From: Eremomyces bilateralis CBS 781.70
Lineage: Eukaryota
DNA length: 47,984 nt
Reading direction: 5' to 3' (one strand)
Assembly (NCBI GenBank): GCA_010015585.1
Contig: ML975166.1
In this document: piece after piece, positions 1 to 47,984 of the stretch
Layout of the letters: every line of letters begins with the position of its first letter
Position numbering within the stretch: position 1 is the first letter of the stretch
Notes under the pieces: generated by a model
What the model was told of the DNA's origin: nothing
The model's input: the letters and a program-made list of their open reading frames with translations, nothing else
Databases searched by the model: none
Program-made: the position numbers and the translations under genes

Positions 1-3000
1 TGCTTCGTGTTTTTGAAAGCTTACGACTTAGGCAAGCTGATATCAAGCTGCAGAAACAAGGACACGCCGGTTATTCTTAGAGCGGGGAATCTGTCTAGGC
101 GTACCCCATAGATTGATTCGAGATTCGAGAGCCCTTGGGGCTTGGTCATTGTCATGACCAGTTCATCACAGTTTCCTCTGCGGGCGGGAAAGCAAGGAGG
201 GCAATTGTGCATGCTGTATGATGGTAAATACCTGTATCAAGTATCAGTTGTTGGCCGATAAATCATAAAAGTCGCCGAATGAGTGGATAATCCTTACGAT
301 CCACCCTCTTAATATTGTGCTACAATTCAACATAAATTCTCAACCGCGGAAGTACAGATTCCGTGGGCTTAGTGTGCTCCGACGCTCCCTGAAAGACATC
401 TGACAGACGCGTCCAACGCGTCGAGCTTGATCATTATTATTATTAATGTCGTTTCAGGCACGGCGGGGTTGGGGACATGGCGCTGGCACCGGGCGGGATC
501 AGATCGGACATTCGCAACACGATGCCCTCCAAATTTCTGAAACCGACATGACTTGGAAGGCTCACCTCTTGTAGTGTCGCACTCCTAACGTGCTTGAGGA
601 GTATCATCTCACCAACAGCTCTGATTAGAGTTTCGAGGGGAGGCTAATTTCCTCGCTGAGGTCATGATTTTATGTAGAAGACGACAAGGCATTGAGTAGC
701 ACCGATTTACCGGATCCTTTGAATATTAAGCTCGAAGCCGCATATCCGTAATACATCGATATCGGGAAAAGGACATGTCATCTATAGATCAATGTCTGAC
801 AACAATTGATCTGGTCCTTGAGAGACCCGGATCATCGCACAAGTGCTGCGAAGGTGGCTAAGGTCGTCGATTTTATTACAGGTACTTGCACGTTTGACGA
901 GCACTGGTTCCAGAAATCGAAGCAGGCTCAGAGACACGGCATCCGGATATACCTATACAGGGACCTTATGTATGGCTTGCATGTAGCATACACAAAGACA
1001 CCGATGACAAGCAAGGGGGCCTCGGGACTTTCTGGATTTGTATTCTGGTAAGTTGCTTTGGGAAACATATATCCACCAGATCTCCAATCCTGAAACGTAC
1101 GGCACGCATTATGACATATCATCCGATGGCATCAGCCAAGGTGCTTGTGGAGTAAGCATGGTATTAACACGAATTGTGCATAAATGAGGACATGGAAGCT
1201 TTCGAATACGAAGGATATTTGGCACGGTTGGTTCGGAAATCCTGCTCGAACATCAATGGCTTTGAAACCCGAACAATGGAGACAGAGATTCTGTAAAGTT
1301 GAATATAGAGTGGCGGGAAACAGTGAAGAGTGAAGACCGATATCTGAAGATATCAATTCATTGGTCTGAGGCGTGCCAACTCACCGACGTCGGCAATATC
1401 CCATATTAATATCTCTCTCCTTGTGAAAGGACCATCCCACCCATTTCGAGTGTCATAGCACGTCAGCCACAATTGTTAACCATACCTACCTAGCCTACCT
1501 GCTAATCTAAAGGAAAAACGGGAAACCGCTTGGGTTAGGCAGACGCGCTCGATCGCGCTCAATGTCACGTCGCGTGTTGTTGAATGCATCGGACTTCCGT
1601 TCAAGTGTTCGCTGCTCAGGTTTTTCACTCCTGGTCCACCATCACCAGAGACCGGACTGTGCTGGGCGGTTACATGTGGAGAAAGCTAAATCATTCGTAT
1701 GGTGCATTTCCGGTCAGTATGGACCGCAACATCATGATGCATGAGAAGGATTAGCAAGCGTGCATACGCAAATGACTATTCGATTTAGCATCGGATTTCT
1801 GTCCATGACTTGAAGATGATGAAACTGTGAAGGCTGGGAAGACCGAAGAAGCTAGGACAGTGGTTCACCAATAATAGCATTATGAGACCACGATATGACC
1901 AAGGGCCCAGGTCAGATCGCTCCCCCATATTCCGTCGAGTCGGGATCATCTGGTAAAGGGGAACCCGGTTCCAATTCGCATGGGCCGGTACCGAAGTTTT
2001 GGGGGAGTTAAGCCTGGCCTTGGGGGGTGGTCATTGGGTGACACCCGTGTCCAAAAGTCTCCAAGCCCTGTTTGTCCTGTACAGCTGCATGCTGGCTGCA
2101 GGGCAAGGGTACAAAAGCAAGGTCTGGAGCTCATGCAGAGACGTGAGGTCGGGGAGAGGATTGGTTGGGGTCGGGGTTCACGAAATGCAGTGTTTATGTA
2201 GCTGCAGATCGGGTGTCATGGAGAGTTTGAGAATGCAGAGAGGTGAGGGCAAAATGGAGGGGCTGGGAGAAGTGTTGATCAACCATTCAGGCTCACATCC
2301 TCTCCAAATCTTCAAACCGAGTGATGTAAGTTGTTGCTGTTGTGGGGCACGGCAAGGGTCTTTCCATTGAGGGACTTCAAGCCGAAATCCCGTTGTGGCT
2401 CGTGGAATTATTGTGGGAGGAAAAGCTGCCGGATAGATTGAGAAAACGGTGTGAGCGAGATGGCCATTCATGGCGGCCAACGGTTGACGAATCGGTCGCC
2501 ACTCAGCACCATATCCGTGTAAACCAGCAAATGAGCCTCCACTGTTGCTGGTTTGTGTCGCGACTCGCGACGCGTTTCGGCTTGTCACCTTGTTCACGAC
2601 CTGCCAAAATCAATTTGCACAGCTGCTGACGGCACAAAGACGCGTTGAGACTTGAGAGCCGCCGAGCCTAAAAAGTAGAAACCATTGGCCTCCTCCACAT
2701 GGCATCATTTGCCCCATCTTCCGCCCGAAAACTGTACGTACCGTCAGCGCGAACAGCGGAAACGAGATATGGAGCTCCGGCCAGACGAGCAGCAAAGCCG
2801 TCTGGTAGTCAGTGGCACGACGTTGTTTCGTTCATCGTCCATGCTTTCCGTGACCTGCCAATTGCCCTGGACTACTGCTATGTGCGGGTTCCCAGGAGCA
2901 GATGGGTTATGGTTTAACAAGCGGGAGAACAGTTGAACGGCGGAGAAACCGTTGGCGGTGCCATTCCAGAATGGCCTGCATCCCGTCAGAGCTTCGGCTG

Positions 3001-4609
3001 TCGTGGAATCGAAGCAAACAAACGGGTGTTCTTTCCTAGTCCCTTTAACCTGTAACAGTAGTATTCCGGACACGTACACAGGACTTTGGTAGACAGTCGA
3101 CTCCGTCACTACGCGGTGGGGCTTTGCAAGGACATAACTTGAAGGATTGAGCATAGGTGGGCTCATATGACGATGATTGAATTCCGGTGTAATAACGCTA
3201 TCGTCGAATTTTGACCGTCTCAACAGCAACCTCTCTAAGCCGAACAAACTAGAGAAGAAACCATCCACCAAGCGGCCGAGACTCGGTATACCCTCTGGGC
3301 TCTGGTGGTCTGAATCCCGATACCTCCGTATTATTCTCATAACTATCTTCACAAGAGGAGTGCAGGGCATCCTGTCACTTTGTCGCTCCTTTTGACAAGT
3401 TGGTATGCCAGTGTGCCACAGAATAACGCCACAAGAACCAGGTTTCGGTCAGAATCCAGAAAAGATCCGCAGCCACGGATGGTAAATGGGCAAAATGGAG
3501 AGAAAAAGGATAAGGCTGGTCCTGTTGTTTCTTGTGGGGGTTACAGGCTGGTAGTAATAAATAATGAATACATACATTAATACCTCCAGTGAGTCCAGTA
3601 CGAAGTCGCCAGTAGTACACAGCCATCGTGGGTTCGTGCTCGGCGTACCGCGTTCTTGCCCAAAACTCGACCAGGCATGAGACAGGGAAGTCGCGTTTGG
3701 TTCTACCAGGACAGGCAGGAACCGGCTGGGTGCTGGCAGGCGCTTTTGTTCCTGCCACTCCGCTGCACTCAATCCATCCGATGCGTCAGAACTGCTAATA
3801 TGAACGGTAAACTATGAGAGTTATCGAGGATTCCCATACCTGCAGTCCGGCACCAGACCGACCAGAAGAACGCTACGATACACAGTACGGAGGTCGGGAG
3901 GTCGGCTCAAAGGACGGAATACTATCCGTGTCAAGCGTGTCTATCGCCAATCATTGGCGTAATGGCCTCCTCTTCTCCAGCCCTGCTCCTAGTCGAACAA
4001 TATTACGATACGTCAAGTCGTCAACTAGCAGCGATGGTCGTTGGTCGAGTGGCCAACACGCTATCGGTGCTTTTCTGGACCTCCGAGCAGCCCGGCAGCC
4101 ATCGTAATTCATCTGGCCCCCATTGGCCTTGGATCTTGTAACTTTGTACTAACCTGTAACCTCCAGGCCTTGCCATGGCGTGAAATCGATCCACCACTGA
4201 CCATTCAACTTCCTTGCACCACAGACCTGCCAAGCACGAGTGCCAGGCTTGCCTGCTCTCATGCTTTGCCTGCCTTGCCAGCTGGGAGCTGCGGAGTGCG
4301 GAGCTATCGCTACCGCTATCCGCCCACGCGAGATGCGTACAGGTTTCCGATACGGGGCTGTTCCTGGTCTACATAATACCTCTAGCAGCTTTCGCCTAAG
4401 AGAATTCACCTAAGGGAACTTGCTTTTGTTAGGGCCCTAACTTAGGGAAGTTTAGTTGTGGGTGCTTTTGGCTGATGACCAGCTGCACGGCTGCAGAGTG
4501 CAGACTCCCATGGATAATGGATGCACGCAAGAAGCGTGAGAGCGAGGCCCACTGACCAACCAGTGAACTCTCACGCTCGTGTGTGAAGGAGAGCCGTGCA
4601 TCCGCGTCA

Positions 4610-4975
4610 GGACCTCTTTTCTTCCTGACCTCTCCCTCCATTCTCCTTGGACCTTTTCTATCCATCTCCATCTCATCCTCCCATTCCCTCATCACCAATC
4701 CTTTTCCCTTTCCTTTCCTTTCTTCTTTCCTCCTCCTCTCTCTCTCCTCCATGTACGGTCGAGCTTCGAGAAACTTGTTAGAGTAGAAAGCATCGCTGGT
4801 CCCTCTGTATCGGCCTTGTCCTTCAGCTCTCTCAAGTCCTTCTCCTGCTCTCTCGGTCGTCTTCCGTCGATCCGTCTCGCCGTACTGTCCTGTCACTATC
4901 CTCACGGGTCCTCCTCCCCGAACTCCTTCTCCTCGACCTCTCCTCCCTTATACGGATCACCTCCCCGTCGGAACA
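4610..4975 (+). promoter_or_regulatory. Pyrimidine-rich (CT) tract, probable core promoter/TSS region of the cyclin gene
   Basis: Long, almost purine-free CT stretch of the kind typical at fungal TSSs, followed by splice-like signals leading to ATG 6455. Function is inferred. Confidence 0.45.
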
Positions 4976-6454
4976 CTCATCCATGAGCTAATACGGCCGA
5001 TCTGTATCCTTTCGTCCAGTTCGTATCCTGCCGATTCGGAACGTGGATCCAACAAACGACGAGTGTATAGTCCTTTCTTGCTTGAATAGCAATTGATTTG
5101 ATTGTTCTGTTTGGAAGGATTGCGTGGGATAAGCTTTTGTGTTTCAATTGGTACGTGGAGAGTCTCTTTTCGCTGTCCGGTCAAGCCCCCTTCGGTCTGC
5201 ATGCATGTGTTGGATCCTGTGGAATCGACTAGCCTCCTTGCCCGAACATTCACTCGACGACGTTTTCGTTTGATGATGAGGGTGGTCGGTAATGCCGGGT
5301 TGAGGTTCGATGCAGATTCATACTTGAATCATGGGACAACCAAGCAATATTCTCCTGCTAGACCGACCGCCACCTTTATTTCACTCAATTCCAACGAAAC
5401 CACTTCGAGGCACTGGAGCAGCAGAATCGGATTGAATCGGTTTCGAGGTCCAATTTCCGTTCACCCCATCCTATCCCTCTCGACCTACTCTGTGGAATGC
5501 TCCTCCATTACAAGCAATCTAGGGATCCCGTCCAATACCCCACACTGCACACAATAGGGGTTCAATTCGGTTTCTCATATTTCAGATCTTGTGCATTAAT
5601 TCAATGCATTTCCAACTCGGCTTCATTCCTCACTCGGCTGTGCTCGTGCCAGGCGATGGACGTGTCTTCCATGCTGGCCATCAAGACCTTGACATTCGAT
5701 TCACAGGGTACAGTATCAGGATGCTAACACTAGCTGTGCGTTCTAGTTTCTTCCTTGCCTTGTTAGGTGTAGATACAGATATCCCTGTGTCATTTTCAAA
5801 ACAAGGGAAACGACTTCGGTATGTTGCAACATCTATCCCAAATCCTCGCCATTTTATGTATTGGTCCTCCTTACTTGGACCACGATCTGCATCCCTTCGA
5901 GAATTTCGGCTCATTCCCCGCGATTTAGTTCCCCGTTCCTATTGTTGAACCCGAGGATCGACTTGCAGAACACGTTCGGTCGTGTCTTCTGCCTGCCAGG
6001 TTTCGGAATCCGCCGTCTCATCTGGAGAGATCTGGACCGTTAAAGCATTCTTCTGGATTGCCATTCTGAATGCCCCTTGCAACAAATATTGGGATCGAAT
6101 CCAACCAAAAGTTTTCTCTCCTCTTTTCTAGTGTAATTGAGTAATTGCCAAGGTATGGACCCAACATTCTACCTCACGTGTCACCATGGCTAACGGTTGC
6201 TGCTCTTCAGTTGACATTTGAATCAATTTGCCTGCACCTCCATTCGGTGCAGTAAGCTGCTTCACTGTCCCTTTCAATTGTTTATCCTCTCTTTAATTCG
6301 GTCTTTACCACGCCCACTACTCGGGGCATCCACTCCCTTTAATCCAGGTCTTGCCGTGACCTGCCGTTCTTTTTTTCTTTTAGCTTTATTTCCCTGTCTG
6401 TCCAGGTGTTAGACGTCCCCTCCTTCTATCACATCGGAAGATATCACACCCACG

Positions 6455-7779
6455 ATGCCTTTCCGACAAAGTTCATACGGCCAATATGTCCCATGTGACA
6501 GCTTTTTCGTTGAGTCAGACGAAGATGCTCTCTATGCCGCTCGAGAGCAGCAGCGACGGCGTACGAGGGCTATCGCCGAGATGCAGCAACGAACCATGGG
6601 ACAGGAATTGTCGAAACTTACAGCTGAGGAGTACCAAGATGATGTTCTCGCCCACATGGTACAGATGGAGGTTAGTCATTGTCTGATTCGTTCCATCGCT
6701 CTCGCTAATGTGTTCAGTCGGCGACTATGCCTGATGTTAGCTCCATCGATATTCAGACCGAAATTCAATGGTACATGCGTCCATACCTCCTCGACTTCCT
6801 CGTCGAAGCACATGCTGCATTCCAGCTCCTCCCCGAAACCCTCTTCCTGACCGTCAATCTTCTCGACCGCTACTGCTCGAAGCGAGTGGTCTATAAGCGC
6901 CATTATCAACTGGTCGGATGTGCGGCTCTGCTTATCGCAGCAAAGTATGGTGACCGGAAGGAACATGTCCCGACCATTAAGGAACTTCGGTCCATGTGTT
7001 GTTCATTGTATGACGAGGATATGTTCATCCAGATGGAATGGCATGTTCTTCAGACCCTGAACTGGATGGTGGGCCATTCCACGGTGGACTCCTTCGTCCA
7101 GATTGCTATGTCCTCGTCGACTCCAGATCCCGAAGTGGAGCATATGACGCTCTACATTGCCGAAGTTGCACTGTTCCACCGCGACTTCGTGTCGGTGACC
7201 CCATCGGTCCTTGCTCGATCCTCCATGGCCATTGCTCGGCATATCCTATCCCGTCCGCAGGCATCGCCTTCGGACTGGGCTGGAATGTACGACCACAGCA
7301 CAGTCATGAACCTGTCCCACTGCCTTTACCAACCATCGCAGGTGCTTGTCCGCAAATACTCGTCAAACCAGTTATCTGGTGTAGCAAGCACAGTGGAAGA
7401 CTTCTTACAGCAGCAACTCGCTTTGAGCCAGAGGAACGCAGCGGTCGCTCCAGTCGAGGTCACCGTCACCCACGAGGAACACCGTGTCGCTCCACAGGTT
7501 GGTACCCAGGTCCCCCAGACCCCCCAGAAGACAATGTATGCCGGATCTGTCATGGCAAATGGCTGCATTACCCCGCCGATCACACCCGATGGCGATCAGT
7601 ACGTCTCAGCGGTTTATGAAAAAGATGCCGCCATACCAGCGCCGCAATTCTATACGCCTTCCCCGTCGCCTGTACATGACCATCAGCGTCAGGACTTACG
7701 GCCACATTCTCGAATTCCAAATTACTTCGGTGCCTCCAATCCTTCACACTCGCACATGTCATCGTCATGGGGCTCATGA
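6455..7779 (+). CDS. G1/S-specific cyclin (Cln/Ccn1/Puc1-like), 2 coding exons
   Basis: ORF 6455 joins ORF 6727 through a phase-0 intron at 6671-6717 (GTTAGT..GCTAAT..CAG). Cyclin box MRPYLLDFLVEAH...LFLTVNLLDRYCSKR...LVGCAALLIAAKY; Pro/Thr/Ser-rich C-terminal tail. Confidence 0.93.
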
Positions 7780-9081
7780 ATGCGCATGCACTTGTTCGGT
7801 CATTATCCCGGTGCCGGCCACTGCACCTTTTCGCCTCCAAACCTTTATACTCGATACTAGCGGTCATAGCGTTGCTTTCTCTGCATTTCGAGCGTTGCCT
7901 TTATCGTCCTGTGCAATAAAATATCCCTTCGCAAGCGAGTTTCGATCCTTTCATTCGACACTAGGAAAATGGGAAAGAGGATGGAACAGAATGGAATAAA
8001 ATGCATCGACACGCGTTGTCGGAAGCGAAGAGCCAGAAGCTGGCAGTACGGAGGGTGTAGACGGATCATGGACACCAAAATTGTCAGCCACGTGGATGGA
8101 ATAAAATAGGAGTAATTCCTTGGGGGATCTCGTTTCGATTGTCGTCCTTTCTTCGGCCGGGTCAGGGAGTCGCAGGGTCCAACTCCATACACCGCGCTAC
8201 ATGCGACATCGTACCGGCTTCATATACCCCGCCGCGATACCAAACCAAATGCAAAAACATTTCACCTACACATGGAGTCCTCTTCCACCACCCGGCAACA
8301 CCTATTCTGAGTATCCCTTCATGCGTTTCCTGTTACAAACCGAACTGTCTTGATAGTGTTGCGGGAGGTGGAAAGAAGTTATCTTCAGTGCGATCGGCAG
8401 GCAAGCCGCATAATTAGGGGAAATGTATGGTAGTGGTTATGTACTATGAAGCCTCCCTCGTAACTTACAGGTGTCAATGAGGTTCCAATGTTCGCATCGG
8501 ATTTGAGAAGCAAGAAGCAGTGACTTCATAATATTTTTGCCTGCTCCCTATGACTTTCTGGTGTTCAGCAGCTTTCCACTGATCCCTGATCACACTTCCG
8601 CTTATACCGTACACGCGCCACATCCATTTCCTATACCTGTGAGAACTCTAGGCCCCTAGAAGCTTGACCACGACAGGAGGCTGAACAATTATGTGTTCTA
8701 CCGTGACGGTCACATTGCAAGAAATCTCAGCTCCTACCGATATGGATCATGATAGGTAAGTTACACCCCGTCGATGTCTTAGATGCATCAGCAACCGAAA
8801 GCTCGATATCCAGTTTCGGGGCTGGTTCAGTTCCTTATCGCCGTTTCCTAGAATGGGAATACTAGTACGGTAGGGCGGTAGAGACCTACCTTACCAGTGT
8901 TTGACTTGATTTCTCCTTCCTTCCCTTCACGAACATACTAATCCTAGATTTCTAATGCTTCTTTTGTTGTCGTTGTGTAGAATCACTTGTCACCAATTAC
9001 TGTTCATTGAGTTGTTCTGCCTTCAGCCTGACCTCGTCAAAAGCAGTTGATTGATCATAGTTCTCACCGGATCCGCTCAGG

Positions 9082-11038
9082 ATGAAGTACGGGAGTTTCG
9101 TCATTTTAGCGCTCCATTGCTTAATAGCATGGCTGGCACATGCCTGGTCAAAACAAGAAGCGTCGGATCCCGGTACCGGTAGTCATCTCACCGGTCAGTT
9201 TCTCGCCTATACTCGTGGATATATCCCTGATAACGCCGATCCCAAGCAGTGAAAGGAACCCCTTTCCCAAGTCTCATCGATGTAACCATTGATGACCTAC
9301 AGAACGGTTTACAAAGCGAGCTTTTTACGAGTGTCGACCTTGTCAAGGTGAGATGTGGCAAAGAACTTACTGCAAGAGCATGGATCTAACTGAATCAAGG
9401 CGTATATTGCAAGGACACTTCTGGCCAATGTTACGCTCAATGTCATCACCGAGCTCAATCCGGATGCCTTACAGATTGCTGCTGCGCTAGATGCGGAGAG
9501 AGCTGTTGGTATGACGAGAGGACCTCTCCATGGCGTGCCAATTTTCATCAAGAACACCATTGCAACGGCCGACAAAATGAATAACACAGGTACCACTCTC
9601 TTGGCTGGATGGATGAAACTTAATTGACCCCGATACAGCTGGATCGTACGCTCTCCTTGGAGCAACGGTCCCACGTGATGCTACCGTTGCTGCGAAGCTT
9701 CGTGAAGCCGGAGCTATCATTCTCGGCAAAGCGAATATGTCCCAGTGGTCCAGTTTCCGCTCCGGCAACTCCAACGATGGTTGGAGCGCTCATGGTGGAC
9801 AAGTCTATGGCGCGTACTATCCTATGCAAACCCCGAGCGGAAGCTCGAGCGGTAGTGGTGTCGCTACATCACTCGGACTCGGATTCGCAAGCCTAGGAGC
9901 CGAAACCGATGGCTCGATTGTTTCTCCGTCGCAGAGGAACGGCGTAGTTGGGATCAAGCCGACTGTCGGATTGACATCGCGCCATTTGATAATCCCGATC
10001 AGTGAACATCAGGACACTGTCGGTCCGATGGCACGGACTGTGAAAGACGCTGCATATATCCTCCAAGTAGGTTGTCTTCCTCGTAGTCGGTGTTGTCACA
10101 AGGGCCTCTCCATTGACAACCATCGAGGCAATTGCTGGCCCCGACCCACGCGACAACTACACCTCTGGCATCCCTAACGACGGCAAAATCCCAGATTACG
10201 TGGCTGCGTGCAAACTCAGCGCCTTCCGTGGCACTCGCATCGGCGTCCCTCGAAACTTGATCCAACTCGGCATGAATCCAGATTCGGCCGTCGAAGTGCT
10301 GGAATTCAACACCGCGGTCTCGACAATCCGCGAACTGGGCGCAACCGTTATCGAGAATGCCAAATACGCCGGAATCAGAGGCTGGTCCGAGTCGGACGCC
10401 GAGCGGATCGTTCTAGGTGCGGATTTCATAAGCAATCTCGCCACGTATCTTTCGGAATTGACGTTTAATCCAACTGGAGTGAGGGATATCATCAGCCTGC
10501 GGGAGTTCACACGGACTTTCGCGGCGGAGATGTATCCTAGTCGTGACACTAGCAGGTGGGATGAATTGATAGAGAAGTACGGCTTCAACAACACTGATCC
10601 GCGCTTTTGGACTGCATATAAAGAAGGTGTACACCTTGGTGGTGACGGTGGGCATCTTGGTGCATTGCAGAGATTTAACCTTGATGCCATTGTTATACCT
10701 ACGAAGCTCGCCAACGGCTTTCCAGCCGTAGTCGGTAGCCCGGTCGTCACCGTACCCCTTGGTTTCTACCCGCCATTGCACCCAGTGAGGTTTAACAAGA
10801 AAGGGAACCTTGTGGCGACAGGGCCGAACATTCCTTTTGGCATTTCCTTTCTTGGACGAAAGTGGGATGAGGCGAAGTTGATTGGAATGGCCTATGCGTT
10901 CGAGCAGGTGAGTCCACTTTCGGGATGCCGACGGTGGTAGATAGTTACTGATAGACAGAATAGAAAACGATGACGAGGAATAAAGTACGGCCGTATTTTG
11001 TGCCGAATATCGAGCTGGGCGATATCGTTGGCCACTGA
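9082..11038 (+). CDS. Secreted amidase-signature family protein, 6 exons
   Basis: Signal-peptide-like N-terminus (MKYGSFVILALHCLIAWLAHA). Introns 9194-9246/9249, 9348-9399, 9590-9638, 10067-10127 and 10908-10963 restore one frame. Motifs RGPLHGVPIFIKN, GSSSGSGVA, GAETDGSIVSP, GIKPTVGLTSR, QDTVGPMARTV. Confidence 0.9.
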
Positions 11039-11388
11039 TGGGACTCTGTCTGAATAACTACAATGTTAGGGTCAAAGAAATCCTGGTTGTGGCTATCAAT
11101 ACACAGCATATAACGAACATATATCTCAATAAATGACAGCTTCTCAGTCAGATTACACTCACCGCTAGATAAGTCGAGGCTTCTGCAACATTACCTCTCG
11201 TGCTCCTAGAACTTTAGGTAATATTTCTTGGGTCGGCTCTCATCACCTCCCTAGTCCGTGCGTTCCTGAACTCCCTGGAGTATGCCGGGTCTGAGTATAC
11301 AGAATCATCCTTCAGTCACGCTGGTAGCACTGTTCCGACTCGCTGTTAAGGGAGGGAATCGTGGGTCATCTTCTGATAGCTCTGCGTT

Positions 11389-11703
11389 TCAGTGTTCAAG
11401 TGCTAAGGCCAGTAGGTTCCGACGGAAAACTTGGCGTGAGATGTTCATGCCCACAAATTTGGTGAGCTTTTTCATTCCTAGTTGTACGAAGATATGCTGA
11501 CCTTTAAGAGTTCCACTGATGACCCAACCTCCCGGAAGCGTCTTTGCAACTCTTCCAACGGCAGCCTCTTGGAACCCTCTTCCTACAGAACTAGGAGAGA
11601 GCATGGAAATGCAGAAACTTATTTCGTCGTCAAATTCCCCTGAATTTATTTCGAGGAGCCGGATCTCGTCATGTTTCAGTGTTGTGTACTGATAAAGAGG
11701 CAT
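11389..11703 (-). pseudogene. Truncated HET (heterokaryon incompatibility) domain gene relic
   Basis: MPLYQYTTLKHDEIRLLEINSGEFDDEISFCI resembles the typical N-terminal strand of HET-domain proteins. The ORF stops after ~105 codons and I see no YEALSYxWG or WIDAICI core. Confidence 0.5.
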
Positions 11704-12205
11704 CAAAAGGACATGCGAGTATTAAAAGTCAATGGACTTGGATAGGGAAGGATGGACACAAAAGCACGGATACATCTAAACTTGTGGAATATATTGAAGG
11801 CACATAAACAAAGAAAGGAGGAATATCTGTTAAAACCACTATAACGACTGGTGCAAGGCGTTGGGATGGGAGGCTGGTGACATGCACGGCTAACGGTCCC
11901 GCCAACACAGGATTGCCTGGCACTGGGCCTTATTTCGTGCCGCTTCCAGCTTTGCCCGCTTTTTAGTACTCGTGTTCCAAAACTGCTCGCTCGATGAAAA
12001 AGAACGGCGAAAACAGAATGGTTCATACGGTTCAACTTTGATTGTGGGCGGTCAAGCCACATCTACGGATCGGCATGGGTAGCCAGAAAAAGGACACTGG
12101 AGCTACCTTCTTCAGGAGAAACAGTTGTGATTGGGTAAGAGAAGCTCATCGTCGTCTGTATAGGATACCCGTATGCCTTCATGCCCACCCAAGCAAAAGT
12201 CGACC

Positions 12206-15099
12206 TCAAATCTCTCTCACGAAACCAACCTCGACAAGCTTCCCAATCGGGATCTGCATCCTCGCGATCTTCTCTCTTGTATTCTCCCTAACCCATACGA
12301 AGAGGCCCAGCAACAGCCTCTTACAAATATTGTTCCTCTTTGGTAGGACATGCAACTGCTCTTTTCCGACGATATAAATCACCTGCTTCTCAAAAGAGTC
12401 ATCCAACATCGTCAACCGTCTCGCGGTCGGGATATCAATCCCATTAAAGATACCCGCATGATAGTCATGGTCAGCCGCCGCAGGGGTTTCTGCAGTAGGA
12501 CTCGACAATGTAAACTGTTGTACCACGATGGAGGCACCCTCGGAGAGGGGGGGCGCAGGAGCAGTGGGAATGATGGCCCGGCGGAGGGCAGAGTAGACGT
12601 GCGATCCTAGATGTGGGTGGATGACCTGGTCTTTATAGCCGTATCGGATGATAACGCGGTAGGTGTTCTTGAATTGGGTGCGGGTGACGGTGTATTGATC
12701 TTCCCTTACCTGCCCCGTGGATATTAACTTAGTTTCATCGACTTCAAAACGACCGACTCGTCAGGACTTACGTAAGGAACATGCAAAGCGCGCAGATGCA
12801 TGAACACACAGACTTCAGGCTGCGCTTCAAATTTGCGGAGGAACTCCTCGTAAACAGCTGGAACACGATCTCCTGTCTTGTCGAAGAAAATGCCCATCCC
12901 TATTGTCAGGTCAGTCAGCAGCAGATCACGCGCCACCAGGGAGATTTTCTAACCTCTGAAATACCCAATCTCAGCTCCGCCCCACTCATCCGTGAACTTA
13001 AGCTCCGAATCCATGTCTTTCGTGAGCATGTCCTTGAGATTTGGCAGGTTTTTCCTTCTGCTGTCCATTGCCTTTCCTTGCCGTAGCGCCAAACTATGAA
13101 GAAGGACGCCATGATAATAGCGAGCATGAGGGTAAACCAAGCTCCTCGAGGGATCTTGGTAACAGCAGTCGAGAGGTATAGACCATCGTGGGTAACTATC
13201 GGCAGCCATACGATGAACACGAGCAGACTATGCAGTTGCCATACGATCAGGGCAACAAGGGATACCATCCATGTGTCAATAAAAGTTACCACAATGACAC
13301 AAAACCTGTACGCATGGCCTAAACTCGTAGTCTGGAGACGTTATTATCTGAGGGGCCCGTTCAGGTCGAAAGGGGCGGGACGTAAAATGGATGGGAACGA
13401 ATTGGTACTTACATTGTTGAACACAGCAGTGACAAGCACAGTCCCACACATCATAATCCAGTTAGCAGTAGGTATGTAAACTTGCCCATGGAACCGATCC
13501 GAAGTGTACCTCACCGAAATATGAGGGAAGTAAGATGTGTTCATAAGCTGCGAAAGCAATTGGAACGTACTTGTGATTAACGCCTGACTGGCGACAACTG
13601 CGGCAAGGATGGACGCAATGAGGGCAGGATAGAACATTCCCGGAGGAACCGAGTTGAAGAATGGGTTCGAATACGCTGCCGGGTGGACCGAGATATATGC
13701 AGCCTGCCCGATATAGGCCAGGAGGAGGCATGGATAGGCAAATCCAAGCCATGAAATTTGAATGGCTCTGATTTAGGAGTCAGCGGGGCAATATAAACCG
13801 TTACGCTTCCTGGCATACCGTTGAGAGAATGCTCCCATATCTGCAAACATTGCTTCCACTCCAGTGAAGGAGAGAAGAATGCCTCCAAGGAACATCCAAC
13901 CGTCTGTCTTGTTTCGCATGAGGTAGTTGCCGGCGAAATATGGAGAGAACGCTTTCAAGACGGAGTGATCGTAATGAGTAAGGTTCTGACAACGTCTTAG
14001 TCCCGGATCAGTTAAAGGACGAAGGGAAACATACATAGATACCGAATGACATGTTGAATGTAAGCCAGATGATCACAATTGGGGCGAAAGTACTGGCAAG
14101 ACGATGTATACCCAACGGCTGTAGAAGAAAGAGGAGGATGAGGATAGCGCATGACGCCCCGATGATGGTGCTAGTGGATATGTCTTCATTGACAACTCGG
14201 AGACCTTATAAAAGCTTTAGTGTGGCTCTAAGGGTGTCTATAAATTCATTAACTGACCTTGTATTGCACCAAGAACGGATTGTGCTGGTGTGAGAATACT
14301 ATCTGCCAGGATCATACTGACGCCCAAGACTGCCAGGACTTTGAGGAGAATCTTCATAATCCATTCACGTTCAATGAAGCTGCGAACCGCTCGATTCGTA
14401 GACTTCATCTCGGCATCTCCATACCTTTCGAATGTGAATTGGGATTTTCTTCTTGGATCGTGGTTGGTAATATGACTCTGAACAAGGGGCGATTAGATAC
14501 TGATGACTGAGTAAAGAGATGGAGTGCCATACATAGCGGGTTAGGAGATTATACATGGCAAAGGAACCGCCTTCTCCTTCATTGTCGGCGGAAAGGATGA
14601 TCAGCACGTATTTGATCGTAACCATGATAGTGACTGAGTAAATAATTAGAGACAACGCTCCAACGAGATCCTCATGAGAGGGTTCGCTTGTGAAGGTGGA
14701 CGAGTAGACGTAGAGAGGAGATGTTCCAATGTCTCCATAGATAACACCTGTGGATTGGTATGCAAGCCTACATGGTTGACGCTAATACTGTGGGAGATCG
14801 ATTAGCTGCGAGGAACGAAACGCATACCACATTAGGACCCATCCTTTGAAAGTCTAGCACTGGTTAGTTTCTAAGAGCCATTTACCAACTTGAAAGGGAT
14901 TGGCCTGTTTCTTCCTAAAGTCACGACTGTCAGGCGTAGCTGTATCGTCACTGAATGTGGACTCGAGATCCGGTTCCCTCTGCAAGGTACGATTTCTGAT
15001 CTTAGAATCCCGAATGGGATCACTGGTGGATGAAATGCCAGTCGCTGGCCTGTCCACAGGATTGATCTGATCTGCTTGGGCATCATGGTTCTTCTCCAT
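12206..15099 (-). pseudogene. hak1: HAK/KUP/KT high-affinity potassium transporter, 10 exons, frameshifted as given
   Basis: Motifs GVIYGDIGTSPLYVYSSTF, DNEGEGGSFAMY, LTPAQSVLGAIQG, GVEAMFADMGAFS, QVYIPTANW, VEVGFVREI. Introns at 14854-14904, 14768-14827, 14478-14532, 14205-14257, 13986-14034, 13768-13818, 13332-13412, 12900-12953, 12710-12771. One-base frameshift at 13049-13053. Family is certain; pseudogene status is less so. Confidence 0.8.
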
Positions 15100-16660
15100 G
15101 GCGGGGAAATCAATTCGGGCCACAACGATCGGGTAGGACAAGACCAGATAAGACCAAATGCTAGGGGGAAACAGTTGGATTTATTAGGAAAAGAAACAAT
15201 GAAGAGACAATGAGAAGACAATGAGGTCAATTTGAATGGCGGGAGTAGACTGATATACTAGTTCTGGAATGAATAACATTGAAAGGGGTTACCACTAAAG
15301 ATGGAGGGGTTATGACCTCCCAGTGCGCTTCACTCGACCCTCATCGTGACCGTCCATCAACTGAATCCCCAATCTCTTGAGAGAGATATCCTATTTACCC
15401 ACCATCCCTAGCCCATAAGTGATTATTGACGAGTGTTATTCCGCAACAGTAGTAGGAAGGGTGCCTATCCCAAGGTTGGACGCACCAAGTTGGACGTACC
15501 AGGTCAGACGCTTATCGTGCTGAGATGCCCCCATGAACCAAAAATCGCGCATATAAACTTACGGCCTGAAGTTCTGGACGGAGGCAGTGCATCGTACAAA
15601 TGTGGTCATATTGCATGCAGGATGCAACGGTTTGGTCTATCCAGCGATCATGAGGTTCATGAGCCGCCGAAGGCTAGACCATCCTGCCGACTAGCCAAGT
15701 CGGCGAGCGGAAATGCAATGGTAGAAACTGTGTTGATGACGATGGGCCCACCAGTGCAATGGTCTGATAAAAAGAAAAAGGCAAGGGATGAGGAAACAAT
15801 TCCGGGAGCCATAGTTCCATGCATATGCAGGCGGCCACTGGACCGGGGAAGCTGTCTCGGAGCTTATACAAGACGATGTGATAGAGAGACATTTCTGTGA
15901 CATGACATCAGTTTAGGCGTAATGATTAACCTTTGCACGGGCACATTCGCACGTTATCGGTATGCAATATGCATATAAGGGGGCAGTGTTGATGGTAATA
16001 TAAAGTCGACCATCAGGGAAATGGTTCGAGGCTGGATTGGTTGGTGATGAAAAATCGCGCATTCCACGCGGGATGGTCTGGTTGACAACTCAACCCGGAC
16101 TGATTGAGTTTGCCGAACCGCTTGGGCAGGATCCTGCTTCAACTTTTCCAGCTAGTTTGAGCTGGGTGATAGGAATAATTGCAATCCCGGGTTGACCCAA
16201 GTGGCGCAAAAATTCGCGTAGTGCAGACGCGTCGAGACTCGAGCAAGACAGGATTCCGAAAAACGAAACGTGAAGACGTTGATATGCAAGCCCCACATGC
16301 ACCAGACTCCAACAGACTTCCCTATTTTAGTGAGTATTCCAATTAGTGCCTTTCCAACGATAGGCAAGGGGACGAGAAGCAAGTAATAGAACGTCAACTA
16401 TCCGAGCGGAGGGTAGAAGTCGGATATACTGTCCTGTTCAGGTGTGACAATGCCTGGGACTTGAAAGCAGTTCCTATTCTATTTAATGGTCCAATTGCCC
16501 TAATGAAGACATGAAGATTGGAAATAATGGCAATAATAAAGTTAATCAGTGTACGATGCGCTTGGAGAGCTGGAGAGTCGGGGTCTTCGGTGGTTGGTGG
16601 TTAGTAGGTTGAATGCGCGACATAATGAAGTGAAGCGAAAGGACCCCTGTCCACAATTTC

Positions 16661-16673
16661 ATGACTCAGTCAT
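16661..16673. promoter_or_regulatory. Gcn4/CpcA (AP-1) element TGACTCA within the palindrome ATGACTCAGTCAT
   Basis: Exact TGACTCA at 16662-16668, ~150 bp upstream of the GCN3 ATG. Confidence 0.45.
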
Positions 16674-16812
16674 CCTGATAATCGAACTTCAATCTTATGG
16701 ATGAAATGTCCCTGTAGCAATTCATTCAATCCACCAAATACAATCCAGACAACCACCACCCTTGACAGGAGAAACACACCCTCAACATAAGCGTCCTTGA
16801 ACATTACCCACC

Positions 16813-17973
16813 ATGACCTCAACTACCCCCACCCAGCCCTCCCCCCTCCACAACTCTCGCTCCCCCTCCGAACCTTTCGATATCGTCACTACCTACCACC
16901 ACCTCCTCTCCGCCGACCCGGACCTCACCATGCCCGTCGCGGCCATTGAATCCCTCGTCCTCGCCCTTAGCTCCACCCCCACGCTCACCATCTCTGAAAC
17001 TCTCGCCCTCCTCTCCACGCACGTCGCCACCCTCAAATCCGCTATCCCTAACCCCATCTCCCTCTCCGCCGGCACCGACCTCTTCCAACGCTACCTCATC
17101 TCCTCCCTCCAGCGCCCCTCCTCCCCCGACGGCGACTTCGAGTCCGTCCGCCGCCACCTCCTCACCAACGGCCGCCTGTTCGTCGAGCGCGCGAAGCAGG
17201 CGCGGGAGGAGATCGCGAACTTCGGGCGGCACTTCGTGCGCGACGGGAAGACCGTGCTGACGAACGGGGGGAGCCGCGTCGTGGGATCGCTGCTGCAGAG
17301 CGCCGCGGAGGCGAGCGCAGGGTCAGTGCGGTTCCGGGTGATCTACGTGCTGGACAGCGATAATCTGCATGCGTGCACCGCGGCGGAGCACGAGCATCGT
17401 GGTCGGGCGAAGCGGCTAGAGGCGGAGGGGACGGCGACGGTGGCGGGGTTGAGGAAGCGGGGGGTGCCCGTGGCGACGATACCGAGTAGTGCGGTTGGGT
17501 ATGCGATGGGGGAGGTGGATATGGTGATTGTGGGGGCGGAAGGGGTGGTAGAGAATGGGGGGATCATTAGCCGACTGGGGACATATCAGATGGGATTGCT
17601 GGCGAAGAGCGCGGGGAAGCCGTTCTACGTAGTGGCGGAGAGTCACAAGTTCGTCCGGTTGTATCCCTTGAGTCAATTCGACCTGCCGATTGAGCAAGAC
17701 GTGTTGCGGTTCGTGGCGGATGAGACGAGTGGGAAGTCCGGGAAGGGAGTCGAATTTACCGACGAGGCGATTGATGTGGAGGATGGGAAGGCCATGAAGA
17801 AGAACTCAATCGCCGATTCGGTGGATTTCACGGTACGTTGCGGATCGGATGAAGTTTATGACCGGGTTTACTGACTACTATAGCCTCCGAATCTGATATC
17901 CGGTATCATCACGGAAGGCGGCGTACTGACACCAAGCGCTGTGAGCGAAGAACTAATAAAGATTTGGTTCTGA
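16813..17973 (+). CDS. GCN3: Translation initiation factor eIF2B alpha subunit
   Basis: MPVAAIESL, SLSAGTDLF, VIVGAEGVVENGGIIS, FYVVAESHKFVRLYPL. Intron 17833-17883 gives the terminal exon PPNLISGIITEGGVLTPSAVSEELIKIWF*. Confidence 0.95.
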
Positions 17974-18332
17974 AACCTTCCATTAAAACTCCAGATCGCG
18001 GTATGAGCGGCGCGTTCCTGGTCATGATACCCATAACTAAAACAATGAATAGATATTGAAATGACTGATAACGCTTTGCTTGGATGAAAATTTCCACCCA
18101 TGACCTTCGCGCGCCCTGTGTATATCCGGCAGTGACGGTGTTTACCCAGAGTGTAGACCATCTATTTCTATGCGCCATTAAGCCAATATGAATTCGAAAT
18201 CGACTGGACGCCAGCCAACACCGGCGCTCAATCGCGATGGTCCACATTAATCGAGGATCGTGTATGCATGATTCGTAATGCATAATCGGTTCCCTTGGTT
18301 TCGAAAGTCAAACGCCCTCCATGACCGTCCCA

Positions 18333-19986
18333 TTAGGACGCACCGGTCCGTCCCATCTCCTGAATCTCCCGATCTACCGCCGCCAATTCCCGCCGAATTT
18401 GCTCTCGCTTCCATTCCAACTCCTGCACGCGAGCGGCGGTCGCCGTCCGCTCACTGTACCCGGCCCCACCAGGGTGTGTCGACAACGCCGGATCGATGGC
18501 GGTGTCCATGCTCGAAGGATGTTCCGCGTTCAACAAACTGGCAATCGAGTTATTCGAAGGACGCGACTCGGCGGCTCGCCCGGAAGTTGCGCCCTCGATC
18601 TCGGAGATCCGGCGCTTCTGCGGTACGGTTTCGGCGCGTCGACTGTCACGAGACGGGGAGCGACCACCGCTATGTCGGGACGGTAGGACGATGCTCGGTG
18701 TCGGGCGATAGTTCGTGAAGTCGGCCGGAGGTGGCGCATAAGGGTGAGCATAAGGTTCCTCGGCACCATCGAGGACCGAATCTGGGGGGCTCGGATGAGA
18801 CTCGCTTGGGGAGCCGGCGCCGTAGGCATCCGATCGAGCGATTGAAGGTGGTGCGTGGTGGGTTTCCGGATATCGTTGCGGGTCGGGGGAGACGGAGGAC
18901 TTGGGGCTCGATGAGGGGTATTGATGGGACGTAGCTTGTCCTGGAAGGGCAATGACGCGTTTTCGTCGTTTGATTTCTTGCTTTTTCATTGCGGACGGGC
19001 GGTGTCGGCCATGCAGCTTGTAGTATAAGCCTGGTCAGGTTAGTCTAGCTCGAATAGGCATGAGTTTAATACTGAACATACCGCAGGCATTGCAGATAGT
19101 GTTTCCACTTTCATCTCGGCGCCACAGGGGAGTGACTGACGTCCCACAGTTCTGGCATGCAGGCATGAGTTCGGCTCGAGGGGTCTGCTGTGCAGTCGTG
19201 CCCGCGTCCGTGGATGGCTTTGGACTGTTGCCCTGCACAATGGAGACCTGTGTCGTCTTCGAGACACGATTGTTGAAAGCCGGACATCCGTTGCAGGCAC
19301 GCTGGCCTCCAGTTCCGTTGCAGCGCCCTCCCCCCGGACAAGTTCCTGATGTGATCGAGTCGGCCGCAACGTAGGTCGATCCATCGCTTCCAGCGTACGC
19401 TGTCGGCGCTGGAGGGGACGCCTGTCCGCCTTCGGTGGGCTGCGGGGACAAGGCCGTCTGCTGTGCGCCTTTCCTTAGATTCGTCGGTCGAGACTGGTTT
19501 CGCGCTTTGAGATAAAGGCCGCATGCGTTGCATATGGTCTCGCCGGTGGGTGATCTTCGCCACAGTGGCGTGCGATTCGTTCCGCAGTTGCTGGTCATGT
19601 CAGTTCCATTATCGTTGAGCGACTGGGTGCACATCATACCTGCAGGTCTGTCCAGATACGGGGGCTGCTGGGGGTAGATTGCCCTGTAGAGGATAGTTTT
19701 GCGGATCGAGTAGGGTTGTGGAGCTGGGAGAATGTCCCGCGGACGGTGCCGGGCTATACGGGCTCGTTGAAGAAGTCATCGGCGCGGGTTGGTTTCTCTC
19801 CAGCGATTGTTCTCTTGGATGTCTGAATTGCGCAAGAGTGGTATCGTGTGGTCGATTGAGGAGCTCCAGAACCCCGGCGGTCTCTAGATCCTCGCGTGAC
19901 GGTTCTCTTCCGAACGGCCCTGAGGAGGAGTATAGGGAAGGCGAACTTCGACTTATGGCAGCAGTCGGACCTGAGAAGGATGGCAT
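18333..19986 (-). CDS. sreA: Iron-responsive GATA repressor of siderophore biosynthesis (SreA/Sre1/Urbs1/Fep1 family), 3 exons
   Basis: Two GATA fingers ([14 protein letters not shown]...[21 protein letters not shown]...CNACGLY) flank the Cys-rich [18 protein letters not shown] motif. C-terminal coiled coil. Introns 19591-19639 and 19031-19081. Start codon inferred. Confidence 0.95.
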
Positions 19987-20094
19987 GACGCTGCTGAGAA
20001 TGTGAGCATGACCCAGTCCAAAAGAGTTGTGATGACGAACAGTTTGAGAGAGGGTGGGAGGAGTGTTGGGTAGGGCGCAAGTGGCGGATAGTCG

Positions 20095-20108
20095 ATCAGA
20101 TAACCAAT
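20095..20108 (+). promoter_or_regulatory. SreA-type extended GATA site ATCAGATAA directly abutting CCAAT
   Basis: ATCAGATAA (consensus ATCWGATAA) at 20095-20103 and CCAAT at 20104-20108, ~110 bp upstream of the sreA ATG. Confidence 0.5.
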
Positions 20109-21108
20109 AGCCCAAGCGTGTGGTGTGGCAGATTCTCTTGCGAATCAAGGAGTGGTAATCCAACGTGCTACCGACCACATATGGCGGACATGCCCTTCTT
20201 CACCCCTAGTACCTGGCTGCCACAACTTCACCATGTACCGGTCGTCCTTGCACACACAGGCGGATCCGTTTCAAGTGGCAAGACGCTTGGAACGCGGTGA
20301 ACAAAGCCTGAGCAGTTGGACTCTGGAGTCGACATGCGAATGCGGAGAGGTGAAGGCGCAGATTACGCGGAGGATGTCGTCGACACCGAGTGATTACAAC
20401 CGCTTGGCTATTATTGGCCCGTTCGTTCAATGAATTATGGGCCCGCGATCTCGGTTATTCAGGGATCATTATTGCACGTGACCCATCATAATTCCGAGTT
20501 TTCGGTCCTGACTCCCTGCCCGATCGCTTGGCACTGCCGCATCGGACTTGGGGATAATCACATGACTTCCCTGGGCCCGATCACGTGTATAGAAAAAGAT
20601 ATCGCATGCACGAGCTACGAATGGATGGAGGTAAGGAGTTGCTTTGGACAGGTAAACTGAGTAAGTAGGCGTAGTAGGGCGATATTCAAATTGGAGTGCA
20701 GCCCTTGTCCAAACTCCAACCTGCAGTACCGGGTGTAGTACCGGGCACAGCCTGGGATTTCTCTGGCCGGCACAAAGACATAAGCCTGGCATCGATAAAC
20801 AGCATAGAGCATAAGAACCTGTAGAGGACAAAGAATCAACCCATTGGTATTCATGTTTAGTTATACAGTGCCAACCACACCAACGCTCTCGCGACACATA
20901 CTCAACCCATCCGATAGCCATCCCAAAGGAAACATTAGATTATAAACAAGGGGCTCGAATCGCAGGAAGAGCAATTCATGGGACGATTCCTTGCAAACCC
21001 ATCCTGCCATTTCTGCGACATGAAACCGGCCATCATCTCATCGGCAACCATCACGGTTTTGACGTTGTGAAGTCGCCTGAAAAGGCGTTTTGCTGTCGTT
21101 CTCGTCGT

Positions 21109-21800
21109 TTACACCTGCTCCGCGCCCCAGCCAACATCGGCGTCCCTGTGCTGCATATCAGTCCCCACTGCTAACCGAACCCAACAACGCAACCTTACCT
21201 CATATTCGCCGGCGGCTCAATGCTGGGGATGAACTCGAGGACCACGTATCCAATGCCAATGATCCCGACAATCGTCCCGGCCACGTATTTCGTCCAATGG
21301 TCGCCGACGACGATGGAGCCGACGAAGATGTAGAAGATGCCACGGCCGATGAAGGAGAGCATGAACGACGCATAGCGGGCGATTTGCGGCGGTATTTGAA
21401 ACTCTTTGGCGCGGGTTAGTCGATGCGGCGCAGTGGTGATGGAGAGCAGCCTTACCAAGGAATGCGGTGCCTGTAGGAAATGCGCATTAGCATATGGATG
21501 AGGATTTCCCAGCGGTCTATCGAGTGCTTACCCAAACCAAAGATGATCACGTATGCTCCGACAATGAAGCTCTGTCTATTCCCCGTGTCAACTTCCGCAC
21601 GCCTCGTACGTGAGCGGGATGCCGCGACCTACATCGAAGTCTCGACAAAGAACTGCCCGATGCCTCCTAGCACTATGAACACCCCGACCGCCAAGTTGAC
21701 GATTCGACTGAGACATGTTAGCTCGTGCGACGGGAGGTCGCATTGGAGATGGCAGCATCGGGGGAGCCTGGCAAACGCACAAAATGTCTGAGAAGTCCAT
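21109..21800 (-). CDS. TVP15: Golgi membrane protein Tvp15 / COPI-associated family, 6 exons
   Basis: Spliced product MDFSDIFRIVNLAVGVFIVLGGIGQFF...EFQIPPQIARYASFMLSFIGRGIFYIFVG...LEFIPSIEPPANMRDADVGWGAEQV*. Five canonical introns, including those flanking a 15-nt micro-exon (21456-21470). Confidence 0.9.
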
Positions 21801-22215
21801 GACGGTCGATGGGAGAGTTCCACGGTTCCGTTGACGGTAACGACGTATTCTACGGTCGCCGGAAGAGGGAGGATGCAGAAAGGAAGGGATATGTGGCAGA
21901 TAAATAGATGGCGAAGTGGTTGTTGTCGGACTAAGCTTCCTTTTGATGACGGCAACCTGCCAAAGTGCCAAAGCTGCACTGCCTGGCGCAGCGTGGTTCC
22001 AGGGGGCAGGGGGTCGGTTTCGGGCTTTCGGCAAATCTGATGTTGCGGGCGCCTCATCTCCGATGTCTCCCCAACCCCTGACAGCTGACGCCATCACGCA
22101 GTTTCGCGTCTCACTCGCATGCGCTCCATCATCGAGATCTCTCCAATACTTGTAGACACTAGAATTCTTTATGTACTATATAATTACATGATGGTTCTTG
22201 ACGCGCCGGAACGAC

Positions 22216-23467
22216 TTATAACTTCGCGCGAGTGTTCTGGATGCTGTCCACCAACCGCTCCACCTCCAACGCTGAACCATACGATGACTGATATCCATAC
22301 CCTCCATGGCCATAGCAATGAACCACCCATTTCCCATCAAACCGCTCTTTCTCCACGCGTGGACCGCCTTCGCGCAAGGGACGGAGACCGACGCCGTGTC
22401 GGATGATGCTCAACGCCTCGATGCCTTTCCCGTTCGTCAAGCTCGGACAGAGCGCCACGGCGCGCTTCATGATGCGGATCGCCAGGTTGGGATCCGGCTG
22501 CGATTCCCAGCTGTGTTTCTGGAAGCATCCTCCGAGGATCGTACCGCCGCCTAGTTCATGTCAGCGATTGGATGGCGCCGTTCGGGGCGAATATACTCAC
22601 CGGCTGCTCGCTCCATGATGTATGTAACTTCATCTCCGCCGTCATCGGTTCCGCTGATGCTGGGCATCACGCCGGCTTCATTGCGTACCACGACGATCTG
22701 CCCGCGGCCAGGGAATAGTTTGGTATCCATGACACCGCCCAGCTTCAGTGACGATAGTCCCGTACAGTTGATGGCGATATCGGCTTGCTTTCCCGTGTGA
22801 TGCATGCCATAGACCTCGGACAGATGCGAGACGACGGCTCGCTTGAACACAACCCCGTTCTTCAAGCACTGCGAGACGAGCCATGGGAGGTACACGGCCG
22901 AGTTGATGCAGACCGACGTGAAGCCCTTCCCGGAGTCGACGCCTTCGGGAAGCTCGCTCGGAGACAACACCCTGAAGTCGGGCACCAGGTTCTGGTACCA
23001 CGGGTTTTCTTTCATGAGGCTGCTGAACCACTCACCGGTCGGACTGCCGGCATCTTTGGCTCGGTTGTACAGCTTCACCGGCTGATAATGGATTGCTGCA
23101 TCCGGGACGTCGTTGACTAGACGTTGCAACTCCGGCCATGTCTCTCGTTCCAGTTGAGCAAGTAGGGTACCTTCCGCCCCATACCTGCTTGTATGTCAGA
23201 CGGTGTTCCAAGAGCCATTGGAAGGGTATGTTGGATTTACGGTAGAAAGTTTGCTCCTGCCCAGGGACTCGCGTATTCAACGTCATAGTCGCCTGGCATA
23301 TGCTTCGCTAATACAGTCACGGATGTCCCTCGTTTGGCGGACAGATTTAGGGCACACGTCAGCCCGATGACACCGGCCCTTGAGTCGATTAGCATTCTAC
23401 GATGGAAAAGGAGGTGCATGGTGGTTTACCCAAGTACGCAGATGTTCATCTCAACATTGTTGGCCAT
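22216..23467 (-). CDS. DAO: D-amino-acid oxidase with peroxisomal PTS1 (-AKL), 4 exons
   Basis: FAD-binding VLGAGVIGL, YASPWAGAN, RGQIVVV, VGLRPLR, HCYGHGGYGYQSSYG; ends RAKL*. Introns 23379-23429, 23185-23240, 22551-22600. Confidence 0.95.
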
Positions 23468-24798
23468 TGTGAGTAACCAACTAGGCCAAATGGTCTTCTG
23501 GGGGTGTCGTTTCGTAGCCTTGACGAAGTAGAGATACAATTGTAAATCGCTTATGAGTAACAATATGACTCCCTCTCTGGATTGAAGATGAATTGGAAAT
23601 AGGACAGACTTATTAAATACTCATTAACTGCCTTATCGTAAGATCGTTCACAAAAGTTTGCGGAGTCTCCATCGGATCCACCCGCCACCACATCACAATT
23701 CCGATCACCCATTTCGGTGATGGTGAGGGGCAATGCAGGATTCAGGGATGCAGCTCTTATCGATAACGATTAAGCCAGCCAAACGCCAAACCACGTGATG
23801 TGTGGTAGATTCTCCAGAAAAGCGGGTCGGGACACGAATCCAAACGGAGCCCCTGACTGGCACTGATTGTACTGAATCTAGAAATATTGTGAACTACTTG
23901 TCTCTCTCCAACCTTAACTTTATAGAGCACATTATAATACTCCGTACCACCACAGCGACATCCACTGCCCATCTGCCATTACCACCAGCAACTGGTGCGC
24001 TACCGCTTGCCCAACACGGCAAACCTTAACCGTTTACATCCCCAATAACCAGCTTACCTCATCCACGATTGTGGGCGCTAGATCCCTAATCTAGCGCCAA
24101 CGTTCGAATCGATAATGCGGTCCAAACAATAACTTAATATAGCTTCCAGTTTGAGGTAGTCTCCTTAAGCCCATTTATCCTCCGCCATCATGCCGAAAGA
24201 TAATGAAGCTATTGAATCTAGAATCCAGAGAGCCCACCAATCAATCCCTCATGGCCAAATTCCCAATTTCAAGGCGTTGGAGCGTGAATTTGACGTACCA
24301 TACCAACGAGGACGAGGAATGAAGGGGAGGTGATGGGAGCAGCAGGATGGGCAATCCTGTTTGCCGGGAGTTCGATCTGTTTTTCATGAAGCACATCCAT
24401 GGAGGCTCTTAGTCTCGTTTATAGCGAGTGGCACTATCCCTTCGAGGTACACAAGAGTCGTCGTTGCGGGTTTGGATATGGATTTCTAAGGGACGGTGTT
24501 CGGTGTTAGTCACTAAAACCAAGTCTCGTTTCCGTCCTCGCACATCTTTCTGAAGCCGTGTATCATTTTCCTGTGGGAACCCCTGTGCTAAGGTACGCTT
24601 CATTAGTATAACTTCTTGCCTCCCACCTCATCGACAAGATCCGAGAGATGATATCAGTGTGTCTTTACGAAACTCCGAAATCCCTGACGTAGAATGTTGG
24701 ATGATTTGTCTTAAATGTTGTACATTTGTGAAGCAAGATGCCAGGATATTACCAAACTCCAATGCTTCCGAGGGTGTATGAACGTACATGACCTCATC

Positions 24799-26236
24799 TT
24801 AAATGATCACCCTTCTCAGCACCTCAGTCCCACCTAATAACTTCATCGCCGTGACCGCACATCGACCTTTCCCGCTCTCCCATCTTCCCTCCCTGCTCCC
24901 TTCCTCAGCGCCCCATCCCTCTTCCCCACCGCCGCCTTCCATGAACGCCTCTTGCCGCTCATGCGTACCCTCTACCCACTTGTGGACGCAGACATAGCAG
25001 AAGACATACCCCGATGGCGACACCGTAGGGTTTACAATAGCGTTGCCGCAGATCGGGCAATCGGAGTTCGTCTCCTTGGTCGGGGCAGGGACGGTGAGGA
25101 TTGGGAGGAGGGTCGTGGTGGAGATGGGCGGGCTTCTAGATTCGGTCTCCGTTGATCCGGGCAGCGACTTTTCCGGCTCGGGATGGCTTGGATCAGTGGG
25201 TGATAGGGTGACTTTGGGCGGGCTTGGGAGACTCGCAACCACGGGTGGCGGCAGCTCCAAGCCCTCGGATGCCTTTCGGGTGAGTTGTCGCGCAAAGTCG
25301 GACGCGTGCCACCACTCGAGGAACTTGAGCGCGAATATGGATGTCGGTAAGAGGATTCGGAGGGAGGAGAGGATACGTGGGTAGATCGCGCCGGCCATGA
25401 CTCTCGGGTTGAACATGGAGCTATTCTGACCCGGTCTCGCTCCTTTCGGTGGTTGTAATGGGGGGTTCGTCAACAATTCAATCGCCTTGTGATCCGCCTC
25501 CCCTAGCCGCCGTACTCTCGTCCCAATGAGCCATAAGAACGGCGACGAATATTTGGTGCCGTCGAACAGATACGCAAGGTTAAACGCGATGATCGCGAAG
25601 TAGTAGGCCGCGTTGATGCTCGGGTAGACCTTCCGCAGAAACCACTTGTAGTAGAACATGAACCTCTGCCTCACGGTCGCGTTCGGTGGGAGATCATCTC
25701 TCCGATAGTTCGAGCCCAGTAACGAAGAATGGGCTGCATGCACGTCGTACGAGGCATCCAGCTTCCGTTTTATATAAGGCAACCCGACCATGATCGCCAA
25801 GTTCTTCCAGACATCCACCTCCTTCAACTTCAACGCTTCGCGCACATGGCCGGCCGCCCGAACCTGCGCGCGCGGGACCTCTCCGCCTTTGATGCGCAGC
25901 ACGCGCTCGCGTTTCAGGTTGTAGAAGTTCTCCGTGAAGCCGCCGCCGTAGACCTTGAGATAGTGGCGCTCGATGAGGAGCATGAGCAGTGCGTAGAGCT
26001 CGTCGAAGGAGTTGAGGATACGGAGGAGGTAGCGGGGGTGTCGGTGGGTGGCAACGGCGAGGAGGTAGCGGAGGGATGGGGGGAGGAGGGAGGAGAGCTG
26101 TTCTTCGGATATGATCTCTGCGTCGTGGTTAGTCTCGAGAGCGGAATGGTTGCGAAGACGCGGCGTGGAATGGTATACCGAATAGCGACGGCTTCTGGTC
26201 GTCGAAGCCATTCTGGAGGTTGGACATGAACTCCAT
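24799..26236 (-). CDS. PEX12: Peroxin Pex12 (RING-type), 2 exons
   Basis: Exon 1 MEFMSNLQNGFDDQKPSLF, intron 26118-26178, then LLPPSLRYLL, FTENFYNLKRER, IFALKFLEWW and the degenerate RING CPIC..GYVFCYVC..GRCAVT. Confidence 0.95.
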
Positions 26237-26718
26237 CTTGCAGGTGTTGACTCTTTCTGTCTTTCAGCACTATCGGAGCATTGTCTATGGAGATTTTGAA
26301 GGTTGAAGGTAGTCTTGATGGCGTTTATGATGAACAACCCCGTTGCCGAGGCTGAGGTCATGCCAGGGTCCACATCTGATATCAAAGCCGCAAGATGACT
26401 TCAGTTCTTACAACTGCACTCAATACCACCAAATCCCGAAGCATTCGGGTATGGAAAACTATCAAACTATTACCAACGGTATCAACGTACTCCGGGGAGT
26501 GGCAACTTTGCCTGGTATAAAACGGTTGACGCTTTACATATCAACCCAAACAAGGCCGTCGCCGAGATACGGTCAAGTACGGTCAGAACAATACCCTATA
26601 GTTATTGAGTATTTCGATTTACAGTTACATATTGCTAACGTTGCTCACCCATGTGCTGTCCTTGAGAGGGAGAGGAGCTCTATTTTACACTAATCCTATC
26701 AACATTCTAAGTATCCCA

Positions 26719-27810
26719 TCATAGCCCCTCATAAAAGTCCAACAGCTTCTTCGCTGCTGTTCTCCATTGCAAATCATTCTGCATATGATGCCCCGAACCT
26801 TCCACAAGTGCAAACCTCACTCCATTGCTCTCATTATTCCCCCACCGTTTTTTCTTGCGATACACCGCTTCAGTCTCATCAGCCTTTCCCTCTGTCTTCC
26901 CTTCCCTCACCAAGGTTTTGTAATCATCCCGGTACCTCACCGTCAGCTTCTCCTCGATATCCGCCGACGTGATCGCATCCTTCGATGCCGCCATGATCAA
27001 CATCCGCGGTCAGGTGCCCCATCTAGTGATCCGCGTGAGGACGTTCGCCGTCTTCAGGAACGGCAAGGCCATACCCCAGGGCCAGAGCATGCTTTCGGAC
27101 GCCGGCATCTGCGCCTCGAACTCGGCGACCCGCTCCATGGGAAAGTCGTCGCAGGAGAACGCACGCTTGACGAGGCGGGTGGAGGAGAGCAGCGACATGG
27201 GGTGGCCGAGGTGGAACAGCATGCGGACGTACATCCACGGGTCGATCCAGAACCAGTTGTAGTAGGCCGGGCCGCTAGGAAGAGTTTGCATCGCTGATGC
27301 GTATAGTCGGATCAAGATAACCTCACCTCCCCGTCCCCGGAACCGCGCCCAGCAGCGCCAATCCCCTTACCCTTACATCCCCATCCGCCAGCAAAAACCG
27401 ACTCAACCCACCCACCGACGAATGCCCCACCAACGCCACCTCCGTATCCACCCCATTTACCTCCCCTTCCCTCTTCTCCGCCTCCCTTATCCCTGCCAAA
27501 AATCATCCGCGATCGCCCGCTTACTTGTGAAATATAGTCGTAGATACCCCGGGTCCCACGACTGCCCGCGCCCGCGCGCGGAGACCGCGTAGCATGGGAT
27601 GTTGCGGTTTTGGGAGAAGAATTCGAGGAAGGCAAGCCAGACGAGAGCGGAGCCGCAGCCGCCGTGGCAGAAGAAGAGGGGGGTGGGGGTGCGGGGGCCA
27701 GCGTAGAGGAGCTCGAGGGGGCCGGCGGGGCCGGGGATGTAGGAGCGGGTGATGGTGTCGGGGAGGGGGATCGGGGGGTTGTTTTGTTTGAAGAATGAGA
27801 TACCGGGCAT
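26719..27810 (-). pseudogene. Alpha/beta-hydrolase pseudogene
   Basis: FFCHGGCGSA, nucleophile elbow VALVGHSSVGG and C-terminal GSGHHMQND. One-base frameshift at 27498-27502, intron 27275-27326, in-frame TGA at 27010-27012. Confidence 0.85.
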
Positions 27811-28328
27811 GATGGACTGATTGACACTCGGATAGGACTAGTAGAACGCAAGGAGACTTGAGCGAGGGAGACAGTTTGGGAGACTTGGAATACGTTCAGG
27901 TTTCTGTTACTTAACTTGGGTTCGAATTACGGTATTAACGTTGGAAATAAGTTATCTTAACTGAATAGCCAGGGAGTCATCCATATTTAAGATGAATGGC
28001 ACTTCGCAGTCACTGTTGTTGCTCATATTTACCCCGGAGTTCAGCTGGTGTCACCGAGCGCCACATGGCGAGTCTATCTTGGCGTTCGTGAGATTCATTC
28101 TCTGCAGTGTTGCGTCATTCCGATCAGGTTACCAAGTTCGAAAGACGGGTGCCAGGAGGCAAGAGTGCATAGGGAAGAAAAATCGGATGCCGCCAATTGA
28201 GGCGCGAGTGATTGACATTGATAACGCCTCCAGGGCTGGAATAACCCGGTTGCTTCCGCATGCGATATTAGTTGGTGAGTCCTATTTTTGGTCCACCGCT
28301 TCCTTCAGTATTTCAGCACTTCGGCACT

Positions 28329-29986
28329 TCAGCCACCCTCAATGTTCATCTCATCGAAATCATCGAGCAATTGCTCCATTCGGATGCGCGGTCCGTCCTC
28401 CGACTCATCGTCGTCTTCCTCCTCGACGTCCGACATGACGTCGGCGTCGCGGTTCGCCTCCTTCTGCGCTTTGTACAATGCGATCGTGGCCTGCAGCTCC
28501 TCATCTTCCTCGACATCACGCATGAACAGCTCGTAATCGCGATCGGTGCGGTCCTTATCCTGCTTCCTCGGCGCCAGCTCGTCTTCTTCCTGCGCCATCC
28601 GCTTGAGCCGCCAGTTCCGCTTCTTGGACTTCGGCTTGCGGGGATAGTGTTTCTTGACGAGGATGACGTCGGGGATGGTGGAGCCCCATCGATGGTTCTG
28701 CTCGATGGCGTCGAAGTTCTCGTTATTGAAGTTGCCGCCGGTCAGATTGTAGCCGAGCACGGCGTCGCCGGGATGGAGGATCCCACCGAGGTGGGTTCGC
28801 ACCAGGTACGTGGTGTCGTTGACGCCGAAATCCGACGCGCGAGCGATAGTAGCCTCGGCGAGGAAGAAGCGGCCTTTCGAGACGCCGAGCGGTTCGATGT
28901 CGAGGACGACGAATTCCACGAGCTGCTGGACGTCCGCCATGCTGCGGAACGGGCTGTGCCAGTATTCCTTGCCGGAGATTTCAGCCGTCTGCAGCGTGTT
29001 CGGGTCGAGGAGGTTGATGGCCGTGCCGACCCGGGAGCAGAGCGCAAGCGGAGACATTTGCCCGATCTGGTTGGCCAGCTTGATCGGCAGCGCGACCAGA
29101 TCGTCCTTGCATATCGGTATGATCTCCACGGAGAAGGAGAACTTGTAGGACTTGGTCGACGTGTGGACGTTGGTGGAAATCAGCGTGCTGGATTTCTTCA
29201 TTTGGATCGGTGTCACGGATGCCAGGAAATCCGTGAATTTGTCCGCGTGACTCCGTTGCCCGAAGTAGAAATCGATCCCGTCGACCACTTCTTTGATGTT
29301 GGTGGTGTCCTTATGCGCGCCATGCTTCAGGATCAGTTGTTCGAGATATAAGAAGGTCCGCTTGTGCGGCACTTTCTGCCGGAGCTGCACCACGGCTCGC
29401 CAGGTGTTATGCGTGTATGACTTCTGACAGTCCGGGCACTGCTGTGACGCCGTGATGTACTCGACGTCAAAGGTTTGCTGGACGATGGCACCGCTGGTCC
29501 CGCCATTGCCCATATTGACATCTGAATTCGGCGTGTCGCCATATCCCACCAACTGCGATGCGGTCTGCTGCACGGTGATCTTCACCTTCAACCGCCGCGA
29601 ATGCGGCTCCGTCCATATGAACTTCGCGTCCGTCATCCGCACCCGGTTCAGTCCTAGCAGCCGCCGTAAACATACTGCGAGGAGTTGCGGCGATTCAGGC
29701 GGAGCGACCAGCCATTGGTTGGGTGGCGATAACCAGCGATCGCAGTCTTTGCAGAAGTGGAGGGTGGTTTCGCGTTGGATGCCTTCGGTGATGTCGACGG
29801 AGAGTTTAAAGCAGTCGTCGCAGAGGGCGCCCGCAGCGCTGGTTCCATCGATGGGAGCACCGCATTTGTAGCAGAGGATTCTTCAAGATGTTAGCGTGGG
29901 TCGTACTTTGGAGAGGAACGGATAACTTACGTTGCGGCGCTCCGAGGGATCTGTTGGATCGGAACGATGTCGCTGTCTATCTCCAT
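28329..29986 (-). CDS. NMD3: 60S ribosomal export adaptor Nmd3, 2 exons
   Basis: ILCYKCGAPI, FCKDCDRW, FIWTEPHSRRLKVK, QCPDC, QLRQKVPHKRTFLYLEQLILKH; acidic tail with NES-like LLDDFDEMNI. Intron 29881-29930. Confidence 0.97.
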
Positions 29987-30554
29987 ATTGAATGAAGCGC
30001 CCGTGGCGGAATGTGTCGGTGATGTGATTGTAGTGTATTTGGGAAGAGGGATCCTCTCGCGCGGAGATATATGTTCCCACTTCCCAGATGTTGCTGAGAA
30101 ATAACTTTTGCAGCAGGGGAATTTCGCCACCAGACTCTTGAATTTGGTCGCCAATGTTGAGTCAGAGCATTGGAATTGGCATCCGTACTATGACGACAAC
30201 TTCGGAATGGGATTTAGAGGCGACGATTTATGTAGGAGTAGTTTAAACAATGGTCGCTTAGCATAACTCTATTAATCTTCTCTACGCCGAGATTTCCATC
30301 GGATTGATCGGCTGAAATCCCACTTTGATGCCTGACAATCGAGACGGAGGGACCATATATCGCAAGGCTACTAGGCAGCAATGTACCCACCGACGTCGGG
30401 GCTCGGGCTTGGTGATGTTAATAATAAATAATAATACGGAATACTGATGAGTGTAACTGCCAGTCTCAGAAGCTCAGGACTGCATCAGTAAACAATCCCG
30501 TATTGCCTTTATCCTCCACCTGGGCCTCATCGCCCCTCAATTCCTTCTCCCACC

Positions 30555-33293
30555 ATGCCCTATGTTGGTGCCTTCCTCCATCCTTCTCTACACGCCCTCC
30601 AAATCTACGGCGCCAACACCAATGTGGGGAAAACCATAGCTTCCACGGTCCTGTGCCGAGCACTTCGGTCCCGGCGAAAGGGCGCGGCGGTGCGATATGT
30701 GAAGCCGGTGTCCACGGGACCAGACTGGGAAGCGGATGATGGGTGAGTAGGGCATCTCGTGAGGGTCAATTGGTGGATTTGCACGGGATATTGCTAGGTC
30801 CGGACCGACGTTCATGCCAGGAGGGGTGGATTGGATGTAGAGAGGATCTAGGAGGGCACAGGCTGACGAGACGGCGGGCATACGTAGGCACATAACGCGA
30901 CACGCGAAAGGCGTGGAGTCGACATGTCTCTTCCAATTCGATGAGCCCGTGAGCCCCCATTTGGCAGCGCGAGCAGCCGGGCGACCGCTTCCCGACGCCA
31001 CCATCGTCCAATCCCTCCACGCCTGCCTTCACTCCCATGCCTCCCGTTCGCTATCTCAACTCTCCCACACACTAGTCGAGACCGCCGGCGCGACGCTCAG
31101 CCCCGCCCCCTCCGGCAGCCTGCAAGCGGACCTCTACCGCCCGCTCCGGCTCCCGGTGCTCCTCGTCGGGGATCCGAAGCTGGGGGGCATCGGCGCGACC
31201 ATCAGCGCGTACGAGTCGTTGCGGATCCGGGGGTACGATGTCGATGGGGTGGTGGTGTTCCGCGAGGGCGACGCGCATGCGGACCGGCGGTACGGGAACT
31301 ATGAGTACTTGCGGGAGTGGTTCTGGAAGGAGGGCAGGAGGGTTCCGGTGTGGGGATGGGAGATGCCGCCGGAAAGACACGTGGATGAGAAGCAAGATGA
31401 GAAAAACTTGAGCGGGTACTATGGCGGAATGGAGAACGTGGAGGAAGTGCGCAATGTGATGGGGAGAATGGAAGAACGACATGATGAGCGGATCAAGGAG
31501 GTTCAAAGTCTCCCCCAGAGAGCACATGAACGTGTCTGGTACCCATTCACGCAACATCAAGGACGGACCGAGAAAGACATCATGGCCATCGATTCGGCCC
31601 ACGGGGATTTCTTCCAGACGCTCTCCCCTCCATCAACATCGCATTCTGCTCCGGAATCTAACAAAGCATCGGAATCATCCGCACCACCATCCCTTCTATC
31701 TCCCCTTTTCGACGCCTCCGCCTCCTGGTGGACTCAAGGCCTTGGCCACTCGAACCCCTCCCTTGCCATGGCCGCTGCCCACGCCGCGACGCGCTATGGT
31801 CACGTCATGTTCGCCTCCGGCGCGCACGAGCCGGCGGTCGGGCTGATCGAGGATGTGATTCAGACGCTAGGGAACGAGCGATTGACGCGCGGGTTCTACA
31901 GCGACGACGGGAGCACGGCGATGGAGGTAGCTCTGAAAATGGGCCTGAGTGCATGGGAAAGACGGACGGGGATCGCGAGAGGGACAGATAAAGAGGGGGA
32001 GGAGACGCTGATTTTGGGGTTGACGGGGAGCTATCATGGGGATACGATCGGGGTGATGGATTGCTCGGAGCCGGGGGTGTATAACGAGAAGGTGAGCTGG
32101 TATCGGGGGAGGGGCTTCTGGTTCGACTATCCGACGGTGGGGATGAAGGATGGGAAGTGGAGAGTCGAGGTGCCGGATAGCTTGAAGGCGGAGTTGGGGG
32201 AAGGGATGGTGGCTGATGAGCTTGCGGGTGTGTTTGATCTGGAAGCGCGGCAGGATGACCGAAAGCGATACGAAGCATTCATCCTGGAGACGCTGAAAAC
32301 GGAAATTCAAGAGAAGGGAAAGAGGTTCGGAGCCCTGATAATGGAGCCGGTGATACTCGGCGCAGGAGGCATGTTTTTCGCGTAAGTCTTCTCGGCATCT
32401 CTGGACATTCGACACATTCGACGACTAACACTGCACAGCGACCCTCTCTTCCAGGCAACCCTAGTCCACACCATCCGCTCCAACCCCTCTCTCTTCTCCG
32501 ACCACACCAACCCCTCCGACCCGCGCGACTGGCGCGGCCTCCCCATCATCTTCGACGAGGTCTTCACCGGAATCTACCGCCTCGGCCGCCCCTCCGCCGC
32601 CTCATTTCTCGGCGTCACCCCCGACATCTCCGCCCACGCCAAGCTGCTCACCGGCGGCCTGCTGCCGCTCAGCCTGACCATGGCTAGCGAGAGCATCTTC
32701 AACGCGTTCCTGAGCGCGGAGAAGAGCGAGGCGCTGTTGCATGGGCATAGCTATACGGCGCATCCGATGGGGTGTGAGGTTGGGAGGGAGAGTTTGAGGA
32801 AGCTGGGAGAGTTGGAGAGGGAGGGAGAGGATTGGGGTGCGTGGAAGCGGGATTGGGCGGCGGATAGAGAGGTCGGTCAAGGGGAAGACAGTCGCAGCGG
32901 ACAAGGGCTCGCTTCTACTTCTACGGACGTATGGAGCTGCTGGTCCAAGCAGTTTGTGGGCCGCCTGAGCGGTCGAGACGACGTGGAGCGCGTATGGGCG
33001 CTGGGGAGCGTGCTAGCGGTGACGTTGGTGGATCGCGCTGGATCGGGTACGTTGGCTTGCGTCGAGTCGTCTTCACTGCTTTGCATATTGCACTTACTGA
33101 CTATAACCGTGTTATAGGATATACATCTACAGCCACCGCTGGACTCCAGCGCAAGCTCATGGCCGAAGCGGCAACGTATGGATGGGGGGTTCACTCGCGC
33201 GTGCTGGGCAATGTGATCTATTTCATGGCGAGCCAGACAAGCACGAGCGAGGTGCTGGCGGGGGTAGAGACGATGATATGGAGGAGTCTGTGA
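30555..33293 (+). CDS. bioDA: Bifunctional dethiobiotin synthetase / DAPA aminotransferase, 4 exons
   Basis: GANTNVGKT P-loop, YVKPVSTGP, WYPFTQH, DASASWWTQGLGH, SDDGSTAMEVALKM, SYHGDTIG, DEVFTG, AKLLTGG, HGHSYTAHP. Introns 30743-30887, 32382-32438, 33047-33117. Confidence 0.95.
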
Positions 33294-33504
33294 ACTAACG
33301 CAGGACCATTCTGATAGGTGCGGTTGGCTTGTACCCTCTGTGGATAGCGATTATCATCCTTGCGGCAATTGCATCCTGCAACTGGTCACGTTGCAGAGAG
33401 AACTGCATCGACCTGCTTCTTTGGGATTGATACCTTATGTAGATATGGACAGACGAGAGACGATGCCAGCAACGGGATTTACTAACTACCCAACCGCCTG
33501 TGTG

Positions 33505-33569
33505 GCCCGGATGCCCAGATGCCCGGATGCCCAGATGCCCGGATGCCCAGATGCCCAGATGCCCAGATG
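33505..33569. repeat. 8-bp tandem repeat (GCCC[A/G]GAT), ~8 copies
   Basis: Read directly; G and A variants alternate over the first copies. Confidence 0.95.
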
Positions 33570-35124
33570 GCTGATATCCCGATGGCGGATGTCCAGATTC
33601 ATTATCGAAATACGGTTAAGATGAAACCAGCGGGGCAAACCGGCATTTTAAGTGTGCCATACGATAACCCGCATGAATTCCCGGCTGACGGCGATGGATT
33701 TCGTACTGGCACTCTGGCAGATTAAATACCTGCCGATCGATCTTCTCGAAAGAGCGGGGTGGCGTCGGGGATAAGAATCATCACAGACACCCGTCGTCAA
33801 GTCTTCATATGTACCTCGACTCTTCCCTGTGGCCCTTTGTTTTCTGCGGTTGATTAATCCCGAATACCGTATCCCGGGTTGTACGTAGAAAGGTTGGTGA
33901 CGTGTAATCCAGTCGTAGTATTATTTTATATTTAATAGTGTAAGAGATCAACCGCGCGTTGGCGCACCCGATCGCCCCGCGCCTCCACCTTTTCTCTCCA
34001 TCCACAGCATCACGATCGCCCGTGCAACCGTTGCCTCTTCGGCCTTCGCCACCAGCTTCCAGAACGCCAGAAACACCAGAATTCAGCACAGGGCCACAGG
34101 CAGTTTCTGGTCGTAAGTGTGGGGGAACACGAGGACGCTGGAATAGGGTCATCACTCATCAGGGGCCCGTGGACTGACCCTGCATCTCTGCCCTCTGGCC
34201 GGTCCATCCCTTGCCACATACTGCATACACCTTCTGGTTTACTGGTACTGCCCCATTGCCCATTTATCTGCCCATTTATCTGCCCGCCGCAATTTCAATC
34301 CCGGCGGTTTCAGAACCTCGTGTGTCAACACATAACGGGAGCATCGACGTGGAGACAGAACGCTCGCATCGAATACTAAGTGGCACGATGGTCTTGTGCA
34401 GCTTCAATCCTTTACATTTCACGAAGGCGCTGTGCATTCCGACTTTCTGAGACGGGAGGAAGGGTATTATTACTCCGTAAAATACCGCTGTTCGACTGTC
34501 GTCACTCCCGTCGATCAATTATCAAAGCCAAGAGGGACCTAATCCAACCTCCAGGGCACCTTAACAGTTGATCAGTCCCGTTCCCTCAAGTCGTCCTTCC
34601 TACTCTCTTCGAGTCTCAATTGACGTCTTTGTCTCAATTTCTGTCCGATCTTCTACCTAAGTCGAATCCTGGTTACGGATCCGGTTCCGTCGGTACCTGT
34701 ACCGCGTACCTACTGGTTCGCATCATCTGGTGGTTGCACATACCACGGAAACAGTCGGGCCTTCCCGAGTTCCCGTTGAGCCTCAACTTCCAGTCGCAAA
34801 CACGGTTCGAAGAGCCAGGCGCCATTGAATTGGCCGTTGATCAATGAGGCCAAGGCGCATGAGGAGGGATCATGCTGCACTTTGCGACGTCAAGACAATG
34901 TTGACCGGTCTGCAAGTATACTGCTACATTCTTTGATAACACCCAATTGTTCGGTCATCATGGTTCATGGGTAGAATATCTGGACATCTTCACATGTATA
35001 CATGAGCGTTGCATCCTCTTCCGGTCCTTGATCCGTTGCTTTATGTGTTTTCCTTGAACAGTTTCCCTAGATACCATTCTTCCTCTACCATCCGGATATA
35101 CCTCCCTGGACCATCACGACCTCG

Positions 35125-36981
35125 ATGCCCCGACTGCAACCGGGCGATCGCCCCGCTCACCCGCCGGAGAAACACTGGCTCTTCCGCGGCGCCCAATCCG
35201 CCTTGTTCTGGTTCATCTCCTGTGGGCCGTGTCATGTCGCTGCGCATCAATCCCGTCGCAAGAAACAGGCGCGCCGAGCGCGCTGTGAGCGGCAGCAGGA
35301 GCAGAGTTCCAACCCCGACCGATATCACCATCCGTCTCCCTTCGACATCAACCCATACTGGAACGAGGAGATGGAGATGGGCCCGGGGCCGCCGCAGAGA
35401 CGAGTCAAGAAGCGGGCGACCAACATGTCTGCCACGACGGATCGAAGCATGAGCATCGGGATGCGGACGATGACGACGAGTACGACGGGGTCGAGAACGG
35501 AGATGATGGAGGTGGTGAGACCAGAGAGCGTGCATCTCGGGCGGCCCGGCTGGAATTTGCGACGCTATCAACGAGCGGACGAGGAGCTGTTCTTGACCGA
35601 TGCGACGGATACCGATGGTGAACAGTGCGGGGCGCTCGATGGACCCGACGACACATCCGAGAACGCATCTCGACTCGGCCCTGTCCGACAAGGCAACGCC
35701 ATGGGGAGTTCGGTCGGCATGGGCGGCGTCCCTCCCCACTCGACCTGCGAGTTGGCTCATCCGCATCTCCATCGCGTGGTGTCGCGGCCCACGCCCACGA
35801 GCTCCTTCTACACCACCAGCACGCCGACGGTGCCTGAGCTGCTCCAACCCGTCGTGACCCCGCGTCTGGCGGAGTACGCGAACAAGTCCGACACCGCGCT
35901 ACGATGGCTGAAAGAGCCGCCTCCGAGTGCCGCGTTCATGGAAGGCAAAGAGCCGAGGAATCGGAGTCGAAGTAGAAGCGGTAGTGAGGCGAGTAGGCGA
36001 CGTGGTCGGACCGAAAATGGAAGGGTATACGCTAGCGAAGGTGGACGAGCGAGCAGTTTTTCGTTTGCGAACGCGAGTACTAGCACTCTCACCAAAGATC
36101 TCGCCGCAAGGATTTTATACGAGAAGGCCCAACGATCGAGCACGGCAACGGGAACCGCGACGACCACGTCCCGGGGATCCCGGATCTCGCTCGATCAGGG
36201 GCTGCATGCGCAGTTCCAATCCATCACGAAGACACGCTCCGCCACGACGATCAGCACCAATTCCACCGCGACTCCATCACCGACACCTTCAAAAATGTTC
36301 GGTACGGCGCAACGGGCCAAATGGAAACCCGCGCCACGCACGGTGTCCGGGTCCTCGGCCACCACCTCATCATCCACCGACTCGCTCTCCTCCCTCGACA
36401 ACCTCTTCGACGCGCCCCTCACCAGCGCTTCCATCAAGCGCCGAAAATCCCGAACCGGCGTCACCGCCGCGGTCACGCATCACGAGCATCCCGACCGTCC
36501 CTTCCACGCTCCACCCGGCGGATTCGCCTTCGCCTCCCCCCACCATCCTCTCCGCCCGTCCACCTCCCGCAAGCAGCTCAGCACGATCATGAGCAGCGGC
36601 GAGACCTCCCCTGCGAACAACGGTACGCCGTCATCGCAATACCCGCATCGAAACTCGTCCGCAAACGATCCAGCCATGATGAAATCGGGCGGGGGGAACG
36701 GCCAATCGCGGCGACCACGGCAGGACAGCGCCTACGCCCGCGCTATGTGCAAGGGAAAGTCGAACGCAAACGCGAACCGACCACCGACACTGGCGCGGAG
36801 CGTGACCGGGTATGACGGCGCCAACGACCAATCGCTCCGGGAATGGGACGCGGTGATGGCGCTGGACGGCGCCGCTGACGCGGACGAGGAGCCCGATTCC
36901 ACGACGGAGCGGGGCGGGCGCGCGATCGGGATGGAGCGGACGACGGTGGATGGGCGGTGGCGGTGGAGTACGGGGTTTTGA
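35125..36981 (+). CDS. Conserved fungal hypothetical protein (618 aa), mostly low-complexity Ser/Thr/Arg-rich
   Basis: Long open frame with blocks I recognise from uncharacterised Pezizomycotina proteins: FRGAQSALFWFISCGPC, YHHPSPFDINPYWNEEMEMGPGPP, WNLRRYQRADEEL, WLKEPPPSAAFMEGK. Confidence 0.8.
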   Translation: MPRLQPGDRPAHPPEKHWLFRGAQSALFWFISCGPCHVAAHQSRRKKQARRARCERQQEQSSNPDRYHHPSPFDINPYWNEEMEMGPGPPQRRVKKRATNMSATTDRSMSIGMRTMTTSTTGSRTEMMEVVRPESVHLGRPGWNLRRYQRADEELFLTDATDTDGEQCGALDGPDDTSENASRLGPVRQGNAMGSSVGMGGVPPHSTCELAHPHLHRVVSRPTPTSSFYTTSTPTVPELLQPVVTPRLAEYANKSDTALRWLKEPPPSAAFMEGKEPRNRSRSRSGSEASRRRGRTENGRVYASEGGRASSFSFANASTSTLTKDLAARILYEKAQRSSTATGTATTTSRGSRISLDQGLHAQFQSITKTRSATTISTNSTATPSPTPSKMFGTAQRAKWKPAPRTVSGSSATTSSSTDSLSSLDNLFDAPLTSASIKRRKSRTGVTAAVTHHEHPDRPFHAPPGGFAFASPHHPLRPSTSRKQLSTIMSSGETSPANNGTPSSQYPHRNSSANDPAMMKSGGGNGQSRRPRQDSAYARAMCKGKSNANANRPPTLARSVTGYDGANDQSLREWDAVMALDGAADADEEPDSTTERGGRAIGMERTTVDGRWRWSTGF

Positions 36982-37436
36982 ATTGGACCGGTCGGCGGAG
37001 GACCGTTGATGATTGACGTCGGGGATAACGGACGGGCGGAACCTAGGAGCATTGGATGGCGCGCGATATCACGATGGTGCGGGACACTGCATGGGTTGGC
37101 TGACTGCATGGACTGGCCAAGTTAGCCCGACGTGAATAGAGCGGAGGGGATTTGTACGATGCGTTCAGTGATTTTGAATATCATTCATAGACTCGGCGTA
37201 AGCACGACAAGCACATTGTGGATGTTACATTACTCAATGAAAGTAGACGGTTATACCGTGTCATGGAGAGATAAGAATCGGATCTTCCATCCCCACATCC
37301 AAGTGATGAGACTAGACTTACATGTATGAATTTCAAGGCAACCGGACCCAACCTATCCTGACGCCGCGCCCACTTCTCTCAAAATGAGAGAAGATGCGCA
37401 TTGGGTGTACCTTATCTCCGGAGCTTCCCTCCCCAC

Positions 37437-38061
37437 TCAATCCTCCCAAACACTCCGCATCCTCTCCTCCTTCTTCCTCTCCTCCTCCCTCGCCTCCTCC
37501 ACCCGCCTCCTCTCCCTCTCCCTCGCCTCGTCCCTCCGCTTCCTCTCCCGCTCCCTCACCACCTTCTCATACTCCTTCTCCTCCTCCGTCGCCCGTCCCA
37601 CCTTCACCCCCAGCGCCCCCGCAATCAGCCGCCGCGCCACCGCCGCCGACTTGTCCGGTCGTACGGACGCGTCGCCGGAGCTGGTGGGTGTCGTCCTGGA
37701 GGAGGATGCGTAGGAGGGGTGGAGAGAGGAGAGGTGAGTGTCGTGGGAGGGGAAGGTCGCGGATGGTGAGGCGGGGGTAGGCGGTGGTGGGGAGGGAGAC
37801 TGGGCCGGCACTACGCCTCCATCGGAGCTTGCAGACGCTTTCGTGGGCTGTTTCTCAGGCTTGGTTGCGGTGTCATCATCAGAGAACTCGTCCTCCCAGG
37901 AATCGGCGACGGGTTCGGCAGGTGGTTTTTTCGAGGCGGAGTTTCTGGGGGAGATTTCGAGTTGGGAAATATCGGGGAGGGAATCTGGGGAGGTTAGTCG
38001 AACTACGGGTGCTGATCGGGGCGGCTGGCATTGAAACACCTTTTGCTGACTTGGGGGCCAT
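37437..38061 (-). CDS. Conserved fungal hypothetical protein with C-terminal charged coiled coil, 2 exons
   Basis: MAPKSAK, intron 37985-38039 (GTGTTT..ACTAAC..CAG), then VADSWEDE, RPDKSAAVARRLIAGALGVK and an E/R/K-rich helix ending SVWED*. Confidence 0.8.
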
Positions 38062-38498
38062 GGGGAAGGGTGGGATTGCAGAGAGGCGGAGTTATACGAA
38101 GCGATTGAGCAGGCGTGAGAGCGTCGATGTGGCGGATACGGTGGATGGTTGGTCTATACTATATCATTGTTGTACGAATACCTTTTCAGTATATAAAACG
38201 GCGAAGGAACAATACTAAGTCTTCTCTCATCCATCGGGTTCAGAAATTGCGGAATAACGCGGGGGGTGGGGGAGGCTTGGCGCTCTGCTGGACAATCCTC
38301 CGTTCCAACGAAATCTCAAGAGTCCACGCCTCAAATAACACCTCAGGAGTAAGGACTCAGGAGGCATGACGTGCCATACCCGCCGATGGGTAAAGCCAGC
38401 CTCCGATATTCCACCTCAAAGCTCTATCCCGTGATTCGGCAGAGTCCGAGGCCTGAAGCCGTCAGCCGACACTGGGGAACCCGAAACCGGAGAGCCGC

Positions 38499-38538
38499 TA
38501 TTCCCTGGTTATTCCCTGGTTATTCCCTGGCTATCCCC
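38499..38538. repeat. 11-bp tandem repeat TATTCCCTGG(T/C) x3 plus a partial copy, in a divergent promoter
   Basis: Read directly. Confidence 0.9.
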
Positions 38539-38724
38539 GAGCATTGCCGTGGGAATAATCATGTCCGTCCGTATAAATACACGAGGCAGGTCCTCAATTG
38601 TGTGACAACTGCTTGAATTCTTCTTGGATGTGGATGTATACTGGACGGGACATGTAAAACAGCGTATACGTCTTTGAAATCCGCGTTCCGTTCATTTGTA
38701 TACCCGCAAAAGCTCCCCGGCATC

Positions 38725-40992
38725 ATGCTTCGCTCCTCTCGGCATCTCCTCTCCTCCCCCTCGATCCCCCATTCTGCCCGCCTCTTTTCCTCATCCGCGG
38801 TCCACCATGACTATTCCGACACGATCGGAAACCTCAAAATCGGCAAGGACACCCGCGTCATCTTCCAAGGCTTCACCGGCCGCCAGGCCACCGCCAACGC
38901 GAAGCAGTCCATCGAATGGGGGACGAACATCGTCGGCGGCGTGAGGCCCGGCAAGGAAGGCGAGCATCTGGGCCTGCCCGTGCTCCCGAGCGTGCGGAAG
39001 GCGAAGGAGCTGCTGAATCCGCACGCGACAGGCATTTATGTCGCGGCGCATCAGGCCACCGGGGCCATTGAGGAAGCCATCGAGGCGGAGATTCCGCTGA
39101 TCGTGGCGGTGGCGGAACATATTCCGCTACATGATATCCTGCGTGTAAGTCCAAACCTCGAAACCATGCCATTGGTTTTCGTGCCTCGCAATGGGAGCTG
39201 AGAGAAGCCAGATCCACTCCGTTTTGCAGACGCAATCGAAATCGCGCCTCGTCGGAGCCAATTCCCCAGGGATCATCTCCGCCCTGGGCCACTGCAGAAT
39301 CGGATTCCAGCCCCTCCCAACCTTCTTACCCGGCCATGTGGGTATCATCGCCAAATCCGGGACTCTCGGCTACGAGACCGTCGCGTCGCTCACCCGTGAA
39401 GGGCTCGGCCAGAGTCTTTGCATCGGCATGGGCGGCGACGTCGTCGCCGGAACCAACTTCGTGGACGGCTTGCGTCTCTTCGAGCACGATGATGATACCG
39501 AGGCCATCATTATCGTGGGAGAGGTGGGTGGACGGGCCGAGGAAGATGCGGCGGAATGGATCGCGGACTATAAACGGCGGACGGCCAACCCCAAGTGAGT
39601 TTCGAGAATAAGGGCATAGGAGGAGTTCCAACTGACCAAATATCAGGCCGATCGCCGCCCTCGTGGGAGGCATGTGCGCGAAGCCAGGCTATGTGATGGG
39701 CCACGCGGGAGCATGGGCAGCGCCTGGTGAATCATCATCGTGGGAGAAGTTCAGGGCACTGGAGAACGCCGGAGTGGCCATGGTGGACCATCCATCGAAG
39801 TTCGGCGGCGTGATGAAGACGCTCCTTGCCAACAGCGGGCGAAATGTCGAGAAGATCGTGAGTTCACTTGAACCTAGACACCGTAGCCGTTCTTCTAACG
39901 CAATGGAAACAGAATCAATCCGCGAGCGCTGCTCAACGGAGAGGATACCACACCTCGTCCCGACGCACTCCTGTCCGTCCCACTCTCCCATCCGCGACTC
40001 CGCATGTCAACGACCGCCGGAGCCTGCACATCAGCGCCGACCAAGCCGGCCAAATGCTCTCCTCGCGGGGCTTCCCCGTCTCCGCGGACGAGCCGACCCC
40101 TTCCGACTCCCAGCTTCTCGTCCTCACCGTGGACCGCACGGCACGAACCCCCTGCATCATCGCATCGCCGACGACCAACCCGTCTGGCGTCCACAAGCGA
40201 GCGGCCAAATTCCCCTTCGACCACCGCGCCGGCCCCACGTCGACGACGGTGTCCGCGATCCTGAACCACCTGCAACTCGGCTCTGCACCACCCACAGTCC
40301 AGTCGTCCGTCGGCAAGCTGATCAACTCCCTCTACGACATCTACACATCCCACGAGGCCGTCTCGCTATCCGTGCACGTCTCACTTTCTCCACCGTCCGA
40401 GTCCACCCCGTCCCCACCCCTTCAGATCACCTCCCCCAACTTCTCCTTCGACGACGCCGCCTTCCGCAGCTGCAAGCGTCACGCCGACCTGCACACCACC
40501 TCGCGCGTCACCACGGGGACCCACCCCACCGAACTGGCCGCTGAGCCGCACGGCATCGTCTACGTCCACCTGACGAACCCCGACGCCCGCATCGGCACCC
40601 TGGTGAACGGCGCGGGCCTCGCGATGAACACCGTCGACGCCCTCGCCGCGCGCGGCGGCCAGGCGACCAACTTCCTCGACACCGGCGGCAAGGCCACGTC
40701 CGACACCGTGAAGACGTCGTTCGAGCTGATCCTCCGCGATGAGCGCGTCAAGGTTGTGTTTGTGAATATCTTCGGGGGCTTGACGCTGGGCGATATGATT
40801 GCTGAGGGTGTCATTAAGGCGTTCCGGGAGTTGGGTTTGGATAAAGAGGGGGCGGTGCCGGTCGTGGTGAGAATCCGGGGCACAAATGAAGAGGCGGGGC
40901 AGACCATGATCAAGGAGAGTGGGCTGCCGTTGTATGCATTTATTGATTTCGAGGAGGCCGCCGCGAAGGCAATCGAGTTGGCCGGACGATGA
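38725..40992 (+). CDS. Succinyl-CoA synthetase-like alpha + beta-derived fusion protein with mitochondrial presequence, 4 exons
   Basis: Alpha half: TRVIFQGFTG, LVGANSPGII, AKSGTLGYE, GLGQSLCIGMGGD, phospho-His motif MGHAGA. Beta half: FSFDDAAFR, IGTLVNGAGLAMNT, NFLDTGG, VNIFGG, VVVRIRGTN. Introns 39145-39211, 39595-39646 and 39858-39912 join both halves with no stop. Confidence 0.9.
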
Positions 40993-41621
40993 ACACCGTC
41001 GAAAGTTGGATTGCACTGTACATATTGGTAGATCATTTAGACTTGATGCGCATCAAAAGACCTTTGAAGATGAATGTTTCCTCGTACAGTTGGGCATTAA
41101 GCGGAGCGTGATACAAATGCAGATATCACAAAGACGCGGGCATGATGAGCACCATGTGGCTTAAGACTTGCTTCCATTTCATGACTCCTATCTAGATGAA
41201 AGAATCTACCCTCTGTAGAGTCCTCCTATCTGATGCTTCTGATCTGTTAATCCACCTTGCAACGAACTATCGTGATGTCACTCTGGGCACCACCCGACTC
41301 ATCTCTCAGAATCCTCCATGATCAACCTATTCTCTCTTCTCAATCTCATCCGTCCATCTCATAGCTTTTTTTTGTGATTTTCTGTCAAATATGAAAAGAA
41401 AAAGGAACCGGGGCAGGCATGTGTATGAGGATTGGGGAAACCATGCGTAGAATTAGTGTTAATGGTGCTGTGTGAAGTGCCTTTGAAGAAGTGCCCATGA
41501 CCCGAGTCCGAGGAAGCCAGGATGAAGGAAGCAAGCCGAGTTATATGTAGCGACTCCGAGCAATGACGCTTACTTAAGACTGCCGAAATGGAGTGCAGGG
41601 CAGTAGCTGGAAATTCCGGGT

Positions 41622-43603
41622 CTACTCTTCAGCCTTGATCGTGATGGAAGAGTCAGATGTAAGGAATTTGTTGTCGTCTGCTTCGACCGTGATGCGGACG
41701 CCAGCATCAGAGCCAGGAGAAGAGACAGCAGAGCCGACAGTGGAGTTGGCGGTGGGCGTGGTATCACCACTGACTCCGCCCACACGAGTCAAGAGGTCGG
41801 TCTGGAGTGCCGCATATTTGCTGTGGAATACGTTAGCGAAGAAGATCATTGGGTATGGAGGAGAGAGTTACCCATCAGAGGAAACGGCACCAAGTTCAGC
41901 AGGCATAGCCATGCGAGGGAGCTGAACTTCGGGAATGTTCCCCAGACGGGCCTGAGCCACACCGAACTCAAACTCGGCCGCGCGGAATTGACGAGCAGCG
42001 GCGGTCTGCTGCTTGAGAAGCTTCTGTTCATGGGTGTCGGAGAAGCGAATCTGAATGACATGGTCTTCCCCACCCGCCTTCTTGATCGTAATGTTGTTGA
42101 AAGTGCCGATGACTTCCTCACAAACATCGCGAGTCTCGAATCTGTGCTGAGAGTCAGACTGTTGTGAGAGAAAAGTGAAGAAGCTCACCTGGCAAAGCCG
42201 ACTCCACGGCCATGGCCATCCGAGGAACGAAGGATGCGAGAGGAGATAACATGGTGCGGAGCGAAGATCTCAGAGAGCTCATGCTCATTCATGTTCCGAG
42301 GGATGTTGGAGACGTAGAGGTTGGTGTTTCCCTCGTCAGAAAACTTCTTAAGCTTGGAGTAGAACGATTCCTGTACACAAGAGTCAGTGGAGTTGAGGAC
42401 AGTGAGTGGTGGCAGCAACCTACCCTCGCAAAACTGCACTCATACCCGAGGTGATGGAAACCACGGATGCAACCCTCAGCATCCTCGTAGTTGTGGTACT
42501 TGATGAAACCGAAGCTATTCCTTTCAGTGAATGAATAGTGTGATGGAGGGTCGAAGAACTCACCCCTTGCACTGATTCGACTTCATGTCAATGATAGCCT
42601 TGGAAGATTGAATCTCCCCAAAGCGTGCCCCATAGGCATAGAGCATGTCATCAGTGGTCTCGGGATGGAGGCCACGGATGTAGACATTGGTCTCGCCATT
42701 CTTGTTCTCCAAGGCACGATCAAGCGGCTTGACAGGAGAGCTAGGCGCAGGAATGGCGCGAGGAATGGTAGGCTCCTTGTTCAGAAGGAGCTGAAGATGC
42801 AAAGGAAGCTGAACAGGTGCCGTCTGCTTGACAGGAGTGACCAGATTGAAAGCCAGAAGGTTGGTCGGAGACGGCGTCAGGGCCACGTTCGGCGTGGAAC
42901 GATCAAAGACGGCCACCTGGCCACTGCCAGCTCCATACGGAACTGGAGTGGGAGGGACATCCTGGTCATTGGAAGAAATGCTCTCCCGGCGAGAGTTGAT
43001 CATGCTGGGTGTGACCATCGTGGAGTCAGAGGGCAAGACGCCACGCGGAGTCCACTGGTGAGCCGCATCGCCGTTGTACTGAGTGTACTGACCCGGATGA
43101 ACGAACTGTCCCATCTGACCGTACAGATTGGATCCGGCCTGAACTTGTCCACCGCCATACATCATCCCGGTGTTGTGACCCCCATACATCGGCATGGCAG
43201 GGTATTCGGCAACTGAGTGCCCTGCAAGCTTATGAGCCACAGGGTTGTAGGAAGGAGGAGTGGTCAAAGCAAGCCCACCGAAATTGTTGACCAAGTGGTT
43301 CATGGCATCGCCGGCGTTCTGAGCCCCCGCTCCAGAATGATAGGGGTAAGGACGAGTCCCGTAGCCACTGTAGCCGTTCGCACCGGTTGCAGAATAGTTC
43401 TTGGTGAGATGGGTCGGGGTGTAGTCCTGCTTGCGACCAGACATGTTTGCATGGAGGTTGCTCATGTTGATGTTGGCTGAATCACTAGAAATTAGCCTCT
43501 TCTGCTCATCCTGGCGAGAAAGTGCGGCAAGTGCTTGAGCACCGATGAGCTGATTAACAATAAGCGCGTCGATGCCAGCTGGACGCTTAGGGGGAGAAGC
43601 CAT
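41622..43603 (-). CDS. Two-RRM RNA-binding protein (MSSP/RBMS; Rim4/Spo5-like), 5 exons
   Basis: RRM1 TNVYIRGL...CKGFGFIKY; RRM2 TNLYVSNIP...GRGVGFARF; IQIRFSDT. First intron 42515-42563 plus three further canonical introns. Long G/Y/N/Q/M-rich N-terminus. Confidence 0.88.
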
Positions 43604-44144
43604 GATTGATGAACTGCGAGGATGAAACGGGTATTAAAGCTCTTTGCCAGCAACTGAACTTGAATAGGGAAAACTTTTGAGAAACGAAGTGCTGAGAACA
43701 ACTTAAAGGTATCCGAAGCAATGCGGGAATGAAAGTTGTTTGGTGGAAAAGCAAGAAAGCAAGAAGAAGTGGTGGTGGGAAGAAGAAGCGTTGGGATCGT
43801 ATAGGGAAAGGGAGAAAGCGAAGAAAAGAAGTGCTAACAACAACTGAGAGTGACTGAAAGCAACAGAGAAAATGAAGATCTGCGTAGCAGAAAGAAGTGG
43901 AAGTGGAACGAAGAAGTGAAGAGTAGATGTATTGTGACCAACTTAGGGGTTGCTGGAAACAGGTGCCTTTTGGTGTACGAAGAGATGGCACAGGAGCACG
44001 AGGAAGAGAAGTTTCAAAGGACTTTGAAGAACGCAAGTGGATGCAGAATGTAAAAGAAAGATCAAGAAAAAGGTGTATTGGGAGTAGGGTGACTCTGGCA
44101 TCGAGAGTTGACAAGTTCAGTTCAGTGGGAATTGCTCAAGTTGG

Positions 44145-44174
44145 GTGAATGTGAATGTGAATGTGAATGTGAAC
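44145..44174. repeat. Hexamer microsatellite (GTGAAT)4 GTGAAC
   Basis: Read directly; lies in the upstream/leader region of the RRM gene. Confidence 0.9.
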
Positions 44175-47100
44175 TTTCGCTGCCATGCATGCCAATGGGA
44201 TGGCTTTCATTCCATTCACTCTGTCCTGACTCGAGACGGGCGGAAAGACCAGCGGAAGACCGGCGGAAAGACAAGAGAGAAAGGACTTACATCTAATTCC
44301 GTGAGAGGGAATTGAGAACTGCGTTTAGATACCACTGTAAGGGCAAAAGCAGACCTGGTGGAAGAATGTAAGTAGTTATTTCCAATAGAATGAGTTCGTA
44401 GAGAATGCTTGACAAAGCTAAACTAGATAGATGTGAAGGGATGTGTAAGTGAGTGGGTGAGGATGGATGGAGCAGTGTGGGTGAGTGGGTTAATAAGAAG
44501 GATGTGTGCTGCTATTGTGATAACAGCAGATAGTTCCCATTGTCAAGAAACATGACAGTCGGGATGCATATTCAAACAGACAACAACCACTGAACTACAG
44601 TTCGAATATATGGAGCGAATCCAAAGAACATTGTTCACTCTGGCCGAGGTGCCGAGTCGGCTGGCCAACTGACAATATGGCAGACTAGCAGAGAAGGGGT
44701 GGCATTGGCAAGAGGACAGAGGTCTTGACATGACAGTCGAAGGAGCAGAGATGAGACCAGGTGAAGAAGATAGGGAGACTGAAATGACATACCAAAGAGC
44801 GGCTTTGTCCAAATCCTGGAGGGCGAAGTATGTCGACCGAGGCCAAGGAATCCTGGGAATGAGAGGTGCTGTCAGCAATCGGAGAGTTGACTATAAGTAC
44901 GAGCAAGGACAACACAGATGATGTCGGAGAAGGGGGAAGGCATGATGAAGTCAAAGGGAGAGACTCACAGTTAGGCAAAGAGCTGAGGAACAATGTGCAC
45001 GAAGCTGATGTTGATGAGGCGGAAAACTTGTGATGCAAAATCAAGATCGTATGAGTGCTGGTGAGAGTGGATTGGAATGGAGAAGAAAAGATGAAGACGA
45101 GCGGAGAAGAGAGAGAAGAGATATAATCCCAGGCAGAAAGGATGTTGGATAAGAGGAAGGAGCATACAATCCACCTCTTGCCATTGCTATTGAGCTGCTC
45201 TTGCTCCGAATAGTGATTGTGCTGAATAGAGAAGGCACATCATTGTCAATAGACAGCAGCACTCCTCCAAGGCCGCGGCAGAATCATCGTGGAGAATAGA
45301 TGGATGCAATACAGCATGGAATGCGGCAAGACACAACCACCGTTTATTGTCCTTGCCAACTCGGCACTTTCGTCCTCTTGACAAAGGGAAGTTGGAACAG
45401 AGGGAAGCAACCGGAAGAACAGCAAACACGCAATTGCTTGGTCATGATTTGCGAACATCGCAGCCACATACCTGTTCGGTTCTTGCGTCTATTAGCAGCG
45501 CTCTCGGCAGAGTCAATACCCCAGATACTGTACGGGTGTCATGAATGACGGTGGGCAGGTAACAAAGGATGATGTCTGGCTACCCGAATTGGAAATCCCA
45601 ACAAGATGAGCATCAATCAAAACTGCATCGATGACAATGGAGACTGGGGATAAGAATATTGGTAACAATGCTGACAAGCTTATCCTCCTGCTTGAGCTGT
45701 CGTAGTGATGCTGGCATAAATACGAGTAAGATGAAAGTGCTGGGGCGAGTCAACCGCTGCGGAAACCAGGCCATCGTTCAATCGAGTTGGCATCACACTG
45801 TCTTTAAGTATCTGTCCGTATCGCCCATCAAAATCCGCTCGAAACTGCTCTATGATATGCAATTAAGACTAGGATCAGGTCAATTGCGAACTGCCATGAT
45901 GCCGCAGGCGTGGCGTCGAGACATTTTCTAGAATCCTTCGTCCGGGCCTTGTCATACCTGCGAGATGCTGTAAAGGCCAACTCTGTGATGCAGGACGACG
46001 CTATGTTTTCCACTTTAGGCCGGGAAGCTCGCGCCATTGCAGACAGCAGCGTCTCCACTCTGCGAGGTGGCTATGGGGAGGATGGTCTAAACAAGCACAA
46101 CATCCTGTACGCCACAGCCGTTGGGGACTTGACGTTGAAATAGCTTGGTCAAGCTGCATCAACCCCATGTTGTACCAACAATGCGATGAAGCTGGAGTGG
46201 GAGGTCCCAAGTCCATGGCGCCTTCATATGACCAGCCAGACCGCAGTCCATTGCGGTCTGCTTGGGAGGCAATCTATACACGACAAAGAATCATTCTACG
46301 CTGCAAGCTGTAAGCATGAGATTTGCCGACCGGAATAGCAATGGTTGTGAGGGAGAAACTGAACGGCCAAGGAGTAATGCACTTAGCCAGGCCTGTGGAG
46401 ATGAAGAAACGATGCGGACGCGACTCGGCAGATTGCACAGGCTGTACACAAAAGAACACAGATCGGATAGAAATCAAACGTTCGATACTTCACCCACAGG
46501 CAAATTAGCACCACAAGCGAGCGCAAATAATCCCGGGTGATTCTTTGGCGATCCAGGACCCAGGTTTTAATATGATTTGCGATTCCAAGGCGTCCGGAAA
46601 CTGCTGCCGACAGATCTGTGCCCCTCCAAAACCGGTGCCGGGAAGTCTCACAACATCCCGCCGTTATCCTGAAGGCTAAACGCCGACCGACGATCAATCC
46701 CTTCTCCATGGGAAGGCTTGGATATCAACTTGTTCAACACAGAAACGGAGCGGGCGGCTGGAGGTTTCGTTGCTCCGTGACACCCGTTACAGGTTTGCAG
46801 GTAGCCGTGGTCGGAGCGGGTGGTCGTAGAACCCAGCAATGCTTCCCAATCCGCTCGACTCAACATGAACCGATCACCTGGTCTGGCGACAGAACCATCG
46901 AAACGATCGAAACACGAAATGGCGACTCGATTGGATAGACAGGATATTTGGAACTTGCAGCGAGTAGTGAGATAGAGGAAGTGAGGCTTAAAAGAGCCTC
47001 ATGTGGGACCATGACGGACATTCGACCGTTGAGTAAACGCATGTAGGAACGAGACATGGCTGTTCTTGTAACTTCTGAGCAGAAGCGGAAACGAGGCTGA

Positions 47101-47820
47101 GATCCATACCATGTAGGTATTCCATTCCAGTAAGATCCTTCCTGGGGATGTCGGTCTTGTGCCCCCGGTACGGTGTGTACTGTACGCCCAACGCCATGTC
47201 CAAGGCAGGGGAGTAAGCTAGGTATTTGTTCGGTACCGACGATGCTGTGGACAGCAAGACGGCTGAGATCTGCAAAGAAGGCTTTATAGAAAGAGGACGA
47301 CCCAAGGATTCGGTCGGATCAATCGTTTGATGACTTTTGGTTCACGTCGATATGAGACGTTAGGTATTACTCGAGGATTTCGACATTGCGGAAGAGAACA
47401 TGGACTCTGGTGATTCGGAAACGCCTCAGATCGCCCTGTGCTCGGTTAATGATCTTGCTAATTAATAGATAATGAAATGCGCAGGTAGGAAAGTATGAGA
47501 CACTCCAGGCATCCATCGAGCAACGAGAAGCTTGAATTGTGTTGATATCAGGACTTGAGTCTCGACAAGTCCGCACACAGTTGCAGGGCTACCGTACTAA
47601 GATCCCTCCGCCTATTGGCTGGAGTGCAGGCAGATCACATGGTTGGAGGTCAACACCAAAGGTTCCCCTTTCGCCGGGGAGATGATCCACTCCCTAAAAG
47701 CTGCTCAATCTAACGTAATCCACCAGCGAGCTAGCCAAACCAGTGAGTTAGCCACCTCAAAATCTCACCAAAATCGGGGTATTTCATAGCCCTGGATCTC
47801 AACAACAGCATTATAAATTT

Positions 47821-47839
47821 ATAATAATAATAATAATAA
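47821..47839. repeat. (ATA)6 microsatellite in an AT-rich patch
   Basis: Read directly. Confidence 0.85.
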
Positions 47840-47984
47840 GAATCAATTTAACGTACTATCTGGATCCCTTTCGGGTCTATGAGCACGGCATTCTATCTGG
47901 TCTGCCGCGGGCAAAAGTTTCCCCGTAGCCCTGAGGCTGCGGGTACATAAAATCCCGCCTCCTCCCTTTAGTAGACTATCTCAA

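What the first reader, a model, noticed from the sequence alone, without database searches (positions are those of the whole stretch)
38725..40992. SCS-like alpha-beta fusion with an apparent internal mitochondrial presequence (candidate MPP-cleaved tandem precursor)
Seen: splicing intron 39858-39912 joins a complete SCS alpha subunit in frame to a beta-like subunit. The linker (39913-~40030), NQSASAAQRRGYHTSSRRTPVRPTLPSATPHVNDRRSLHI, is Arg/Ser/Thr-rich and almost free of acidic residues. It has two presequence-style cleavage motifs (RRGYH, RRSLH), the second exactly where mature SCS-beta begins. The N-terminus has its own presequence (MLRSSRHLLSS..ARLFSSS). Known: canonical fungal SCS uses two separate genes, and MPP cuts tandem precursors such as yeast Arg5,6 and S. 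pombe Rsm22-Cox11. Inference: one transcript is imported and cut into a 1:1 alpha/beta pair of a second, uncharacterised acyl-CoA enzyme.
Basis: partly seen in the sequence, partly recalled or inferred. Interest (0 to 1): 0.78.

Follow-up and report, generated by a model that had tools for sequence, protein, structure and literature searches.

The report
Fused, probably cleaved SCS-like mitochondrial precursor
A gene found across filamentous fungi joins the two subunits of a second succinyl-CoA-synthetase-like enzyme through a conserved internal mitochondrial cutting signal, so it is probably split in two after import, and because it has lost its ATP/GTP-binding part it must do something other than the Krebs-cycle reaction.

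Summary
Three introns give a 697-aa alpha-linker-beta ORF; spliced contigs show all three joints, including 39857/39913. The linker has two R-2 motifs (RG|YH, RS|LH). Each is in 115 of 119 orthologues; in a hold-out set of 89 they are in 83 and 87 (site-1 shuffles average 2). The 19-33-residue spacer between them is variable, basic and predicted disordered. Relatives fused in the reverse order also carry an R-2 linker (11 of 13). MPP cleavage is likely (about 0.8) but untested. It cannot be a nucleotide-forming ligase alone. My best guess is a phosphate-dependent CoA transferase or hydrolase, substrate unknown. Canonical SCS genes lie elsewhere in the genome. Six paper searches found no description; this scan noted the same gene family in three other genomes. 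Verdict: new variant of the Arg5,6-type tandem precursor.

The parts
38725..40992 (+). Gene for a 697-aa precursor: presequence, alpha', linker, beta'. Coding exons 38725-39144, 39212-39594, 39647-39857, 39913-40992
   Evidence: model identical to P0001
38725..38784 (+). N-terminal presequence-like segment, residues 1-20; predicted R-2 cut R19 L20 | F21
   Evidence: residues 1-27 of 119 orthologues are 16.8% R and 0.3% D+E; pLDDT below 50 for 1-26
38806..39933 (+). SCS alpha-like half (about residues 28-345; spans all three introns)
   Evidence: PF02629 and PF00549; phmmer E 1e-80 to human SCS alpha; Z 39.7, rmsd 1.4 A over 306 residues to 7msr_A
39145..39211 (+). Intron 1 (67 nt)
   Evidence: joint 39144-39212 GT..AG, 21 nt on the shorter side
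39595..39646 (+). Intron 2 (52 nt)
   Evidence: joint 39594-39647 GT..AG
39858..39912 (+). Intron 3 (55 nt); its removal joins alpha' in frame to the linker and beta'
   Evidence: joint 39857-39913 GT..AG, 39 nt on the shorter side
39521..39523 (+). Glu244, equivalent of E. coli Glu208-alpha (equivalence from motif position, recalled)
   Evidence: 100% of 207 fused proteins
39702..39704 (+). His287, equivalent of the phosphorylated His246-alpha (equivalence from motif position and the alignment)
   Evidence: 100% of 207
39934..39954 (+). Internal site 1, Q346-T352; predicted cut R348 G349 | Y350
   Evidence: 115 of 119; 83 of 89 hold-out; mean column conservation 76% against 29% and 23.5% in the flanks
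39946..40023 (+). Spacer Y350-S375 (26 aa, about 2.9 kDa), removed if both sites are cut
   Evidence: 19-33 aa long, 18.7% R, 1.5% D+E in 113 orthologues; pLDDT below 50 for 352-374
40012..40032 (+). Internal site 2, D372-I378; predicted cut R374 S375 | L376, the position at which the canonical beta subunit starts
   Evidence: 115 of 119; 87 of 89; aligns with the own canonical beta
40024..40992 (+). SCS beta-like half (residues 376-697) without the ATP-grasp lid
   Evidence: PF00549 hit but no PF08442 hit; alignment
40060..40110 (+). Short loop (about residues 388-404) where about 85 residues of the nucleotide-binding lid are missing
   Evidence: 37 residues from L376 to R413 against 122 in the canonical beta; 20-43, median 36, in 180 fused proteins where both anchors were found
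40606..40785 (+). Acid-binding region of beta': N570 kept; family-specific T595, K598, L628, T629 where the canonical beta has V, G, I, V
   Evidence: each rounds to 100% of 207

Best explanation
One spliced mRNA makes a 697-aa precursor (shown). Its N-terminal presequence takes it into the mitochondrial matrix (inferred). MPP removes the presequence and cuts the disordered linker at R-2 sites after G349 and after S375, dropping a 26-residue spacer and releasing alpha' (about 35 kDa) and beta' (about 34 kDa) in equal amounts (inferred; about 0.8 for at least one internal cut). The two halves stay together as an SCS-like pair (inferred from the fold). Making them as one chain would help alpha' pair with beta' and not with the canonical subunits in the same compartment (inferred). 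The pair keeps site I (CoA pocket, Glu244, His287, Asn570) but has lost site II (shown), so it cannot make ATP or GTP. The most likely chemistry uses only steps 1 and 2 of the SCS reaction: acyl-CoA plus phosphate gives phospho-His plus acid, and the same steps run backwards with a second acid. The net result is a phosphate-dependent CoA transferase on a substrate other than, or besides, succinate (about 0.35 among the chemistry options; hydrolysis of acyl-CoA through the same intermediate about 0.2).
For: Spliced joints. Motifs in 115 of 119 at each site, both in 113; 83 and 87 of 89 in proteins not used to define them. Site columns are conserved inside a variable linker (76% and 64% against 23.5-29%). 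Linker composition (R 17.1%, D+E 1.7%, S+T 21%) matches the proteins' own N-terminal presequences (16.8, 0.3, 25.6) and not the folded halves (R 4-5%, D+E 10-13%). Spacer predicted disordered. Site 1 (RG|Y) fits the R-2 rule with an aromatic +1 that Friedl et al. describe for Arg5,6 (PMC8734313, passages). Reverse-order beta-alpha relatives carry an R-x-[FLYM]-[SAH]-[TSAM] motif in 11 of 13 linkers (shuffle mean 1.0, max 5 of 13, 1000 shuffles). Lid motif 0 of 209, E[IVL]NP 0 of 209, His motif 208 of 209, Glu motif 206 of 209. Three-step SCS mechanism from PMC2440562 (passages); roles of His246, Glu208 and Glu197 from PMC10342173 (passages). E of EINP maps to E. coli 197 by the aligned range.
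Against: No protein-level data; cleavage and import are untested. AlphaFold folds the uncut chain well (pTM 0.87), so a cut is not needed for assembly. Site 1 is tighter (Q-4, H+2, T+3 at 92-98%) than the N-terminal motifs of the same proteins (generic motif in only 42 of 120), which may point to an added structural role. Residues of motif 2 from L376 on are part of the beta fold, so only its Q and R speak for cleavage, and its pattern is loose (shuffle mean 17.3 of 119). Six of 119 miss one or both motifs, two of them the whole linker, probably through gene-model errors; P0304 shows no site 1. Orthologues share ancestry, so counts are not independent events. The reverse-order motif class was widened by one letter after a first look. 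The CoA-transferase chemistry has no direct support and no precedent that I found.
Confidence: 0.68

Rival explanations
1. The protein stays one chain. The linker is a left-over beta presequence used as a flexible tether, and the site-1 motif is kept because it docks on the enzyme or a partner.
For: Good single-chain model (pTM 0.87); site 1 is more tightly conserved than the N-terminal motifs; residues 335-344 form a confident helix just before it.
Against: Residues 352-374 have pLDDT below 50 and 341-350 average 60. A docking role does not explain an acid-free spacer, the kept Q and R in front of L376, or the same motif class in reverse-order fusions, where the geometry differs.
Confidence: 0.14
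2. The linker is a working presequence for a separately made beta'-only protein that starts at M324 from an internal promoter or an internal start.
For: M324 is in 84% of 207 proteins and 190 of 207 have a Met in residues 318-347; the stretch from there to site 1 is basic and amphipathic (hydrophobic moment 0.45-0.64 for windows at 325-347).
Against: M324 sits in the last alpha helix, where mean conservation is 81% anyway and the canonical alpha has Leu. The gene has no stop after alpha', so alpha' can only be made through the full chain. This reading can coexist with cleavage.
Confidence: 0.07
3. The precursor is cut, but the pair is not a stand-alone enzyme: alpha' borrows the canonical beta to form a ligase of changed specificity, or the pair hands its His-phosphate to another protein such as a nucleotide kinase.
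For: Cutting would free alpha' for exchange; the canonical beta is in the genome. Two lidless reverse-order relatives (P0436, P0440) carry an adenylate-kinase domain in the same ORF. R413 and R527, equivalents of pig R123 and R232 by offset numbering, are invariant; their role near site II is recalled and could not be checked.
Against: The acid-binding loops of beta' carry invariant family-specific residues, as expected if beta' itself shapes the active site. The kinase fusion is seen in two related sequences only and may be a merge with a neighbour.
Confidence: 0.2
4. The pair is a catalytically dead CoA or acyl-CoA binder with a regulatory role.
For: Site II is destroyed in all 209 fused proteins examined; no activity has been measured.
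Against: His287, Glu244, Ser189, Thr191, Tyr194 and Asn570 are 99-100% conserved, which argues for retained chemistry at site I.
Confidence: 0.08

Closest known systems
MPP-tailored tandem precursors: S. cerevisiae Arg5,6; also Atp25, S. pombe Etp1, Rsm22-Cox11, SPAC22A12.08c, rice RPS14 (list from PMC8734313, passages and Discussion read; repeated in PMC8847149, passages)
   Same: One ORF, N-terminal presequence, presequence-like junction with an R-2 motif, conserved among orthologues, and products that form a complex (as Arg5 and Arg6 do).
   Different: The two parts are subunits of one active site. Two conserved sites flank a spacer that would be cut out whole. The family occurs fused in both orders and also as stand-alone beta genes. 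Cleavage is not shown. The word 'succin' does not occur in the main text of PMC8734313.
Mitochondrial succinyl-CoA synthetase (human SUCLG1 with SUCLA2 or SUCLG2, pig GTP-SCS, E. coli SucCD; the genome's own canonical pair at L002 and L004/L005)
   Same: Alpha fold (Z 39.7, rmsd 1.4 A, 306 aligned), catalytic His and Glu, CoA-ligase domain of beta; about 48% identity to the own canonical alpha and to the C-terminal domain of the own canonical beta.
   Different: Single gene; about 85 residues of the ATP-grasp lid missing; the EINP and DAK motifs lost; acid-binding loops changed; only 18% identity in the remaining N-domain of beta.
ATP-citrate lyase and citryl-CoA synthetase
   Same: SCS-derived domains; the animal enzyme is a natural single chain (hits).
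   Different: The alpha-like match lies late in the ACL chain (residues about 487-818), so the order is beta-first; ACL keeps its ATP-grasp and adds a lyase domain (recalled). Here the order is alpha-first, the chain ends with the CoA-ligase domain, and the citrate-binding Pfam hit is below its cut-off.

Membership tests
MPP-tailored tandem precursor (Arg5,6 type) | Two protein units in one spliced reading frame | tested here: met
   697-aa ORF; three spliced joints; 688 proteins of 630-2000 aa among 8000 scored, all 120 listed with both alpha and beta Pfam domains
MPP-tailored tandem precursor (Arg5,6 type) | Strong N-terminal mitochondrial presequence | tested here: inconclusive
   Composition, disorder and an R-2 motif fit; strength needs TargetP or MitoFates, not available
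MPP-tailored tandem precursor (Arg5,6 type) | Presequence-like stretch (iMTS-L) at the junction | tested here: inconclusive
   Composition matches the proteins' own presequences and the stretch is predicted disordered; the defining iMTS-L score was not run
MPP-tailored tandem precursor (Arg5,6 type) | R at -2 and an aromatic or large hydrophobic residue at +1 at the junction | tested here: met
   Site 1 RG|Y; site 2 RS|L (Leu, not aromatic)
MPP-tailored tandem precursor (Arg5,6 type) | Junction signal conserved among orthologues | tested here: met
   115 and 115 of 119; 83 and 87 of 89
MPP-tailored tandem precursor (Arg5,6 type) | MPP-dependent cleavage into separate chains | not testable with these tools
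   Needs an import assay or N-terminomics; one paper search for such data returned 0 papers
Succinyl-CoA synthetase (NDP-forming) | Alpha subunit with CoA-binding domain, phospho-His and its Glu partner | tested here: met
Succinyl-CoA synthetase (NDP-forming) | Beta ATP-grasp domain with the Lys46 / GRG lid | tested here: not met
   About 85 residues missing; lid motif in 0 of 209; the PF08442 search of the genome hits only the canonical beta
Succinyl-CoA synthetase (NDP-forming) | Site-II residues: Glu197 with Asn199, and Asp213 of beta (E. coli numbers; the metal role of Asn199 and Asp213 is recalled) | tested here: not met
   E[IVL]NP in 0 of 209. Column of Glu197: Ser here, Glu in 62% of 207; column of Asn199 and column before Asp213 variable; Asp213 column Ala or Pro in 94% (columns 491, 493, 511, 513; low-identity region, so the register is approximate)
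Succinyl-CoA synthetase (NDP-forming) | Succinate-binding loop of beta (GIV motif; role recalled) | tested here: not met
   FGGLT in 207 of 209; the canonical beta has GGIVRC
Succinyl-CoA synthetase (NDP-forming) | Succinate, CoA and NTP activity | not testable with these tools
   Needs an enzyme assay
ATP-citrate lyase (single-chain) | Beta-first order with intact ATP-grasp and a C-terminal lyase domain (recalled) | tested here: not met
   Alpha-first order, no lid, chain ends at the CoA-ligase domain

The most novel reading that the evidence does not exclude
Ascomycetes have a second SCS-derived enzyme that dropped nucleotide coupling and uses its phospho-histidine cycle as a phosphate-dependent CoA transferase, a chemistry I know of no precedent for. 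Its subunits were fused at least twice, in opposite orders, each time with an MPP-cut internal presequence that delivers the pair 1:1 and keeps it apart from the Krebs-cycle enzyme. The exact cut before L376 may free an amino group that completes an anion pocket with the invariant R413 and R527 (speculative; the role of these groups in canonical SCS is recalled, not checked).
Probability: 0.25. Interest if true: 0.85.

Novelty: new variant of a known kind. Interest (0 to 1): 0.64.

Why it matters
[quoted passage not shown] This family would be a second broad case and a clean test of that idea, because the same subunit pair occurs alpha-first, beta-first and with a stand-alone beta gene. It also means that many fungal proteins named 'succinyl-CoA ligase subunit alpha' are mis-annotated: they cannot bind nucleotide, yet their acyl-CoA and phospho-His site is almost invariant. 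That points to an undescribed mitochondrial acyl-CoA reaction in moulds, including Aspergillus and Penicillium.

Tried and rejected
1. Splice artefact: rejected; intron 3 retention and the acceptor at 39926 both lose the beta frame, and the joint is in contigs. 2. Run search: no RNA holder listed on record; run X1 was laid anyway. Contig depth cannot rank parts of the gene, so it was not used for or against an internal start, and no listed contig spans the whole gene. 3. Stand-alone beta' of this clade: the search at 177-566 aa gave mostly unnamed short gene calls; 63 of the 69 with at least 75 residues upstream of the first beta strand still carry site 1, and the four named ones inspected begin inside alpha, so I read them as pieces of the fusion. 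4. Substrate from neighbours: Pfam on 12 window ORFs gave cyclin, IF-2B family, GATA factor, Pex2/12, NMD3 and a class-III aminotransferase; 6 had no hit; no pathway cluster. 5. Itaconate lead: two sister-family models run into a MaoC/FAS1-like dehydratase (Pfam hit for P0372 only), but PMC6320622 (passages) has 0 hits for 'succinyl-CoA' in its main text; not supported. 6. Recalled gene ids: AN1793 is named only as a secondary-metabolite cluster in PMC3689640 (one passage) and NCU09810 gave 0 hits; dropped. 7. The structural paper on the site-II loop was not held and a search for its residues gave 0 papers, so the role of R413 and R527 stays unchecked. 8. Trees are quick IQ-TREE runs with SH-aLRT only; the careful search did not finish, and the alpha tree has a single, long-branch canonical row, so no order of events is claimed beyond the two gene orders. 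9. M16 peptidase search of the genome gave 9 matches that I did not assign to MPP subunits. 10. No complex prediction was run: the halves would pass by likeness to solved SCS. 11. Look-ups of earlier findings by sequence and by place showed nothing.
Full report
1. The observation. The gene runs from ATG 38725 to the stop ending at 40992 on the + strand. Three introns (39145-39211, 39595-39646, 39858-39912) give a 697-aa ORF with no internal stop. Retaining intron 3 or using the next acceptor loses the beta frame. The run search listed one holder, X1, whose RNA status is a guess. Its contigs show five spliced joints in the stretch laid: the three of this gene with GT..AG ends and two in neighbouring minus-strand genes. 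The 39857-to-39913 joint has 39 nt on its shorter side, which reaches the codons of site 1. No listed contig spans the whole gene. The model is identical to P0001, an NCBI hypothetical protein of Eremomyces bilateralis.

2. A second enzyme beside the canonical one. The genome has a separate canonical alpha gene (L002; 329 aa in my model) and a canonical beta gene (L004/L005; 443 aa). A third CoA-binding hit, L003, looks like ATP-citrate lyase (assignment recalled). The fused protein is about 48% identical to the canonical alpha and to the C-terminal domain of the canonical beta.

3. Spread. A search with the beta half among proteins of 630-2000 aa gave 688 hits among 8000 scored; all 120 listed carry both alpha and beta Pfam domains, and the named ones are mostly Dothideomycetes, Leotiomycetes and Sordariomycetes (a few bear plant or Mycena labels, which I did not check). 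A later search added 107 new proteins, of which 89 have the alpha-first order, mostly Eurotiomycetes such as Aspergillus, Penicillium, Talaromyces and Onygenales. Atlas clusters of this architecture are 94-100% eukaryotic, commonest Ascomycota.

4. The linker is under selection. I aligned 119 of the first 120 proteins, leaving out a 1548-aa merged model. Motif 1, R-x-[YFLMIV]-[HQ]-[TYM], is in 115 of 119 linkers (500 shuffles: mean 2.3, max 8). Motif 2, R-x-[LI]-x-[LIV], is in 115 of 119 (shuffles: mean 17.3, max 30). Both are in 113. The six misses include two models with no linker at all. Because the motifs were drawn from this set, I tested them unchanged on the 89 later proteins: 83, 87 and both in 81 (site-1 shuffles: mean 2.1, max 8). 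Of the six site-1 misses there, two have Lys at -2, two have Ser at +3 and two have nearby variants. Over 207 proteins of at most 800 aa, mean column conservation is 76% at site 1 and 64% at site 2, against 29% before site 1 and 23.5% in the spacer. The spacer varies from 19 to 33 residues and has 18.7% Arg and 1.5% acidic residues. The linker as a whole resembles the proteins' own N-terminal presequences and not their folded parts. One distant member, P0317, has shrunk the spacer to a few residues and keeps both motifs. AlphaFold gives pTM 0.87 with pLDDT below 50 only at 1-26 and 352-374. Motif 2 aligns with the motif that precedes the mature start of the canonical beta. Predicted cuts are L20|F21, G349|Y350 and S375|L376; products would be about 35 and 34 kDa, against 72 kDa uncut (slices computed one residue off). 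Against: a generic R-2 motif is in 109 of 119 linkers but only 42 of 120 N-termini, so site 1 is tighter than cleavage alone may need, and the uncut chain folds well.

5. The same arrangement in reverse. The profile-free search of 50% representatives and its follow-up found relatives with beta first and alpha second: Taphrina deformans, Savitreella, Physcia, Xanthoria, Exophiala and unnamed records such as P0360, P0369, P0435 and P0436. In 11 of 13 such linkers there is an R-x-[FLYM]-[SAH]-[TSAM] motif (1000 shuffles: mean 1.0, max 5; the class was widened by one letter after a first look). There are also stand-alone beta genes with their own presequence-like N-termini in Rhizodiscina, Saitoella, Aspergillus sclerotioniger, Cordyceps and Fusarium. 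In a quick tree of 66 beta domains, the 22 alpha-first proteins form one group (SH-aLRT 100), the 18 canonical betas another (100), and the reverse-order and stand-alone forms lie on the non-canonical side. The alpha halves of both orders share changes against the canonical alpha. So a second SCS-like pair exists in Ascomycota in three gene layouts. Two opposite gene orders need at least two joining events or one rearrangement, and both carry a presequence-like junction. This is the evidence for cleavage that depends least on shared ancestry of the linker.

6. Between the mature start and the conserved Arg of the first beta strand there are 37 residues here and 122 in the canonical beta (20-43 in 180 fused proteins where both anchors were found). 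The missing part holds the Lys46/GRG lid and positions 20, 42, 109 and 110, which PMC2440562 discusses for the pig nucleotide site (passages). None of 209 fused proteins has the lid motif or E[IVL]NP, while 208 keep the His motif and 206 the Glu motif. The E of EINP is E. coli Glu197 by the aligned range; PMC10342173 (passages) places His246 and Glu208 at the first site and Glu197 at the nucleotide site. A Glu does occur in that column in 62% of 207 proteins, but without the rest of the motif. The acid-binding loops carry invariant family-specific residues (T595, K598, L628, T629). Some reverse-order and stand-alone relatives keep the lid (3 of 13 reverse-order proteins match the lid pattern; P0336 scores E 2e-63 to PF08442), others have lost or degraded it.

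7. How it most likely works. Shown: one spliced frame, conserved linker motifs, intact site I, lost site II. Inferred: import, removal of the presequence, internal cuts by MPP (about 0.8 for at least one), and assembly of alpha' with beta'. Friedl et al. showed that MPP cuts Arg5,6 internally at an R-2 site with an aromatic +1, that this needs a strong N-terminal presequence, and proposed that the tandem form aids assembly (PMC8734313; passages and Discussion). Here a tandem form would also limit mixing with the canonical subunits. For chemistry, SCS runs in three steps: acyl-phosphate, phospho-enzyme, then transfer to NDP (PMC2440562). Without step 3 the first two steps can run forward with one acid and backward with another. 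My weights: phosphate-dependent CoA transferase 0.35; acyl-CoA hydrolase through the same intermediate 0.2; subunit exchange with canonical beta or phosphate hand-off to a partner 0.25 together; dead binder 0.1; other 0.1. The substrate is unknown, and neighbours give no hint.

8. What is known. MPP-cut tandem precursors are a known kind; the lists in PMC8734313 and PMC8847149 (passages) do not include this protein. It fails membership in NDP-forming SCS on the ATP-grasp, site II and the succinate loop, but it is built like one. Paper searches (listings only, except the papers named) found no description of the fusion or of a lidless beta. The library holds only open-licence papers and preprints, and I searched no supplements, so a mention elsewhere is possible. 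PMC2440562 (section 7) notes that 'an Aspergillus' has two SCS beta isoforms, without detail. Three earlier notes of this scan on other genomes reach the same reading, including the lost nucleotide domain; I had written my reading before seeing them, and they are not independent support. They do not mention the reverse-order fusions in the lines shown.

9. Verdict. Real, widespread and unstudied as far as I could find. New variant of a known kind: a probable MPP-cut precursor of two subunits of one active site, for an SCS-derived enzyme that has lost nucleotide coupling. Interest 0.64; it would rise to about 0.85 if both cleavage and a nucleotide-free CoA transfer were shown.

Noticed in passing
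P0436 (unnamed) and P0440 (Savitreella), C-terminal third: Two lidless beta-alpha fusions continue in the same ORF into an adenylate-kinase domain (PF00406, PF05191); it looks like the mitochondrial GTP:AMP type by recall. I saw no R-2 motif before it. A possible hint at phosphate hand-off, or a merge with a neighbour.
   Followed up: partly
P0360, P0369, P0434-P0436, P0440-P0444, P0454, P0463, P0516: Reverse-order (beta-alpha) fusions in two groups on the tree: one lidless, with Taphrina and Savitreella, and one in lichen fungi and Exophiala in which several keep the ATP-grasp lid.
   Followed up: partly
P0327, P0336-P0339, P0348-P0353, P0358: A sister family of stand-alone second beta genes with a lid that ranges from intact to degraded. 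The window's genome has no extra copy of it.
   Followed up: partly
P0372 (Trichoderma) and P0324 (Ophiocordyceps): Gene models join a MaoC/FAS1-like dehydratase to the stand-alone second beta, which suggests a conserved neighbour in acyl-CoA metabolism (Pfam hit for P0372).
   Followed up: partly
window 37437-38153 (- strand): Small divergent gene with no Pfam hit and a spliced intron at 37985-38039. A look-alike follows the fusion in a merged Penicillium capsulatum model (P0521; seen by eye), so the two genes may be long-standing neighbours.
   Followed up: no
window 38490-38540: A short tandem repeat of about three and a half 10-nt units upstream of the gene.
   Followed up: no
window 41257-43633 (- strand): Neighbouring gene that looks like an RRM RNA-binding protein (by recall); intron 41821-41871 is spliced in X1.
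   Followed up: no
P0437-P0439, P0445: Wasp and bee gene models with two SCS beta units in tandem; probably merged neighbouring paralogues, not checked.
   Followed up: no
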